Source: Candidatus Caldarchaeales archaeon (GTDB lineage: Archaea > Thermoproteota > Nitrososphaeria_A > Caldarchaeales > Calditenuaceae). Taken from it: DNA of 64,000 bases. Shown in pieces: positions 1-64,000 of the stretch; position 1 is the first letter of the stretch; every line of letters starts with the position of its first letter. The stretch is from assembly GCA_039630085.1 (NCBI GenBank), contig JBCNVM010000001.1:192001-256000 (forward strand). The letters are read 5' to 3'. Both the position numbers and the translations under genes were made by a program. A model generated the notes under the pieces. That model saw only the letters and a list, made by a program, of their open reading frames with translations, searched no databases and was not told where the DNA came from.

Positions 1-1
1 G

Positions 2-388
2 AGGGAGGAGCTCAGGGTTAGGATCAAGGAGGTCCTCGAGATGTTCCCGGAGCTCTTGGGCAGGCTCAGGCAGAGGGCCGGAACGCTCAGCGGCGGCGAG
101 AGGCAGATGCTGGCCATGTCACGGCTCCTCATGACGTCGCCGAGGCTCGTGATCATGGACGAGCCCTCGGCGGGCCTCGCGCCCAAGATGGTCCACAGGA
201 TCTACGAGAAGGTCGACGCCTTAAGGAGGTCCGGCCTCACGATGCTGCTGATCGAGCAGCACGCGAGGATGGCGATCACCCACTCGGAGAGGACGCTCGT
301 CATGGTTGGAGGAAGGGTGGTCCTCAGCGACGCTAGCGAGAGGGTTGCAGGTCTGGACCTCGCGGCGGTCTTCTTCCAGAGGAAGTAG
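2..388 (+). CDS. livF: Branched-chain amino acid ABC transporter ATP-binding subunit (LivF-like), 5'-truncated by window edge
   Basis: LSGGERQMLA signature, Walker B DEPSAGLAP, EQ(H) switch; upstream of LivH/LivM-like permeases. Confidence 0.9.
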   Translation, partial: REELRVRIKEVLEMFPELLGRLRQRAGTLSGGERQMLAMSRLLMTSPRLVIMDEPSAGLAPKMVHRIYEKVDALRRSGLTMLLIEQHARMAITHSERTLVMVGGRVVLSDASERVAGLDLAAVFFQRK

Positions 389-426
389 ACCTTTTTAACG
401 GCCGGCCCGATTTCTCCGTCGGTTCG

Positions 427-1329
427 GTGATGATCGAGGAAGCCCTCGGCCAACTCCCCACCACGCTGCTGGCCTCCTCGCTCTACGCGATGGCGGCCGT
501 GGGCCTCACGATGAACTACTCGGTCACGAGGCTCGCGGACTTCGCTATCGGCGAGTACATCACGATCGGATGCTACGTCGCCGCCCTCCTCACCCTCAGC
601 AGGGTCGACCCGGTCACGTCGATGTTGCTGGCCGGAGCCGCGGGGGCGCTGATCGCCCTCTCGGTCGACGAGCTGGCATACAAGAGGCTGGAGAAGAGGG
701 GGGCGACGCTGCTCCAGGTCTTCATAGCGAGCGTGGGCGCGAGCTTCACGATCAGGTACCTCTTCTCGATCTACGCCGACTTCGAGGACCTCCTCTTCCT
801 CACCTCCGGGTTCAGCTCCCAGCCCGTCGTCTTCCTGGGAACAAGGCCCTTGACCAACCTGCACGTCCTGGCCCTCGCTACCCTTGCGGTGACCGTAGCG
901 GGCCTCACCTACCTGATCCTGAGGACGAAGGTTGGGAAAGCGATGAGGGCGATAGCCAGCAACAGGGACCTCGCGATGGTCAGCGGGATACCGGTCTGGC
1001 GGATAAGGTCGATCACGAGGCTCCTCACGGGCTTCCTGGCCGGCGTCTCCGGAGCCCTCTGGGCCTACTACACGAGCATCAACCCGGAGTCCGGGTGGAG
1101 GATGCTCCTCTGGGTCTTCTCCGCGGCCATCATCGGCAACTTCACCAGCTTCCCGCTAACGCTTCTGGGAGGCTTCGTGATAGGGGCCGCGGAGAACCTC
1201 GGGATGTGGGCCCTGAACAGGGCCGTCGGCCTCGAGACCGCGTACAAGCCCCTGATACCCTACTTCGCGATCGCGGGCGTCCTCCTCTACCGGAACAGGT
1301 ACAGGTTCGCGAGGCTGGTGGAGCCTTGA
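427..1329 (+). CDS. livH: Branched-chain amino acid ABC transporter permease (LivH-like)
   Basis: Multi-TM; TKVGKAMRAIASNRDLAMVSGI EAA-like loop. Confidence 0.88.
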   Translation: MMIEEALGQLPTTLLASSLYAMAAVGLTMNYSVTRLADFAIGEYITIGCYVAALLTLSRVDPVTSMLLAGAAGALIALSVDELAYKRLEKRGATLLQVFIASVGASFTIRYLFSIYADFEDLLFLTSGFSSQPVVFLGTRPLTNLHVLALATLAVTVAGLTYLILRTKVGKAMRAIASNRDLAMVSGIPVWRIRSITRLLTGFLAGVSGALWAYYTSINPESGWRMLLWVFSAAIIGNFTSFPLTLLGGFVIGAAENLGMWALNRAVGLETAYKPLIPYFAIAGVLLYRNRYRFARLVEP

Positions 1330-2381
1330 TCGGCGAGGGCGCGCTGGTCCTGGTCCAGAGCTTCACGTTCTACCTGCTGATCTACGTGATCCTCTCGCTC
1401 AGCATGAACCTCGAGTACGGCCTCACGGGGGTCCCGAACCTTGGGAAGGTCCTCTTCTTCTTCGTCGGCGCGATCACCAGCACCGTCATCACGGTCAACG
1501 TCTACGACTCCCTGCTCGGGATAGAAGACCCGCTATCGGCCCTGTCCGCCGCGAAGAGGACGGAGCTGGCCGCGTCCAATCCGCTCCTCGCGGTCGGGGT
1601 CTTCGCCCTCTCGCTGGTCGCGAGCTCCCTCGTAGCGGGGGCCCTCGGTTTCGTCGCTAGCTACCCCGCGCTAGCGCTGAAGGGGAGCATGCTCTCGATC
1701 ACGCTCCTCATCTTCGGCGAGGCCGTGAGGGTCTTCGTCAGGACCTACCAGCCGCTCGTCGGAGGCGTCTTCGGGATCTCGGGGATCTCGAACCCGTTCG
1801 TCTTCCTCAGGAACCCGCCGCTGGCGATGACGCTTTATGTCGCCCTCACGGGGGTCGTCGCGCTCCTCGTCTACCTCCTCGTCGATAGGCTGACCAACTC
1901 TCCGTTCGGGAGGGTGATGAAGGCGGTCCGGGACGACGAGCTCGCCGCCTACTCGCTCGGGAAGGACGTGCCAAAGGTCAGGGGTCAGGTGCTCTTCATC
2001 GGATCGGCGATCGCGGGCGCCGCGGGCTCCCTCTACACCTTCTACTCGCAGGCGATCTTCCCCGACGACTTCGTCCCAGCCCTCACGTTCTTCGTCCTGA
2101 CGATGGTCATCCTGGGGGGGTTGGCCAACAGCGTCGGTGCGGTCGTGGGGGCGCTGGTCCTCGCGGTCTTCGAGAGGTTCTCTCAAGCGAGCACGCTCGC
2201 GATCTTCGGCGTCGCGGTCGGTTTCGACATCTCCTACCTCAGGTATGCCGTCATGGGGGTGTTGATCGTGGCCGTGCTCCTCTACAGGCCGCAGGGGCTG
2301 ATACCCGAGAAGCCCGTCAAGACCGAGCTCTACGAGGTCCTCGCCGCGAGGGCCAGGAAGCCGTCCGAGGACCGGGGTTAG
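1326..2381 (+). CDS. livM: Branched-chain amino acid ABC transporter permease (LivM-like)
   Basis: TTG at 1326 overlaps livH stop (TTGA); NLEYGLTG, SPFGRVMKAVRDDELAA, RPQGL motifs; C-terminal part of ORF 570..2381. Confidence 0.88.
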   Translation: MIGEGALVLVQSFTFYLLIYVILSLSMNLEYGLTGVPNLGKVLFFFVGAITSTVITVNVYDSLLGIEDPLSALSAAKRTELAASNPLLAVGVFALSLVASSLVAGALGFVASYPALALKGSMLSITLLIFGEAVRVFVRTYQPLVGGVFGISGISNPFVFLRNPPLAMTLYVALTGVVALLVYLLVDRLTNSPFGRVMKAVRDDELAAYSLGKDVPKVRGQVLFIGSAIAGAAGSLYTFYSQAIFPDDFVPALTFFVLTMVILGGLANSVGAVVGALVLAVFERFSQASTLAIFGVAVGFDISYLRYAVMGVLIVAVLLYRPQGLIPEKPVKTELYEVLAARARKPSEDRG

Positions 2382-2412
2382 GCTTTTCACGAGGCTCCCT
2401 TAAGCCCGTGCC

Positions 2413-2709
2413 GTGAGGGTCGTGGCCGTTGGCGGAGAGGCCTTCGTCTCCGCGATGAGGCTGGCCGGTACTGGGACCGTTCTGGCCTCGGGCCCCGAGG
2501 AGGCCCTCGCAGCGGTCAGGAGGCTGATCTCTGCCGGCGACGTGGGCCTGATCCTCGTCAGCGACGAGTACGGGCCCGAGTTCTCCCAGAGGCTCTCCGA
2601 GCTGAGGGCCGCGATCGCGGTCCCCGTGATCTACCTCCTCCCCGCTCCGGGCTCGAGGGTCCAGCCGGTCGACTACAGGGCGATCATCAGGCAGGTCCTC
2701 GGCGTCTGA
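2413..2709 (+). CDS. atpF: A/V-type ATP synthase subunit F
   Basis: 98 aa; VAVGG..FV..MRLAG N-terminus, GLILVS, P.I..LP, IIRQVLGV C-terminus typical of subunit F. Confidence 0.75.
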   Translation: MRVVAVGGEAFVSAMRLAGTGTVLASGPEEALAAVRRLISAGDVGLILVSDEYGPEFSQRLSELRAAIAVPVIYLLPAPGSRVQPVDYRAIIRQVLGV

Positions 2710-2718
2710 GGGGCGCGC

Positions 2719-3534
2719 TCAGGGCGGAGGCATCGGAGGAGGCTCGGAGCCCGTTAGCTCCGCGTAGAGGTCGGCGTCGCCGACGACCCGAACGCCGCGG
2801 GCGGAGAAGTACCTGTTGACGTTCCTGATGTCCCTCAGGAGGAGCCTCTCGGCCAAGGGGTGGTCCCTCAGCACGGACTGCGAGAGGTCGATGAAGTAGA
2901 CCTCGTCGGTCGAGGCGAGCATCAGGTTGTACTCGCTCAGGTCGCCGTGGACCAGCTCCGCCCCCGTATAGAGCGTCCTCAGGTTCCCGATGACCGACTC
3001 GTAGACCTCCTCCAGCTCCTCCCTTCCGAGCTCGAGCTCCCTCAGGAGCGGATGCCTCACGCCGTCCTTCCCGAGGAACCCCATCACGAGGACGTTCGCC
3101 CTGACCGCGTACGGCTTCGGGCACCTGACGCCGGCCGCGAAGGCCTGCTGGAGGTTCAGGAACTCCCTCCTCGCCCAAGCGTAGATTATCTTCCTCACCG
3201 AGCCACCGACCCTTCCGACCCTCGCGTCCATCGCTAGGTACTCGGACCTCCTCCTGAACTCCCTGTTGTTGACCAGGTAGATCTTCACCGCCAGCTCCTC
3301 TCCGGCCCTAGTCCTCGCGTGGTAGATCCTGGACTCCTTTCCCGCGTTGACGACGCCGTAGAGGTCATCGATGAGGCCGCTGGTCATCAGCCTGTAGACG
3401 GTCATCAGGGTCTGGGCGTCGAAGACCTCCTCGAAGGCGGCCCTCTCGAGCGACCTGTCCCTCTCGAGGAACCTGTTCCGTAACTCTGCGATCGCCTCCT
3501 GCCTCGTCAGCTTCTTCTCCCACCTGTTCGCCAC
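2719..3534 (-). CDS. rio1: RIO1 family serine/threonine kinase
   Basis: EEVFD..T, GKESRIY, AVKIY, WARREF.NL, LVHGDLSEYN, IDLSQSV. Confidence 0.95.
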   Translation of the reverse strand: MANRWEKKLTRQEAIAELRNRFLERDRSLERAAFEEVFDAQTLMTVYRLMTSGLIDDLYGVVNAGKESRIYHARTRAGEELAVKIYLVNNREFRRRSEYLAMDARVGRVGGSVRKIIYAWARREFLNLQQAFAAGVRCPKPYAVRANVLVMGFLGKDGVRHPLLRELELGREELEEVYESVIGNLRTLYTGAELVHGDLSEYNLMLASTDEVYFIDLSQSVLRDHPLAERLLLRDIRNVNRYFSARGVRVVGDADLYAELTGSEPPPMPPP

Positions 3535-3560
3535 TCCCGACGTCAGAGGTCCACCTCCGC

Positions 3561-3567
3561 TATAAAA
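3561..3567 (-). promoter_or_regulatory. Probable TATA box of rio1
   Basis: TTTTATA on minus strand ~27 nt upstream of the start codon in otherwise GC-rich DNA. Confidence 0.55.
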
Positions 3568-3849
3568 TCACGCCCCCTGTCCCCGCTCCCAGCGAACTCC
3601 GGGCCGCCCAGCGGGCGAGACTTCGCGAGGAGACCGTCGCAGGTCAGACGCCTCCGCGGTTCGTACTGAGACTCGTCTCGGTTAGGGCGCCGTCACCCGC
3701 GCCTCACAGCCTCGCAGTTCGGCTGATGGCACTTCTCAACACGTCGTTAGAGCGCGTCCCGAGTCCGGAGCCCGGAGTTACTGACGGGGCTAGTACCGAA
3801 GTTCTCTAGTCTAAGAAGACTTTTATCTAAGAAGTTTCGACGAGGCATA

Positions 3850-6579
3850 ATGAAAGGAGCGCTAATCGTCTCCCTCCTTCTCCTTACGTTACTGTCGGGC
3901 ATCTTCATAGGCACACTTGCGTCGCCGGGCAGGACGGCCACCACGACCCTCGTCCTCACGGCCACCGAGACCCAGTTGAGGACCAACACGGTCAGATTGG
4001 TCGAGACGACGGTCCTGACTAGACTCACGACCCTCACCTCGGTCATAAGGACCACCGAGACGCAGCCCTTGACCTTCACTTCGACGTTAAGGGTTACTGA
4101 GACGCAGACCCAGAGGACCACAGATTACCGGTCCGTCACGTCGACCGTAACGCAGGTCTTCACGGAACACGGAACGGCCACCACGACCGTAAGAACGACC
4201 GAGACCAGAACGACCACCCAGTACAGAACCACTACGGTTACAGTCACGACGACGGAGTCCGGGGCGCTCCAGGCTCCGTCTAACCTTAGGGTCACGGGGG
4301 TGGATTACAACCGCATCTCGCTCGCGTGGCAGGACAATTCCGCGAATGAGGAGGGGTTCATCGTCGAGAGGAGCGAGGACGGGCGGACGTTCTCAGCGAT
4401 AGGGAGGACCGGTCAGAACGCGGCCTCTTACACCGATGGGACTGTGCGGGGCGAGAGGACCTACTACTACAGAGTTAGGGCTTTCCGGGGGAACTCGGTC
4501 AGTAGGCCGTCCAACACGGTCATGGAGACCGCGACGCCTTCACGGGCTCTACATCACCAACTACTTCGGCGGGCTCGGCGAGCTCGAGACGGCCTCCGTG
4601 AATTAGGGGGCTGGGGCTTCCGGGCTTCGATCGCGGACCTCTTCTGGGTCGCGTGGAACTGAGAGAGGTATCCCAGGGGCTCCAGAGGGGCGGAGGCGGT
4701 CTTCTCCATCGACTTCGGAGACCGCGCGTCTGGCGCCGGCAGCCAGAAAATCGTCGTCCGGAGGACAGACCAATCGGGACAGGACACTACCCTCGTGCTG
4801 CTCACTAGGATGATAAGGAACATGAATCCCGCTTACGCGGCTTACTACCCGAGGCCCGGCGACACGGTCGTCTTCTCCTTCCACTACAGGACCAGTCAGG
4901 TCGTTGAGAACTTAGAGATCAGGGTCTGGTTCAACTTCCTGTTCTTGAACAGGGGCAGTGGCAACTACGAATACCTCTCCAGACATGAGGTCTTGAGGGC
5001 TAGGGACCCGTCACCGAACTGGCAACGGGTAACGTATTCGACGGTCGTCCCGGAGAACGCCACTGCTTTCAATGCGTGGGTTCACATAACGTGCCGTGGT
5101 GTGTGTGCAGGGACTGTCTGGCTCGACAACTTCGTCTTGAGGACAGAGCCGGTCAAGAGGCTCCCGCTCATAGGGAGGGACCGAATCAACTTCAAGCTGG
5201 CCGCGATTCACGGCGAGATCTGGAACACGGACATGCTGGAGCTCGCTCAGAAGATGGACCTCCTGCTAGGGGGTGACGTGGAGGCCAAGATCGTGAAGGG
5301 AATAAAGCCTGAGTCGGTGCATCTTTATTATTTCAACGATCCATCCCTTATGACTAGCAGGCGAAACAACAGCAACAACCTTCCCTGTATGATTAGATGG
5401 GAGGGCGGCAGGCCGGTATATGAATTCGTTCCGTATTATAATTATCAGACGCACTTCGATGAGAGATGGCTGCTCACCAATTCTACGAACACAAGGTACG
5501 TCAGGCCAGAAGGAAGAGGAGGTTACGTGGTCAGGGAGGTATACTGTGAGTTCCTAGTCGACATAGGCAATCCCGATGCTATCAAAGCTGCGATAGAGAG
5601 CAAAGAGCAACGCCACATTATGGCTGGCTTCTACAACCCAAATCTCTCTTCACACCTATTCCACGACAACTTCTTCAACTTTTATTACCTCTGGGGCATG
5701 GAGGGCGCTCCCCCGTCCAGATATCCGCGACGGGACGAGGACAGGCTTCCCGTGCTGCGTAACATGTTGAGGGAGATTAAGGAGAGGCTCCTCGACCCAG
5801 AGCCGAAAAGGGTTATAATCCCCAACGTCGGGGTCTTCGATCAGCGACAGTTTGAGATACTCAATGAGTTCGGGTACGACGGTATCTTCATCGAGTTCTT
5901 CACCCGGATCTTCGGCAGATTTCATGACTCTCCCGTCCTCTACAACATGTTTACGGCGCTCAGGGACTACCCGGAGGACAGGCTCGTCGTGCTGGTTGAC
6001 TGGCTGCCGCATAGTTACATCGATCAATGGAACAGGAACCCAGCAGGAGCGCCGGCCGAAGTGAGGAGGGTAGTGAACTTCGTCGTCGCGGCCCTTTACC
6101 TAGTCAACGGGCCTAATGTGTACGTACATGTCCGGGACCAGGAGGAAACTTACCGAAGATCACACGTCCTAGAGGACTTCTATCTCCCCATCGGAAAGCC
6201 ACTGGGGAGGCTTCAGCTCGTGAGCGGGGACAGGAACGGTGCCCTCTTCGTCAGGAGGTTCGAGAACGGGATCGTCCTCCTGAACACGGCAGCCAGCGGT
6301 CGGAGCTTCACTTACACGCTTGACGGAGAGTATCGCGACAGGGCGGGCGGAATCTACTCCGGGCGGATCGAAATCCCTCCCCAGACCGGATACGTCCTGA
6401 TCAGGGCGCCTCAATTATCTGTTATGTCCTCGACCGTCTTCGATGACGCAGGATCCTCTTCGGCATGGTCTCTGACGACCGTAGTTCTCTCCGTCCCGGT
6501 GGCGTCCTTCGCGTTCGTTCTAGTTCGCGAGGTGTGGCCGCCGAGAAGTGACCGGGTCGGGAGGCCTCCGGCGCACTAG
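3850..6579 (+). pseudogene. Disrupted secreted/surface protein: signal peptide, Thr-rich stalk, fibronectin III domain, CBM-like domain, putative glycoside hydrolase-like domain, C-terminal TM anchor
   Basis: ORFs 3850..4662 and 4795..6579 share a frame, separated only by TGA 4660-4662; FN3 motifs APSNL..L.WQDNSANEEGFIVERS..YYYRVRA; VWLDNFVL; YDGIFIE, FVRRFENGIVLLN; lower GC than flanks. Confidence 0.65.
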
Positions 6580-6622
6580 GGCTTCAGGTTCTCAGGGGAG
6601 CTGCAAGGCCTCGGGGCTGAGC

Positions 6623-7168
6623 TTAGTGGTCTGACCCTTTCGATTGTCTCCTCTCCCTGACCAGCGCGAGCCCGAGCAGCGCCGCGACGCCCCAGAAGGC
6701 CGCCAGGACCGTTGAGAAGACCAGGAGCGACGAGAAGAGGGCCCTGCTCCCCTCCATCACGGTGACCGGGACGTTGACGAGGTAGGTGCCGTTCTCTCCG
6801 AGGACCGTGAACCCGAGGACGTACCTGCCGGGCCTCTGGAAGGTGTACTCGACTGAGAAGACGCCGTTCCTCACCTCGACGGGTTTGAAGAAGGCCTCCG
6901 GGAGCAATTCGGTCGCTATCAGGAGCGCTACGTGGACCCTCGCGGCCCTGCCGTCCAGCGTGCTGACCACCGCGGTGATCCTCACGGGAGAGCCCGCGGT
7001 CGGGTTGTTGGGCTCGAGGAGTATCTGGAGCCTGTAGTCGCCGACCTGCCACATCACGCAGACCAGCTGGCTGAACTCGTAGACCTCGAAGCCCGGCGGG
7101 GAGTAGGAGGTCGAGTTCGCCGCGCCGGCTGTCGCGAGCGCGACCAGCACGAGGAGGGCCGGCTTCAT
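6623..7168 (-). CDS. Exported membrane-anchored protein with Ig-like (YtkA/FixH-like) domain
   Basis: Signal peptide, P..P.AG.PV, YTFQRPGRY motif, C-terminal TM; overlaps SCO gene stop. Confidence 0.55.
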   Translation of the reverse strand: MKPALLVLVALATAGAANSTSYSPPGFEVYEFSQLVCVMWQVGDYRLQILLEPNNPTAGSPVRITAVVSTLDGRAARVHVALLIATELLPEAFFKPVEVRNGVFSVEYTFQRPGRYVLGFTVLGENGTYLVNVPVTVMEGSRALFSSLLVFSTVLAAFWGVAALLGLALVRERRQSKGSDH

Positions 7169-7848
7169 CTCGAGAGCAGGTACCTCGCGGCCTCGATGTA
7201 CTCCCTTTCCTCCATCTCGGGCGTGAGGGCAAGGACGATCTGGTGGTTCCTGTCGGCGCCCAAGACCCAGCTGAAGTGGTTCACGAAGTACCTCGAGCCC
7301 GGTGGGAGCTTGGTTGGGTCGACCGGGTTGCCCTTCTCGTCGGTGTAGAATACCGGGACCTTGTAGTCGAGGATGACCTTCACGATCTCCGCCTCGGTCC
7401 CCGTCAGGGCGATGATCTTCGGGTGGTAGTACTTGTCGACGTACTCCCTCAGCACCTCGGGCGTGTCCCTCCAGGGATCGGCGGAGACGAAGATGAAGGC
7501 CATCTTGTCCGCGTCCCTCCCCAGCGCCTCTATCGTCTTCTTCATCTTCGAGAGCACGATCGGGCAGACGTCCGGGCAGTTGGTGTATCCGAAGTAGATG
7601 AAGACCGGCTTGCCCTTGACCATGTCGAGCGTGAACCTCTTGCCGTACTTGTCGGTCAGCTCGAGCGGTGCCAGCTTACCTCCGGTCACCTTGATCGTCG
7701 GCTCGTAGCCCTTCGCGCCGGGTACCGGCAGTGTCGGGAGGAAGGCGAGCACCACGATCGCGATCGCGAGGCCCACCGAGACGCCGAGGACTCCGAGCAT
7801 ACCCGTTTTGCTGAGCCCCCTCTTGGACGCGGGGGTCATTCTATTCAC
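7165..7848 (-). CDS. SCO1/SenC family copper chaperone
   Basis: N-terminal TM, YFGYTNCPDVCP (CxxxC), DP.RDTPE, Y.V.H copper-ligand His. Confidence 0.93.
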   Translation of the reverse strand: MNRMTPASKRGLSKTGMLGVLGVSVGLAIAIVVLAFLPTLPVPGAKGYEPTIKVTGGKLAPLELTDKYGKRFTLDMVKGKPVFIYFGYTNCPDVCPIVLSKMKKTIEALGRDADKMAFIFVSADPWRDTPEVLREYVDKYYHPKIIALTGTEAEIVKVILDYKVPVFYTDEKGNPVDPTKLPPGSRYFVNHFSWVLGADRNHQIVLALTPEMEEREYIEAARYLLSR

Positions 7849-7890
7849 CTGTAGGCTAAAGGGCTGAGCCCTCGGTAAATACTTGCCCCG

Positions 7891-8424
7891 TCAACTCCCG
7901 CGGCTCAACCTCTCCCTTATCAGGCCGATGAGGAGCTCCACCGCCTCCTCCGGAGTCGAGGCGGATCTGATCAGCACGGTCCTCCGCTCGTCGAGGTACT
8001 TGTCCGCGAGCTCGTCCGCGACGCCTCCGCTCCCCCTCACGGCGACGATCGGCTTGCCCTCGATGTACGCGGCCGCGACCTCTGTCAGCGTTCCGGCACC
8101 GCCGCCCACGACGATCACGCCGTCGGAGGAGTAGACGTTCAGGAAGTTCCTGAGGTGGCCCATTCCGGTCGCTACGACTACGTCGCAGTAAGGGTTCGCC
8201 TCCTTCGTCTCCTTCTGCGGAATGATCCCGAGGACCAAGCCTCCTGCCTCGCTCGCGCCCCTGCTCGCGGCCTCCATCACGCCCCCGAGCCCTCCGGTCA
8301 CGAGGACCGCTCCCCTCCTCGCGACCTCCCTCCCCACCCTGTACGCTAGTTCCGCGGCCCTCTCGGTGCAGGTGTCCCTGTTGTACCCGACTACGAGGAC
8401 CTGCAGCCTCCTCCTCGAGTTCAT
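7891..8424 (-). CDS. TIGR00725/LOG family nucleotide-binding protein
   Basis: TGGLGGVMEAASRGA, TGMG..RN, GGGAGTLTE. Confidence 0.9.
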   Translation of the reverse strand: MNSRRRLQVLVVGYNRDTCTERAAELAYRVGREVARRGAVLVTGGLGGVMEAASRGASEAGGLVLGIIPQKETKEANPYCDVVVATGMGHLRNFLNVYSSDGVIVVGGGAGTLTEVAAAYIEGKPIVAVRGSGGVADELADKYLDERRTVLIRSASTPEEAVELLIGLIRERLSRGS

Positions 8425-8600
8425 GTCGGGGAGGTCACCAGCTGTGCCGGCGATAAAGGGAACTCCAAGCTCAGAGGGTCCGGTCGGCCCTCCGGACGCG
8501 GATGTTCCCCGTCGTTCTCCCCGTCGAGAAGGAGAGGAGAGTCGGGAGAGCGGGAAGGGTCGAAGTTTCCGGGAAGACCTTAATAGAGAACGGGAGCGGA

Positions 8601-9050
8601 GTGGTGGCGAAGTTGCCGACGAGGTTCAGGAAGATCAGGAAGCTGAGGGGCTCTAGGACGGTCGGGTGGGGCCAGATAGGCCAGCACAGGAAGCACGGCG
8701 CGAAGGGAGGCCGAGGACGCGCGGGGATGCACAAGCACAAGTGGACCTACACGGTCAAGTACGCACCGGACCACTTCGGCGAGAAGGGGTTCGTTCCGCC
8801 GACGAGGAGGGAGGTGAGGGTCGCGACGCTGACCGAGCTCTCCGCGATCGCCGAGCGTCTGATGAGGGAGGGGGACGGGAGGAGGACCGAGGACGGGAGG
8901 CTCGTGGTCGACCTCAGGTCGATGGGCTACGACAAGCTGATCGGGTCCGGCGTCCTCTCGGTGAGGGGGCTGAAGGTCGTGGTGGACAGGTGGACCGAGT
9001 CGGCTGCGAGGAAGCTCGCCGAGGCGGGGTCTGCGGTCGCGGGTGGCTGA
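8601..9050 (+). CDS. rpl15: 50S ribosomal protein uL15
   Basis: RKLRGSRT.GWG..GQHRKHG.KGGRG.AG..KHKW, GYDKLIGSG; GTG at 8601 (or 8604); precedes secY. Confidence 0.95.
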   Translation: MVAKLPTRFRKIRKLRGSRTVGWGQIGQHRKHGAKGGRGRAGMHKHKWTYTVKYAPDHFGEKGFVPPTRREVRVATLTELSAIAERLMREGDGRRTEDGRLVVDLRSMGYDKLIGSGVLSVRGLKVVVDRWTESAARKLAEAGSAVAGG

Positions 9051-10491
9051 GTTGTCCGAGGAGGCCACAGGCTTCAGGAGGGCCTTCGAGGCGATCTCGA
9101 GGGGAATACCCGAGGTGAGGAAGCCGGGGAGGAAGCTCTCCCTCGGCCAGAAGCTGATCTGGTCGGCCCTTGCGCTGGTGATCTACGAGTCGATGTCCTC
9201 GGTCACGCTCTACGGCCTCCCGCAGGAGTTCACCGGCGGCGTGAGCCCCACGCTCCTCAGCATCATCTTCGCCTCGAGCGTCGGGACCCTTACGACCCTG
9301 GGGATAGGCCCTATAGTGACCGCGGGCCTGATACTGCAGCTCCTGGTCGGAGCGGAGATCATCAGGCTCGACCTCAAGAAGCCCGAGGACAGGAGGCTCT
9401 TCACCGCCGCGAGCAGGCTCCTGACGCTGGTGATCGCGCTCTTCCAAGGAGCGGTCTACGTCTACGCCGGGTTCTTCGGGAACGTCGACCCCCGGGTCGC
9501 TCCCCTGCTCTTCGCCCAGCTGGTACTGGCCACGTTCATCGTCATGCTCCTCGACGAGACCGTCCAGAAGTGGGGCCTCGGGAGCGGAATATCCCTCTTC
9601 ATCGCGGCCGGAGTCGCGGGTCAGATCTTCAACGACCTCTTCTCGCCCTTCGTCCTCCAGGACGGCTACTACCACGGAGTTCTCCTCGCGCTCGGTCAGG
9701 CGATCGTCGAGGGGAAGCCTATCGGCGAAGTCTTCGTTAGGCAGGTGGGAGGTAGGGGCGACCTCCTCGGGCTGATCTCCACGGCCGCGATCATAGGGCT
9801 CCTGATCTACGCAGAAGGGGTCAGGGTCGAGATCCCGGTTGCGCACTCGAGGGCCGCGGGATACAGGGGGACCTACCCGGTGAAGCTGCTCTACGTCTCG
9901 AACGTGCCGGTCATCCTCGCCTCGACGATCTTCACCAACGTCTACTACATCGCATCGATCGTCTGGTCGAGGTTCAACCCCAACAACGAGAACCAGCTCC
10001 TCAACCTGCTCGGGACCTTCAGGATCCCGGAGGAGGGCCAGCAGCCCGTTCCCACCGGAGGGCTCGCGTACTACGTGATGGGCCCGACGTCTTACACCGA
10101 CGCAGTCGCCGACCCGGTCAGGTCGGTCGCCTTCGTGCTGCTGATGGTCGGGACCTGCGTCGCGCTCGGCAAGTTTTGGATCTCGGTCGCGGGCCTCTCG
10201 CCGGAGAAGATCGCGGAGCAGCTGATCAGCTCCGGGATGCAGGTGCCAGGTTTCAGGAGGGCGCCGACCGTCGTCGCCGCGATCATCAGGAGGTACATCG
10301 ACGTCGTCACGATCATCGGGTCGGTCATCGTCGGGCTCCTGGCGAGCGCCGCGGGCTACGTCAACGCCTTCGGGACCGGGACCGGCCTCCTGCTGATGAT
10401 CGGGATCCTCTACCAGTACTACACGCTGCTGCTGAGGGAGAGGATCGTCGAGATGTACCCGGCCATCTCGAGGGTCCTCGGTGAGGCGTGA
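9043..10491 (+). CDS. secY: Preprotein translocase subunit SecY
   Basis: LGIGPIVTAGLILQLL, KWGLGSGISLFI, YPVKLLYVSNVPVIL, GTGTGLLL. Confidence 0.98.
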   Translation: MAELSEEATGFRRAFEAISRGIPEVRKPGRKLSLGQKLIWSALALVIYESMSSVTLYGLPQEFTGGVSPTLLSIIFASSVGTLTTLGIGPIVTAGLILQLLVGAEIIRLDLKKPEDRRLFTAASRLLTLVIALFQGAVYVYAGFFGNVDPRVAPLLFAQLVLATFIVMLLDETVQKWGLGSGISLFIAAGVAGQIFNDLFSPFVLQDGYYHGVLLALGQAIVEGKPIGEVFVRQVGGRGDLLGLISTAAIIGLLIYAEGVRVEIPVAHSRAAGYRGTYPVKLLYVSNVPVILASTIFTNVYYIASIVWSRFNPNNENQLLNLLGTFRIPEEGQQPVPTGGLAYYVMGPTSYTDAVADPVRSVAFVLLMVGTCVALGKFWISVAGLSPEKIAEQLISSGMQVPGFRRAPTVVAAIIRRYIDVVTIIGSVIVGLLASAAGYVNAFGTGTGLLLMIGILYQYYTLLLRERIVEMYPAISRVLGEA

Positions 10492-10979
10492 TGCCCCTCA
10501 CGGTCCAGGCGGTCGAGATCGCGCTCCTCTCGCTCGGGCTCTCGCTGGCCTCCTCGCTCCTCAGGAGGTTCACCTTCTCCAAGGAGGACATGATGCTGAT
10601 GGCCGAGGCACAGAGGTTCCAGAGGGAGATGCTGAGGGCGGTTAGGGAGAGGGACTCGAAGGCCCTGAGCAGGCTCGAGAAGCAGAAGGACTACTACCAG
10701 AGAGTCCAAGGTCGGCTGATGGGGAAGAACCTGGCGCTGATGCTCGCGTCGATGGCGCTCTACCTTGGGTTCTTCAGCTGGGCCGCGGGCCACTACGGCG
10801 AGGCCAGAGTCCTGAGGGTCCCCGAGGGCTTCGCGATCCCCCTGCTCACCGTCGACGGCGGCATGACCTGGTTCGGTTGGTACCTCTTGACGGCCCTTGC
10901 CTTCGGCACCATGCTCAACAGGGTCATCAATCCTATGCCGGTCGTGGAGCAGCGCCCTCCGGCCAAGAGGCCCGACTGA
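10488..10979 (+). CDS. DUF106 / EMC3-TMCO1 (Oxa1 superfamily) membrane protein
   Basis: TM-coiled coil-TM-TM layout, W.GWYLL motif, conserved position after secY. Confidence 0.8.
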   Translation: MMPLTVQAVEIALLSLGLSLASSLLRRFTFSKEDMMLMAEAQRFQREMLRAVRERDSKALSRLEKQKDYYQRVQGRLMGKNLALMLASMALYLGFFSWAAGHYGEARVLRVPEGFAIPLLTVDGGMTWFGWYLLTALAFGTMLNRVINPMPVVEQRPPAKRPD

Positions 10980-11036
10980 CCGGTCCTCCGGGGCTGCGGT
11001 TAGACTTATCAGGCGTCGTTCTCCCCGGTCACGGCA

Positions 11037-12263
11037 TTGGAGTCGCTCGAGGCCGAGATAAGGCGGAACTCCAGGATACTGATGGCGCACCAAGCGATAA
11101 CTGCCCTCGCGATCCAGTCGGTGGTCTCGCTGGGCCCGCTCGCGATGTTCGAGATGACCCGGTCGCCGGTCCTCTCCGGTCTGGTCTCCGCGATCACCTG
11201 GGGAGGGAGGCTCTCGGTGGTCGTCCAGTCGGGCGTCCTGATGGACAGGCTCGGCAGGAGGAAGGTGCTCGCGGCCGGGACGCTTCCCGCGTTCCTCGGG
11301 ACGCTGGCCGTCTCCTGGGCCGCGCTCGCCGGCGACCCGGTGCTGATGGTCCTAGGCCTAGGGGCCTTCGGCGTCGGAGCAGGAATAGCGATGCAGAACA
11401 GGGTCGCGATGGCCGACATGTTCCCGCCACGTCGCAGGTCCTACGCGGTAGGAGTGCTATACACTGCCAGCGTCGTCGGCAGCCTGGCGGCTCCGGCAAT
11501 CACGTGGGCCGGGGAGTCCCTCGAGGGAGTGACCTCGTTGAGGCCCTACGTCTTCGTCTGGCTGGCCTGCGGGGCCCTAGTCCTCCTCTGCCTCCCGCTC
11601 GTCCTCGGCATGAGGGTCGACCCGAAGGAGATAGCCCGGACGGTCGAGGACGGACGCGGCGACTCCGGAGTACCGAACGGCGGTTCGTTGGAGGGCCCGG
11701 TTCACGTGTCGCCGCTGGTCGCGGTCTTCATCTCCTCCGCCGCCTCGCAGGGCAACATGGTCATGATGATGGGCCTCTCCTCTCTGTACCTCTTCGACCT
11801 CGGCTACTCCCAGACGCTGGTCTCCCTGGCCGTGACCGTGCACGTAATCGGAATGTTCGGCTTCTCGACGCTGCTCGGCCGACTCTCGGACTCCGTGGGC
11901 AGGAGACCGGTCTTGGCTGCGGGGCTAGTCGTCTCGGGGCTCGGCTCGCTCGCGATCCCCCTCACGGCGGACCACCTGGTCGTGGACCTGGGAATGTTCC
12001 TCATCGGGCTGGGATGGAGCGCGGTCGTCGTCTCCTCGACGGCGCTGATACCGGAGCTGGTCCCGTTGGGCGTGAGGGGCAGGTACTTCGGCCTGAACGA
12101 CGTCGTCATGGGTTTCAGCTCGCTCGCGCTGCCCCTTCTCGGCGGCGCGGTGGTCACCTCCCAAGGCTTCCTCCAGCTCGGGCTTCTGGGACTGGCCGCG
12201 TCCCTCGCGCCGCTGCCGCTGCTCTCGCAGAGGGCGGGGCTCTTCAGGGACATCCGCAAGTAA
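11037..12263 (+). CDS. MFS transporter
   Basis: ~12 TM; G.LMDRLGRR and GRLSDSVGRR motif A repeats. Confidence 0.92.
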   Translation: MESLEAEIRRNSRILMAHQAITALAIQSVVSLGPLAMFEMTRSPVLSGLVSAITWGGRLSVVVQSGVLMDRLGRRKVLAAGTLPAFLGTLAVSWAALAGDPVLMVLGLGAFGVGAGIAMQNRVAMADMFPPRRRSYAVGVLYTASVVGSLAAPAITWAGESLEGVTSLRPYVFVWLACGALVLLCLPLVLGMRVDPKEIARTVEDGRGDSGVPNGGSLEGPVHVSPLVAVFISSAASQGNMVMMMGLSSLYLFDLGYSQTLVSLAVTVHVIGMFGFSTLLGRLSDSVGRRPVLAAGLVVSGLGSLAIPLTADHLVVDLGMFLIGLGWSAVVVSSTALIPELVPLGVRGRYFGLNDVVMGFSSLALPLLGGAVVTSQGFLQLGLLGLAASLAPLPLLSQRAGLFRDIRK

Positions 12264-12299
12264 ATTAGGCGGTCGTGTCCGACGGCAGCCCGAGGGAGG

Positions 12300-12587
12300 A
12301 TGCCGACGAGGGCTCTCCGGACGAGGTCGATCAGGAGGGTCAAGGTGAGGACGCCTGCGGGGAGGACCGCGGTCCACTACGAGCCGAAGAGGCCGAAACC
12401 GAGGAGGTGCGGGAGGTGCGGCAGGCCGATAGCCGGAGTCCCGCGGGACGACGTCAGGCCGATCCCGAAGTCCCAGAAGAGGGTGTCGAGGTACCACGGC
12501 GGCAACGTCTGCCACGAGTGCCTCGAGAGGAGGATCGAGGAGGCGGTCGCGGCGGAGTGGGGCCCGTCGGTCACCGGGTCGACCTGA
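12300..12587 (+). CDS. rpl34e: 50S ribosomal protein eL34
   Basis: RTPAG..HY, CGRCG..I.GVP, KSQKR..R..GG..C..C. Confidence 0.95.
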   Translation: MPTRALRTRSIRRVKVRTPAGRTAVHYEPKRPKPRRCGRCGRPIAGVPRDDVRPIPKSQKRVSRYHGGNVCHECLERRIEEAVAAEWGPSVTGST

Positions 12588-13152
12588 CGTAGGACCTGAC
12601 CGCGGTCAGTGCGATCCTCAGCACGTCCTCCTTCGAGAGGTCGGTCGTGTCCAGGACCAAGTGGAAGGGCTCGAGGTCCTCCCCCCACCTTATCCCGTAG
12701 ATCTCCCGGTAGAGCGTCCTGTTCCTCTCCTCCCTCTCCCTCAGCACCCTCAGCGCATCCTCGTAGGGCATCCTGCCCCTCCTCGCGAGCCTTTTGGCCC
12801 TCACCTCCAGCGACGCCTTCAGCCAGATCTTGTAGCCCTCGTCCATCAGCCAGGGCAGGACCCAGCTGTCGATGACCGCGGGCCGCTCCTCCGCGATCCT
12901 CATCAGCTCCTGGTCGACCATCCTGTCGAAATCGAAGTTCGCCTCCCTCTCCGCGAGGAACTTCATCCCCTCGGGAGTGTCCCACCACTTCCTCCCCTTC
13001 GCGTCGTAGCCCATCCTCCTCGCCAGCCTCATCAGCGCGTCCCCGCCCGAGTAGTACCTGACGCCGAGCCTCCTCGCGAGGGCCTTCCCGAGCGTGCTCT
13101 TCCCGGTAGCCGCCTGTCCGCTGATCAGGACGACCACCTTCGCCCCCGCCAC
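12571..13152 (-). CDS. cmk: Cytidylate kinase (archaeal type)
   Basis: P-loop SGQAATGKST, YYSGGD.L, D..VD..L, KIWLKAS.EVRAKR, Y...YGI. Confidence 0.9.
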   Translation of the reverse strand: MAGAKVVVLISGQAATGKSTLGKALARRLGVRYYSGGDALMRLARRMGYDAKGRKWWDTPEGMKFLAEREANFDFDRMVDQELMRIAEERPAVIDSWVLPWLMDEGYKIWLKASLEVRAKRLARRGRMPYEDALRVLREREERNRTLYREIYGIRWGEDLEPFHLVLDTTDLSKEDVLRIALTAVRSYVRSTR

Positions 13153-13173
13153 GCCGTCCGGTCCTCGAGCCTT

Positions 13174-14076
13174 CTAAAATGGGTCGCGGCCGGCCCTCTC
13201 TAGTATCGACTCGACCCCGGCCCTCAGCCTCGAGAGCTCCTCCTCCCTCAGCGGCCTCACCGGCTCCGGTGAGGGCCCCAGGTCGATCCCCCTGAGCCTG
13301 AGCGCGGACCTCTGCGTCTCCATCTCGAGCCCTATCGAGTCGAAGAGGCTCGAGGCCTCGTTGATCAGCTCCTGGAGCTCGAGGGCCCTCTCCGCGTCTC
13401 CCCGCCTCACCGCTCCGTGCAGCTCGACCGCGAGCTCCGGGAAGACCGACGAGAGCCCGCTGACGACGCACCTCGCGCCGATGGAGAACGCGAAGAGCAT
13501 CAGCCTGTCGGCCCCGATCGCCACCATCTTCCTCCCCCTGAACCTCCTCACCAGGGAGACCGCGATCGCCGGGTCGCCGCTGCTGTCCTTGATCCCCTGG
13601 ACGTTCGCGACATCCTCAAGGATGGAGGCCAGCGTCCCCGGCGCGACGGAGTAGCCCTGCCTCGAGGGTATGTTGTAGAGGAGCACCGGTATCCCCGAGA
13701 GCTCCGCGAGCCTCCTGTAGTACCTCGTCAGGGTCTCGGCGTCGGGCCTGTAGTAGAAGGGCGCGACCGCGGCCGCGGCGGAGGCGCCGATGTCGTTCGC
13801 GTGCCTGAGTAGCGCCACGACCGCGTCCATGTCGGAGGACCCCACGTGGACGACCGCGAGCTCTCCGGACCTGACAGACTCGACCGCCTTCTCCGCGACC
13901 CTCATCCGGTGCTCGACGCCGTGCCTCGGGCCCTCCCCCCACGTGCCCAAGACGAAGAAGCCCCTGACCCCGGCCCTCCTGAGGAAGTCGTAGTACTCCG
14001 GGAGCCTGTCGAGGTAGCCCCTCGACGGCGTCAGCGCCGCAGCTATCACGCCCTCGAAGGAGGCCAGACCGGCCAC
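13174..14076 (-). CDS. DapA-family (dihydrodipicolinate synthase/KDG aldolase-like) aldolase
   Basis: GTWGE, APFYY, LYNIP..G, Schiff-base IKDSSGD. Confidence 0.88.
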   Translation of the reverse strand: MAGLASFEGVIAAALTPSRGYLDRLPEYYDFLRRAGVRGFFVLGTWGEGPRHGVEHRMRVAEKAVESVRSGELAVVHVGSSDMDAVVALLRHANDIGASAAAAVAPFYYRPDAETLTRYYRRLAELSGIPVLLYNIPSRQGYSVAPGTLASILEDVANVQGIKDSSGDPAIAVSLVRRFRGRKMVAIGADRLMLFAFSIGARCVVSGLSSVFPELAVELHGAVRRGDAERALELQELINEASSLFDSIGLEMETQRSALRLRGIDLGPSPEPVRPLREEELSRLRAGVESILERAGRDPF

Positions 14077-14136
14077 AGATGTCGGCCGCTGCCTGGCCCT
14101 ATTTGTCTTTCCTGCGAGGCCCGAGCCCGTCGACCT

Positions 14137-14931
14137 TCAGAACGCCCTCCTCCTCAGGGACCTCTCGGTCAGAGCGAGCGCCAGCAGTCCCAGCGCGAGC
14201 AGCGAGGCGACGGAAGCAGAAGACGTCAGGGCGAGCTCCGCGTCGGTCAGCGGGAGGGATGCGGTCCCTACGACGGCCCTCCTGAGGGCCTCGAAGGGGT
14301 GGGCGAAGGGCGAGAGGATGACCGCGGACCTGAACCGGTCGGGGAAGAGCTCAGGTGGTATCATCCCGGAGGTCGCCGGGAGGACGAACTGGAGCGCGTT
14401 GATCACGACCCACGCGTGCCTCATCCTGAGGAAGACCGAGCCGACCGTCATCGAGAGCGCCACTAGGGCCAAGTGGAGCGCGAGGAACGCCGCGAGGGTC
14501 CGGATCGGGTCGACCGCGGATGGAGGGAACCCCAGGAGCGACGACATCGCCGCGTAGGAGGCGGCCATCGCGGGAGCCGTGAAGAGCGCGGAGACCAATC
14601 CCCTGGAGACCATCATGACGGGGAGGCGGCCGTTGGAGAGGACGCAGGCGTGGAGCGTCCCCTCGTCCCTCGCCTGGACCAAGAAGCTGCCGACGTTCCA
14701 GAGGACCGTAGAGGCGACGACGAAGTAGCCCGCGCCGAGCGCCAAGGCCCTGGCCTGGGAGACGTCCGAGATCACGGAGGGCGAGTGGATCGCGAAGGTC
14801 AGCCCTATCCCGATCGCCCAGACTGGAGACGAGAGCATCCCGACGAGCATCCACGTCGACCTCCTGTTGGTGATCGAGAAGGCCCAGAGGAAGGCCTTCA
14901 GCTCACTCGGTAACGACCTCGTACCTGCCAC
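14137..14931 (-). CDS. ABC-2 type exporter permease
   Basis: R.EGTL, SG...P...P, P.AH..EALR. Confidence 0.8.
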   Translation of the reverse strand: MAGTRSLPSELKAFLWAFSITNRRSTWMLVGMLSSPVWAIGIGLTFAIHSPSVISDVSQARALALGAGYFVVASTVLWNVGSFLVQARDEGTLHACVLSNGRLPVMMVSRGLVSALFTAPAMAASYAAMSSLLGFPPSAVDPIRTLAAFLALHLALVALSMTVGSVFLRMRHAWVVINALQFVLPATSGMIPPELFPDRFRSAVILSPFAHPFEALRRAVVGTASLPLTDAELALTSSASVASLLALGLLALALTERSLRRRAF

Positions 14932-15715
14932 CCCTCCTCACGCTCCGCTCGAGCCTGCTGTAAAGCACGTAGGAGAAGGCGCTGTAGGCCAGCACGACCG
15001 CCGCGAACGGCAACAGCCTCGAGGGCTCCATCATCCCCAAGAGGACCGCTCCCCTCACGACCTCCGCGACGTGGGTCTGGGGCAGCAGCGTCGCCAGTGC
15101 TTGGACGACCGCGGGGAACACGGTGAGCGGGTAGGCGACGCCGGTGAATGTGTAGACGATCGAGGAGACCAGGTCTATCAGGGCCTCGGTCCTCAGGAGG
15201 AGCACGACCACCGCGACCACCACCGCGAAGAGGAAGATCGGGACCAGACCCAGGACCAGGACGAGCATCGCGGGGAGGAAGTGGGGGAGCGCGTCCGGCG
15301 CCCTGGCCTGAACGAACGGCACGGTGACCGCGACGTAGTAGAAGAGCGACATCAGTGTCGTGATGACGAACCTCCCCGCCACGACGACCCTGAAGTCCGT
15401 GGAGGTGGTCTGGAGCTGCTCGAGCTTCCCGCCCCTCCCCAGCTCTATCACGAACTGACCTATCGCCCAGCTCATCCCTATGCTCAGGAAGAGGATCGGC
15501 ATCCCCGCGACCTGGTAGAGGACCGAGTCGCCGTAGCCTGCGAGCCGCGCGAACTCCTGCTCCTCCCTCCTCAGGGCCGACCCGATGACGAAGAAGAGCG
15601 CCTGGAAGGACCCCATGACCAGCAGCATCAGAGGGAGCTCTCCGGACCTGGCCATCGTCTTCAGGTCGGCCTCCACGACCGCGGCGAACGGCCTGAGCGC
15701 CCTAGCCGCCCGCAC
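14903..15715 (-). CDS. ABC-2 type exporter permease
   Basis: G.LEQL, TGVAYPLTVFP...Q......PQTH..E..R. Confidence 0.8.
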   Translation of the reverse strand: MRAARALRPFAAVVEADLKTMARSGELPLMLLVMGSFQALFFVIGSALRREEQEFARLAGYGDSVLYQVAGMPILFLSIGMSWAIGQFVIELGRGGKLEQLQTTSTDFRVVVAGRFVITTLMSLFYYVAVTVPFVQARAPDALPHFLPAMLVLVLGLVPIFLFAVVVAVVVLLLRTEALIDLVSSIVYTFTGVAYPLTVFPAVVQALATLLPQTHVAEVVRGAVLLGMMEPSRLLPFAAVVLAYSAFSYVLYSRLERSVRRGGRYEVVTE

Positions 15716-16664
15716 CTCCCACCGCCCTCACGAAGGCCTCCTCCAAGGTCGGCTCCCTGACGGTCACGGAGCGCACCATGACCGACCTGCTCCTCAGCTC
15801 CGAGACGATCGTCGGTATCAGCTCGGCAGGGTCGGCGTCGACGGCGATCTTCAGCACCGAGTTCCCCCTCTCGCTGACCGAGGCCTCGGCATGCCAGGGA
15901 AGCCCCTCGAGGGCCAGATCCCCCTCCACCTCCAGCTCCACGTACCACTTCAGCCCGAAGGCCCTCTTCACCTCTGCCGGGGGACCGAGCGCGACCAGCC
16001 TCCCCCTGTTGATGACCGCGACCTCGTCGCAGACCTGTTCCACCTCCCAGAGGTTGTGTGATGTTACCAGCAGCGCCTTCCCCTCCCTCCCGAGCCTCCT
16101 CAGCATCGACCTCACCTCCCTCGCGGAGATCGGGTCGAGCCCGCTCGTGGGCTCGTCGAAGATCAGGACCTCCGGGTCGTGTATCAGGGCCCTGCAGATC
16201 GCGAGCCTCGCCCTCATGCCCTTCGAGAAGCCCTCGACCAGTCTGTCCTCGGAGCCCTCGAGCCCCATCTCCCTCAGGAGCTTCAGGCCCCTCGACCTGG
16301 CCTCGGACCTCGGGAGGCCCTGGAGCATCCCGTAGAAGGTGAGGTTCTCGAGCGCGGTCAGCCTGAGGAAGTGGCCCCTGTCGGGGTCCAGGACCACTCC
16401 TATCCTCTCCCTCACCCTCCTCGGCTCCCTGATCGCGTCGTGCCCCGCGACCGTGACCTCGCCCTCGTCGGGGAGGACTAGCGTGCTGACTATCCTGACC
16501 GTCGTGGTCTTCCCGGCTCCGTTGGGCCCCAGCAGCCCGAAGACCCTGCCGTATCCGACCTCGAAGGAGAGGCCGTCCAGCGCCCTGACCTCCCTGTCCC
16601 TCCTAAGCAGCCCTCCCTCCCTGTAGGTCTTCACGAGCCCCCTCGCCGAGATCGCGACCTCCAT
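15702..16664 (-). CDS. ABC-2 type exporter ATP-binding protein
   Basis: GPNGAGKTT, FSKGM, DEPTSGLD, C-terminal EPTLEEAF. Confidence 0.93.
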   Translation of the reverse strand: MEVAISARGLVKTYREGGLLRRDREVRALDGLSFEVGYGRVFGLLGPNGAGKTTTVRIVSTLVLPDEGEVTVAGHDAIREPRRVRERIGVVLDPDRGHFLRLTALENLTFYGMLQGLPRSEARSRGLKLLREMGLEGSEDRLVEGFSKGMRARLAICRALIHDPEVLIFDEPTSGLDPISAREVRSMLRRLGREGKALLVTSHNLWEVEQVCDEVAVINRGRLVALGPPAEVKRAFGLKWYVELEVEGDLALEGLPWHAEASVSERGNSVLKIAVDADPAELIPTIVSELRSRSVMVRSVTVREPTLEEAFVRAVGGAGG

Positions 16665-16746
16665 CCGCGCTCGGTCGCTCCGCGGCGAATATCAACCCTC
16701 GGGAGTCCGGCAACCCTAGATAGTCGGCGCTCCAGAGCTCCGGCGC

Positions 16747-17388
16747 TTGGGGACGGAGGACCTGCTCATGGCCCTGGGGATCGAGGAGGGCGTCGTCTAC
16801 GAGTTCGTCTGCACGACCTTCTCCCCCGACGGCTCGCCTCACGCCTCCGCGATGGGCTGCACGTTCCTCAGGGACTCAGGAGGGCTCTCGACTGCCTCGA
16901 AGCTCTCGAGGGCCAGCAGGACCGCCGCGAACGTCCTCGCGAGGAGGTGCTTCGCCCTGAACGTCGTCCACCCGGAGGCCGTCGTGGAGGCCGCGCTGGA
17001 CTTGGGCGTCCTAGAGATGGAGTTCGAGGCCGCCGAGTCGGTCGACGCCCCGAGGCTCAGGGGCGCCGCGGCCGTGATCGAGTGCTCCGTCGTCGATGTC
17101 TCCGAGGACAACGACTGGTTCCACGTCCGCTCCAGACCTGTGCGCGTCTCGGTCCTGGGATCCCTGCTGAGGCCCTTCTCGAGGGGGCACGCGGCCCTGC
17201 TCGAGGCCGCGGTCCACGCCTCGAGGATACGGGTCTACGAGGGGCTCGGCGAGCCGGAGAAGGCGGGGGAGCTGAGATCCAGGGTCTCCGCACTCCTGGA
17301 GAGCGCGGTGAGGCTGGCGCCCACGCCGACGGTCGTCGCCCAGAGCAGGGCCATCAGGTCGAGGTACCTCCGGATCCAAGGGCCCTGA
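16747..17388 (+). CDS. DUF447 family (flavin-reductase-like) protein
   Basis: YE...TT...G.P.AS.MG, S.T..N, R....LLEAAVHASR. Confidence 0.75.
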   Translation: MGTEDLLMALGIEEGVVYEFVCTTFSPDGSPHASAMGCTFLRDSGGLSTASKLSRASRTAANVLARRCFALNVVHPEAVVEAALDLGVLEMEFEAAESVDAPRLRGAAAVIECSVVDVSEDNDWFHVRSRPVRVSVLGSLLRPFSRGHAALLEAAVHASRIRVYEGLGEPEKAGELRSRVSALLESAVRLAPTPTVVAQSRAIRSRYLRIQGP

Positions 17389-17435
17389 CGCGGTCTCGGG
17401 ATATGCACAAATAGCTTCCGGGGCGTCGAGCGTCC

Positions 17436-18218
17436 GTGGTGACTCTGGCTGAACTGCTCCCGCGGTGCGGTCTCGTCGTCCGCGGACCTGCGGCCCGTTC
17501 GCTCGAGGGGTTCGAGGTCCCCGTGGGCTTCGTCGGGCCTCCCGAGTCGGACTTGGTCGTCCCCGGCGATCTCAGGGAACCGGCGCTCTACCTCATCGGC
17601 CGTCAGGCGCTGGTCGAGTCCCACGAGGTCGTCCTCGCGCTGGGCCTGGGGCTGAGGGAGCTCGCGGAGCTGGACGCCCGGCACGCGGCGGTGCTGGTCC
17701 GCTTCGTCGGTCCCGAGGGCCTCGAAGCTCAGGTCGGAGGGCTCGGAGGCCCCTGGCAGGTCGAGGGCGGAGCGGCTTCGGCCGTTCTACTCGCCTTCGC
17801 GAAGCTCGCGTCCCTTATGTGCTCCGAGGTCCTGAGCGAGTCGGGGGTGAGGTCCGAGGCCCTGAGCAGGGTCGCGAGGGAGGAGTCGGAGTCGATCGAG
17901 GCCCTCATCGGGTCCGTCGGCAGGTCGCTGGTCGGGTCCGCCCAAGCCGGACTCTTCGGCGCGCTGCAGGGCCTGAGGCCGCTTCTCGAGCGGTGGTTCC
18001 TGGTCGAGGGGGAGGCGAACAGGGCCGCTTCTGTCCTGCTGGGAGGCGGGACTTCCGAGGACTCCGTCGAGCTCGGGTCGGGAAGGCTCGCCTCGATCCA
18101 GGAGGAGTTCCACCTGAGGAGGGTCAACGCGCTCCGGTCGATGGGCCTGGACCTGCTCGAGGCCCAGAAAATCGCCGAGCTGCCCGGGGGCACCGTCAAG
18201 CCGGGCTGGGGGTGCTGA
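17436..18218 (+). CDS. Hypothetical protein
   Basis: 260-aa ORF filling the gap between two co-oriented genes with host-like codon usage; no recognised motif. Confidence 0.45.
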   Translation: MVTLAELLPRCGLVVRGPAARSLEGFEVPVGFVGPPESDLVVPGDLREPALYLIGRQALVESHEVVLALGLGLRELAELDARHAAVLVRFVGPEGLEAQVGGLGGPWQVEGGAASAVLLAFAKLASLMCSEVLSESGVRSEALSRVAREESESIEALIGSVGRSLVGSAQAGLFGALQGLRPLLERWFLVEGEANRAASVLLGGGTSEDSVELGSGRLASIQEEFHLRRVNALRSMGLDLLEAQKIAELPGGTVKPGWGC

Positions 18219-18269
18219 TCCCGGGACGTCGCGGAGCAGATTAATCTGGGCGCGATCGCTCTCCGGAGC

Positions 18270-19022
18270 GTGTCAGTCCAGCAGGACCCGAAGGAAGTCG
18301 CCGACCATCTGATCGTGACCATCGCCGATCGCATCGCCGACGGGTTCAAGGTCGTCACCGGGCTCAACTCCCACGTCCCGCTCCTCGCGATCGCGGTCGC
18401 GAAGGTCGTCCACGGGAAGAGGGTAAGCCTCTACACGGTCGCGGAGGCCTACGACCCGGACCTCGAGAGGGTCAAGCTAAGGCCCTCGACGGGCGATCCG
18501 GCGCTCGCGGAGGACGCGACAGTCATCCCGATGGTCGAGACCTTCGACCTCGTCCAGAAGGGCCTGATCGACGTGATGTTCCTCGGGCCTGTCCAGATCG
18601 ACGCGGAGACCAACATCAACCTCTCGGTGATAGGGAGCTACCGGCGCCCGAAGGTCAGGCTCCCGGGCGGTGCGGCTTCGGCGTTCATCGTGCCGCTCGT
18701 CAAGAGGGTTTACTTCTGGAGAACGAGGCACACGTCGAGGGACCTCGTCAGGCGGGTCGACTTCGTCACCGCGACCGCGAAGCACTCCGACAACGAGGTC
18801 TACCTCTTCACCAACCTCTGCGTCCTCAGGTACAACAGGGAGAGGTCGATGTGGGAGCTGGAGGCCCGTCACCCCTGGGCCGGGAGGGACCTCATAGCCT
18901 CGAACACCGGCTTCGAGCTCCTCGTCCAAGACGACCGCGTCACGAGACCGCCCTCCCGGGAGGAGAGGGAGCTGATCAGGGCCCTCGACCCGAACGACCT
19001 GCGGGTGAAGGCCTTCCTCTGA
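18270..19022 (+). CDS. CoA-transferase beta subunit (glutaconate CoA-transferase B-like)
   Basis: FLG.VQID...NINLSVIG.Y..PKVRLPGG, V.RVDFVT, TNLCV, NTGF.L. Confidence 0.85.
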   Translation: MSVQQDPKEVADHLIVTIADRIADGFKVVTGLNSHVPLLAIAVAKVVHGKRVSLYTVAEAYDPDLERVKLRPSTGDPALAEDATVIPMVETFDLVQKGLIDVMFLGPVQIDAETNINLSVIGSYRRPKVRLPGGAASAFIVPLVKRVYFWRTRHTSRDLVRRVDFVTATAKHSDNEVYLFTNLCVLRYNRERSMWELEARHPWAGRDLIASNTGFELLVQDDRVTRPPSREERELIRALDPNDLRVKAFL

Positions 19023-19079
19023 CCGAGGATCGCCGTTTCGCGCAAAGGCTTTAGGCGGCTGGCTGACGTCTTTCGCCCG

Positions 19080-20240
19080 ATGCCGAAGGAGACCTTAGTG
19101 ACCAGCGTCGTCGGGAGCTGGCCGAGGCCCAGCTGGCTTCTCTCGGAGCTGAGGAGGAAGAACAGGGGCGAGGTGACCTACGAGCGGTTCAGCGAGGCCG
19201 CCGACGAGGCCGTGCTCCTGGCCGTGAAGTACCAAGAGGACGCCGGGATAGACGTGGTGACCGACGGCGAGCAGAGGCGCGACAACTTCTACTCCTTCGT
19301 GGCCGACAAGCTGGAGGGCATCAAGCTCGTGTCGGTCGCGGAGCTGATGGACTTCGTCCAAGACAAGAGGAGGTTCGAGGAGGTCCTGAGCAGGCTCGAC
19401 GTCCCCGCCTTCGCGATCAAGAGCCCGGTCGTCGTGGGGCCCATCAGGAAGAGGAGGCCCTTGGCCCTGGACGAGCTCGAGTTCCTCAGGGAGCACACCC
19501 GCAGGAGGATCAAGGTCCCGCTTCCCGGACCTTATATGCTGACGAGGGCCAGCTGGGTCGAGCCGCTCAGCAGGAACGCCTACTGGTCGAGGGAGGACCT
19601 CGCGACCGAGTACGTCAGGCTCCTCAGGGAGGAGATCGTCAGGCTCGCGGAGGCCGGCGCGTCGTTCGTCCAGCTCGACGAGCCCACGCTGATGGAGGTC
19701 GTTTACGGAGAGGCCTCGCAGCAGACGTTCATGTGCGCCGCGATAATGGCCAAGGTCGACCCGAAGGAGGAGCTGGAGTTCGCGACCGAGCTGATCAACA
19801 GGACCGTGAAGGGTGTGACCGGCGTGAAGGTCGGGATCCACGTCTGCAGGGGCAACTGGACGAGGTCCGAGGAGTCACTGCTCTCCGGCGACTACTCGCC
19901 GCTGATACCGTACTTCCAGGAGATGAAGGTCGACCAGTTCGTGCTGGAGTTCGCCACCTCCAGGGCCGGCGAGGTCAGGGTCTTCGCCGACGCCTCCGGG
20001 ATCAGGGAGCTGGGGCTCGGAGTCGTCAACCCGAGGACCGACGAGGTCGAGCCCACCGAGTCCATAAGGGCCAGGGTCCGCGAGGCGCTGAACTACTTCG
20101 ACCCCGAGAGGATCTACCTCAACCCCGACTGCGGCTTCGGGACGTTCGCCGAGTCGCCCGTCAACAGGGCTCCGGTCGCGTACAGGAAGCTGAAGTCGAT
20201 GGTGAGGGCCGCGGAGGAGCTGAGGAAGGAGTACGCCTGA
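19080..20240 (+). CDS. Cobalamin-independent methionine synthase II family (MetE catalytic-domain only)
   Basis: VVGSWPRP, TDGEQRR, VQLDEP, Zn ligands HVCRGN, LEF, NPDCGFG. Confidence 0.92.
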   Translation: MPKETLVTSVVGSWPRPSWLLSELRRKNRGEVTYERFSEAADEAVLLAVKYQEDAGIDVVTDGEQRRDNFYSFVADKLEGIKLVSVAELMDFVQDKRRFEEVLSRLDVPAFAIKSPVVVGPIRKRRPLALDELEFLREHTRRRIKVPLPGPYMLTRASWVEPLSRNAYWSREDLATEYVRLLREEIVRLAEAGASFVQLDEPTLMEVVYGEASQQTFMCAAIMAKVDPKEELEFATELINRTVKGVTGVKVGIHVCRGNWTRSEESLLSGDYSPLIPYFQEMKVDQFVLEFATSRAGEVRVFADASGIRELGLGVVNPRTDEVEPTESIRARVREALNYFDPERIYLNPDCGFGTFAESPVNRAPVAYRKLKSMVRAAEELRKEYA

Positions 20241-20294
20241 GGCGCGTAGACGCATCGTACGTCAGCACTATATAACCAGTCCGAGTTCTGGTCG

Positions 20295-20816
20295 GTGATG
20301 AGCAGGAGACTGCTCTTGGCCGGAGTCGCGATCGGCGTGCTGGCGACGCTGCTGGTGGCGGGACTGCTGATCCCAGCGACGATTGGGTATTCGGAGCCGG
20401 TCTTCGTCCACCACGGGAGGGGACACGGGAGAGGAGGCGGGGCGTGGAGGAACGCCACGGTCACGCAGGAGCAGGTCGTGATAACCGGAAGGCTCGCGGA
20501 CCTCGACTTCGGCGTGATGACGATCAGCACGGCCTCGGGGGACGTCCAAGTCAAGTACCCGATGGCCCTGTTGGTCGACGGGAGGCCCGTTAGCGTCGTC
20601 AAGCTGGTCTTCGACGGGAGGCTCCGGAAGGACGACGCCGTTGAGGTCACGGCCCTGCGGATCACCGTCACCCTCCCCGACGGGACCACGAGGACCAAGA
20701 CGGTGCTGGTCAGCATCTACGACCAGACAACGGGGTTGAGGGCCGAGGCTCCCGGAAGGGGCGCGGTCGGCCCAAGGGCGCCCTCTCAGACGCAATCCGC
20801 TGCCCCGAGCACCTGA
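20295..20816 (+). CDS. Hypothetical exported/membrane-anchored protein
   Basis: RR plus hydrophobic N-terminus, HHGRGHGRGGG segment, beta-rich C-terminal domain; TATA-like TATATAA upstream. Confidence 0.6.
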   Translation: MMSRRLLLAGVAIGVLATLLVAGLLIPATIGYSEPVFVHHGRGHGRGGGAWRNATVTQEQVVITGRLADLDFGVMTISTASGDVQVKYPMALLVDGRPVSVVKLVFDGRLRKDDAVEVTALRITVTLPDGTTRTKTVLVSIYDQTTGLRAEAPGRGAVGPRAPSQTQSAAPST

Positions 20817-20873
20817 ATTCCCCCCAATAAACCGAACCGTTTTTTATTTTGCGTTTTCTCGATCGACCACGGC

Positions 20874-21497
20874 TTGCTGGGAGCGTTGGCTCTGCTCAGA
20901 CTCGACGCGATACTGGAGCTCATCAGCTTCTTCATCTGTGCCGCGATCAGCGCGGGCTTCGTCAGGGCCCACTTAAGGCTGAGGGCAGGGGTCTTCCTCT
21001 GGCTCGGCGCGGGCTTCGGGCTGATGGCGGGGGCGATGCTGGCCCGCTCGCTCTTCATCATCCTAGCGATCTCCGCGGAGAGGGGGTTCGGGAGGCCGTT
21101 CCAACAGCTCCTCCAGCTCTACCAGGTCGAGCTCTTCTACTCGGCCGTAAGGGTTACCGCGTACGTGCTGTTCATAGTCGCCTACGTGATCCCGCTCGTC
21201 CGCGCAAGGGTCGAGCTCGGGGCTGTCCCGCCGATGACAATCGTCTACAACGCGACCTTCGAGATAATCTCCGCTGGGCTCTTGGTCTACGTGGTCGTGG
21301 TGACCACGGTCAACTGGTACGCCAAGAGGAGCGCGGGGTCCTCGCTCATAGCCGCGGGCTTCTGGGCGCTGATGCTGAGCCACGTCGCCTTCTTCCTCAC
21401 GCCTCTGAGCATCATGTATTACCTGCTCGGACACGGCCTCCAGCTCTCCGCGCTGGCGCTGATCGCGCTGGGGACCTTGGAGGCTGGGAGGGGTTGA
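20874..21497 (+). CDS. Multi-pass (6-7 TM) membrane protein
   Basis: Successive hydrophobic helices; stop overlaps start of wHTH gene. Confidence 0.7.
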   Translation: MLGALALLRLDAILELISFFICAAISAGFVRAHLRLRAGVFLWLGAGFGLMAGAMLARSLFIILAISAERGFGRPFQQLLQLYQVELFYSAVRVTAYVLFIVAYVIPLVRARVELGAVPPMTIVYNATFEIISAGLLVYVVVVTTVNWYAKRSAGSSLIAAGFWALMLSHVAFFLTPLSIMYYLLGHGLQLSALALIALGTLEAGRG

Positions 21498-21769
21498 GGA
21501 AGCACTACAGGTCCAAGGTGAGGATCTACGCGGACATCATCGCCACGGTCCTTGAGCAGGGCGAGGCCAGGATATCGACGATCATGAGGGACGCGAACCT
21601 GCCCTACGACAGGCTCCAGCGGTACGTCGACGAGCTCTGCAGCAAGGGCCTCCTGACCAGGCGGGAGCTCGGAGGGCCCCTCTACTCGGTTACCGAGAAG
21701 GGGTCGGAGTTCCTCTCGGAGTTTAGGAAGTTCGAGAGGATCTCCAGGGCCTTCGGGATCGAGCTCTGA
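21494..21769 (+). CDS. Winged helix-turn-helix transcriptional regulator (COG3432-like)
   Basis: TTG start at 21494; RSK..IYADI, ISTIMR.ANL.Y..L..Y..EL...GL, Y.VTEKG.EFL. Confidence 0.85.
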   Translation: MRKHYRSKVRIYADIIATVLEQGEARISTIMRDANLPYDRLQRYVDELCSKGLLTRRELGGPLYSVTEKGSEFLSEFRKFERISRAFGIEL

Positions 21770-21802
21770 ACCGCTAAAAGGGCCCGTTCGCATCGGAGCT
21801 CG

Positions 21803-22735
21803 ATGTCGGCCGTCAGGGACCTCAGGTTGACGGGCAGCTCCACCGTCCTCGAGGTAATGAGGGGCATGTCGGAGATGGGCGGGTTCATGGGCCCGAACCT
21901 AGCCAAGGCGCTGGAGGTACTCGCGGAGATGGTCGGGGCTCAGGGCTGCCTGAGGGTCATCACCTTCACCGGGAATCTGATCGCGACCGGCGTCAGGGGA
22001 ATCGTAGCGGACGCGCTAAGGAGGAGGCTCTTCGACCTCGTCGTCACGACGTGCGGCGCCCTCGACCACGACGTGGCCAGGACCAGGTCCGAGTACCTTC
22101 ACGGGTCCTTCGACGCGGACGACCTCAAGCTAAGGGAGGAGGGCTTCCACAGGCTCGGGAACGTCTTCATACCGATGAGGAGCTACGGCGTGGTGATCGA
22201 GAGGGAGATCGCGGAGCTCCTGAAGGAGCTCGGGGAGGGCAGGTCGATCTCGACCCACGAGCTCTGCTGGGCCTTGGGGGAGCGGCTGGGGTCCGAGTCC
22301 TCCTTCCTCTACTGGGCCTGGAGGAACAGAATACCGGTGGTGGTCCCCGGGATCTACGACGGCGCCGTCGGGTACAACCTCTGGCTCAGGGGCAGGGCGA
22401 GGAGGTTGACCGTCGACGTTGCCAGAGACCAGGACCTCCTCAACGACCTGATGTGGGCGAACAGGCTGAAGGGAGCGCTGATCCTCGGAGGGGGGATCTC
22501 GAAGCATCACGCGCTCTGGTGGGCCCAGTTCGGGGGCGAGGGCTTCGACTACGCGGTCTACGTCATCAGCTCCGACGAGTACGACGGGAGCCTCAGCGGC
22601 GCCAGGCCGAAGGAGGCGGTCACCTGGGGGAAGGTGGGCCCTAGGTCCAAGAGCGCCTTCGTTAAGGCCGACGCCACTTTGGTCTTACCTTTCCTCTACG
22701 TCGGGCTCCTTTCGCTCCTGAGCGGCACCGCGTAG
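21803..22735 (+). CDS. dys: Deoxyhypusine synthase
   Basis: FTGNL.ATG.R, TTCGALDHD, RLGNV, GGGISKHH, DGSLSGA...EA..WGKV with active-site Lys. Confidence 0.96.
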   Translation: MSAVRDLRLTGSSTVLEVMRGMSEMGGFMGPNLAKALEVLAEMVGAQGCLRVITFTGNLIATGVRGIVADALRRRLFDLVVTTCGALDHDVARTRSEYLHGSFDADDLKLREEGFHRLGNVFIPMRSYGVVIEREIAELLKELGEGRSISTHELCWALGERLGSESSFLYWAWRNRIPVVVPGIYDGAVGYNLWLRGRARRLTVDVARDQDLLNDLMWANRLKGALILGGGISKHHALWWAQFGGEGFDYAVYVISSDEYDGSLSGARPKEAVTWGKVGPRSKSAFVKADATLVLPFLYVGLLSLLSGTA

Positions 22736-22801
22736 CGGCTACGTCCGTTCAGTTTACGGAAAACGGTAATATACGCAACCGGGGAGTTTGAAGCAGTAGT
22801 C

Positions 22802-23812
22802 TTGACGACGAGCTTCAGGACGCAGGCGAAGCAGACGCTGGAGGTCGCGGAGTTAGCTAAGGTGTTAGAGGTCAACCTCAAACCGGGACAGGAGCTCCGG
22901 CCGGAGAGGTCCCTGGGGAGCGGGGTCTACTACGACGTGGGGGGTCTCAAGCTCCCCGAGAGCAGGATGTACCTCCTCGCGGAGATAGGGGTACTGAAGG
23001 TCGAGCGGCACGTGGCCTTCCCCTCCTGTCCCATCTGCGGGAGCCTCGACTTGGCGATCGACATCCACTGCCCCAACTGCCTCAGCACGGACATCGAGAA
23101 GGTCGACCTGGTCATCCACTACGAGTGCCACTACGCGGACGACATCTCGAGGTTCAGGACCGGTTCGGGGGAGCTGGTCTGTCCGGTCTGCTCCAAGACC
23201 CTCAAGACCGTCGGGATAGACTACGGCAGGCCCGGGATCGGGTACTCGTGCAACGCCTGCAACAACAAGTTCCAGTTCCCCCTCTACAGGATCACCTGCA
23301 GGAACGGGCACATCATGAAGCTCGACGAGCTGGCCCTGATCAGGGTTCCCGTCTTCGTCTACAGTCCCTCCGCGCCCGTCAGCAGGTATGAGGTCCTCGC
23401 GGTAGTGGCCCGGGAGCTGGAGAGGCGCCTGCCCAGGGCGACGATTGAGCAGTTCGTGAACAAGAGGGGCCTGCTCAGCTCCAGGGAGCATTTCATCCCG
23501 CTCTACGTCGAGAGCGCCAACGGGAAATTCGCGGTCACCGTCGTCGACGAGGAGGCCACGGCCTTCGAGCAGCTGACGGACATCATGGTGACGGCCCTAG
23601 ACCTGGGCGTGAAGTTCTTAGTCCTCATGCCGGAGTCAGTCGAGCGGTCGCTGAGGAACTCCATCTCCGGCAGGTCCGGCGGGCAACCCCAAGGGCTTGA
23701 GGAAATCTTCAGCCCCCGCCTCCTGAGAGCGATGACTTACAGGAGCGCCGAGCCCTCCGCCGCGGCCTCAGAAGTCCTCCCTAGGCTGGAGAGGGAGATC
23801 CGTGAGGGGTAG
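22802..23812 (+). CDS. TackOD1-like multi-zinc-ribbon protein
   Basis: CPICGS, CPNC.S..I, HYEC, CPVC.K.L...G.DY, C..C...F..P...C.NGH pattern of the thaumarchaeal output domain TackOD1. Confidence 0.75.
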   Translation: MTTSFRTQAKQTLEVAELAKVLEVNLKPGQELRPERSLGSGVYYDVGGLKLPESRMYLLAEIGVLKVERHVAFPSCPICGSLDLAIDIHCPNCLSTDIEKVDLVIHYECHYADDISRFRTGSGELVCPVCSKTLKTVGIDYGRPGIGYSCNACNNKFQFPLYRITCRNGHIMKLDELALIRVPVFVYSPSAPVSRYEVLAVVARELERRLPRATIEQFVNKRGLLSSREHFIPLYVESANGKFAVTVVDEEATAFEQLTDIMVTALDLGVKFLVLMPESVERSLRNSISGRSGGQPQGLEEIFSPRLLRAMTYRSAEPSAAASEVLPRLEREIREG

Positions 23813-25145
23813 GAGGGCCAAGAGGATAGGGATACTCGTTCTCCTGTTGCTCGCTCTGTCCGTCTCGCTCTACCTCTGGACAAAGGAGACCCTGACCGTC
23901 GTCGCATGGTCGATCGTCGGGCTCTACACGCTCTGGGGAGCGTTCCACACGGCCTACTTCGTCGCAGGCCGCAGACCCCCTTACGCTCCGTCAGGCCCCG
24001 CGCTGAAGAAGCTGAAGTTCTCGCTGATCGTCCCGGCGAGGAACGAGCCGCTCATAGAGAGGACCGTGAGTCACATCGTCCACGAGGTGCGGTACCCGAA
24101 GCACCTGAAGGAGATAATACCGGTGGTTGACGACGAGGGGACGGAGAGGATCGTCTTCCACCTCCAGCAGCTCTACCCGGGTTACGTGAAGCCCATAGCC
24201 AGGAGGAGGCTCTTCCCGACGAAGCCCAGCGCCCTCAACGACGCACTCGCCCTGGCTACCGGCGACGTGGTGGGAATCGCCGACGTGGAGGACCTCCTCG
24301 ACAACGACATCCTCGAGAAGGTGAACGCGGCCGTGGTCAACGACGACCACAAGGTCATCCAAGCCATACTGAGGGTGAGCAACGTGAAGGACTCCTGGAT
24401 AACGGAGCTCTTCGCGTGCGAGTACGCCGGGTGGTTCAGGGTCCTCCTCAACGGACGGAGCAAGCTGAGGCTCTACGCTCCCCTGGGGGGGACGGGCAAC
24501 TACATCGAGAGGACGACGCTGATGACTGTGGCCAGGTGGGACCCGCTCAACCTCGCCGAGGACGCCGAGCTAGCGCTGAGGCTGCACCTCCACGGCTACA
24601 GGACCGTCCTGATCGACGCGAGACACTGGGAGGAGGCGCCGGTGGACTTCAACGCCTGGCTGAGGCAGAGGACCAGGTGGTTCAGGGGTTGGCTCCAGTC
24701 GCTCTTCGCGCACGGCCCCGCGATAACTTGGATGGGGATCAGGCACCCGAGGTCTCTGGTCAACGTCCTCTCGATACTGATGATGCTGATGGCACCGCTG
24801 GTCGTCGTCTTCAACTGGGTAGCTTACGGCATGACCGCCTTCTACCTCCTCGAGCACTTCGACGTCATCGGGACCGATTACATGTCTGGGACCTTCCCGG
24901 TGATCGCGATACTGCCGCTCTTCTTCAACGTCCTCTACTACGGCGTCTGGTACGTGGGGAAGGAGCTCGAGCGGATACCCGTGAGCTTCCTGAGGAGGCT
25001 CCCGCACTTCGTCTTCTACGCGAACGTGATGATGCCGATCGCGGCGTTGAGGGCCCTGTACCAGGAGCTCTTCAAGGACGTCTTCTGGGAGAAGACCAGA
25101 CACCCGGGTAGGGGCGCGAGGTGGGCGATGGTCGAAAGGGCCTGA
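23802..25145 (+). CDS. Processive membrane GT2 glycosyltransferase (cellulose-synthase-like)
   Basis: PARNE, DD, KP.ALN, DVED, GGTGN, LAEDAEL, QRTRW, WEKT.H; TM helices at both ends. Confidence 0.92.
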   Translation: MRGRRAKRIGILVLLLLALSVSLYLWTKETLTVVAWSIVGLYTLWGAFHTAYFVAGRRPPYAPSGPALKKLKFSLIVPARNEPLIERTVSHIVHEVRYPKHLKEIIPVVDDEGTERIVFHLQQLYPGYVKPIARRRLFPTKPSALNDALALATGDVVGIADVEDLLDNDILEKVNAAVVNDDHKVIQAILRVSNVKDSWITELFACEYAGWFRVLLNGRSKLRLYAPLGGTGNYIERTTLMTVARWDPLNLAEDAELALRLHLHGYRTVLIDARHWEEAPVDFNAWLRQRTRWFRGWLQSLFAHGPAITWMGIRHPRSLVNVLSILMMLMAPLVVVFNWVAYGMTAFYLLEHFDVIGTDYMSGTFPVIAILPLFFNVLYYGVWYVGKELERIPVSFLRRLPHFVFYANVMMPIAALRALYQELFKDVFWEKTRHPGRGARWAMVERA

Positions 25146-25149
25146 GCGC

Positions 25150-25638
25150 TCACTCCCTTCCCGGGGGCTTGTAGTCCTTCCTGAGCGGCGGCAGGTCGGA
25201 CCACCACTCCGGCAGCAGGAGCCTCCTGAGGTCGGGGTGACCCTTGAAGACGACGCCCAGCATCTCGAAGGTCTCCCGCTCGTGGTACTCCGCGCTCCTC
25301 CAGACGCCGGTGAGCGAGGGCATCTCAGGCCCGTCCCTCGGCAGCTTGACCGAGATCGTGAGCACGGTCCCGGCGAGCTCCTCATCGGTGTAGGAGCCCG
25401 CGTGGTACATCACCTCTATCGCGTTCTCGGGCTTCGTCAGCGCGATCAGGTCCACACCAGTGACGCCCTTGACGTGGTCGAAGCCCCTCTCCTTGAGGAA
25501 CGCGGCGGCCTCCACGACCACGGACGGGTCGACCTCGACCTTGACCATCTTCCTGTCCATCGAGACCAATCTCACCTTGTCCCCGAAGGCGGCCCTCAGC
25601 TCCTCCACTATCTTGGCTACCTTAGACAACGCGTCCAC
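25150..25638 (-). CDS. nuoC: NADH-quinone oxidoreductase subunit C
   Basis: TGVD, PSLTGVW.SA...ERETFEMLGV.F.GHPDLRRLLLP..W...PPLRKDY. Confidence 0.95.
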   Translation of the reverse strand: MDALSKVAKIVEELRAAFGDKVRLVSMDRKMVKVEVDPSVVVEAAAFLKERGFDHVKGVTGVDLIALTKPENAIEVMYHAGSYTDEELAGTVLTISVKLPRDGPEMPSLTGVWRSAEYHERETFEMLGVVFKGHPDLRRLLLPEWWSDLPPLRKDYKPPGRE

Positions 25639-25639
25639 C

Positions 25640-26296
25640 CTAAAGGCGCTCGTTCAGTATCTTGTCCCTCAGTAGGATGAAGCCCTGAATGAGGGTCTCG
25701 GGGCGGGGCGGGCAGCCGGGGATGTAAACGTCAACCGGGACGATGTCGTCGATCCCCTGGACGACGTTGTAGGAGTCCTTGGCGTATAGGCCTCCGGAGA
25801 TCGAGCAGGCCCCCATCGCGATCACCCACTTCGGGTCCGGCATCTGGTCGTAGATCACCCGGACTCTCTGGGCCATCTTCGTGGTGACCGTCCCCTCGAC
25901 CAGCATCAGGTCCGACTGCCTGAGCGACCCGACCGCGTTGAGTATCCCGAACCTCTCTGGGTCGTACCTGGACCCGACCGTGCCCGCGTACTCCACGGAG
26001 CAGCAGGCGGTCGTGAGGTGCACCGGGAATATCGAGGAGAGCTTCCCCCAGTTCACGATGTACCTGATCAGTGACCTGTTCCGGATCCACTGGAGGACGA
26101 AGTTCACCTCGCCCTTCCTCTTCACCTCGCTGACCTTCCCCACGCCGTACCTCCTGATCGCCTCCCTGACCTCGCTGACAGGGACCTCGACCGCCTCGAT
26201 CGAGTCGACCACGTGCTTGGACGACCCGAGCGTCAGGTTGAAGGCCCCCGTCTTCGCCCGGCCCGTGGAACCCGAGCCGAACCAGCAGGAGTGCAT
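25640..26296 (-). CDS. nuoB: NADH-quinone oxidoreductase subunit B
   Basis: TACCSVE, RYD.ERFG, RQSD, QMPDPKWVIAMGAC, PVDVYIPGCPPRPE; ATG 26296 lies 25 nt from TTTTATA at 26321-26327. Confidence 0.93.
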   Translation of the reverse strand: MHSCWFGSGSTGRAKTGAFNLTLGSSKHVVDSIEAVEVPVSEVREAIRRYGVGKVSEVKRKGEVNFVLQWIRNRSLIRYIVNWGKLSSIFPVHLTTACCSVEYAGTVGSRYDPERFGILNAVGSLRQSDLMLVEGTVTTKMAQRVRVIYDQMPDPKWVIAMGACSISGGLYAKDSYNVVQGIDDIVPVDVYIPGCPPRPETLIQGFILLRDKILNERL

Positions 26297-26407
26297 TCGA
26301 GCAATCAGGCACCTGGCGCCTATAAAATCCTGCTCCACGACGCCCGACTTGGCTCGGAGAGGCCCGTGATACCGATAAATGCGACCCGAGCGTCGGAGCA
26401 GCTCGGA

Positions 26408-26632
26408 ATGGGGAAGATCAGGACGGCGAAGGTGAAGAGGACCGCGAGGGAGATCATGGAGGCCTTCAGGGACAGGGTATCGACCTCCTTCGATGAGAAC
26501 AAGCTGCTGGTGGGCCAGGTCCTGAGGGGCCAAGTCTCGAAGAAGTTCAGGAACAAGGTCGCCGGGTACCTGACGAGGCTCGCGCGCCTCTCCGCCAAGG
26601 GTGAGGCGGCCGGCGAGGCGCCGGTGCAGTGA
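26408..26632 (+). CDS. rps17e: 30S ribosomal protein eS17
   Basis: MGKIRT..VKR.A, F.ENK, SKK.RNKVAGYLTR. Confidence 0.95.
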   Translation: MGKIRTAKVKRTAREIMEAFRDRVSTSFDENKLLVGQVLRGQVSKKFRNKVAGYLTRLARLSAKGEAAGEAPVQ

Positions 26633-27720
26633 TTTTGCCGGAGGAGCTGAGCAGGAGGAAGAGTGACCACATCCGGATAGCGGCCGGAGGGGGCGTCGAG
26701 TACCGGAAGACCAACTGGCTGGAGCTCGTCGAGCTGGTCCACAGGGCGGTGCCGGAGCTCTCGCTGGACGAGGTCGACACGAGGTGCGAGTTCCTCGGGA
26801 GGACCTTCTCGATGCCCTTGCTGATAGAGGGGATGACCGGGGGGACCGATGAGGCGATGAGGATCAACGAGGCCCTCGCGAGGGCCGCCCAGTCCTTGGG
26901 GATACCGCTCGGCGTGGGGAGCCAGAGGGCGGGGATAGTTGACCCCAGCGTCAGGAGGAGCTTCACGGTCGCGAGGGAGGTCGGGGCCGGGGTCTTCCTG
27001 ATCGCGAACGTCGGGGCCGCGCAGCTGGTGAGGGAGGGGCCGTCGTTCGCGGCGAAGGCCGTCGAGATGCTCGAGGCCGACGCGCTCGCGGTCCACGTCA
27101 ACGTCCTGCAGGAGCTCGTCCAGCCGGGGGGCGACGCGTCCTTCGCGGGCGTCCTCAGGAGCCTCGGGAGGACGGTCGAGGAGGTGGGCGTGCCGGTTAT
27201 CGTGAAGGAGGTCGGGTGCGGGCTCAGCTACGAGGACGTTGTCCTCCTGAGGGAAGTCGGCGTGGCCGCGGTCGACGTCGCGGGGTCCGGGGGCACCAAC
27301 TGGACTGAGATCGAGAGGAGGAGGGCCGTCGAGGCGGGAGACGAGGAGAGGGCTGGACTCGCGGAGCTCTACAGGGAGTGGGGGATACCCACGGCCGCAT
27401 CGGTGCTGGAGTCGTCCCGCGTCGAGGGTATCGAGGTCGTCGGGTCGGGAGGCATCAGGAACGGCCTCGAGGTCGCGAAGGTGATCGCCCTGGGAGCGGA
27501 GATGGCCGGGATGGCGAGGCCTTTCCTGCTCGCCGCGCTGGAGGGCCCGGACTCGGTGGTCAGGTTGGCGCAGAGGGTGCGGTCGGAGCTGCGGGTCGCG
27601 ATGATGCTGACCGGTTCGAGGACCGTGAGGGACTTGGGGAGAGCGCCTTACGTCCTCCACGGGCCCCTCCTCGAGTGGTACAGCCAGCGGGTCGCGCCCA
27701 GGCTCGGGCAGGCCAGGTGA
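26629..27720 (+). CDS. fni: Type 2 isopentenyl-diphosphate delta-isomerase
   Basis: RRK.DHI, GMTGG, GVGSQR, H.N.LQE..QP.GD, KEVG.G, GGT.W, WGIPT, SGGIRNG. Confidence 0.96.
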   Translation: MILPEELSRRKSDHIRIAAGGGVEYRKTNWLELVELVHRAVPELSLDEVDTRCEFLGRTFSMPLLIEGMTGGTDEAMRINEALARAAQSLGIPLGVGSQRAGIVDPSVRRSFTVAREVGAGVFLIANVGAAQLVREGPSFAAKAVEMLEADALAVHVNVLQELVQPGGDASFAGVLRSLGRTVEEVGVPVIVKEVGCGLSYEDVVLLREVGVAAVDVAGSGGTNWTEIERRRAVEAGDEERAGLAELYREWGIPTAASVLESSRVEGIEVVGSGGIRNGLEVAKVIALGAEMAGMARPFLLAALEGPDSVVRLAQRVRSELRVAMMLTGSRTVRDLGRAPYVLHGPLLEWYSQRVAPRLGQAR

Positions 27721-27727
27721 GGCGCCA

Positions 27728-28900
27728 CTACATCCCTATGCCGACGGTGTTCCCTATCCCCGCGACGACGACCGTCCCGTTCTCCGGGACGTTCTTCCTT
27801 ATCGTCTCCTTGAGCTTCGCCAGGATGACGTCGCTGGCCTTCGCGATCGACTCCTTCATCGGGGTTATCGCCTCGCCGATCGACTGGAAGATCACGTATG
27901 CGTAGAGCGGGACGCCCCTGTCCTTCGCTATCGTCTCGATCTTGAACTTGTCGATCCCCGGGCCCCCGATCGCCACGCCGACTCCCTCCGCAACCTTCCC
28001 CGTCTCTTCCCCCTCGAGCTTAAGCGCGGCGTCGATCGTCACGACGAGGTCAACCTTCCCCTCGGCCTCGATGACCTTCTTCACCGCGTCCCCCGGCCTC
28101 CCTACCGTCCCGCCGGGGCCCTTCGCCCTGACGACGTAGACCCTCCTGCCCTCGAACTGCCCCAGCATCACGACCGTGTCCTTCACGCTCTCGTCGACCG
28201 GGACCGCGTTAATCTCCCTCGCGAACTTGGCCGCGACCAGTACCCCGGCTCCGTCGCCGATCGGCTGGCCGTTGTAGAAGGCGAACGAGGCCTGCCTGTA
28301 GGCCTCCGCGAGCTCCATGATCATCGGGAGCTGCATCTGGATCTGGAGGGCGATGAAGTAGTTGGCGGTCTTCCTGCCGAGGAGGTAGTAGTGCCTCACG
28401 ACCCTGTAGATGATGTTCATGGCCCTCGCCACCTCGACGAGGTTCGTGAGGGTCTTGAGCCTGTCCCGGTCCTCGGTCCTCACGAGGGCGGCGACCTGAT
28501 CCTCGAACCTGTTCTCGCCTATGTTGAGGATGTGCTCCAGCTTGTAGACGATGCCGTACGGGTCCATCGACTCGGGGGCTATGTAGAAGTAGTCCAAGAG
28601 GACGTCCAGCTTCTTCCCGATCTCCTCCTCCGACTCGCTGCTGCCGCTCTGCTTGATCGCCGCTATCGTCCGGGACCTGACGTCGTCCCTCATGGCCTTG
28701 AGCCTGTAGAGCTTCCTGTCGATGTCCCTCAGGATGTTGATCAGCTGCATCCTCTGTCCGAGCATCGGATAGAAGAAGAACGAGAGCATGATGAACAGGA
28801 ACCAGAAGAGCATGAGCAGCGTCGAGTCCTCCAGCTGTCCGGTGCCCGGAGCCGCGGCCAACGCCATCCTGAGCTGCATCACGCTGTTATCCCACGTCAC
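27728..28900 (-). CDS. DUF1512 family protein
   Basis: DP.GIV.KLEH, G.PIGDG.G, A.GPG..VG.PG, DAALKLEGE.TG..AEG.G.AIGG.G..KF.IE, GIGNT.GI. Confidence 0.85.
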   Translation of the reverse strand: MTWDNSVMQLRMALAAAPGTGQLEDSTLLMLFWFLFIMLSFFFYPMLGQRMQLINILRDIDRKLYRLKAMRDDVRSRTIAAIKQSGSSESEEEIGKKLDVLLDYFYIAPESMDPYGIVYKLEHILNIGENRFEDQVAALVRTEDRDRLKTLTNLVEVARAMNIIYRVVRHYYLLGRKTANYFIALQIQMQLPMIMELAEAYRQASFAFYNGQPIGDGAGVLVAAKFAREINAVPVDESVKDTVVMLGQFEGRRVYVVRAKGPGGTVGRPGDAVKKVIEAEGKVDLVVTIDAALKLEGEETGKVAEGVGVAIGGPGIDKFKIETIAKDRGVPLYAYVIFQSIGEAITPMKESIAKASDVILAKLKETIRKNVPENGTVVVAGIGNTVGIGM

Positions 28901-29065
28901 CAGCTCTCACCCTCTCTTATAGCTTCGTCCCGAGAGCGTCCTCGGCGAGTCTTCCGGCCTCCGGGGCGTCCGGAGAGGCGCGCGGGTAATACGAGATCGG
29001 CGCGGAGGAACGGAAGGCGTCTGCTCGGGCAAGCGGCGAGGGAGCGCGAGGTCCTCCGAGCCGGA

Positions 29066-30010
29066 TCAACTTTGGACTTCGGCCCTCGCCGGGCCCTCGA
29101 GGACCTCCTTCAGGCCCTTGAACCTGTTCCTCACGGTGACCTCCGTGACGCCCGCGGCCCTCGCGATGTCCTTCTGGGTGACGTTCTGCATCGTCTCCTG
29201 GCAGGCCATGTAGAGCGCAGCGGCGGCTATCCCCACGGGGTCCTTCCCGATCGTCGCGCCCCTCTTCGCGGCCTCGGTGAGGATCCTCACCGCCTCCTGG
29301 GCGGTCCTCTCGTCGACGTTGACCTTCGCGGCGATCTTGGAGACGTAGATCGTCGGGTCGGTGACGGGGACCCTGATGTTCAGGTGCTTCAGCATCAGCC
29401 TGTACCCCTGGGCGATCGTCTTCCTCTTCACCAGCGGGTAGGCCTTCTCGAACTCCCTGAGGTCCCTGGGGATCCCGTTGAGCCTGCAGGCCGCGTAGAT
29501 CGCCGCTGCCATGATGCTCCTGATGGACCTGCCCCTGACCAGCCCGGCCTTCAGCGCCTTCCTGTAGATCAGCATCGCCTGCTCCGCGACCGCCTGCGGA
29601 AGGTTCAGCTTGTCCATGTAGATACCGAGGATGTTCGCGGCCTGCTGGAGGTTCCGGGTCTCGGAGGCGTTGACCTGCGAAGTCTGGTCGAGCTTCTTCA
29701 GCCTCAGCATCTTCTCCCTCACCTCCTTCGGGAGCCTCCTGCCTCCCGCGTCCTCGCTGGTCTTGTCGATTACCGTCGATAGCCCGAAGTCCTTGTACAT
29801 GATCGAGAGCGGAGCTCCCGCCCTCGCCCTGCTCTCCTCTCCCTCCTCGGCGCCCCTCCACTCGGGGCCCCTGTTCACCCCTTTCTCAACGACGACGGCC
29901 CCGCACTCCTCGCAGCTCACCTCCCCGGTCATGGGGTCGGAGACGAGCCTCATGCTCCCGCACTCGGGGCACATCAGGTCCTCCCTCCAGGCCCTCACGC
30001 GACCGCTCAT
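29066..30010 (-). CDS. tfb: Transcription initiation factor IIB (TFB)
   Basis: Zn ribbon CPECG..CEECG, GPEWR, R.G.P, two cyclin repeats (RGRSI; GKDP.GIAAAALY; TQ..IA..AGVTEVTVRNR). Confidence 0.97.
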   Translation of the reverse strand: MSGRVRAWREDLMCPECGSMRLVSDPMTGEVSCEECGAVVVEKGVNRGPEWRGAEEGEESRARAGAPLSIMYKDFGLSTVIDKTSEDAGGRRLPKEVREKMLRLKKLDQTSQVNASETRNLQQAANILGIYMDKLNLPQAVAEQAMLIYRKALKAGLVRGRSIRSIMAAAIYAACRLNGIPRDLREFEKAYPLVKRKTIAQGYRLMLKHLNIRVPVTDPTIYVSKIAAKVNVDERTAQEAVRILTEAAKRGATIGKDPVGIAAAALYMACQETMQNVTQKDIARAAGVTEVTVRNRFKGLKEVLEGPARAEVQS

Positions 30011-30074
30011 GCCTTTATCCCACCCCTGACTGAATTTTTATTTGATCCCATCATGGAGAGATAAGGGTTACTCA

Positions 30075-30090
30075 ATATTAAATCTTTCCA
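30075..30090 (-). promoter_or_regulatory. BRE/TATA promoter of tfb
   Basis: GGAAAGA-TTTAATAT on minus strand in an AT-rich intergenic segment. Confidence 0.6.
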
Positions 30091-30107
30091 TCCGACAACT
30101 TCTGGGT

Positions 30108-31538
30108 TTACCGGCGTAGTACGCGTCTGCCGGCGAACCTCCAGCGGGGACCCGATGCGGTGTCCTCGACCCTGATGCCGATCGCCGAGAGGCCCGCCCT
30201 GATCGCGTCGGCGAGCTCGAACCTCCTCTCCGACCTGAGCCTCTCCCTCATGTCCAGCAGCAGCGAGAGCACGTCCTCGAGCAGCTCGCCGCCCCTCGCT
30301 CGTCCAGAGGGCAGCACGCCGAGCGCCGAGTCGACAGTCGCGTAGAAGGCCTCGCCCTCGGCCCTGAGCTCCTGCGGCACCGAGTCGTGGGACTCGAGGT
30401 ACCTGGCAAGGGCCCTGGTGGCCTCGTGGAGCGCCGATAGGGCCTGGGGCGTGTTCAGGTCGTCCTCCAGCGCCGAGAGGAGCCTCGACCCGCTCGCCTT
30501 CAGCTCCCCGAGCGTTGCCCTCCCTTCCTCGTCGAGCCCCTCCTGGGCGACGTCCCTGCCCCTGAACTCCTGCAGGACCGAGACTATACCCTCGAGGGCC
30601 CTCGAGGCCGCGTCCAGGTTCTCCCAGCCGAACTCGACAGGGCTCCTGTAGTGCGAGGAGGCGTAGAAGTACCTGAGCTCCTCTGCCGTGTACCTCCTCA
30701 GGACGTCCCTGATCGTGATGATGTTCCCGAGGGACTTGGACATCTTCTCTCCGCCAACCGTGAGGAGGCCCGTGTGGACCCAGTACCTCGAGAAGGGCGA
30801 GACTCCCGTCGCGGCCTCGGCCTGGGCCCTCTCGGCCTCGTGATGGGGGAAGATCAGCTCGATCGCGCCGCCGTGGACGTCCAGCTGGGGCCCGAAGTAG
30901 GTCAGGATGATCGCGGTGTCCTCGATGTGCCATCCGGGCCTCCCGTATCCCCAGGGCGAGTCCCACCCGAGCTCGGTCTCGGGCCTCAGCTTCCAGAGCG
31001 CGAAGTCCTGCGGCCTCCTTTTCGTCGGGTCTGGTTCGATCCTGTGGACGCTCAGCTCCTCCGGCTCCCTCCCCGAGAGCTCGCCGTAGGGCCCGAAGGC
31101 CTCCGTGTCGAAGTAGACCCCGGTTCTGGTCTCGTAGGCGAACCCCCTCTTCAGGAGCCCCCGGATCAGCTCGATGATCTCCTCGATGTGCTCGGAGGCC
31201 CTCGCGAAGAGGTTGACGCTCTCTATCCTCAGGTCCCTCAGGTCCTCCATGAAGTACCCCTCGAACTCCTTCGCCAGCTCGAGCGGGTGGACTCCCCTCT
31301 CCGCGGCCCTCTGGATGATCTTGTCGTCGACGTCGGTGATGTTCATCAGGTAGAAGAGCGAGTACCCCGCGCCCCTGAGGTACCTCGCGAGGAAGTCGTA
31401 GGCGACGTAGGTCCTCGCGTGGCCGACGTGCGCGTAGTCGTAGACCGTGGGCCCGCAGACGTACATCTTGACCCTGTTGCCCCTCAGCGGCCTGAACTCC
31501 TCGACCATCCGGGTCAGGCTGTTGTAGACTCGGAGCAC
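30108..31538 (-). CDS. cysS: Cysteine--tRNA ligase
   Basis: YVCGPTVY..HVGH, NITDVDDKII, DFALWK, GRPGWHIE, FPHHE.E, KMSKS. Confidence 0.98.
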   Translation of the reverse strand: MLRVYNSLTRMVEEFRPLRGNRVKMYVCGPTVYDYAHVGHARTYVAYDFLARYLRGAGYSLFYLMNITDVDDKIIQRAAERGVHPLELAKEFEGYFMEDLRDLRIESVNLFARASEHIEEIIELIRGLLKRGFAYETRTGVYFDTEAFGPYGELSGREPEELSVHRIEPDPTKRRPQDFALWKLRPETELGWDSPWGYGRPGWHIEDTAIILTYFGPQLDVHGGAIELIFPHHEAERAQAEAATGVSPFSRYWVHTGLLTVGGEKMSKSLGNIITIRDVLRRYTAEELRYFYASSHYRSPVEFGWENLDAASRALEGIVSVLQEFRGRDVAQEGLDEEGRATLGELKASGSRLLSALEDDLNTPQALSALHEATRALARYLESHDSVPQELRAEGEAFYATVDSALGVLPSGRARGGELLEDVLSLLLDMRERLRSERRFELADAIRAGLSAIGIRVEDTASGPRWRFAGRRVLRR

Positions 31539-31652
31539 AATATCCCGGGCACCGCGCTGCCTTCCCCCCGCCCCTATTTAACCGAGAGCCGGGAGCGTGA
31601 GGCCCATCGGGTCTCGCGGCCATCAATCTTATAGCAAAGGCGGGAAATCGAG

Positions 31653-32141
31653 ATGAGGCCGGTGAACGGAGTGTCGGTCAAGGTGACGCAGGAGGACCTG
31701 CAGAGGGCCTTGGACGAGCTGGCCGTCCTCGAGCAGCTGATACCGGACCTCCAGGCGAGGATAGCGGCGCTCAACGCCTCGATACTCGACCACGAGAGGG
31801 CCCTCCAGCTGATCGACTTCCTCACCAGCAACCCGGGCCAGCACAAGGTCCTCTTCTCGATCGGGGGAGGCTCGCTCCTCGAGACCGACGTCTCGTTCAC
31901 GGGGAGGCTCAAGGTCGGGATAGGGCAGAACGTGGTCCTCGACGCGCCTGTCGAGAGGTGCAGGAGGATAATCAACGATAGGAAGGCGGTGCTGGAGAGG
32001 AACAGGGCCCAGCTGGTCCAGCTGCTGGGCAGCTACACGGAGAGGGCCGAGCTCCTCAGGAGGTTCCTGTTATCGGTTCAGCAGGCGATCGCCGCGAGGG
32101 GCGCGGCCCGAGAGGGGTCAGGCGGTGCTCGAGGGACTTAG
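31653..32141 (+). CDS. pfdA: Prefoldin subunit alpha
   Basis: Coiled coil / beta hairpins (IGGG, VGIG.N) / coiled coil; conserved position before ftsY. Confidence 0.8.
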   Translation: MRPVNGVSVKVTQEDLQRALDELAVLEQLIPDLQARIAALNASILDHERALQLIDFLTSNPGQHKVLFSIGGGSLLETDVSFTGRLKVGIGQNVVLDAPVERCRRIINDRKAVLERNRAQLVQLLGSYTERAELLRRFLLSVQQAIAARGAAREGSGGARGT

Positions 32142-33036
32142 GAGGGCCCTGAGGGCCGCGGTCGAGAGGCTGACGACCGAGGAGCTCTCCGAGTCCAAGC
32201 TCGAGGAGGTCCTCGAGGAGCTGAGGATCCAGCTCGTCGCCAACGAGGTCTCCCTCGAGGCCGCCGAGTCGATCGCGAGCGCCCTAGGCGAAGGGCTCAG
32301 GGGGAGGAGGCTGCCGAGGTTCTCCGACAGGAGGGCCGCGGTCCTCGAGGCCCTGAGGGGCGCCCTCGAGTCGGTCCTCCTCGACGCCGATCCCCTCGAG
32401 CTGGTGAAGGAGGTCAAGGCCCACCACGCCTCCACCGGCGAGCCCTTCCCGATACTCTTCGTCGGGCCGAACGGCGGCGGGAAGACGACGACGGTCGCGA
32501 AGATCGCCAACTTCCTCAAGACGAACTCCGTGCCCTCGGTCATAGCCTGCGCGGACACGTTCAGGGCCGCCGCGATCGAGCAGATGAGGCTCCTCGCGGA
32601 GAGGGTCGGAGTCAGGTGCGTCAGCCACAGGTACGGCGCGGACCCCGCGGCCGTGGCGGTGGACTCGATCGTCAGCGCGAGGGCCCACGGCGTGCCGGCC
32701 GTCCTGATAGACACGGCCGGGAGAACGGAGCTCAACAGGAACCTCCTCGAGGAGATGAGGAAGATCAAGAGGGTCGCCCAGCCTAGGAGGGTGATCTACG
32801 TCGTCGACGCGCTGGCCGGGAACGTGGCCGTCGAGCAGGCGAGGCAGTTCGACTCCTACGTCGGCGTGGACTACGTCGTCCTCACCAAGTTGGACAGCGA
32901 CGTCAAGGGAGGGACCGCGATATCCGTCTGCTACGCGATCAGGAAGCCGATCCTCTTCGTGGGCGTCGGACAGGACCTGAGGGACTTGGCGCCGCTCCCG
33001 AAGTCCGAGTTGATAGGGAGGCTCCTCGAGGCCTGA
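32125..33036 (+). CDS. ftsY: SRP receptor FtsY
   Basis: GPNG.GKTTT, DTFRAAAIEQ, DPAAVA, DTAGR, TKLD.D.KGG, GVGQ. Confidence 0.96.
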   Translation: MLEGLRRALRAAVERLTTEELSESKLEEVLEELRIQLVANEVSLEAAESIASALGEGLRGRRLPRFSDRRAAVLEALRGALESVLLDADPLELVKEVKAHHASTGEPFPILFVGPNGGGKTTTVAKIANFLKTNSVPSVIACADTFRAAAIEQMRLLAERVGVRCVSHRYGADPAAVAVDSIVSARAHGVPAVLIDTAGRTELNRNLLEEMRKIKRVAQPRRVIYVVDALAGNVAVEQARQFDSYVGVDYVVLTKLDSDVKGGTAISVCYAIRKPILFVGVGQDLRDLAPLPKSELIGRLLEA

Positions 33037-33051
33037 GGCCGTCCGACTCGG

Positions 33052-34617
33052 TCAGCGCTTCTTCGGTCTCTCGGCCTTCCCGAGCTTCGCAGGCTCCAAG
33101 TTGATCACGACCGTCTTCAGGACCATCATCTCCTCGATCGAGTAGCCTATCCCTTCCCTCCCCAGTCCCGAGTCCTTGACGCCTCCGAACGGGAAGTACC
33201 CGACGCCGTGCCTGGGAAAGTCGTTGACGGTCACCGAACCCGCTTGGACGGCCTTCGCTATCCTCCACATCCTGTAGAAGTTGTTCGTGAAGACGCAGGA
33301 GTCCAATCCGTACCTGCTCCTCGAGACGATCGAGAGCGCTTCGTCCTCGTCCCTGACTCTGGCTACCGTCACCACTGGCCCGAAGGTCTCCTCCCAGAGG
33401 ATCCTGGCGTCGCGGGGCACGTGGTCGAGGACGGTCGGCTCGTGGTAGCACCCGCTGTACTTCCCTCCCCTCAGCAGCTTCGCGCCCCGCTCGACCGCGT
33501 CCCTCACCAACGCGTTCACCCTCTCCGCGGCCGCCCTGTTGATCAGCGGGCCTACGTCGACCCCGTCGAGCCTCGGGTCCCCAAATCGTATCCCGTCCAC
33601 CACCTTGAGCACCTCCTCCACGAACCTCTCGGCCACGCTCTCAACCACTAGGATCGCGCTGACCGCGTCGCACCTCTGCCCCGCGTTCCTCAGGGATCCC
33701 ATCACACACTTGCTGGCCGCGAGGGGGATGTCCGCGTCCTCCAAGACGATCGCGTAAGCCTTTCCTCCCAACTCGAGGTGGAGGCTCTTCCCCGCCGCCC
33801 TCCTCGCGACCTCCTTCCCGACCTCCGTGCTGCCCGTGAAGGAGATCATGCCGACGTCGTCGTGCTCCGCGAGCTTCGCCCCCACGCTCCCTGGGCCCGT
33901 GACGACGTTCAGGACGCCCCTCGGGAGGCCGACCTCGGCGAAGACCCTCGCCAAGAGCAGCTGACTGAGCGGCGTCTCGCTGGACGGCTTCACAACCACC
34001 GTGTTCCCTGAGAGTATCGCAGGGATCACCTTCGCAGCGGGGATGAAGAGGGGATAGTTGAAGGGCCCTATCGCCCCTACCGTACCCACCGGCTCCCTCA
34101 GGACAATCGCGATCTTGCCCCGGGTGTCGGCCGACCAGTCGCCGGGCCTGTACTCCCCGGTGACCTTCGAGACATCTTCCATCGTCATCCTCATCCTCTC
34201 AGCGACCGCGGAGACCTCGCCCTCCGCGTCCCTTCTCGTCTTTCCTCCCTCGACCACCAGGACGTCGACGAAGTCCTGCCTGTGCCGCTCGATCAGGTCA
34301 GCGCACTCGTGGAACATCTCTATCCTGTCTATCGCCGCGATGTTGCGTATCGAGGGCCTCGCGACCTTCGCGGCCGCTACCGCGAGGTTCACGTCGGTCG
34401 TGCTCCCCTTCTGGGCATAAGCGACGACGCTCTCGTCTATCGGGGTGTCGACCGGGAAGACCTCGCGGCTCGAGCTCTCGACCCACTTCCCGTCGACGTA
34501 CATCCTGAAGGCCGGAAGGCCGTCTTCTCCCTCAACGAAGATGTCCTTGAAGAGCCCGCTTAACTTTAGGCTGGGCCTCTCCAGTCCGACCTCGTACCTC
34601 TGCTCGTAACCGGCCAT
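33052..34617 (-). CDS. gapN: Aldehyde dehydrogenase, non-phosphorylating GAP dehydrogenase (GAPN)-like
   Basis: PFNYPL, KP.S.TP, FTGST, LELGGK, catalytic AGQRCDA, EETFGP, PRHG.G..PFGG.K.SG.GREG. Confidence 0.8.
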   Translation of the reverse strand: MAGYEQRYEVGLERPSLKLSGLFKDIFVEGEDGLPAFRMYVDGKWVESSSREVFPVDTPIDESVVAYAQKGSTTDVNLAVAAAKVARPSIRNIAAIDRIEMFHECADLIERHRQDFVDVLVVEGGKTRRDAEGEVSAVAERMRMTMEDVSKVTGEYRPGDWSADTRGKIAIVLREPVGTVGAIGPFNYPLFIPAAKVIPAILSGNTVVVKPSSETPLSQLLLARVFAEVGLPRGVLNVVTGPGSVGAKLAEHDDVGMISFTGSTEVGKEVARRAAGKSLHLELGGKAYAIVLEDADIPLAASKCVMGSLRNAGQRCDAVSAILVVESVAERFVEEVLKVVDGIRFGDPRLDGVDVGPLINRAAAERVNALVRDAVERGAKLLRGGKYSGCYHEPTVLDHVPRDARILWEETFGPVVTVARVRDEDEALSIVSRSRYGLDSCVFTNNFYRMWRIAKAVQAGSVTVNDFPRHGVGYFPFGGVKDSGLGREGIGYSIEEMMVLKTVVINLEPAKLGKAERPKKR

Positions 34618-34713
34618 TCCTCCGCTCCGATCCGGGGTTGTGCTTTAAGGGTTCGCCGAGCTACCAGTCGTGCGGATGAAGGAGTTCCGCGGTCGCGATC
34701 GAGAGCGAACCGC

Positions 34714-36717
34714 TCATTTGGGGAAGAGAACGCTCAGGAGGTCATCGAGGTGTGCGGTCGCGACGCAGACGTGCCTGTCGGCCCCGCCGTAGTAGAGGTA
34801 GACGGTGTCGTCCCTCAGGACCGCGCCGCACGGGAATACGACGTTGTTCACGAAGCCCTCCCTCTCGTACCACTCGGTGGGCTCGAGAACCGGTGTGACC
34901 GACCTCGCGATCACATGTTCGGGCCTGTTCTCCTCAAGCAGGGCGACTCCTACCCTGTAAACGCTGTCGTGCGAGACGCCGTGGTAGAGCATTAGCCACC
35001 CCTCACTGATCTTAATCGGAGGAACCCCCATGCCGACCTTCTTCCCGTCCCACATCCCGGGCCTCGCGGGCAATAGCTTCGTGGAGACGAGCCCCGTCGG
35101 GTCGACCTGCTCGAGGGAGCTGAGGTAGTCGTAGACGACGTTGATCCCGCCGAGCCTGTGGATGAGGAAGTACTTCCCGTCGATCCGCTGGGGGAGGACG
35201 CAGGCGTTCTTGTCGTCGATGCCCTCCGGCGAGACCAGCACGGGCTCGGACCAGTTCCACTCGCCGCTGAGGAGGTCGTCGACTAGGATGGAGGTCAGCG
35301 CGACCCTCGGGGGGTTCATCCCGTCGAAGGCCGTGTAGAACATGTAGACTCTATTGTTGATCCTAACTAGCCTCGGGTCCTCGCACCCCGAGAGCCCCGG
35401 CACCCTCTTCTGCTCGAAGGGCATCCTCGGGACGTAGACCGGGTCCTCGAGTATCCTGTCGATGTGCAGGCCGTCCTCCGTGACCGCGAGTCCTATCCGC
35501 GACGTCAGGTCCCCGGAGAGGGCCCTGAAGAAGACGTAGATCTTGCCCTCCAGCTCGATCGCGCCCGGGTTGAAGGTCGCGAAGCTCCTCCACCAGTACC
35601 TCCCGTCGGGCCTGATCACCGGGTTGCCCTCGTGTCTCCTGAAGACCCTCGAGACGCCTCCGTCCATCATCGCCCTGAGCGTGCTGAGGGGTACGTTCGC
35701 GCAGCAGCAGGTCGTGTCGGCGGCGCCGTAGTACAGCCTTACCGTGTTCCTCTCCAGCAGGGCTGAGGTCGGGAAGACGACCATCGGGACGTTCCCGAAG
35801 ACCTCGTAGACCTCCTCCGGGGTCATGAAGGGGTAGGTGGTCCTCTTCAAGACCCTCCTCGGGTCGTCCAAGTTCAGCAGGAGCGCCTCCACCCCGAAGA
35901 TCCTCTGTCCCGGGTCGCCGAAGTAGTTCTGGATGTAGCTGTAAATCAGGAGCCACCCGTCCTCGAGCTCGACCGGGGGCGCCCCGACCTCGATGTGGTC
36001 CCTGTCTGACCTCCTCGGGTCAGGCTTGATCGCGTGGTCCGCGTAGCTCTTGTACCACTCGGCCATGTCGTCCTTCCACTTGGCCGGGTCGTCGGAGAGC
36101 TCCGCGATCGCGATATACGCTGGTGGCCTGTCGGTGTGGACCGTGAGGACCGCTGTGACCCTCCCGCCTATCCTCCTCGGGAAGAGGGCCATCGCCTTCG
36201 CGTTGAACGGCGTCACCAGGTACTTCGCCTCCACCCGTTTCAGGTCCTTGCTGATCGCGACCCCTACCCTTATCCCGTCGGCCGTGGGAGGTAGCGTCGA
36301 TATCGCTGTGTAGAAGATGTAGTATTTGCCCTCGAAGTAGACGGCGCGCGGGTCCTCGCACCCGAACCTCTCCCAGTCGTGCTGCGGATAGATGAATCGC
36401 CTCCTCGAGCGAAAGTGTATCCCGTCGCTGCTCCTAGCGATCCCTATCGAGCTGATGGTCGTCCCCCTGCTGATGAGGTACTCGGAGGAGGAGATGGCCC
36501 TGTAGAGCATGTAGTAGGTCCTTCCCTTCCTCACGACCGAGGGGTTGAAGACCGCGTAGCTTTCCCATGAGATCCCCCTCGTGGGGAGCAGTATCGGGTT
36601 CTCCTCGCACCTCCTGAAGCCGGGGATGGGCCTAGTCCTGAGCGCCCTCCGGGCTATCTTCGCGATGCTGTCGTTCAGCACCCTTCCGGGTCCCCCGCCT
36701 GCACCTCGTAAAGCCAT
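34714..36717 (-). CDS. Tandem two-domain GH130-family glycosidase/phosphorylase
   Basis: Two repeats of NP.L.P..WE...FNP, G.EDPR, YE..G...VVFP, YYG.AD. Confidence 0.88.
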   Translation of the reverse strand: MALRGAGGGPGRVLNDSIAKIARRALRTRPIPGFRRCEENPILLPTRGISWESYAVFNPSVVRKGRTYYMLYRAISSSEYLISRGTTISSIGIARSSDGIHFRSRRRFIYPQHDWERFGCEDPRAVYFEGKYYIFYTAISTLPPTADGIRVGVAISKDLKRVEAKYLVTPFNAKAMALFPRRIGGRVTAVLTVHTDRPPAYIAIAELSDDPAKWKDDMAEWYKSYADHAIKPDPRRSDRDHIEVGAPPVELEDGWLLIYSYIQNYFGDPGQRIFGVEALLLNLDDPRRVLKRTTYPFMTPEEVYEVFGNVPMVVFPTSALLERNTVRLYYGAADTTCCCANVPLSTLRAMMDGGVSRVFRRHEGNPVIRPDGRYWWRSFATFNPGAIELEGKIYVFFRALSGDLTSRIGLAVTEDGLHIDRILEDPVYVPRMPFEQKRVPGLSGCEDPRLVRINNRVYMFYTAFDGMNPPRVALTSILVDDLLSGEWNWSEPVLVSPEGIDDKNACVLPQRIDGKYFLIHRLGGINVVYDYLSSLEQVDPTGLVSTKLLPARPGMWDGKKVGMGVPPIKISEGWLMLYHGVSHDSVYRVGVALLEENRPEHVIARSVTPVLEPTEWYEREGFVNNVVFPCGAVLRDDTVYLYYGGADRHVCVATAHLDDLLSVLFPK

Positions 36718-36757
36718 TCCCGGACAAGAGGCGAAGGGAATTCGCCGATAAATACGC

Positions 36758-37792
36758 TCACCTTCGCGACAAGTAGCTGAGGAGGTCGTTGAGGTCGACG
36801 GTGGCCACCGCGACGTGGCTGTCGGCGGCCCCGTAATAGAGGAAGACCGCGTCGCCCCTCCTCACCGCGCCGGTTACGTAGATGACGCCCGGCTTGAAGC
36901 CCGTGAACTCGTACCACTCCGTGGGGACGAGGAGCGGCGAGTCGGTCCTAGAGATCGGGACCTCCGGGCGGCTCGAGTCTAGGAGCATGGCTCCGAGCAT
37001 GTACCCGTAGCCGCTCACCTCCCTAGCAGGGCTCGCGTGGTAGAAGAGGAGCCAGCCGTCGGAAGTCTCGATCGGCGGCGCGGCCGCGCCCCTGACCACC
37101 GCGTCCCACTTGCCCCTCCTCCCCATCGCGTAGCCGCCGTCGAACTCGCTCCGTATCGTGAGACCCTCGAGGTCCTCGACGTATTCGATCTGGACCCTCG
37201 GCGAGAGCGAGTGGAGTATCGCGATCCTCCCGTCGAACCTCTTCGGGAAGACCACCCAGTTCTTGTGCTTCTCGTAGGGCGGCGAGATGACCCTCGAGTC
37301 CCTCCACCTCCACCTCCCCTCCACGAGGTCTTCAGCGCGTATCGAGGTGATCGCGACCCTGATGTTGAAGCCGTCGTAGAGCGTATAGGTCATGAAGATT
37401 TCTTCGCCGATCGCCGCGAGCCTAGGGTCCTCGGCCCCGACGATCGAACCTCCGGAGCCCGAGGGGACGGGCCTGAACTCGCTGGGCCCGCTGACGGAGA
37501 CGTCGTGCTCGAAGACGGGATGAGGCAGCCTCTCGGAGACGTTGAGGCCGTCCCTGCTGACCGCGTACCCGAGCCTCGAGACCCCGTCGTCGCCGATCGC
37601 CCGGTAGAGGAGCCTCACGGCCCCCTCGATGTCGACCGCGCCCGGGTTGAAGGTCTGCCTGCTCTCCCATTCGTGGGCCTCGATCGGCGAGATGATCGGG
37701 TTGCCGGCGTACTTCCGTATCAGCGAGAGGGCCTCCATCCCTGAACGATAATTCTCACGCGCACGAGTTAAACCTGTAAGCCTATAAGCCAA
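36758..37792 (-). CDS. GH130-family glycosidase/phosphorylase
   Basis: NPII.P..WES..TFNPG, EDPR, KNWV.FP, GWL..YH, YYGAAD; alternative start ATG 37738. Confidence 0.88.
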   Translation of the reverse strand: MAYRLTGLTRARENYRSGMEALSLIRKYAGNPIISPIEAHEWESRQTFNPGAVDIEGAVRLLYRAIGDDGVSRLGYAVSRDGLNVSERLPHPVFEHDVSVSGPSEFRPVPSGSGGSIVGAEDPRLAAIGEEIFMTYTLYDGFNIRVAITSIRAEDLVEGRWRWRDSRVISPPYEKHKNWVVFPKRFDGRIAILHSLSPRVQIEYVEDLEGLTIRSEFDGGYAMGRRGKWDAVVRGAAAPPIETSDGWLLFYHASPAREVSGYGYMLGAMLLDSSRPEVPISRTDSPLLVPTEWYEFTGFKPGVIYVTGAVRRGDAVFLYYGAADSHVAVATVDLNDLLSYLSRR

Positions 37793-37892
37793 ATATCACG
37801 TCGCGCATCACTCTATAAAACCGTATCTTTCGTTCGGCAGGACTAGGGCGCAGGGGGCTCGGCGCACCGCAGCTCCTAGCGTCCCGGCCGGT

Positions 37893-38756
37893 TCACCTCT
37901 CCGCGTTGAGGGCTCCGTGGGCCAAGTATCCTCCTGCTGAGAGGCAGAGGGCCGCGAAGGCCGCGAGGTAAGCCAGGTGCCCCAGCGAGGCGAGGAGGTC
38001 GAAGCTCTGCCCGTAGATCAGGGAGGTCCTCAGCACCTCTATCGCGTGAGTCAGGGGGTTCACGTCGGTGACGGGTTTCATCCAATCGGGGACGACGGTC
38101 CTCGGGTATAGCGCGGAGCTCGTGAACATCAGGGGGAGGTTGATCAGGTTCGCGAGGGCCACGTGGTACTCCCAGCTCTTCAGCCTCAGCGTGACCGCGA
38201 TCACGAGGGAGGAGAGCGCGACCGAGAGGAGGGCGAGGGCCGCGAAGCCCAGCAGCACCGCGAGGGGGCCGGCGGAGTTAACCTTCAGTCCCAGAGCTAC
38301 CGCCGTGAGCACGACGAGGCCGGACTGGAGGACCGCCCTGACAGCGGACGCGATGACCTTGCTGAGGACTATCGTGAACCTGTTGATCGGCGCGGCGAGC
38401 AGCTTGTAGATGAAACCAAGCCTCCTGTCCCACGCAACGCTGAGCCCGCTGAAGACGGAGACGAAGAGGACTATCACGCCGGCCATCCCCGTAGCGACAT
38501 AGGAGAAGTAGTCGACCTCGGGCGAGCCGAAGAACCTAGCGAAGGCCGCGTTGAAGGCGCTGCTGACGACCTTCAGGGACTCAGGTGGGAGGCTGGAGAC
38601 GAGGTCCTCGGGGACCGAGAACATCCCCGTGAGGTTGAAGGCCTTGCCGTACAGACCCATCCAGAGGACCGGCTGGATCATCGTCATCGCGAGGAGCGCC
38701 GGAGACCTCATCAGCTTCCTCAGCTCCCTCCCGACCAGCGCGGAGAGCTCTCCCAT
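37893..38756 (-). CDS. ABC-2 type exporter permease (DrrB-like)
   Basis: QP.LW..L.G, WDRRLG..KLLAAPI, PL.F.S.ALYP...P.W......NPLT; ATG overlaps upstream stop. Confidence 0.88.
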   Translation of the reverse strand: MGELSALVGRELRKLMRSPALLAMTMIQPVLWMGLYGKAFNLTGMFSVPEDLVSSLPPESLKVVSSAFNAAFARFFGSPEVDYFSYVATGMAGVIVLFVSVFSGLSVAWDRRLGFIYKLLAAPINRFTIVLSKVIASAVRAVLQSGLVVLTAVALGLKVNSAGPLAVLLGFAALALLSVALSSLVIAVTLRLKSWEYHVALANLINLPLMFTSSALYPRTVVPDWMKPVTDVNPLTHAIEVLRTSLIYGQSFDLLASLGHLAYLAAFAALCLSAGGYLAHGALNAER

Positions 38757-39751
38757 CACGCCCTCAGCCTCCTGATCGCGAACCGCTGTCGGAGGACCTC
38801 CTCCTTCGAGGACCGCTCGTCCCTGATCCTCCTGCCGGTGAGGCTCATGAAGACCTCGTCGAGCGTCGGCTTGCGCATCTCGACCCTGTTGACCGTTACG
38901 CCCGAGGAGATCAGCCTCCTCAGGACCTCCGGCAGCACCTCCTCGCCGCCCTCGGCCCTGATCAGGACCCTCGAGCCGTCCTCCTCGACCCGCTTCACCC
39001 CGCGGACCCCGGACAGCAGCCCCTTCATGTCGACGCTGTTCTGAACGGCCTCCAGCTCTATCGCGTCGTACCCGAACCTGGCCTTCAAGTTCTTGGGCGA
39101 GTCGATCGCCATGATCCGGCCCCTGTCGATGACCGCGACCCGGTCGCAGTTCGCGTCGGCCTCCTCCATGTAGTGGGTCGTCATGAAGACCGTCAGGCCC
39201 TCCTCCCTCACGAGCCTCCTGACGTATTCCCAGATCGAGGCCCTGGTCTGGACATCCAGGCCTAAGGTCGGCTCGTCCAGGAACAATACCTTGGGTCTGT
39301 GGATCAGCGCGCCGGCCAGCTCGAGCCTCTTCCTCATCCCGCCGGAGTAGGTGCTGACCCTCCTGTCGATCGCCTCCCTCAGGTCCACCAGCTCGACGAC
39401 CTCCTCGATCCTCCTCTTCGCGAGGTCCTTGGGAACGTGGTAGAGCGCGGCCTGGAGTCGGAGGTTCTCCATCCCCGTCAGCTCGTCGTCGACGGTCAGC
39501 TCCTGCGGCACCAGCCCGATCGACTCCCTCACCTTCCTCTGCTGCGTGAGGACGTCGTGGCCCATGACCCTCGCGGTCCCCGAGGTGGGCCTGATTAGGG
39601 TCGTGAGGACGTTGATGGTCGTCGTCTTCCCCGCTCCGTTGGGGCCCAGAAGCCCGAAGACCTCTCCTCCCTCGACCTCGAACGAGACGCCGTCGACGGC
39701 CACGACGGTCCCGAAGACCTTCCTCAGCGACTCGCACTCAACGGCCCTCAA
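38756..39751 (-). CDS. ABC exporter ATP-binding protein (DrrA-like)
   Basis: GPNGAGKTT, YSGGMRKRL, DEPT.GLD, TTHYMEEAD, PTLDEVF..LTG. Confidence 0.93.
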   Translation of the reverse strand: MRAVECESLRKVFGTVVAVDGVSFEVEGGEVFGLLGPNGAGKTTTINVLTTLIRPTSGTARVMGHDVLTQQRKVRESIGLVPQELTVDDELTGMENLRLQAALYHVPKDLAKRRIEEVVELVDLREAIDRRVSTYSGGMRKRLELAGALIHRPKVLFLDEPTLGLDVQTRASIWEYVRRLVREEGLTVFMTTHYMEEADANCDRVAVIDRGRIMAIDSPKNLKARFGYDAIELEAVQNSVDMKGLLSGVRGVKRVEEDGSRVLIRAEGGEEVLPEVLRRLISSGVTVNRVEMRKPTLDEVFMSLTGRRIRDERSSKEEVLRQRFAIRRLRA

Positions 39752-40235
39752 GGCCCCTTCTCCCCAGTATCGAGAGAACCCGGACCCTCGCGTCTCTTAA
39801 GACCTGCGCGACTTCCCTCAGTCCTTCCGGGGGAAGGGCGGCGTAGGCCCTGAGGACTGCGGCCGCGAGCTCCCTCGCCGCGTCCAACAGCTCCATCCCC
39901 TCGGCCGAGGTGTATCTCCTCCCCCTCTCGAGGAGCTCGTCGAGCAGGTCGCGCCTCTCCTCGAGGAACGCCAGGCCCCTCTCGGTGATCCTGTAGACCC
40001 TCTTCCCCTCGACCTCCTCAGACGCGACCAGGCCTTCGTCCTCGAGCATCTGGAGCGTCGGGTAGACCGCGCCCGGGCTCGGCGAGTAAATTCCGAGGAA
40101 CATCTCCCTGATCGCGCTCATCACCTCGTACCCCCGCTTCGGCCCGTCCCTCAGCGCCTCGAGCACCAGCAGCCGCATGTCGCCCCTCGCGAGCCACCTG
40201 AGGCCCTTGACCGGACTCGAGAGCCATCTCGACAT
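39738..40235 (-). CDS. PadR family transcriptional regulator
   Basis: RGD.R..VL..L...P..GYE.M, SPG.VYPTL.MLEDEG, KRVY.ITE.G. Confidence 0.93.
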   Translation of the reverse strand: MSRWLSSPVKGLRWLARGDMRLLVLEALRDGPKRGYEVMSAIREMFLGIYSPSPGAVYPTLQMLEDEGLVASEEVEGKRVYRITERGLAFLEERRDLLDELLERGRRYTSAEGMELLDAARELAAAVLRAYAALPPEGLREVAQVLRDARVRVLSILGRRGLEGR

Positions 40236-40239
40236 TTCT

Positions 40240-40268
40240 CGATATACCGCGAAATATCGTGATATATA
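40240..40268. promoter_or_regulatory. Putative PadR operator / promoter (CGATA...TATCG and ATATCGTGATAT inverted repeats)
   Basis: AT-rich inverted repeats immediately upstream of padR, adjoining a TTATATA box. Confidence 0.45.
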
Positions 40269-40659
40269 AGCATAATGCGCGAATCGTCCAGTCCGTTGCC
40301 TCTAGGTCCGATCAGAGCGCTGGGTTCGACATGTGCCCTGCGTCGTCCCGGACTCGTCGGCCTCTGCCGGGTCGGGGGAGGGACGACCGCGTCGTCCTCG
40401 ATCGTGAAGGTCACGCGCTTGGACTTGATGGAGATGCCCCTGATGCACACCCGCAGCAGGTCATCGGCCGTTTCTCGCAGCCTCACACTTTCGAGCGCTC
40501 GACGATGAATTCGTCCGCCTCCCTCCTCCGCGAGCGCCGCGTCGGTCCACCCGGACTCCACCTCCTCGATGACCAGTTGAGCTCTATCTCGAGGCCCGTC
40601 AGCGCCTTCGCGCCACCCGAAGGCTCGCGAAGACCGACGTAATACCGGGGATGAGCACC

Positions 40660-43056
40660 TCAGAGGAGTTTCGCGGAGAACCCGCTCCTCCAGAGCGCGA
40701 GGAGGTGGAGGTTCCCGACGTTGACGTTCCTGAGGTGCCTCTTCGCAGCCCTGTAGCACTCCCAGACCTGCCTCTCCGGCGTGACGGGGACGTCGTTCAT
40801 TTTGAAGTCCGGGTGGAAGACCAAGAGGCTGTACGGTATCTCCGGGTCCAAGGAGGCGATGAACCTCGCGATCTGGTCGACCTCGCGCTCGTTGACGTAC
40901 TGGGGGACGAGGAGCGTCGTGGCTCCCAGCACGGGCACGTCCCTCCTCCTCTCGTAGAACTCGTCGTAGACGAGCTCGAAGTTCCTCAGGATCTCCTCGT
41001 TGTCCATCCCGGTCAGCGCTACGTGGACGGACTTTGTGAAGGCCTTCAGGTCGAACTTCACGTTCCCTCCCGAGGTCAGCGAGAGCTCCGCGGCCCTCCT
41101 CACCAGCGCAGGGTTCCCGTCGCCGTTCCACTCCCAGCAGATCCTCACGATCCTTCCCTCGCCCTTCTCCTCAAGGACCGTCCTAGAGGCGTTGACCGCG
41201 AAGGGGAGCTGGGGCTCGGCCGATCCGCCGAACCAGCACCAGCACGTGATCCTCTCGTTCCTGAGCGTGACCTCCACCAGCTCCCTGGTCGTGATCCTCT
41301 TCCCCCTCGAGAGGGCCTTGTGGGTCCAGTTCTGGCAATTCTTCACTGCAATGCAGTTGGCGATGTAGGAATGGTCTTCGCAATCAACCTCTATGTTGTA
41401 GACGTATCCTGAATAAGGCCGTCTCTCAACGCTCTCAATTCGCCAAGAGATGTAATTGGCGGCACCGATTCCTGAGCCCGCACCACTGCTCATGCGCGAG
41501 TCGAACGATCTCTCCTCGACCTTGATGACGTATAATCTCGATCGGCCGACCCTCCCCGTTCCAGTTCTCTCGATGCGGGGCGGTACAGACGTGTATAGAG
41601 CTGGTTTCATTCCCAATCCGATCATCAACCAGAGAATCTCAAAGGCCAAGCGCTTCGAGGACGTTGATGCGACGACGTATCCTCGAGTGGTGCGATCGTC
41701 CCCTTTCAAGTAAGCCCTCAAGAAAGATTTGACTACGTTTGCTGGTGCTAGTAGAATCCGTGGCGGGACGTGCTTTTCACGTGGACCCTGTCCACAGAGT
41801 TCGCCGAACAGTGAAGCGAGCGTGGGTTCGTCGATCTCCACCGTTATGCTGGTCGCCCTCTCCACCACGGTGCACTTCACGCCGAAGATGCTCTCCAGAA
41901 CGTCGACAGCCCTTCTGACTAAACCCCTCTCGCGATGTCCGAACGAAATGACAAGCCTGTGGGCATGCGGTCCGTTACCGCCCCTCGTCACACGTCCCCT
42001 TGCGCAGTAAAGGCCTAAGATCTCTGCAAGTTCCTCGTTTAAGGTGATGAAGCGCGGAATGCAGCTCCTTTCCTCCCCCTTGGACCTCACCGTTCCGTCT
42101 TCCTCTACAGTCGTGCCCCCGGAGAGCCCGTTTCCTGCAGTCACGGCTATCTCAGCGGCCAGCTCCTCGGTCACCCTGACAGGCTCCCTGAGCTTCGCGG
42201 AGTGGCGAGCGAGCAGCTCTTCGACGTCGATTGCATCGGCGGATTCGCCTCGCGGGCGCGGCGTTACTAGGTATGATCCGCTTCTGACCTCATCGGCCCT
42301 GACGGTCTTGACGGTTTGAGCGTCGGGGCCGTCCGACACGAACAGGCGGTGAGACGGCGTGCACTCGAGAGGCGGACCGAGGGCCGGTTTCAACGCGATC
42401 AGCTCCCCCTCGTACCAGTGTCTGAATACCCGCAGGACCCTCGCCCTTCTGCCCGTGTGCGTTATCGTGTAGACTGAAGCGGGATACGCCTCTTCGTGGT
42501 CGAGGAACGAGAGCTTGAGCGGGGCTTTGCGAAAGAGTTGAGAGATGGTCTTCATCCCCTCGTCGGTGAGCACGAGGACGTCGGGCGGCAGACAGAACTG
42601 GCAGTTCAGCGAGCACCCGTAGAAGAAGAGCGCGAGGATGTAGTAACCGACCTCGGGCCCCTCCCTCACCGCGAACTTCGGATACCCGCACCCTGTCCCC
42701 GCGGGGCAGAACCACGCGTTGCAGCAGTTGGTGACGTGGGGGTCGAGGTAGTAGTCCAGCAGGCCGAAGTCCGTCCCCGAGAGGCTCCACATCCTCCCGC
42801 CCCTGACGCCCCTTATCCCGCAATACCCGACCTCTCCGTCGGCCATGACGCACCTGGCCGCGCAGAGGTTGCAGGGCTTCCCTCCCGGAGACCTCGGAGG
42901 CTCGGGGGGCAGTCCGAACTCGGCCCTCGAAGCCCTGTGGCCCTCCATCGCCACCTTCAGGGCCGCCTCGGGCCTCTCGACCAAACACTCCCTGCAGACG
43001 CCGATCGCCCTCGAGGTCAGCGGCGACGCCGCGCCGCAGGTCGCGCACCTAGCCAT
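40660..43056 (-). CDS. PflA/AmmeMemoRadiSam-like radical SAM protein containing an intein
   Basis: C..C...C.....G.CG.R, DP..TNCC, CSLNCQF|CQNW radical SAM motif after intein removal, KFDLKA, FHP.F, NLHL. Confidence 0.9.
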   Translation of the reverse strand: MARCATCGAASPLTSRAIGVCRECLVERPEAALKVAMEGHRASRAEFGLPPEPPRSPGGKPCNLCAARCVMADGEVGYCGIRGVRGGRMWSLSGTDFGLLDYYLDPHVTNCCNAWFCPAGTGCGYPKFAVREGPEVGYYILALFFYGCSLNCQFCLPPDVLVLTDEGMKTISQLFRKAPLKLSFLDHEEAYPASVYTITHTGRRARVLRVFRHWYEGELIALKPALGPPLECTPSHRLFVSDGPDAQTVKTVRADEVRSGSYLVTPRPRGESADAIDVEELLARHSAKLREPVRVTEELAAEIAVTAGNGLSGGTTVEEDGTVRSKGEERSCIPRFITLNEELAEILGLYCARGRVTRGGNGPHAHRLVISFGHRERGLVRRAVDVLESIFGVKCTVVERATSITVEIDEPTLASLFGELCGQGPREKHVPPRILLAPANVVKSFLRAYLKGDDRTTRGYVVASTSSKRLAFEILWLMIGLGMKPALYTSVPPRIERTGTGRVGRSRLYVIKVEERSFDSRMSSGAGSGIGAANYISWRIESVERRPYSGYVYNIEVDCEDHSYIANCIAVKNCQNWTHKALSRGKRITTRELVEVTLRNERITCWCWFGGSAEPQLPFAVNASRTVLEEKGEGRIVRICWEWNGDGNPALVRRAAELSLTSGGNVKFDLKAFTKSVHVALTGMDNEEILRNFELVYDEFYERRRDVPVLGATTLLVPQYVNEREVDQIARFIASLDPEIPYSLLVFHPDFKMNDVPVTPERQVWECYRAAKRHLRNVNVGNLHLLALWRSGFSAKLL
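41338..42594 (-). mobile_element. Intein (419 aa) with degenerate LAGLIDADG homing endonuclease
   Basis: Block A CLPPDVLVLT, block B CTPSH, block F YVYNIEV, block G HSYIAN..VKN followed by +1 Cys; EN-like LAEILGLYCARG and FLRAYLKGDD; lower GC. Confidence 0.92.
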
Positions 43057-43142
43057 TCCACCCCTATTCCCCCAGTCCGGGACATACGCCTTTTTCGCCC
43101 TCCGACCGGCCAGGCTTTAACCCGGGTCGCAGGTGACGGCGC

Positions 43143-44267
43143 GTGGAACCGCTGAAGGGGTTGAAGGTGCTGGATCTGACGCAGTTCCCGCCATGGGAGT
43201 TCTCGACCCTGATGCTGGCTGCGATGGGCGCCGAGGTGATCAAGGTCGAGCCTCTGACAGGAGCCGCGAGCAGGAGGCTCTCCCCGGCCGCGAACGGCAG
43301 GCCCCTCCTCTTCGAGTGGCTCAACAGGGGCAAGAGGAGCGTCGGGCTGGACCTGCGGAGGCCGGAGGGAAGGGAGGTGCTGATGAGGATGGTCGAGCGC
43401 GCCGACGTGCTGGTAGAGGCCTTCACCGCCGCGACGGCCGCGAAGCTGGGCCTCGACTACCGGAGCCTCTCGGCGATGAACCCGAGGCTCGTCCTCTGCT
43501 CGGTGAGGGCCTTCGAGGGCGACGAGCCGGACGCGGGGCACGACGTCAACGTCCTCTCGCTGACCGGCGCTCTGAGCCTGATCTCGGACCCGAGCGGCAG
43601 GCCCCTGATCCCCGGGCTGCTGGTCGCGGACTTCGCGGCCTCCTACTCCGTGGTCGTGAAGGTGCTCGCCGCCCTCCTCGAGCGCCATGTGACCGGAAGG
43701 GGGTCCCACGCGGTCGTGACGATGTCATCCGCGGTCCTTCCCTTCCTCTACCACCAGGTCGCGGCCGCGGTCGCCCTCGGGAGGCAGTTGGGCTACGGAG
43801 AGGACCCGCTCCGGGGAGCCTTCCCCTGCTACAACCTCTATGGGACCTCCGACGGGAAGTTCGTGGCGGTGGGCATGCCCGCCGAGCCCCACCTGTGGAG
43901 GGAGCTCTGCGAGAGGATCTCGAGGCCCGACCTGATCGACAGGCAGTTCGACCGCGCCGCAGTCGAGGAGCTCGCGGAGGTCTTCAGGTCCAAGAGCAGG
44001 GACGAGTGGGCAGAGGCGCTCAGGGGCGTGAGGTGCGTCACGCCGGTGCTGGACATCGTCGAGGCGATGAGGTCCGGCGAGGCCTCCAAGCTCCTCGAGG
44101 CCTCCGGCGAGGGTCCGCCGCTCCCGGTCACACCCGTGGGCCCGATCGGGCGGCTGAGGAGGGCTCCGGAGCTCGGGGAACACACCGCGGAGGTCCTGAA
44201 GTCCCTGGGATACTCGGGCTCCGAGGTCGAGAGGCTCGCGAAGGAGGGAGTGGTCCGGGTGGCCTGA
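43143..44267 (+). CDS. CaiB/BaiF family (class III) CoA-transferase
   Basis: PL.G.KVLDLT, GAEVIKVE, NRGKRS..LDL, GHD.N, APELGEHT.EVL. Confidence 0.93.
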   Translation: MEPLKGLKVLDLTQFPPWEFSTLMLAAMGAEVIKVEPLTGAASRRLSPAANGRPLLFEWLNRGKRSVGLDLRRPEGREVLMRMVERADVLVEAFTAATAAKLGLDYRSLSAMNPRLVLCSVRAFEGDEPDAGHDVNVLSLTGALSLISDPSGRPLIPGLLVADFAASYSVVVKVLAALLERHVTGRGSHAVVTMSSAVLPFLYHQVAAAVALGRQLGYGEDPLRGAFPCYNLYGTSDGKFVAVGMPAEPHLWRELCERISRPDLIDRQFDRAAVEELAEVFRSKSRDEWAEALRGVRCVTPVLDIVEAMRSGEASKLLEASGEGPPLPVTPVGPIGRLRRAPELGEHTAEVLKSLGYSGSEVERLAKEGVVRVA

Positions 44268-44270
44268 AGC

Positions 44271-45416
44271 TCAGCAGAGCCCTGACCTCCTCAGGAGGCT
44301 GAGGGCCTCGGGACCGCTCGGCCTCCTCACGTGGAGCACCGTGAACCTCTCGGGCCTCAGGTCCGCCGCGTTGACCACCGCCTCGACTCCCTCAGCCTCG
44401 CCGACGCCTATCTCCGCGAGCGTCAGGGGGAGACCCGCGGCCTCCATCGCCCTCCTGATTCCCCGCCAGCTCATCCTCTCGTCCCTCCACCAGTTCTCGC
44501 TGTTGACCTCGGAGTGGTAGAGCGCCATCGCGACGGTCCCGAGGGCCACCTGCTCGCCGTGAAGCCCCCTGGACCTGCCCATTCCGTCGATGTAGTGGGA
44601 GATCAGGTGCTCGGAGCCTGACGCGGGCCTCGAGGACCCGACGAGCGACATCGCCAACCCAGATAACACCAGACCCTCCAGTAGGCCCTCGTGGTCCCCC
44701 ATCCCTCCTGCCACGAACGCCATCGCCCTCTCGACGGCCATCTCCTCGAGCCTGTACGCGGCCTCGCAGACCTCCTCGCCGGCGTGGTCCCTCCCCAGCT
44801 CCCAGTCCTTCAGCGCGGTGACCTTCGAGAGCAGGTCCCCCACGCCCGCGGCGGTCAGCCTCCTCGGCGACGATCTCAGGACCGCAACGTCCGCCACCAC
44901 CGCGACCGGTTCCCTCGCGAGGACGCTGGTCCTGTGGGCCTTCCCTCCGAGCCAGATCGATGCGACCGGGGATGCGATGCCGTCGTGGGAGAGTGCCGTG
45001 GGGACCGAGACGAAGGGCCTGCCGGACCTGAAGCTCGCGAGCTTGCAGACGTCAATCACCGTACCGCCGCCGACCGCGACGGACGCCTCTGAATCCGCGA
45101 GGGTCCGCTCGACCAGAGCGACGTTGGCCTCGTCGGCCCTCGAGACCTCGAGCACCTTCACACCGATCCCGGAGGAGGACAGGGCCCCTGCCACCTCCCT
45201 GCCGAGCACGTCCAGCGTGACCCGGTCCACGACGACCGCGACCCTCTCCGCCCCGCCGATCCGCTCGAGGGCCCTCGCGACCGCCTCCCCCGCGTGGCCG
45301 TTGACGACCTCGAGGCTCCTCAGCCCGACCCCGTGGGACCTCGAGCAGCTGCAGGTCTTCGAGACGCTTTCGATGAGGTCATCGATGTCCTCGGGCTCCG
45401 CGATCATGGGACTCAC
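44271..45416 (-). CDS. egsA: sn-glycerol-1-phosphate dehydrogenase
   Basis: GGG..ID..K, PT..SHDGIASP, AG.GD, DW.L, SSRPASGSEH..SH, HGEQV. Confidence 0.9.
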   Translation of the reverse strand: MSPMIAEPEDIDDLIESVSKTCSCSRSHGVGLRSLEVVNGHAGEAVARALERIGGAERVAVVVDRVTLDVLGREVAGALSSSGIGVKVLEVSRADEANVALVERTLADSEASVAVGGGTVIDVCKLASFRSGRPFVSVPTALSHDGIASPVASIWLGGKAHRTSVLAREPVAVVADVAVLRSSPRRLTAAGVGDLLSKVTALKDWELGRDHAGEEVCEAAYRLEEMAVERAMAFVAGGMGDHEGLLEGLVLSGLAMSLVGSSRPASGSEHLISHYIDGMGRSRGLHGEQVALGTVAMALYHSEVNSENWWRDERMSWRGIRRAMEAAGLPLTLAEIGVGEAEGVEAVVNAADLRPERFTVLHVRRPSGPEALSLLRRSGLC

Positions 45417-46396
45417 GCCTTGACCTGCTGAGGGATGAGGGGGATCATCCTGACCCGCTCAGTTCTGAGGTCGACTATCGAGGCGACGATCTCGCAGCTC
45501 CTGCAGAGGTCCTGGCCGCTGGGGAAGCAGCAGAGCCTGCACCTCCGCTTCGGGGCGTCGGGCGACTGGGACCTAGCGAGGAGGTTCTCGAGGCAAGAGA
45601 GGGCCGCGTAGAGGGAGCCCGGGTACCGATCCTCGAACTCGGTGAGGAATGACCTGATCATCGACCGCTGGGAACCGGAGGAGTAGGGGCACTCGACCTC
45701 CTGCATAGGTATCCCGGTGTAGTATGCATAGAGGATGACCTCCCTCTCCGGCGTGAGCCTCAGCGGCGCGACCCTCGGGATGGCTCCGGACCCTTCCCTC
45801 CTCAGCCCTATCGGCGGGTGGTTGAGGTCACCCCTCAGCGCGTTCATCAGGTACGTCTGGACGATGTCGTCGAGCGTGTGGGCCGTCGCTATCACCGTCG
45901 CGCCGGCCCTCGTCGCGCCCAGCTCTATCGCCTTCCTCCTCAGCACGCCGCAGACCGTGCATGCCCCGAGCCCGAGTTCGTCCGCGTAGCCCTCCTCGAC
46001 CGCCTCGGAGACGGTGAACCCGAAGGCCTCCCTGAAGCTCACCACCACCTGCTCCACCCCCAGCTCCTCGCAGGCCCTCCTCGCGTTCCCGAGCGCCTCC
46101 TCCCTGTAACCCGGTATCCCCTCGTCGACCGTGACCGCGACCAGGCTCGCCCTCGGGAACCTCCTCTCGATCCTCGCGAGGACCCTCAGGAGCGTCAGGC
46201 TGTCCTTCCCTCCCGAGAGCGCGACCGCGATCCTGTCGTCCTCCCTCAGCATGCCGTACCTCGCGATCGTCCTCTGGACCCTCCTCTCGAAGCTCCTGAC
46301 GAAGCAGGCCCTGCAGAGCCTCTCCCCCGAGTACGGCCTGACCACCGCCACCGGGTTCTCGCCGCAGGACGCGCACCTCCCGGCGCTCAACCCCAC
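45413..46396 (-). CDS. TIGR00269 / TtuA-NcsA family tRNA thiolation protein
   Basis: N- and C-terminal Zn fingers, PP-loop SGGKDS, DEGI.GYR, C..CG..RR, TAH..DD, CPY. Confidence 0.9.
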   Translation of the reverse strand: MGLSAGRCASCGENPVAVVRPYSGERLCRACFVRSFERRVQRTIARYGMLREDDRIAVALSGGKDSLTLLRVLARIERRFPRASLVAVTVDEGIPGYREEALGNARRACEELGVEQVVVSFREAFGFTVSEAVEEGYADELGLGACTVCGVLRRKAIELGATRAGATVIATAHTLDDIVQTYLMNALRGDLNHPPIGLRREGSGAIPRVAPLRLTPEREVILYAYYTGIPMQEVECPYSSGSQRSMIRSFLTEFEDRYPGSLYAALSCLENLLARSQSPDAPKRRCRLCCFPSGQDLCRSCEIVASIVDLRTERVRMIPLIPQQVKA

Positions 46397-46474
46397 CTTC
46401 GCCTCGACCGGCGGTAAAAAGGGCTACCGGGCTCCGAAGGACTAAGGCGCCCGCGAAGCTCGAGGGGGCGACGG

Positions 46475-46899
46475 TCACCGTCGGGATGCTCGGTCGCTGC
46501 GTCTCAAGTTTATTGACCACCCCCCTCGCTCCGCCGTCAGGACTCCCTCCTCCATGAGATCGCTCAGTCGTCTCCGAAGGTCTTCCCAGAATCCGTTATC
46601 GTACAGGACCACGCCGTCCTTCAAGGCGTCTAGAACCAGAACGTTGAAGTCCTCGAACGTCTTCAACGTTTCGTCGACCGAGTAGACGAAAAGGTCGACG
46701 GGGCCCTCAGCATAGACGCTGTATTCCAGAATGCGGTCGATGATCCTTCGCCCGTTCCGTGAAACGACGATCAAAAGGGTCGAAGTCGCTGTAAGTAGTC
46801 CAGTCGTCCTTCACCATTTAGCCGAACAAAATGAGCGAAACTACCTTCTAAGCTTTTCACGCAGAATGTTGCGTACAGTGTTCTCCAGTTATCAGCCAT
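46475..46899 (-). pseudogene. Minimal nucleotidyltransferase (MNT) antitoxin pseudogene
   Basis: Fragments in three frames: MADNW..., KVVSLILFG*MVKDDWTTYSDFD (GS..SD.D motif with the Ser codon turned to TAA), LIVVS...VDLFVY...DALKDG. Confidence 0.7.
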
Positions 46900-47290
46900 G
46901 GGCAAGCTTCGTAACTTCTCCGGCAAAAGCAACGATTCTCTCCGCCCTCCGCAAGGCGTCTTCTGCATCGGTACTGTCGAACATATCGGATGGGGCCCCG
47001 CCGGGAAAAGCGTTGGGACAGCGGGGTGCGATGTAGTATCTGTTTAGAACGCGGGAATCGTCCTTCACCTCCTGCGAGACCGGAGTCAGTTTATCTACTT
47101 CGTTTACGAGCTCGACGAGGTCGTGGCCGATCCTCGGACGGCCGAGGTGTTCGAGGACCGCCTTCAAAGCCTTTTCAGCGGCCTGATGGCTCGCGAAACA
47201 GCTTCACGCGTGGTTGCCCGTATCGAGTAGGTCCTTCGCTGCCTTGAGGTCTGTCCTCGCCTGCCTCATCCAGTCGGCGGTCCTTCTCAC
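46892..47290 (-). pseudogene. HEPN-domain toxin pseudogene (in-frame TGA)
   Basis: MRRTADWMRQA..DL..A....G.HA*SCF.SHQAAEKALKA..GHDL..L..YYI..R.PN; TGA at 47204-47206 where Trp is typical. Confidence 0.8.
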
Positions 47291-47723
47291 GTGCGTCCCG
47301 CGATGAAGAGTTTACTTAAGGTTGCTACGCTAGGTCACTTAGTTCGTGCCGTCTCGGGTTCGCGATCTTTCCGGTTAGCTCGGTGTCGGCTGCCCCGACA
47401 GGCCGGAGAGACGCGTTCTTCCTCCCTGGCCCAAGCGGTTTCCGAAGGCGCAGTCACCGGTCGATAGGCGCCTCTCACCGGGCCTCAGCCTGTCTTCGTT
47501 CACGACGGTTCACGTGCTGCGTCCGCTGTTCCACCACCCGAAGCCGGCTTCGGTGAAGACGCTGCGAAGTCTCATCCTCTCCGCTCTCCCTCCGGCGAGC
47601 TGGTCTCCGGGGACGACGGGGACCTCGACTTGCGGCGCTGACCGTTACGCGAGAACCGTCCAAGCGATGCCTGCGAGGGATCGATGGGTCTTCCTTAATC
47701 GAGGTCTTTAGGCACGCGTCGTA

Positions 47724-47817
47724 AGCCCCGGGCGGGATTCGAACCCGCGACCACCGGCCACCTCCCGCGCGCCGTGCGGCTTACAAGGCCGGCGCTCTGC
47801 CGCTGAGCTACCGGGGC
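47724..47817 (-). tRNA. tRNA-Thr(TGT) with 22-nt intron in the anticodon arm; no encoded CCA
   Basis: Acceptor GCCCCGG/CCGGGGC plus U73, D arm GCTC/GAGC, anticodon stem CCGGC/GCCGG, TTCGAAT T loop; 72 nt after intron removal. Confidence 0.9.
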
Positions 47818-47846
47818 TCCCCTCGCGGCCTATGGTGCCCGGACTT

Positions 47847-48272
47847 CTAATCTACGTTTCGCGCCGCCGAGCTTCGCCTGAGACCCCAGCTGACCTTCCT
47901 CTCCGGGACCAGCTTGATCACCACGACCTCGCCCTCGTCCCAGAAGTCGCGCCTCGCCCACTCGAACCTCTCGTAGAACGCCTTGGACACCTTCCTGAAC
48001 TCCTCCCCGGCCGTAAGGAGCTCGGCCCTCCCGGTCACCATCACAGCCCTGTTCGGCTTGTAGACGTCGACGACGAGCGCCGCGTGCGGGTTCCTCTCCA
48101 GGTTCCTGTGCTTCTTCGTCCCAGGGTCCGTGACCATGTAGAACGCGCCGTCGGCGAAGACGTAGCAGATCGGTACGACGTGCGGCCTCCCGAGCTCGTC
48201 GACGGTCGCGAGCCTGCAGAGCTCCATCCTCTCGAGGAAGCCGAGCTCGGACCTGCTGAACCTGACCGCCAT
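47847..48272 (-). CDS. Pyridoxamine 5'-phosphate oxidase-like (flavin/F420-binding) protein
   Basis: RLAT....G.PHVVP, K.RNL..NP..ALVVD, V...G.A, SWG. Confidence 0.85.
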   Translation of the reverse strand: MAVRFSRSELGFLERMELCRLATVDELGRPHVVPICYVFADGAFYMVTDPGTKKHRNLERNPHAALVVDVYKPNRAVMVTGRAELLTAGEEFRKVSKAFYERFEWARRDFWDEGEVVVIKLVPERKVSWGLRRSSAARNVD

Positions 48273-48382
48273 CGCTGGAAGTCGCCTCGCCGCGGTCTAA
48301 AACGTTCCCGGCCTCACCGGACACGAACGGAGCCGGATGCAGGCATCAGAATTATAGCGGTCCGGCGCCTTCACCGTTCAGG

Positions 48383-49099
48383 ATGGAGTTCAAGGTCAGG
48401 GGGATCATCCCGAGGACTGGGGTGCTGGTCGCGGCCCTCCCCGACATGGGTAACGTCGCGGGGATCGCGATGGAGCACTTGGTCAGGTCCTGCGGCCTCG
48501 AGGAGCTCGCATCGGCGACGGGCGAGTGGCCTCCCTTCGTCGTCCACAGGGGAAGGACGATCGCTTTCGAGAGGGGGTGGTACAAGCTCCTAGGCAGGGA
48601 CGGGTACGACTTCATCGCGTTCACCGGGAACTACCAGCCTCCGGAGAGCGTCGCGCTGTTCGAGCTCTGCGAGAGGGTCCTGGACCTAGCTCAGTCGGTC
48701 GGCGTCGACACGGTGATCTCGCTGGGCGCAGCGCACACCGGCGAGTCGAGGCTCGAGAACCCGAGGGTCTTCTACGCCGCGACCTCCGAGAGGCTCTGCG
48801 AGGTCGCCGAGCGGGCCGGTTCGGTTCCCCTCGCGGACGAGGGTTACATCACCGGGTTCAACGGGCTCATCCACGGCCTCGCGATGGAGCGGCAGATGGA
48901 GGGACTCTGCCTCCTCGGCGAGATCGACAGCCCGAGGGTCAGGCAGCCCGGCGCCGCGAGGGCGGTCCTCAGGGTCCTCTCGAGGGTGATCGGTGTCGAG
49001 CTGGACCTCCGGGAGCTGGACGAAGAGGTAGCGAGGATGAAGGCCGAGCGCGCCCTGAGGAGGGGCGTCTGGAGGGGAGGGCCTCCGGGCGTCATGTGA
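48383..49099 (+). CDS. PAC2 family (proteasome assembly chaperone-like) protein
   Basis: LPDMGNVA, G..QP, SLGAA, G.ITGFNG...G.A, CL.GE...P...P.AA. Confidence 0.82.
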   Translation: MEFKVRGIIPRTGVLVAALPDMGNVAGIAMEHLVRSCGLEELASATGEWPPFVVHRGRTIAFERGWYKLLGRDGYDFIAFTGNYQPPESVALFELCERVLDLAQSVGVDTVISLGAAHTGESRLENPRVFYAATSERLCEVAERAGSVPLADEGYITGFNGLIHGLAMERQMEGLCLLGEIDSPRVRQPGAARAVLRVLSRVIGVELDLRELDEEVARMKAERALRRGVWRGGPPGVM

Positions 49100-49871
49100 C
49101 GGGCCGAACGGTCCGCCTCAGCACCCTCCTCGCGAGGAAGCGGACGTTCCAGGCCGCGAAGGTCGCCACGTCCCTGAACCTCAGCTTGCTCTTCCCCGCG
49201 GCCCTCGGCCTGAACGCGATCGGGACCTCGACGACCCTAGCGCCGAAGGCCACGTACGTCGCCAAGCTCTCGACCTGGAAGACGTAGCCCCTGCTCGAGG
49301 CCCCGAGGTAGGCGGCGCACCTCCGGAGCAGGTCCGCGGAGATCGCCCTGTAGCCGCTGGTCGCGTCCCTCACCTTCAGCCCCGTGCAGAGCCTCGCGAG
49401 GAGGTTCGCGCCCCTGCTCACCAGCTCCCTGAAGGCCTGGCCCTCCTCCCAAGAGCCTCCGGGGACGTACCGGGACCCGATCGCGACGTCCGCGGCCCCC
49501 GAGAGCACCGGCCCCACCAGCTCCGGCAGTCGGGAAGGGTCGTGGCTCCCGTCCGCGTCCATCTCGACGACCGCCCTCAGCCCCTCGAACCTCTCGATCG
49601 CGTGCCTGAAGCCGTCGACGTACGCGCTGCCTATCCCCATCCTCCCGGGCCTCACGAGGAGCTCAACCCTGCCCAGCTCCTCCGCCAGCCTCCTCACCAC
49701 GTCCGCGGTCCCGTCGGGACTGCTGTCGTCGACCACCAGCACCACGAAGTCGAGGCCCTTCCTGCTCGCCGCCTCGACGACGCCCCTCACCGCGCTCCCC
49801 ACGGTCCCGGCCTCGTTGTACGTCGGGATCACGACCGCGACCTCTGCCCTCCTCGAGCCCCCTGAGCCCAT
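49092..49871 (-). CDS. Polyprenol-phosphate mannose synthase-like GT2 (Dpm1-like)
   Basis: PTYNE, VDDSSPDGT, G.GSAY..GF, MDADGSH.P, GSRY..GG, D.TSGYR, FQVE, F.PR..G.SKL; ATG at 49871. Confidence 0.92.
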   Translation of the reverse strand: MGSGGSRRAEVAVVIPTYNEAGTVGSAVRGVVEAASRKGLDFVVLVVDDSSPDGTADVVRRLAEELGRVELLVRPGRMGIGSAYVDGFRHAIERFEGLRAVVEMDADGSHDPSRLPELVGPVLSGAADVAIGSRYVPGGSWEEGQAFRELVSRGANLLARLCTGLKVRDATSGYRAISADLLRRCAAYLGASSRGYVFQVESLATYVAFGARVVEVPIAFRPRAAGKSKLRFRDVATFAAWNVRFLARRVLRRTVRPVT

Positions 49872-49944
49872 CGCCGATCCCGGAAGTAGGATCCGTCGGC
49901 CGGTAAAGGCTTTTAAGTCGGCGGAGGGTAAGGTGTGCGAAGTA

Positions 49945-50256
49945 ATGGTGGATTCGTGCCCAACCTGCGGGCTTCCCAAGAGCCTCTGCGTCTGCCAAAC
50001 GATCACGTATGAGATGCAGAAGATCAAGGTGAGGCTCGAGACGAAGAAGTGGAACAAGCTGGTGACCCTGATCGAGGGGTTCGAGGGGTCGGACGTCGAC
50101 CTCGACGAGGTCGTCTCGGAGCTGAAGACGAGGTGCGCCTGCGGGGGCGCGGTCAAGAACGGCGTCATCATCCTCCAGGGCGACCAGAGGGAGAAGGTCC
50201 CGAGGATCCTCACCGAGGTCTACGGCATACCCTCCGACAGGATCGAGGTGATCTGA
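49945..50256 (+). CDS. sui1: Translation initiation factor aIF1/SUI1
   Basis: CPTCGLP..LC.C, K.VT.IEG, LK..CACGG.VK.G.I.LQGD.R. Confidence 0.93.
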   Translation: MVDSCPTCGLPKSLCVCQTITYEMQKIKVRLETKKWNKLVTLIEGFEGSDVDLDEVVSELKTRCACGGAVKNGVIILQGDQREKVPRILTEVYGIPSDRIEVI

Positions 50257-50364
50257 CCGGCGGGTCCGGCAGCTGGACGCGCGGGCCCTGCTCCGCGCCG
50301 AGGAGACCTTGTAGCGCGCCCTCTGCCCAAACTCTTAAGTCCCTTCACGCAGCGGGCCGACCGG

Positions 50365-51414
50365 ATGGCTTCGGGCCCGGTGAAGTTCGGACTCGCGCCC
50401 AACATCTACCCTCCTGAGGTGATATTCAGGGCTGCGGAGCTCTGCGAGGAGTCGGGGATCGACGGGGTCTGGCTGGCGGACCACGTGGTCGCGTTCGGGG
50501 TGAGGAGGTTCGCGGCCGTGGACGCGTGGACGACGCTCGGGGCGCTCGCGGTCAAGACAAGCAGGGTAGTCCTCGGAACGTCCGTCTCGGACCCCCACAG
50601 GAGGCACCCCGAGACGATGGCGCAGATCGTCGCTACCGTCGATGTCCTCTCCAACGGGAGGGTCGCCCTGGGAATGGGCGCCGGCGAGCCGATGAACCTG
50701 ACGCCGTTCGGGGTCGAGTGGGACCGGCCCGTCTCGAGGCTGAGGGAGGCCGTCGAGGCGATCAAGCTCCTCTGGACCAAGGACGCGGTCGACTACGAGG
50801 GGAAGTTCGTGAAGTTCAAGGGCGCCGTCCTCGACCTGAAGCCGGTCCAGAAGCCACACCCGCCGATCTGGATCGGTGCCAACTCGCCGAAGTCCCTGAA
50901 GCTGGTCGGGGAGCTCGGGGACGGATGGCTCCCGGTGGCGGGGTCGCCCGAGGACTACGCCAAGAACCTGCGGGTGATCAGGGAGACCGCGTCCGCCTCA
51001 GGGAGGGACCCGGACAGGATAGTGCCCGCGCTCTTCGTCTACGTCGGGGTCGCGAGGGACAGGGAGACTCTGGAGCGGAGGTATCTGATCCCCGCGAGGT
51101 TCCTCTACCTCACCTACGCGGTCCCGGAGTTCAACGTCTGGAAGAACGTCCCTCTGACCCGGGAGCTGGCCGAGAGGGTGCTGCAGGAGTCCCTGAAGCT
51201 GGACATGAAGCTCGACGAGCTGGTCGAGAGGAGGGTCGCCGTCATCGGCACGCCCGGCGAGTGCGTCTCGCTCCTCCATGAGTACATCGAGGCGGGAGCC
51301 CGATATCTCGTACTCGCCCCGCTGACGAGGCCCGAGGACCTCATCGGGACCGCGAGGATGCTGGTGGAGGACGTGGTCTGCGAGCTGGCGGACATCCCTC
51401 GACCGCGGACCTGA
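50365..51414 (+). CDS. LLM-class (luciferase-like, possibly F420-dependent) oxidoreductase
   Basis: W..DH, D.W..L, R.P...A...ATVD.LSNGR..LG.GAG, KPVQ.PHPPIWIG, DGW. Confidence 0.9.
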   Translation: MASGPVKFGLAPNIYPPEVIFRAAELCEESGIDGVWLADHVVAFGVRRFAAVDAWTTLGALAVKTSRVVLGTSVSDPHRRHPETMAQIVATVDVLSNGRVALGMGAGEPMNLTPFGVEWDRPVSRLREAVEAIKLLWTKDAVDYEGKFVKFKGAVLDLKPVQKPHPPIWIGANSPKSLKLVGELGDGWLPVAGSPEDYAKNLRVIRETASASGRDPDRIVPALFVYVGVARDRETLERRYLIPARFLYLTYAVPEFNVWKNVPLTRELAERVLQESLKLDMKLDELVERRVAVIGTPGECVSLLHEYIEAGARYLVLAPLTRPEDLIGTARMLVEDVVCELADIPRPRT

Positions 51415-51583
51415 CACAGGCGGATCGACGCGTCGGGCGATGGAAGTTGCAGGCTTGGAGTCGATGGTTGAAGACCTGCTCCTAAGAGGTTCGCGTGATT
51501 AACCTCGCCGTTGCGTCGATTTCGTTGCGATTCGACGACCAGCTGAACTCCAGAACACCGGTTGATGAAGTAAAGCTCATAGC

Positions 51584-51595
51584 AAAGAATTCTTT
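51584..51595. promoter_or_regulatory. Palindrome AAAGAATTCTTT, putative antitoxin operator
   Basis: Perfect 12-bp palindrome 13 nt upstream of the AbrB-type antitoxin ATG. Confidence 0.5.
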
Positions 51596-51608
51596 ACCTT
51601 TGGTTGGA

Positions 51609-51842
51609 ATGGTCGCCGGCGCGTCTACCGTCAGCGAGAAGGGGCAGGTTACGATTCCCAAAGAGGTAAGGGAGCTTCTGGGCCTCAGACCGGGAGTCCG
51701 GGTGCTGTTCGTGATTGAGGGGGACAGAGTGTTCATGGTAAAGGGAGGTGCCGTTAAGGTGTCGAAGGTGCTGCGGCGACAGCGACCATGGACCGTTGAC
51801 CCTCTGGAGTTTCAGCGAAAGCTGCGCAGTGAATGGCCATGA
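51609..51842 (+). CDS. vapB: AbrB/MazE-family antitoxin (VapB)
   Basis: VSEKGQVTIPKEVRE.LGL.PG..V.F; overlaps PIN gene. Confidence 0.9.
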   Translation: MVAGASTVSEKGQVTIPKEVRELLGLRPGVRVLFVIEGDRVFMVKGGAVKVSKVLRRQRPWTVDPLEFQRKLRSEWP

Positions 51843-52264
51843 AAATACTGCTCGACACCAACGTGTATGTCGCAGCCAAGAACAGAGAAGGCAATCGTTA
51901 TTCAGAGGCCATGGCGCTGATCGAAGACATAGACGAGGGAAGGCTCCGATGCGTCGTTCCCACGTTAGTCATAGCCGAGCTCTGCGTAGGCTACTATCAA
52001 ACGGGCGACCCTGAAGGTGCCCACGAACTGCTCGCGGGGTTCGTCTCGTCGCCCAGCTACGAGATAGTGCCCCTCGACTATGAAACCGCCTGCGAAGCCG
52101 GGAGGCTGAGAGCTGAGCTCGGCCTCAAGCTGCCCGACGCGATAGTGGTCGCCACGGCCCTGACGACTAAAGTAAACGCAATAGTGACCTACGACGACGA
52201 GATGAGCAAGTTGAAGCGGTACGTCAAGGTCGTCAGACCGTCCGGAGTAAGGTTGCGAAGGTGA
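51833..52264 (+). CDS. vapC: PIN-domain toxin (VapC)
   Basis: LLDTNV, ..AEL, LPDA.VVATA, VTYD; start 51833 or 51839. Confidence 0.9.
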   Translation: MAMKILLDTNVYVAAKNREGNRYSEAMALIEDIDEGRLRCVVPTLVIAELCVGYYQTGDPEGAHELLAGFVSSPSYEIVPLDYETACEAGRLRAELGLKLPDAIVVATALTTKVNAIVTYDDEMSKLKRYVKVVRPSGVRLRR

Positions 52265-52448
52265 GAGAGTCAGGACCCGAGTGTAGTCCGATCAACTTTC
52301 GTCGTTGTCGCGCCGATCCGTTCGGGCGTCGGTCTTCGCTGCAGCGTGCGAAGGCAAACGACCTCCCCGCCCGTTTGACAACGGTCCTGAAGCCGGCGAA
52401 TGAGCAGTTCTTGCCTACTTAGCCCTTGAATGCACTCGGTGAGATAAA

Positions 52449-52523
52449 CGGGCCCGCCGGGACTCGAACCCGGGACCTCCGGCTCCGGAGGCCGGCGCCC
52501 TATCCAAGCTAGGCCACGGGCCC
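52449..52523 (-). tRNA. tRNA-Arg(CCG); no intron, no encoded CCA
   Basis: GGGCCCG/CGGGCCC acceptor plus G73, CCGGC-CT-CCG-GA-GCCGG anticodon arm, TTCGAGT T loop. Confidence 0.95.
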
Positions 52524-52593
52524 TTCTCCACAAGCCCCGCGGATCTCTTGAACTTTCTCTGACGGGACCGCGCGAAGGGCCGCGGTCTCCTCC

Positions 52594-53163
52594 TCAGGGC
52601 CTCACCAGCTCGAGCCGGTACGTCAGGATGCCCTTCCTCAGGGAGCCGAGCCTGTAGCCCGACCTCAGTCCCTCCTCGATCACTTCGTCGGCGACGGTCC
52701 CGTGCCCCGCGAACCTGCTCCTGATCGGTTCGTAGACGAAGAGCTTCCCTCCCCTCCTCAGCCTCCTCATGACCTCCTCCAGCGAGTCGCGGACCCTCTC
52801 GAAGTGGTGCAGGCTGTAGAGCATCACCGCCACGTCGACGCTCTCCTGCGGGACCCCGTCGAGCCTCCAGGCCTCCGACCTGATCGGCCTCAGGTTGACG
52901 AGCCCCATCGCCTCCGCCTTCCTCGCGAGCCTCGTGACCTTGTGGTCGTCGTTGTCGACCGCGTAGACAAGTCCCTTAGGGCCGACCAGCTTCGCCGCGG
53001 GGATCGAGAGGAATCCGTAACCGCACCCGATGTCCATGAGCACGGTCCCCCGCGTCGCGCCCATCTCCTCGAGGAGCCTCGCCGGGTCTTGGAGGGCCCT
53101 CCTCAGCGGGTTCTCGAGGACCGCCTCCTCCGCCCACTTCGAGAGGCCGACGAGACGTGCCAT
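52594..53163 (-). CDS. Class I SAM-dependent methyltransferase
   Basis: DIGCGYG, VYAVD, SVD......LHH, R.L..GG.L. Confidence 0.88.
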   Translation of the reverse strand: MARLVGLSKWAEEAVLENPLRRALQDPARLLEEMGATRGTVLMDIGCGYGFLSIPAAKLVGPKGLVYAVDNDDHKVTRLARKAEAMGLVNLRPIRSEAWRLDGVPQESVDVAVMLYSLHHFERVRDSLEEVMRRLRRGGKLFVYEPIRSRFAGHGTVADEVIEEGLRSGYRLGSLRKGILTYRLELVRP

Positions 53164-53250
53164 CCGACTTTCGCTGCCGGAGGTCAGAGATTACCCGAAC
53201 TCGGCTACTCGCGGCCGAGGGCCTGCGAGACCCGCGTCGCGTCCGAAGCG

Positions 53251-53658
53251 CTAGGCGATGGCCGGCCTGTACTTGAAGCCGTAGACGATGATCCCGGCGT
53301 CACCGTCGTGGGCGATCTTCCTCACCACCCTCTCCACGAGCATCCCGGGCCTGAGCTCCTCCGGATCCGCGTCGGTTATCGGGGCCAAGACCTTCGTCCC
53401 GTCCTCGAACTCGACTAGCCCGACCACGTAGGGCGCCAGCTCCTTGTGCTCCTCGGTCGGCGACTTGACCACCGTGAACGCGACGAGCCTCCCCCTCTCC
53501 GGGAGCTCCTCCCTCACGAGGTTCCTCGACCTGCACCTCCTGCAGACGACCCTCGAGGTCGTGTTGACGGTCCCGCAGCTCGCGCACCTCAGGACCTCCG
53601 CCCTGTACCTGAACCTCCTGTGCCTCCAGTGGTTCTGGGGCCTGAAGTTGAACCTCAT
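53251..53658 (-). CDS. DUF35 Zn-ribbon/OB-fold scaffold of the thiolase/HMGCS complex
   Basis: C..CG.......C..C, G.L..FT.V, PY..G.VE, G.I.YG.K. Confidence 0.9.
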   Translation of the reverse strand: MRFNFRPQNHWRHRRFRYRAEVLRCASCGTVNTTSRVVCRRCRSRNLVREELPERGRLVAFTVVKSPTEEHKELAPYVVGLVEFEDGTKVLAPITDADPEELRPGMLVERVVRKIAHDGDAGIIVYGFKYRPAIA

Positions 53659-54833
53659 TCCCGATCACCCGCGAGCAGGACCGCGGTCCCGGCGATCGCG
53701 CCGAACCCCGAGACCGAGATCGCGGCGCCGGCCCTCGCGCCGTCCACCTGCCTCTTCCCAGCCCTCCCCGTCAGCTGCAGGTAGACCTCCGCGACCTGGT
53801 AGAGCGCGGTGGCGCCTATCGGGTGTCCCCTCGCCTTGAGGCCCCCGAAGGCGTTGATCGGGAGCTCCCCGCCCATCGCGTACTTCCCCGACTTCAGGTC
53901 CTGGCCGCTCTCCGACCTCTTGGAGAACCCCCCGCTCTCGAGTATCAGGGGCGCCATTATCGAGAAGGAGTCGTGGAGCTCAAGGACGTCCAAGTCCCCC
54001 CTCGAGATCCCGCTCCGGAGGAGGGCCTCGTCGACCGAGAGCGCGACCGAGGTCATGAAGAGGGGGTCCTCCCTGTCGAAGGGCGAGACGTAGTCGGTCC
54101 TGAGGCTTATCCCGCCTATCCTGACCGCTTCGCCGGAAGCCCGCTTCCTCTCCGAGTCCCCCGACGCGAGGACCACCGCGGCCGCGCCGTCTCCGGGCGC
54201 GAAGCACTCGAGCCTCCTCAGCGGCGGCGCGACCTCCGGCGACCCGAGGACGTCCTCTAGCCTCACCTTGAACGGGAACTGCGCGTGCCCGACTCCCTCA
54301 GCGTTGCTGTGCATCAGGACCGGGAACTGGGCGACGAACTCCTGCGGCATCTCGTACCTCTCGAGGTAGGTCCTGTAGAGCAAGGCCGCGACCGGTGCCG
54401 GCGTGACTCCCGCGTACCCCATCGTCTCGTAGGGCAGCGTCATAGAGTGGACGGAGTTGAACTCGTCGGGGAGCATGTCGGAGAGCTTCTCGCCGCCGAC
54501 CACCAGCGCGAAGTCCGAGAGGCCCGAGGCGACGGCCGCGTAGGCCTCCGCCAGCGCCATCAGCCCCGAGGCCTCCCCTCCCTCGACCCTGACGCCGTAG
54601 ACGCTCCTGAGCCCGAGCGCCTCTGCGACTAGGGCCGAGATCCCGGCCTGGTTGGAGGTCACCTCGCAGAAGGAGCACGCGACGTAGACGCCGTCTACCC
54701 TCTCGACCCCCGCGTCCTCGATCGCAGCTAGAGAGGCCTCCGCCATCAGGTCCGTCAGCGACCTGTCCCAGTGCTCGCCCACCTTCGTGTAACCGACGCC
54801 GACGACCTGGACGCTCCTCATCCCTTCAGGCAC
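53655..54833 (-). CDS. Archaeal acetoacetyl-CoA thiolase-family protein (nucleophile Cys replaced)
   Basis: VVGGEK, DGAAAVVL, ELHDSF, GGLKARGHPIGAT; sits between HMGCS and DUF35; VEGGEASG where xEAACASG is expected. Confidence 0.88.
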   Translation of the reverse strand: MPEGMRSVQVVGVGYTKVGEHWDRSLTDLMAEASLAAIEDAGVERVDGVYVACSFCEVTSNQAGISALVAEALGLRSVYGVRVEGGEASGLMALAEAYAAVASGLSDFALVVGGEKLSDMLPDEFNSVHSMTLPYETMGYAGVTPAPVAALLYRTYLERYEMPQEFVAQFPVLMHSNAEGVGHAQFPFKVRLEDVLGSPEVAPPLRRLECFAPGDGAAAVVLASGDSERKRASGEAVRIGGISLRTDYVSPFDREDPLFMTSVALSVDEALLRSGISRGDLDVLELHDSFSIMAPLILESGGFSKRSESGQDLKSGKYAMGGELPINAFGGLKARGHPIGATALYQVAEVYLQLTGRAGKRQVDGARAGAAISVSGFGAIAGTAVLLAGDRE

Positions 54834-55875
54834 CGCGTATCTTGTCCCTGTGCCGGAGATATGTCGCGTAGTCGACGTATTTCGCCCTGTTGATCAGAGT
54901 CTCGAGCAGCGGAGCCCTCGGCCTCCTCTCGAGCAGGCCGTCCTTGGTCTCGATGAGGAAGGAGTCGCTGCCCGCTCCGGAACCGAAGGACGTGAGGACG
55001 ATCCGCTGGCCCGGCCTGGCCGCGTCGAGGACCTTCACCAGCCCCATCATGGAGCTCGCGGCGTAGGTGTTCCCTATCAGGTGCGTCACCACCCCGGGCT
55101 CGACCTTCTCCTTCGGGATTCCGAGGACCTTCGCCGCCGCGAACGGGAACTTGTAGTTAGGCTGGTGGAAGACGAAGTAGTCGACGTCGGAGACCTTCAG
55201 CCCCGCCTCCTCCAGAAGCCCCTTCACCGCGGAGAGGGTGTGGTGGAAGTAGGCCGGCTCGCCGGTGAACCTGAAGGTGTGGGATGGGTAGCGCTCGTGG
55301 GCCCTCCTCCAGAAGTCGGGCGTGTCGGTGACGTAGCTCCTGGCGTGCTCTATCGTCGCGACCTCGCCGTTGCCCTGCCTGCCGACGACGAAGGCGGCCG
55401 CGCCCGCGGCGGCGGTGAACTCCAGCGCGTCGCCGGGCCTGCCCTGAGCCGTGTCGGCCCCGATCGCGAGGCCTGCCCTGATGATCCCCGCTGAGACCAG
55501 GCCCGAGATCATCTGGAGGGCCTCCGTCCCGGCCTTGCAGGCGAACTCGAGGTCGGCGGCGAGGTGGTTGGGCGGGATGCCCAGGGCCTCGGCCACGACG
55601 GTCCCCGAGGGTTTCACCGCGTAGGGGTGGGACTCGGAGCCCACGTTGACGGCCCCTATCTCCGACGGGTCGATGCCCGCCCTCCTCATCGCGTACCTCG
55701 CGGCCTCGATCGCCATCGTGATCGCGTCCTCGTCGAGCTCGTTGACCGACTTCTCCCTCACCGGGAGCGCGTCCTCCTCCCTTCCCCAGACCCTCGCGAT
55801 CTCCGTCGCCCTTATCCTGAGCCTCGGGACGTAACCTCCGTAGCCTAGGATCGCGACGTCCCTTATCCGGGCCAA
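54826..55875 (-). CDS. Hydroxymethylglutaryl-CoA synthase
   Basis: GSESHPYAVKP, EFACKAGT (catalytic Cys), TPDFWRR, HQPN, GNTY, SFGSGAGSD. Confidence 0.96.
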   Translation of the reverse strand: MARIRDVAILGYGGYVPRLRIRATEIARVWGREEDALPVREKSVNELDEDAITMAIEAARYAMRRAGIDPSEIGAVNVGSESHPYAVKPSGTVVAEALGIPPNHLAADLEFACKAGTEALQMISGLVSAGIIRAGLAIGADTAQGRPGDALEFTAAAGAAAFVVGRQGNGEVATIEHARSYVTDTPDFWRRAHERYPSHTFRFTGEPAYFHHTLSAVKGLLEEAGLKVSDVDYFVFHQPNYKFPFAAAKVLGIPKEKVEPGVVTHLIGNTYAASSMMGLVKVLDAARPGQRIVLTSFGSGAGSDSFLIETKDGLLERRPRAPLLETLINRAKYVDYATYLRHRDKIRGA

Positions 55876-55892
55876 CTCCCCAGAGAGCTCTC

Positions 55893-55950
55893 AGCTCGGG
55901 ATAAAAACCTGCCTAAATCGATGTTAGGCAATCGATTATCTGCCCGAGCT
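55893..55950. promoter_or_regulatory. Nested inverted repeats in the divergent HMGCS/Lrp promoter
   Basis: TGCCTAA-N7-TTAGGCA (55910-55930) inside AGCTCGGG...CCCGAGCT (55893-55950). Confidence 0.55.
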
Positions 55951-55976
55951 AAATAACGGTAAATTGGTGGGCCCGC

Positions 55977-56426
55977 GTGACGGCGCTGGACGAGAGGGAC
56001 GTCAGGATCCTCGAGGCGCTGAGGAGGGACGCGAGGAAGACGTTCACCGAGCTGGCCGGCGAGCTGAACCTCCCCAGGACGACGGTCCAGGAGAGGGTCA
56101 GGCGGCTTATCGAGGAGGGCTACATCAGGTCCTTCACCGCGATACCGGACTACTCGAAGATCGGGAGCGGGACGACCGCGTTCGTCCTGGTCTCCTTCGC
56201 GCCGACGATGGACATCTCCCAGCGGGAGCTCGCGGCCCAGCTGGCCAGGTTCCCTGAGGTCTTCGAGGTCCACCTCGTCAGCGGCCAGTGGGACATGATC
56301 CTGAAGGTGAGGGGCTCCTCGGTCGAGGACGTCGGCAAGCTGGTCATAGACAGGCTCAGGCCGATGAAGAACGTTGCCAAGACCGAGACCTGCTTCGTCT
56401 TCGAGACGGTGAAGGAGCAGCCCTGA
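55977..56426 (+). CDS. Lrp/AsnC family transcriptional regulator
   Basis: LDE.D.RIL..L..DAR....ELA..L.....TV..R..RL...G.I HTH; EVHLVSG.WD RAM domain. Confidence 0.95.
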   Translation: MTALDERDVRILEALRRDARKTFTELAGELNLPRTTVQERVRRLIEEGYIRSFTAIPDYSKIGSGTTAFVLVSFAPTMDISQRELAAQLARFPEVFEVHLVSGQWDMILKVRGSSVEDVGKLVIDRLRPMKNVAKTETCFVFETVKEQP

Positions 56427-56520
56427 AGGCCGGTCCGGATCCGACCTCCGGGATCCCCGTCGCCCGGTCTTTCAACACGCTTAAATAACGTCGAGGAGCA
56501 GCTCCGCCAGGCGGTTCGTC

Positions 56521-57354
56521 ATGCTTGTGACCGGTACCGACGTGAGGGACGCGCTGGTCAGGCTGATAAGGGTCGGTTCGCTGATAGCGGTCCTGGGCGC
56601 GGTCCACGTCCTAACCCTCCTCCTCGACTGGGTCTCCCTTCTCTACGACAACGTGATGGTCACGGGCGTCCAGGGCTACGACCTGACCACGAGCTTCCTC
56701 CTCTCGATGACGGCCGCGGCCCTCGCGGGGGCCTCCGGGGTCCTGGCCTCGGTCTCCACCAACGTCAGGGTCCTCAGGTTCGCGGTCCCGGCCTTCGCGC
56801 TCGGCGGCGCGGCCCTCGCGATCCTCTCACCGCTCTACTCGGTCCTCTACGTCCTCCCCTCGCTCCAGGTCGAGTTCAGGACCGAGGTGGGGGCGATCGC
56901 GGCGCTCTTCACTGGGGTCGCGATGGCCGGGGGCGGCGCGATATCCACGATGATCGGCCTGGTGGCCCTACGTCCCGAGAGCCAGCCCTCCGCCTACCAG
57001 CCCTACGCCCCGGTGGAGTTTGAGGCCGCAGAGGTCGGAGCGGCCTCGACGCCGGTCGCGCCGTCCGAGGAGGAGGTCTTCGAAGAGCTCCTGAGGGGCG
57101 AGCCCGAGGAGGCCTATACCGGCTTCGGGGCGCAGGCGCAGCAGGAGGCCCAGCAGGTCTTCACCCCTCCCTCGAGGTCTCCGGCTCCTCAGCAGCAGGC
57201 GTCTAGGAGGGTCTGCGTGATGTGCGGCGACGTCGTGCAGCCTTCGTCGCTGAGGACCTGCCCGGGGTGCGGCGAGCCGATGCACAGGGAGTGCGTCGAG
57301 ACCTGGAGGGACATAGGGGGCAGGTGCCCGAACTGCGGGACCCAGCTCTCCTGA
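56521..57354 (+). CDS. Membrane protein (~4 TM) with C-terminal C4HC3 RING finger
   Basis: Hydrophobic N-terminal half, acidic/Pro/Gln linker, CVMC-x11-CPGC-x4-HREC-VETW-x6-CPNC. Confidence 0.8.
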   Translation: MLVTGTDVRDALVRLIRVGSLIAVLGAVHVLTLLLDWVSLLYDNVMVTGVQGYDLTTSFLLSMTAAALAGASGVLASVSTNVRVLRFAVPAFALGGAALAILSPLYSVLYVLPSLQVEFRTEVGAIAALFTGVAMAGGGAISTMIGLVALRPESQPSAYQPYAPVEFEAAEVGAASTPVAPSEEEVFEELLRGEPEEAYTGFGAQAQQEAQQVFTPPSRSPAPQQQASRRVCVMCGDVVQPSSLRTCPGCGEPMHRECVETWRDIGGRCPNCGTQLS

Positions 57355-57392
57355 TGGGTTTTTCTATGACGGCCTGACGCTCGGGATCGGCG

Positions 57393-58865
57393 ATGTCCGG
57401 CAGGGTCTACGACGAGCTGATCGACCTCTCCCTCAGGAGGGGCTTCTTCTTCCCTTCCTGCGAGATCTACGACGACGCCCCCGCTGGCTTCTGGGACTAC
57501 GGCCCGCTAGGGCTGGGGCTGAGGAACAGGTTCGTCGAGGCCTGGAGGCGGTACGTCGTGAGGTACGACGGCATGGTCGAGCTCGACGGCTCGGTGATCA
57601 TGGCGAAGAGGGTCTTCGTCGCCTCGGGGCATCTGGCCTCCTTCGCGGACCCGGTCACCAGGTGCAGGTCCTGCGGCGCGATTTACAGGGCCGACAGGCT
57701 GGTCCAGGAGGCGACCGGGAGGATAGTCCCGGAGAGGCTCAGGGACGAGGAGATCTACGCGCTCATCCTCGAGCACGGGATCAGGTGCCAGAGGTGCGGC
57801 GGCGAGTTGGGGGGAGTCGAGAGGTTCAACATGATGTTCAGGGTCAGCGTCGGAGGCGAGGGCGAGGAGGCCTACCTCAGGCCCGAGACCTGCCAGTCGC
57901 TCTTCGTCGACTTCCTCAGGGCCTACAAGACGGGCTGGTCGAAGCTCCCGCTTCCCCTCTGCCAGTTCGGGAAGAGCTTCAGGAACGAGATCGCGCCCAG
58001 ACAGAGCCTCTTGAGGCTCAGGGAGTTCTACCAGGCCGAGGTCGAGGTCTTCTTCGACCCCGAGGACGAGGTCGATCCGGTGAGGTGGAGGAGGCTGAAG
58101 GACCACGTCCTGAGGTTCGGGGACGAGCGCGGGAACTTCACCGAGGTCACCGCCGAGGAGGCCCTGAACGGTGGGATCGTCTCCCACTGGCTCCCCGCCT
58201 ACTACCTGGCCCTGATCCAGAGGTTCTACGAGCTCCTGGGCGTCGAGAGGTCGAGGATACGGCTCAGGAGGCTCGGCGAGGACGAGAAGGCCTTCTACGC
58301 GAGGGAGGCCTGGGACCTCGAGGTCCTGACCTCGCTCGGGTGGATCGAGCTGGTCGCTTGCAACTACAGGGGCGACTACGACCTCTCCGGCCACGCGAGG
58401 GTGAGCGGGAAGGACCTCACGGTCCTGAACCGGAACAGGAAGGTCCTGCCGCACGTCTTCGAGCTCTCGATGGGCGTCGACAGGAGCGTCTACGTCCTGA
58501 TGGAGCTCGGGTACGCGAAGGAGCCCAAGAGGAGGGTCCTGAGGGTGCCCAAGTTCCTCGCGCCGGTCCAGGTCGCGGTCCTACCTCTGGTCGAGAGGGA
58601 CGGCCTCCCCGAGAGGGCATGGGAGATCTACGAGGGCCTCAGGGTCGAGTTCGACGCGGTATACGAGCCGAAGGACGCGATCGGGAAGAGGTACCACATG
58701 CTCGACGAGATCGGCGTCCCCTACTGCGTCACGGTCGACTACCAGACCCTCAAGGACGACACGGTCACGGTCAGGGACAGGGACACGACTCAGCAGGTGA
58801 GGGTCCACGTCTCGGAGCTGAGGGAGTGGCTGAACAGGGCGCTGGCTTACCCGCGGGCCGATTGA
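57393..58865 (+). CDS. glyS: Glycine--tRNA ligase (homodimeric archaeal/eukaryotic type)
   Basis: RRGF.F...EIY, DYGP.G, ASGH...F.DP, YLRPET.Q, FRNEI.PR..L.RLREF.QAE, IGKRY...DEIGVP..VTVD. Confidence 0.97.
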   Translation: MSGRVYDELIDLSLRRGFFFPSCEIYDDAPAGFWDYGPLGLGLRNRFVEAWRRYVVRYDGMVELDGSVIMAKRVFVASGHLASFADPVTRCRSCGAIYRADRLVQEATGRIVPERLRDEEIYALILEHGIRCQRCGGELGGVERFNMMFRVSVGGEGEEAYLRPETCQSLFVDFLRAYKTGWSKLPLPLCQFGKSFRNEIAPRQSLLRLREFYQAEVEVFFDPEDEVDPVRWRRLKDHVLRFGDERGNFTEVTAEEALNGGIVSHWLPAYYLALIQRFYELLGVERSRIRLRRLGEDEKAFYAREAWDLEVLTSLGWIELVACNYRGDYDLSGHARVSGKDLTVLNRNRKVLPHVFELSMGVDRSVYVLMELGYAKEPKRRVLRVPKFLAPVQVAVLPLVERDGLPERAWEIYEGLRVEFDAVYEPKDAIGKRYHMLDEIGVPYCVTVDYQTLKDDTVTVRDRDTTQQVRVHVSELREWLNRALAYPRAD

Positions 58866-58934
58866 GGGCCGCGGCGTTCGCCGGGAACACCTATAGGAAC
58901 GGGGATCGCCCTGCAGGTCGCTGAGGGTGATAGG

Positions 58935-59408
58935 GTGAAGCAGAGGGTGAGGCTCACCTGCGCGCTGGTCGACAGGCCCGGGACGCTCCTGAAGGTCCTC
59001 GAGCAGATAGCCCTCGCGGGCGGCAACATCATCTCGATCGTCCACAACAGGGAGAGCATAGCCTCGGGGTACGTCCCCGTCAGCATCAACGTCGAGTTCC
59101 CCGACGCCCAGAGCCTCGAGAGGGCCAGGAGGGGAATAGAGGGGGTCGGAGTCCCCGTGATGGGCGCCGAGAGCCTCGAGAGGCGGATGGTGACCGCGAT
59201 CGTGGTCGGAGGCGTGAGGCTCGACTCCCTCCTCTCCGAGCTCGAGTCAAGGGGTTACAGGGTCATCGAGTCCTCCGCCAGGGGGTTCGGCGAAGGCCTG
59301 ACCGTGAGGCTGCTCCTGGAGGTCCCGACGGGGAGGGTGAGGGAGCTGGAGGAGGACCTCGCGGCGATCGCGGAGAGGCACGGAGCCCTGGCCATCCCGG
59401 AGGTGTGA
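58935..59408 (+). CDS. ACT-domain protein (homoserine dehydrogenase regulator-like)
   Basis: L.DRPG.L..VL..IA..GGNIISIVH.R; directly upstream of hom. Confidence 0.8.
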   Translation: MKQRVRLTCALVDRPGTLLKVLEQIALAGGNIISIVHNRESIASGYVPVSINVEFPDAQSLERARRGIEGVGVPVMGAESLERRMVTAIVVGGVRLDSLLSELESRGYRVIESSARGFGEGLTVRLLLEVPTGRVRELEEDLAAIAERHGALAIPEV

Positions 59409-59412
59409 GGCG

Positions 59413-60405
59413 CTGGAGCTGAGGGTCTTCGTCAACGGCTACGGGTTCTTGGGGAGGCTGCTCGCGAGGAGGCTGGTCGAGGGCAGGGTCCCGGGCGCGA
59501 GGCTCGTCGGGGTCGCGAGGTCGTCGGGCTACGTCTACAGGGAGGAGGGCCTGACCCGGGAGGACGTCTCGGGGGAGATCAGGGACTCCGCGGCCTTCGT
59601 CGGTGGAAGCTCGGCCTCGCTGATCGGGGAGCGGGCCTTCGACGTCCTTGTGGAGCTGACGCCGACCAAGCTCCCCAGCGCGGAGCCGGGCCTCAGCAAC
59701 ATCAGGTCGGCCCTGAGGAACGGGATCGACGTTGTCACGGCAAACAAGGCGCCCATCTCGCTCCACTACGCCGAGCTGTCCGAGCTCTCGAGGTCCACGG
59801 GCTCCCTCCTGCTCTTCGACGCGACCGTGGGAGGGGGGATACCGCTGATAACGCTCAGGAGGCTCTGCATGCGCGGCGACGACCTCCTCTCGATCAAGGG
59901 CATCCTGAACGGGACCACCAACTACGTCCTCAGCAGGATGCAGTTCGAGGGGCTGACCTTCGAGCTGGCGCTCAGGGAGGCCCAGAACCTCGGGATCGCG
60001 GAGAGGGACCCGTCGCTGGACGTCAACGGCTACGACACCGCCCTGAAGCTGCTGATCCTCGCGAACTCCCTGATGGGGCTGAACAGGGGCCTCGGCGACG
60101 TCAAGGTCGTCGGGATATCCAGGGTCACGCAGGAGGCGGTCGCGGCGGCGAGGGAGTCCAACATGTCGGTCAAGCTGATCGGGTCCGTCGACGGGGAGGG
60201 TAGGCTCTCGGTCGGACCGAGGCTCGTGAAGGCCAACGACCCGCTCTGCGTCCACGGTACGCTGAACGCGGTCACGTTCAGGTTCAGGATCGCGGGGGAC
60301 CTGACGCTGATCGGCCACGGAGCGGGCGAGCCCACCGTCGCGGCCCTCCTCAACGACCTCCACCAGGTGGTCGAGCACCGGCTCAGAGCGAGAGCCTCAG
60401 GGTGA
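59413..60405 (+). CDS. hom: Homoserine dehydrogenase (probable CTG start)
   Basis: GYGFLG NAD motif, VVTANK.P, ATVGGGIP, GILNGTTNY.L, AQ.LG.AE.DPS.DV.G.D, G.GAG. Confidence 0.92.
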   Translation: MELRVFVNGYGFLGRLLARRLVEGRVPGARLVGVARSSGYVYREEGLTREDVSGEIRDSAAFVGGSSASLIGERAFDVLVELTPTKLPSAEPGLSNIRSALRNGIDVVTANKAPISLHYAELSELSRSTGSLLLFDATVGGGIPLITLRRLCMRGDDLLSIKGILNGTTNYVLSRMQFEGLTFELALREAQNLGIAERDPSLDVNGYDTALKLLILANSLMGLNRGLGDVKVVGISRVTQEAVAAARESNMSVKLIGSVDGEGRLSVGPRLVKANDPLCVHGTLNAVTFRFRIAGDLTLIGHGAGEPTVAALLNDLHQVVEHRLRARASG

Positions 60406-61159
60406 CCAGCGCGGCGAAGGCCGCGGTCGAGGCCGCGAGGACCGCGAAGTCCCTCCGGGTCGGCCTCAGGACGTAGAAGCTGGTCCTCTCCCTGACCGCG
60501 CCGTAGCACTTCACCTCGAGGGCCTCGGCCATCTCGAAGGACCTCTTCAGCGCGTTGATCACGACGGGTACGAAGGCCCTCACGTAGTTCCTGAACCTCT
60601 TGACCGGGTTCCTGGTGCTGTAGTCGACGCCCCGCAGCCTCTGGGAGTCGATCACCTCCTGGATCTCCTCGAGGAAGAGCGGCGCGAACCTTATCGCGGC
60701 CGTCATCGCGAAGGCGTAGTCCTGGGGCATCCTGAGGGACCTAAGGGTTGCGGCCATGGCCTCCGGCGAGACCGTCAGGAGGAAGAAGGAGAAGGAGACG
60801 ATCGCGGCGACGAACCTCATCAGCTGGGACGCGTTCAGCAGCGCGAACTCCAAGGTCAAGGGGTTGAGGCCCTGTGTGACGAACCCGAGCGCGTTGAGCA
60901 GCACAACGAAGGCCAGGAAGAAGGAGAGCGCCCTCACCGTCCTCAGGAGCCTCCTCGCGGCGCCCATGGCCCGGAGCGTGAGCGCCACGACGGAGAGGAC
61001 CGCCGCGGAGACCGGGATGCTGAGGAGGGGAGGCCTGTCGTAGATCAGTGTCGAGGCGAAGAGGTAGACCGCGATCAGGAGCTTCACCCTCGGGTCCAGC
61101 CTGATCAGGGCCGAGTCGACTTCCCTGTACCTCAGGAGGTCAGCGACGTTCACCGACAC
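60383..61159 (-). CDS. ecfT: ECF transporter transmembrane component T
   Basis: LDPRVKL, A.RF.P, SQRLRG, A.ALE.K.Y coupling motifs. Confidence 0.88.
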   Translation of the reverse strand: MSVNVADLLRYREVDSALIRLDPRVKLLIAVYLFASTLIYDRPPLLSIPVSAAVLSVVALTLRAMGAARRLLRTVRALSFFLAFVVLLNALGFVTQGLNPLTLEFALLNASQLMRFVAAIVSFSFFLLTVSPEAMAATLRSLRMPQDYAFAMTAAIRFAPLFLEEIQEVIDSQRLRGVDYSTRNPVKRFRNYVRAFVPVVINALKRSFEMAEALEVKCYGAVRERTSFYVLRPTRRDFAVLAASTAAFAALVTLRLSL

Positions 61160-61970
61160 GGGACTTGCACCTCAGGAGGCGCGCGACGCTTGAGACCAGC
61201 TCGTCGACCCTGTGCGTGGTCGGCACTCCAAGGTGGGCAAGACGCCTCGATATCACGACCGACTGGGGAGGGAGGAGGTTCGCGGACCTCAGGAGCTCCT
61301 CGTCGGAGAGGACGTCGGAGGCGGGGCCGGAGGCCAGCACCCTCCCCGAGCTCAGCACTGCGACGCAGGGGTCCAGCTCGGAGACGAACTCGACGTCGTG
61401 GGTCGCGACCACCACTCCCCTCCCTTCAGTCCTGATCGACTCGATCGTCTCGGCGATCGCCTCCCTTCCGGCCTTGTCCTGGCCGAGCGTCGGCTCGTCG
61501 AGGAGGACGTACTTCGGGTCCCACGCGAGGACGACCGCGATCGCGAGCCTCTTCTTCTGGCCTCCGCTGAGGGAGAACGGCGACCTCTCCCTGAGGCCGC
61601 TGAGCCCGAACCTCTCGAGGAGGGACTCGACCCTGCGCTCCGCGTCACCAATCCCGAAGTTCCTGAGGGCGTAGTTCATCTCCTCCCAGACGCTCTCGAG
61701 GAAGAAGAGGCTGTCCGCTATCTGGGGGACGTAACCTACCATCCTCGAGACCTCCTTCGTGGGCATCGAGTGGACTTCCCTGCCGTCGAGGAGGACCTTT
61801 CCGCTCTTCGGCTTCAGGAGTCCCACGAGGACCTTCATCAGCGTGGTCTTCCCGGCGCCGTTGCTCCCCATCAGGGCCAGCACCTCTCCTCCCTTCACCT
61901 GGACGTCGACACCGTCCAGGGCCACCTTCCCGCTGGGGTACTCGTAACGGACGCCCACGGCCTCCAGCAT
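61140..61970 (-). CDS. ecfA: ECF transporter ATPase
   Basis: GSNGAGKTT, PFSLSGGQKKR, DEPT.GQD, THD. Confidence 0.9.
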   Translation of the reverse strand: MLEAVGVRYEYPSGKVALDGVDVQVKGGEVLALMGSNGAGKTTLMKVLVGLLKPKSGKVLLDGREVHSMPTKEVSRMVGYVPQIADSLFFLESVWEEMNYALRNFGIGDAERRVESLLERFGLSGLRERSPFSLSGGQKKRLAIAVVLAWDPKYVLLDEPTLGQDKAGREAIAETIESIRTEGRGVVVATHDVEFVSELDPCVAVLSSGRVLASGPASDVLSDEELLRSANLLPPQSVVISRRLAHLGVPTTHRVDELVSSVARLLRCKSRVGERR

Positions 61971-62818
61971 CAGGGATCACCGGAGGAGACCAGCTCGACC
62001 AGCTCGCCGGCCGTCAGCGGCACCCTCCCGCGCCTGTTCGAGCCCGAGGCCGCGACCGCCCTGTGGTAGACCTCGGGGACCCTCGGGGGCTTGACCCCGA
62101 ACTCCGCGCCCGTGTGCCTGAGGAAGAAGTCCTGGGGCCTTCCGTCGAAGGCGATCCTCCCCTCGGAGAAGACGACGATCCTGTCCACCAGCGGGACCAG
62201 GAGGTCGAGCCTGTGCTCCGAGACCAGCATCGTCTTCCCCTCGGACCTGCAGTACCTCAGCACGAACTCGAGTATCTCCTGCGCCGAGACCGGGTCCAGC
62301 ATCGAGGTCGGCTCGTCGAGGAGGAGGACCTCGGGCCTCATCGCGATTATCGAGGCGATCGCGAGCCTCTGCTTCTGGCCTCCCGAGAGCTCCGCGGGGT
62401 TCCTCTTCCTCAGCTCCGCCATGCCGGTGGCCCTCAGTGCCTCCTCGACCCTCGCGAGCATCTCGTCCCTGGGGACGCCGAGGTTCTCGAGCGGGAAGGC
62501 GACCTCGGCCTCGACCGTCGTAGAGAAGAGCTGCGTCTCGGGGTTCTGGAAGACCATCCCTACCTTCGTCGCGATCACGTGGACCGGCGTCTCGGGGACG
62601 TTCAGGCCGCAGACCCTCACCGAGCCCTGGTACTCGCCCCTGTAGAAGTGCGGGACAAGCCCGACGATGGCCCTCAGGAGGGTCGACTTGCCCGAACCGG
62701 TCGGACCCACGACCAGCACGAGCTCGCCCTCGGAGACCTCGAGGTCCACGCCGTCCAGCGACCAGGCCTCGGAGCCCTCGTACCTGAACCTGAGTCCCTC
62801 GACCTCGATTACCGGCAT
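61970..62818 (-). CDS. ecfA: ECF transporter ATPase
   Basis: ATG at 62818; GPTGSGKST, FQNPE.Q, LSGGQKQR, DEPTS.LDP, EHR. Confidence 0.9.
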   Translation of the reverse strand: MPVIEVEGLRFRYEGSEAWSLDGVDLEVSEGELVLVVGPTGSGKSTLLRAIVGLVPHFYRGEYQGSVRVCGLNVPETPVHVIATKVGMVFQNPETQLFSTTVEAEVAFPLENLGVPRDEMLARVEEALRATGMAELRKRNPAELSGGQKQRLAIASIIAMRPEVLLLDEPTSMLDPVSAQEILEFVLRYCRSEGKTMLVSEHRLDLLVPLVDRIVVFSEGRIAFDGRPQDFFLRHTGAEFGVKPPRVPEVYHRAVAASGSNRRGRVPLTAGELVELVSSGDP

Positions 62819-63852
62819 CACTCCTCGACCGGCGTAGGGTTGTAGCCGAGCATGTCCCCGATCAACTCGACGCACCTCCTGAAGGCCTCCTCGAGCCCGA
62901 CCCGGACCCTCGCCCTCGCCGCAGCCGCGTGTCCCCCTCCCGCGCCGCCGTACCTCTCGACCAGCGGGTTGACCAAGTCCCTGACGGCGTTGAAGGAATA
63001 GGTCGAGACGACCTCGGCCGCGACCCTGACCGTCAGCTCCGAGAAGCCGTCGCGCTCGTCTCCGACGACCGCTATCCCCGCGCCCGCGGCCAGGAGGAGC
63101 CTGGCGACCGAGGGCCTGAAGGCGCTGACCCTTGTGAGTGCGATTATCACGTTCTCGCACCTGTAGAGCCTAGCCCTCTTGACGCCCTTCAGCCTCGCGA
63201 TCCTCTCCGAGTAGTCCGGCGGGACCTCGAGCCTCTCGGCCAACGCGCCCGGGTCAGCGCCGAGCTCGCCCAGAAGCCCGACCTTCCTGAGGGTAAGCGA
63301 GTCCGCGGCCGCGAGCCTCACCGTGTCGTAGTAGGTCCCGAAGTAGAGGGCGGTGGCCTCGAGGGGGCTCGGGGCCTGGCCCGCGACGACGCAGAGGTCC
63401 AGGACTACCTCCGAGCACGACCTGTAGCTCGGGTCCGCGAAGACCTCCGCCGACCCGAAAGGCCCCTGGGGCTGGTGGTGGTCGATCACGGTCAGCCTGC
63501 CCGCGGCCCTCGCCAGGGCCTCTCCGAGCTGCGAGGGCGACCCGACGTCGACCGCGACGTAGTGGTCCGATTCGGGGAGCTCCGCGGCGAGCTCGATCCC
63601 GAAGGCCGACGCGAACCTCGCTGCCGAATCGGAGACCTCCCCCGGGACGTGAACGTAGACCGCCGAGCACCCGACGGCCCTCTCGAGGAGCGACTTCAGG
63701 GCCATCGAGGAGGCCAGCGAGTCCGGGTCGCCCCCCACGTGCGTGAGGACCGTGACCCTCAGGCCCCTCAGCGACCTGAGCCTTTCCCAGAGCCTACCGA
63801 CGAGCTCGGGAGACCTGATGAGGCCCTCGCGCGCCGCCGACCGGGCTCTCAC
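62818..63852 (-). CDS. DHH-family phosphoesterase
   Basis: H..DPD, VD, IDHH, DT, GGGH..AA; follows prefoldin beta. Confidence 0.85.
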   Translation of the reverse strand: MRARSAAREGLIRSPELVGRLWERLRSLRGLRVTVLTHVGGDPDSLASSMALKSLLERAVGCSAVYVHVPGEVSDSAARFASAFGIELAAELPESDHYVAVDVGSPSQLGEALARAAGRLTVIDHHQPQGPFGSAEVFADPSYRSCSEVVLDLCVVAGQAPSPLEATALYFGTYYDTVRLAAADSLTLRKVGLLGELGADPGALAERLEVPPDYSERIARLKGVKRARLYRCENVIIALTRVSAFRPSVARLLLAAGAGIAVVGDERDGFSELTVRVAAEVVSTYSFNAVRDLVNPLVERYGGAGGGHAAAARARVRVGLEEAFRRCVELIGDMLGYNPTPVEE

Positions 63853-64000
63853 GCCTCCTCTGACCGGCCTGACCCCAGGCTCATCTGTATCTCCTTCTGG
63901 AGCGTCGCGATCTGGCTCCTCGTCCTCGCCTCCTGCTTCTCGAGGACCTTCAGCCTGGTGTCGTTCAGGTCCCTCTTCTCGGAGAGCTCGCTGATCACCT
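63849..64000 (-). CDS. pfdB: Prefoldin subunit beta, C-terminal part (truncated by window edge)
   Basis: Manual translation VISELSEKRDLNDTRLKVLEKQEARTRSQIATLQKEIQ..., stop at 63849; conserved pfdB-DHH gene order. Confidence 0.75.
   Translation of the reverse strand, partial: VISELSEKRDLNDTRLKVLEKQEARTRSQIATLQKEIQMSLGSGRSEEA

Follow-up and report, generated by a model that had tools for sequence, protein, structure and literature searches.

A candidate membrane-anchored RING-type ubiquitin ligase of the Caldarchaeales

This study focused on a gene of a Candidatus Caldarchaeales archaeon. Its product is probably a RING-type ubiquitin E3 ligase, anchored in the membrane, that belongs to the eukaryote-like ubiquitin system of these organisms (Aigarchaeota), a reading given a probability of about 60%. 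A first-pass annotation had proposed the product as a candidate archaeal membrane ubiquitin E3 ligase, and the proposal was supported by each of the refuting checks named with it that were run. Two points were added to it by the present analysis, namely the position of the gene next to the Ub-E2-E1-srfp cluster in most relatives, and a ligand spacing equal to that of the tested srfp. The protein (here TM-RING) carries a cytoplasmic RING domain of the same type as that of the proven Caldiarchaeum ligase, srfp, and is therefore probably a membrane-tethered ubiquitin ligase. To date, only one archaeal RING E3 has been tested, a small soluble protein with no known natural substrate. TM-RING is membrane-tethered, near-universal in its class and mostly encoded beside the ubiquitin gene cluster, which points to the cell membrane as a possible site of action of the archaeal system. 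Should TM-RING prove active, no membrane-anchored ubiquitin ligase would have been known from prokaryotes before it, and it would bear on the pre-eukaryotic origin of ubiquitin-dependent membrane-protein control. The claudin-like fold predicted for its membrane part provides a second, independent lead. No earlier description of a membrane-tethered archaeal ubiquitin ligase was found in the literature consulted.

Gene and protein layout

The coding sequence occupies positions 56521..57354 (stop codon included) on the + strand of the window, which is the whole 64,000-nucleotide stretch of DNA that was analysed; it was found as first annotated, with an ATG start and a product of 277 aa. A TATA-box-like element, TTAAATAA (56481..56488, +), was read from the sequence 40 nt upstream of the ATG, and is possibly the RING gene's own promoter. 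The upstream neighbour specifies an Lrp/AsnC-type regulator (55977..56426, +; Pfam AsnC_trans_reg 63.1 bits, HTH_24 60.8 bits), and a glycyl-tRNA synthetase gene (GlyRS; 57393..58865, +; identified by tblastn) follows downstream. Sequencing runs containing this DNA were two hot-spring metagenome DNA runs of one study, with no RNA run listed.

About four N-terminal transmembrane (TM) helices had been noted at first reading, and four were found both by hydropathy and in an AlphaFold2 model (all features that follow lie on the + strand). The model used was based on an alignment of 38 sequences, and superseded an earlier version with 11 close sequences that had a mean pLDDT of 59.9. TM helix 1 (residues 8-34; 56542..56622; pLDDT 94-98, also seen by hydropathy) carries the invariant residues R14 and L33 and a nearly invariant H29, and is followed by a predicted extracellular beta-hairpin (residues 36-51, with strands 36-42 and 46-51; 56626..56673), directly after which come the invariant G52 and Y53. 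TM helix 2 (residues 56-78; 56686..56754) includes an invariant S62. An Arg-rich cytoplasmic loop (residues 80-88) precedes TM helix 3 (residues 82-114; 56764..56862), in which S103 is invariant and P104 and Y106 nearly so, and TM helix 4 (residues 123-148; 56887..56964) has an invariant G124.

The long acidic, Pro- and Gln-rich linker noted at first reading corresponds to residues ~149-231, in which Pro, Glu, Ala, and Gln are abundant. This flexible cytoplasmic segment (residues 149-231; 56965..57213; pLDDT 45-68) varies in length from 35 to 87 aa among 38 homologues (P 17%, E 13%), and contains a short helix (residues 183-191; 57067-57093) with the motif EEEVFEELLR, conservation of which is limited to the genus in the alignment. 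The protein ends with the RING domain, C232-C272, followed by a tail of five residues (57214..57351; sequence, profiles, and model pLDDT 87-94). An NCBIfam scan of the protein returned only a sub-threshold rubrerythrin-like match, and a PADLOC scan returned none. The protein is without Lys, but the idea of a 'lysine desert' was set aside as not distinctive, because Lys averages 3.0% in this genome and is likewise absent from 28 of the 1164 ORFs with 150 aa or more.

The RING domain

The ligand pattern C-x2-C-x11-C-x2-C-x4-H-x2-C-x10-C-x2-C, recognized in the first-pass annotation, was confirmed in the translation, where it extends from 57214, the first base of C232, to 57336, the last base of C272, and the zinc ligands are C232, C235, C247, C250, H255, C258, C269, and C272. 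All eight, as well as Pro270, were invariant in 38/38 aligned homologues, and as the identity of these sequences to the window's protein ranges over 23-75%, the motif is more than a chance arrangement. The ligand order is C4HC3, with ligands 3 and 4 shifted relative to C3H2C3, and the same C4HC3-type shift is reported for srfp in the text of PMC5654768.

When the type of domain was checked by profile, it scored as a RING and not as a PHD finger or double zinc ribbon. The best Pfam family for residues 224-277 alone was zf-RING_2 (PF13639), at 31.5 bits against a cut-off of 27.3; the score for the whole protein was 26.7 bits, slightly below this cut-off, and nine of the 10 family representatives exceeded it (28.4-43.3 bits). 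The prokaryotic family Prok-RING_1 (PF14446; cut-off 29.1) gave 18.0 bits with the whole protein and 22.9 with the domain alone, in a match spanning only profile positions 5-36 of 54. It was passed by a single representative of the 10 (P0014, 30.4 bits), and is named beside PF13639 in the precomputed Pfam lists of 7 of 12 listed proteins. C1-type fingers were also matched below threshold.

A search of PDB with a profile built from 13 TM-RING and eight srfp domains returned 116 sequences at E<=0.01, the top matches being the RING-H2 E3 ligases Arkadia (8.9e-14) and EL5 (9.1e-13), then RNF4, RNF165, and RNF38. The modelled RING superposed on those of gp78, EL5, and RNF165 with an rmsd of 1.8-2.3 Å over 48 columns, but at Foldseek E-values of 0.19-0.35. 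By these sequence and profile comparisons, the C-terminal domain is a RING homologous to that of srfp.

The positions expected to contact E2 are M234, W262, and P270 in the window's protein. Among family members they are occupied by Ile (36/38; the window's protein carries Met234 instead), Trp (34/38), and a Pro after the seventh ligand (38/38). Trp262 stands four residues past the sixth ligand, the RING position that had been claimed for it. Active RING E3s typically have an Arg or Lys linchpin, although it is not a feature of the fold. At the corresponding position, which directly follows the last Cys, the window's protein has Gly273 and not Arg or Lys, and among the 38 members the residue is K in 19, G in 13, Q in 3, and N in 3.

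Topology and predicted fold of the membrane domain

Charge distribution in the homologue alignment was pronounced, with a mean K+R content of 2.45 for the N-terminus and 2.63 for loop 2-3, against 0.32 for loop 1-2 and 0.76 for loop 3-4. By the positive-inside rule, the low value of loop 1-2 places it outside. The same counts put both termini in the cytoplasm, and hence also the RING, the side on which it should lie according to the first-pass annotation; the N-terminus, the Arg-rich 2-3 loop, and the C-terminal part are accordingly assigned to the cytoplasm from sequence.

The TM domain had no Pfam match, and was modelled with a pLDDT of 93-98 (strands at 36-42, 46-51, and 119-121). Its predicted fold is claudin-like, consisting of four TM helices and a small extracellular beta-sheet, with both termini inside. 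In a VIA-align comparison, the best 11 of 48,161 chains were all of the claudin fold (Z 12-14), led by claudin-15 (Z 14.0, rmsd 3.3 Å, 139 residues aligned), with LHFPL4, MP20, TARPs, Cav gamma-1, and a designed claudin fold at Z 12-13.7, values to be read with the caution that a Z below ~13 can reflect a common arrangement in helical bundles. Generic four-helix bundles came next, at Z 10-11. Sequence identity to the Claudin/PMP22/TARP/LHFPL superfamily was only 5-15%, and the first outer loop, unlike that of claudins, is without Cys. None of the claudin-type Pfam families was matched at E<=10 in the five TM domains scanned, and the best scores of an ESM Atlas search with residues 1-155 (0.81) were at chance level. 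The likeness is thus one of predicted fold, and kinship with claudins is not established.

A bolder and rather doubtful extension is that Aigarchaeota have a dedicated membrane-protein ubiquitin ligase in which a claudin-fold tetraspan, fused to the RING, selects the substrate or partner and may be an archaeal precursor of the claudin-type fold. In that case, the tagging of membranes' proteins or surroundings with ubiquitin, following the logic of ERAD and of MARCH- or RNF-type control of surface proteins, would exist in archaea and predate both eukaryotes and endomembranes.

Distribution and genomic context

Full-length homologues of TM-RING were present in 72/76 species genomes of the class and an E2 (UQ_con) in 75/76, and when co-occurrence was checked, as the first-pass annotation had suggested, all 72 genomes with TM-RING were found to carry a UQ_con E2. 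In a sample of the phylum, E2 was detected in 43/43 genomes of the class and in 7/258 others, five of them above the cut-off. As TM-RING and E2 are each near-universal within one class only, their co-occurrence represents one evolutionary event and not a set of independent replicates. Nor is an independent replicate provided by the E2-bearing lineages elsewhere, as RING relatives in five such genomes of other classes were weak partial matches only (best E 1.9e-4). The TM domain was confined to 13 clusters among 1.84 billion representatives, and no sequence relatives of it outside the class were found in that set. Two metagenomic proteins with multiple TM segments and a RING (P0104 and P0142) were considered as relatives and rejected, having the RING alone in common by hhalign.

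The claim that no ubiquitin, E1, or E2 gene lies in the window holds: matches to UQ_con, ubiquitin, and ThiF are on contigs C65, C23, and C2, while the window is on C1. A search of the genome for these components located a Ub-E2-E1 operon at G000:C65:7493-9611, on another contig than the window. The encoded ubiquitin ends in GG, an E1 is specified, and the E2 has an HPN motif and catalytic Cys; the HPN motif, Cys94, and the loop-4 Pro are invariant in the E2 alignment. A gene for an srfp-like soluble RING protein is found at G000:C2:3549-3716.

Linkage between the TM-RING and ubiquitin genes differed between families. In families f2-f4, which provided 53 genomes with both genes located, TM-RING is found on the same strand as E2 and 2.7-4.8 kb downstream in 39, and on a different contig in the remaining 14; in none were the two far apart on one contig. 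TM-RING is found some 1.3-1.5 kb beyond srfp in these relatives, and the gene order Rpn11, Ub E2 E1 srfp cc103, cc302, TM-RING was seen at six loci from three families, as well as in named Caldarchaeum records. Since cc302 lies on the opposite strand between TM-RING and the Ub operon, the two are not co-transcribed. In the window's own family, TM-RING was within 6 kb of E2 in 0/19 genomes, the genes being far apart on one contig in three and on different contigs in 16, and in genera g2-g4 of this family a small RING gene lies 1.5-2 kb from TM-RING even though Ub-E2-E1 has relocated. The flanks of the cluster are conserved too, with thiolase/DUF35 genes on one side and GlyRS on the other, so that the adjacency of TM-RING to the Ub cluster may partly be inherited gene order. 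The window's GlyRS is 57% identical to that encoded after the TM-RING gene in G012 (tblastn), and the TM-RING/GlyRS pair is conserved across the class, in the same order in L029-L031, L033, L035, and L065-L070, and with GlyRS inverted in L034.

Proposed mechanism and alternative explanations

As a ubiquitin ligase, TM-RING would bind charged E2 through M/I234, W262, and P270 of its RING, and promote the transfer of ubiquitin to lysine residues in proteins on the membrane's cytoplasmic side, with the proteasome, extraction, or sorting as conceivable fates of the tagged proteins. The flexible linker of 35-87 residues would give the RING its reach, while the tetraspan domain may use lateral contact to select substrates or partners among membrane proteins, or else fix the ligase at a membrane site. 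A complex prediction for E2 and RING residues 222-277, run without controls, gave a score of 0.15 against a mark of 0.32, which speaks neither for nor against binding.

A PHD finger or double zinc ribbon is a highly improbable identity for the domain. Its C4HC3 order and C-x2-C-x4-H spacing fit the PHD pattern as well, and the domain alone drew 23.5 bits from DZR (PF12773; 17.4 with the whole protein) and 16.6 from PHD (PF00628; best of the representatives, 21.7), but both are below their cut-offs (27.3 and 24), whereas zf-RING_2 passes its own on the domain alone; none of the 10 representatives had DZR in its Pfam list (E<=0.001). The first PHD-type entry in the PDB profile search, MLL3 (2ysm), appeared at E 5.2e-6, far behind the entries named as RING ligases (1e-13 to 1e-8), and the model superposes on known RINGs, with no PHD entry or ribbon among the 50 Foldseek matches listed. 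PHD fingers carry a Trp two residues before ligand 7, a place taken here by Gly267, two before C269, and not by the Trp at the RING position. A different view would accept a RING-like zinc finger but one unrelated to ubiquitin, such as a module by which a signalling or assembly factor binds proteins or lipids, a role proposed for some prokaryotic RING families. The sub-threshold Prok-RING_1 and C1-type matches (and the passing score of P0014), the lack of linkage to ubiquitin genes in the window's own family, and the equally conserved GlyRS adjacency are all compatible with this, but by sequence the domain is closest to the tested srfp and to eukaryotic RING-H2 ligases, the protein is confined to a class where E2 is near-universal, and the gene is beside the Ub cluster in 39 genomes, which makes such a role unlikely.

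TM-RING could also belong to the pathway without being catalytic, as a tethered RING that recruits or parks E2, E2~Ub, or srfp, or that regulates srfp, without activating transfer of ubiquitin. The Gly at the linchpin position of the window's protein and of 13/38 relatives points in this direction, as do the soluble srfp orthologue of the same genome and the small RING gene that stays near TM-RING in genera g2-g4, where Ub-E2-E1 is now located elsewhere. Little weight is given to this reading, since the E2-contact Ile, Trp, and Pro are conserved, half of the members (19/38) have Lys at the linchpin position, and, of the 13 Gly-type members, seven carry Lys/Arg just before the seventh ligand and three Arg/Lys two residues past the eighth in the alignment. 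Moreover, many active RING E3s are without a canonical linchpin. A membrane-anchored ubiquitin ligase is the reading preferred here.

Comparison with known systems

The nearest counterpart is srfp, the E3 of the Caldiarchaeum subterraneum ubiquitin cascade in vitro, as described in PMC3082918 and the text of PMC5654768. Its ligand spacing, C-x2-C-x11-C-x2-C-x4-H-x2-C-x10-C-x2-C (PMC3082918), is identical to that of the window's RING, and the two domains share 27-35% identity and align but for a one-residue gap in the first loop. According to the text of PMC5654768, ubiquitylation was impaired by mutations of srfp residues I30, W58, and R69 (R69A among them), the equivalents of which in the TM-RING family are I in 36/38, W in 34/38, and K in 19/38. 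Both proteins occur in the same class of organisms and mostly in the same gene neighbourhood. However, srfp is soluble, 75-90 aa long, has an N-terminal strand motif, and is encoded directly after E1, whereas the window's protein is 277 aa long, with four TM helices and an extended linker; and an Arg or Lys follows the last Cys in 8/8 srfp sequences but a Gly in the window's protein. TM-RING is a paralogue of srfp and not its orthologue, and the window's genome has an srfp-like gene besides, on contig C2. Fuchs et al. 2018 mention a 'second E3 protein' adjoining the C. subterraneum operon, and the words membrane and transmembrane are absent from the main text of that paper (PMC6043591). This second E3 very probably belongs to the same gene family as TM-RING, because in the single-contig genome G012 and in L065 (Candidatus Caldarchaeum subterraneum) no RING was matched other than srfp and the TM-RING gene, which is 1.27 kb downstream of srfp.

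Among eukaryotic proteins, those of the MARCH/RINGv (RING-CH) type are likewise membrane-anchored and have a C4HC3 ligand order. However, RING-CH domains have the spacing C-x-C then x7-H, unlike the C-x2-C-x4-H of the window's protein, and MARCH proteins carry their RING N-terminal to two TM helices; RINGv was not among the 25 best Pfam matches of the window's protein. The architecture of TM-RING, a TM region and then a cytoplasmic RING-H2-type domain, is the same as that of Hrd1/synoviolin, gp78/AMFR, ZNRF3, RNF13, and the plant ATL proteins, and the family profile matched RINGs of eukaryotic membrane E3s, with E-values of 4.5e-9 for both RNF13 and ZNRF3, 7.8e-9 for AMFR, 4.4e-8 for synoviolin, and 4.7e-5 for yeast HRD1. 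There was no sign that the TM parts of these ligases are related to that of the window's protein, the fold matches of which are claudin-type tetraspans; a Hrd1 TM chain was not among the structure-search matches listed, which is not in itself evidence against kinship. As the organism is without an ER, any 'ERAD-like' role of TM-RING, comparable to that of these eukaryotic ligases, would be at the cell membrane.

Gene and protein layout

The gene for the transmembrane RING protein (TM-RING) occupies 56521-57354 (+), an ORF that begins with ATG and has 277 codons, with a possible TATA box, read from the sequence only, at 56481-56488, 40 nt 5' of the ATG (TTAAATAA). Its GC3 (0.91) resembles that of real genes of the same genome. 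In the translation, a short N-terminus that holds three Arg precedes four hydrophobic helices, which are followed by a linker (about 80 residues, enriched in Pro, Glu, Ala and Gln) and a zinc motif, C232-x2-C235-x11-C247-x2-C250-x4-H255-x2-C258-x10-C269-x2-C272, in which the codon for C232 begins at 57214 and that for C272 finishes at 57336. The first-pass annotation had described this order of about four N-terminal TM helices, linker and zinc motif, and its coordinates were exact, as was its placing of a Trp four residues past the sixth ligand (W262, C258 + 4). The 277-aa product (56521-57351) contains 15 Arg and no lysine, although its homologues do carry Lys and the genome mean is 3.0%; since 28 of 1164 ORFs of 150 aa or more are likewise without it, this is unusual but not unique.

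The zinc domain

The best Pfam family was zf-RING_2, which scored 26.7 bits on the whole protein, just under the cut-off of 27.3 bits, and 31.5 bits, over it, on the last 54 residues alone. A PHD finger (16.6 bits, cut-off 24) and a double zinc ribbon (DZR, 23.5 bits, cut-off 27.3) both stayed under their cut-offs on the domain, as did Prok-RING_1 (22.9 bits, cut-off 29.1), so that zf-RING_2 was the only one of the families compared to exceed its threshold, and the earlier preference for RING over PHD was borne out. Of ten TM-RING representatives drawn from 1.84 billion library proteins, nine passed the zf-RING_2 cut-off (28.4-43.3 bits); the tenth, of 188 aa, had no hit, and one of the ten (P0014) additionally exceeded the Prok-RING_1 cut-off. 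A profile built from 13 TM-RING domains and 8 domains of srfp, the small soluble RING finger protein tested as E3 of the Caldiarchaeum subterraneum ubiquitin (Ub) cascade, had matches (E≤0.01) to 116 distinct PDB sequences, foremost the RING-H2 ligases Arkadia (8.9e-14) and EL5 (9.1e-13), then RNF4, RNF165, RNF38, RLIM and RNF13, and a PHD-type entry first appeared at 5.2e-6. In AlphaFold2 models the domain had a pLDDT of 87-94 and superposed on the gp78, EL5 and RNF165 RINGs with an rmsd of 1.8-2.3 Å over 48 columns, with Foldseek E values of only 0.19-0.35, the domain being very small.

Membrane part, topology and fold

The AlphaFold2 model, derived from 38 sequences, had a mean pLDDT of 81.7 (93-98 in the membrane part), with helices at residues 8-34, 56-78, 82-114 and 123-148 and a small sheet (36-42, 46-51 and 119-121) in loops 1-2 and 3-4. 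Mean K+R counts were 2.45 for the N-terminus and 2.63 for loop 2-3, against 0.32 for loop 1-2 and 0.76 for loop 3-4. The positive-inside rule predicts cytoplasmic termini, which would place the linker and RING in the cytoplasm as well, as the annotation had expected, and it predicts that the sheet lies outside. R14, L33, W37, G52, S62, S103 and G124 are invariant in the membrane part, and H29, Y53, G66, G70, P104 and Y106 nearly so. No Pfam family matched this part in any of the five members scanned, and searches of the Atlas and of NCBIfam likewise returned nothing for it. In a fold search of 48,161 chains, the best 11 were all claudin-fold tetraspans, headed by claudin-15 (Z 14.0, rmsd 3.3 Å, 139 residues) and continuing with LHFPL4, MP20, TARPs, Cav gamma-1 and claudin-19/-4, and generic four-helix bundles came next (Z 10-11), helical bundles being, by the tool's own warning, structures that easily reach such Z values. 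Foldseek returned the same claudin-type families at E 1e-3 to 5e-2. The claudin likeness is a resemblance between a predicted fold and claudin chains, at 5-15% identity.

Distribution

The 76 species genomes of the order make up the whole class in this collection, and 72 of them had a match that included the TM domain (best E≤3e-34), one with the gene split across two contigs (G015). As for the remainder, G050 is 59% complete and lacks E2 too, the G066 and G071 contigs break off within the gene immediately preceding the expected site, and G062 (95% complete), where this site falls at the start of a contig, has 745 bp that lack TM-RING (G062:C46:1-745, locus L056). That stretch adjoins the gene for a 302-aa coiled-coil protein and has no long ORF, and G062 is the sole fairly complete genome of the class without TM-RING there. 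E2 was found in 75 of the 76 genomes, so all 72 carriers have a UQ_con E2, in line with the co-occurrence that the first-pass annotation had proposed to look for. Across a phylum sample, E2 occurred in 43/43 genomes of this class versus 7/258 others (5 over the cut-off). A search of 1.84 billion representative proteins gave TM-RING matches at E≤1e-10 in just 13 clusters, the remainder of the 199 matches at E≤0.001 covering the RING region only; the close homologues (12 proteins, E≤0.001) are labelled Candidatus Calditenuis, Nitrososphaeria or Thaumarchaeota archaeon. TM-RING is thus confined to a lineage with a universal eukaryote-like E2, and its co-occurrence with E2 is that of one lineage, not a repeated, independent one.

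In two metagenomic proteins, P0104 (257 aa) and P0142 (293 aa), several hydrophobic helices at the N-terminus are likewise combined with a RING at the C-terminus, again of the C-x2-C-x4-H subtype. Their alignment with the family profile is limited to this RING (hhalign E 1.9e-18 and 3.2e-12), and they could be either very diverged relatives or fusions that arose in parallel. The homologue P0013 (244 aa), also metagenomic, ceases to resemble the family immediately ahead of the RING, and its C-terminal part is without the ligands, which looks like a frameshift in its contig; it was excluded from the alignments.

Ubiquitin genes and gene neighbourhood

The window's own assembly (1.41 Mb, 66 contigs, 89.9% complete) carries an operon on contig C65 (-) with genes for a Ub-like protein ending in GG, an E2 (UQ_con, 92.8 bits) that retains the HPN motif, Cys94 and the loop-4 Pro, and an E1 (ThiF, 205.5 bits). 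Rpn11-like JAB genes are also present, and an srfp-like small RING gene (zf-RING_2, 29.0 bits) lies on contig C2. The partners required by a RING E3 therefore exist in this genome, and the window, at G000:C1:192001-256000, is indeed free of Ub, E1 and E2 genes, as had been stated. A second ubiquitin-like cluster (C23:62053-64850 and 67065-67382) comprises genes for an E1-like protein (ThiF, 157 bits), a 141-aa protein with a hydrophobic start, a 272-aa fusion of a Ub-like domain (GG end mid-protein) with a weak UQ_con match (31.5 bits), and a JAB protease after it; 2.2 kb beyond the latter, a 105-aa protein has the same RING spacing with the second ligand replaced by Asp (C-x2-D). Second UQ_con matches of this type are confined to the window's genus (G000, G022-G026).

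Linkage, counted among genomes with both genes located, meant that TM-RING shared the strand of E2 and lay downstream of it by 2.7-4.8 kb. It was seen in 13/18, 3/4 and 23/31 genomes of families f2, f3 and f4 (39/53 combined; the other 14 have the genes on different contigs, and none has them far apart on one contig), and in 0/19 of the window's family, f1, in which they share a contig in three genomes, 86-719 kb apart, and are on different contigs in 16. The cluster order, Rpn11 (-), Ub, E2, E1, srfp and a 103-aa coiled-coil protein (+), a 302-aa coiled-coil protein (-), TM-RING and GlyRS (+), was found in G012, G073, G037, G045 and G060, in G040 with GlyRS inverted, and in five long records (Candidatus Caldarchaeum subterraneum, one; Caldarchaeum sp., three; Nitrososphaerota archaeon, one).

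Upstream of TM-RING in the window are genes for DUF35 (about 53257-53661), thiolase (53655-54833) and HMG-CoA synthase (54826-55875), all on the minus strand, and downstream is GlyRS (57393-58865, +). Thiolase and DUF35 genes also lie upstream of the Ub cluster in relatives, and the same flanks, with HMG-CoA synthase and GlyRS, enclose the whole cluster in Caldarchaeum-type genomes. Given these conserved flanks, it seems that in the window's genus Ub, E2 and E1 have left a stretch that is otherwise conserved. In genera g2-g4, which also belong to f1, the small RING gene is still found 1.5-2 kb from TM-RING. The adjacency supports a functional link, but as evidence it is weakened, since a gene on the opposite strand intervenes and the flanks are conserved too.

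Coiled-coil proteins of 103, 302 and 264 aa, with no Pfam match over cut-off, are kept in or beside the Ub cluster across families (in locus L028, 4673-4984 (+), 4979-5887 (-) and 960-1754 (-); in the window's own genome, C65:6925-7485 (-) and C1:160791-161279). The 302-aa gene divergently adjoins TM-RING, also in G029 of f1, where the Ub genes are elsewhere. The proteins encoded on a 2781-bp contig titled uncultured Bacteroidota bacterium (L064), namely the E1 end, srfp, both coiled-coils and TM-RING, match those of the G012 cluster at 100% identity, and the record is probably a mis-binned archaeal contig.

Discussion

The best explanation, to which we give a probability of roughly 60%, is that TM-RING serves the aigarchaeal ubiquitin system as a membrane-anchored RING E3 and is a paralogue of srfp, in which a claudin-like tetraspan would serve as membrane anchor and a cytoplasmic RING would be held on a flexible tether. 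The RING score, the predicted topology and the presence of E2 in all 72 carriers support the candidate E3 reading of the first-pass annotation at the level of sequence. The main doubts are the linchpin (an Arg or Lys directly after the last Cys), which is missing in the window's genus, and the operon linkage, which is missing in f1.

Fuchs et al. mention a second E3 beside the C. subterraneum operon, which is very probably of this gene family, so that the gene had already drawn notice as that of a second RING protein. The legend to Figure 3 of Nunoura et al. 2011 (PMC3082918) labels the neighbours hypothetical proteins; Grau-Bove et al. 2015 (PMC4327156) counted as many as nine zf-RING_2 genes in one aigarchaeote, without using the word transmembrane; and neither membrane nor transmembrane occurs in the main text of Fuchs et al. 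(PMC6043591). A search of full texts returned nothing relevant on archaeal membrane-anchored RING proteins, and nothing on archaeal claudin-like proteins. The membrane anchor, class-wide conservation and fold of TM-RING are not described in the literature so covered.

The srfp motif was printed in the original genome paper (PMC3082918) as C-X2-C-X11-C-X2-C-X4-H-X2-C-X10-C-X2-C, the same ligand spacing as in the window's TM-RING, and the two groups of domains align with a single one-residue gap, which falls in the first loop. In the reconstituted srfp system, I30Q abolished ubiquitylation and W58A and R69A impaired it (PMC5654768). Across 38 TM-RING proteins, the I30 equivalent is Ile in 36, Met in the window's protein and Leu in one, the W58 equivalent is Trp in 34, Tyr in 3 and Leu in 1, and the residue after the last Cys, equivalent to R69, is Lys in 19, Gly in 13, Gln in 3 and Asn in 3. 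Whereas all eight aligned srfp sequences have Arg or Lys at this last position, the window's protein has Gly273, and so lacks the classical linchpin. Among the 13 Gly-type members, Lys/Arg stands just before the seventh zinc ligand in 7 and Arg/Lys two residues past the eighth in 3, but this placement tracks the family tree and is thus only a lead. Beyond the archaea, the PDB matches of the TM-RING/srfp profile include the RING domains of the eukaryotic membrane ligases ZNRF3, gp78/AMFR and synoviolin/HRD1.
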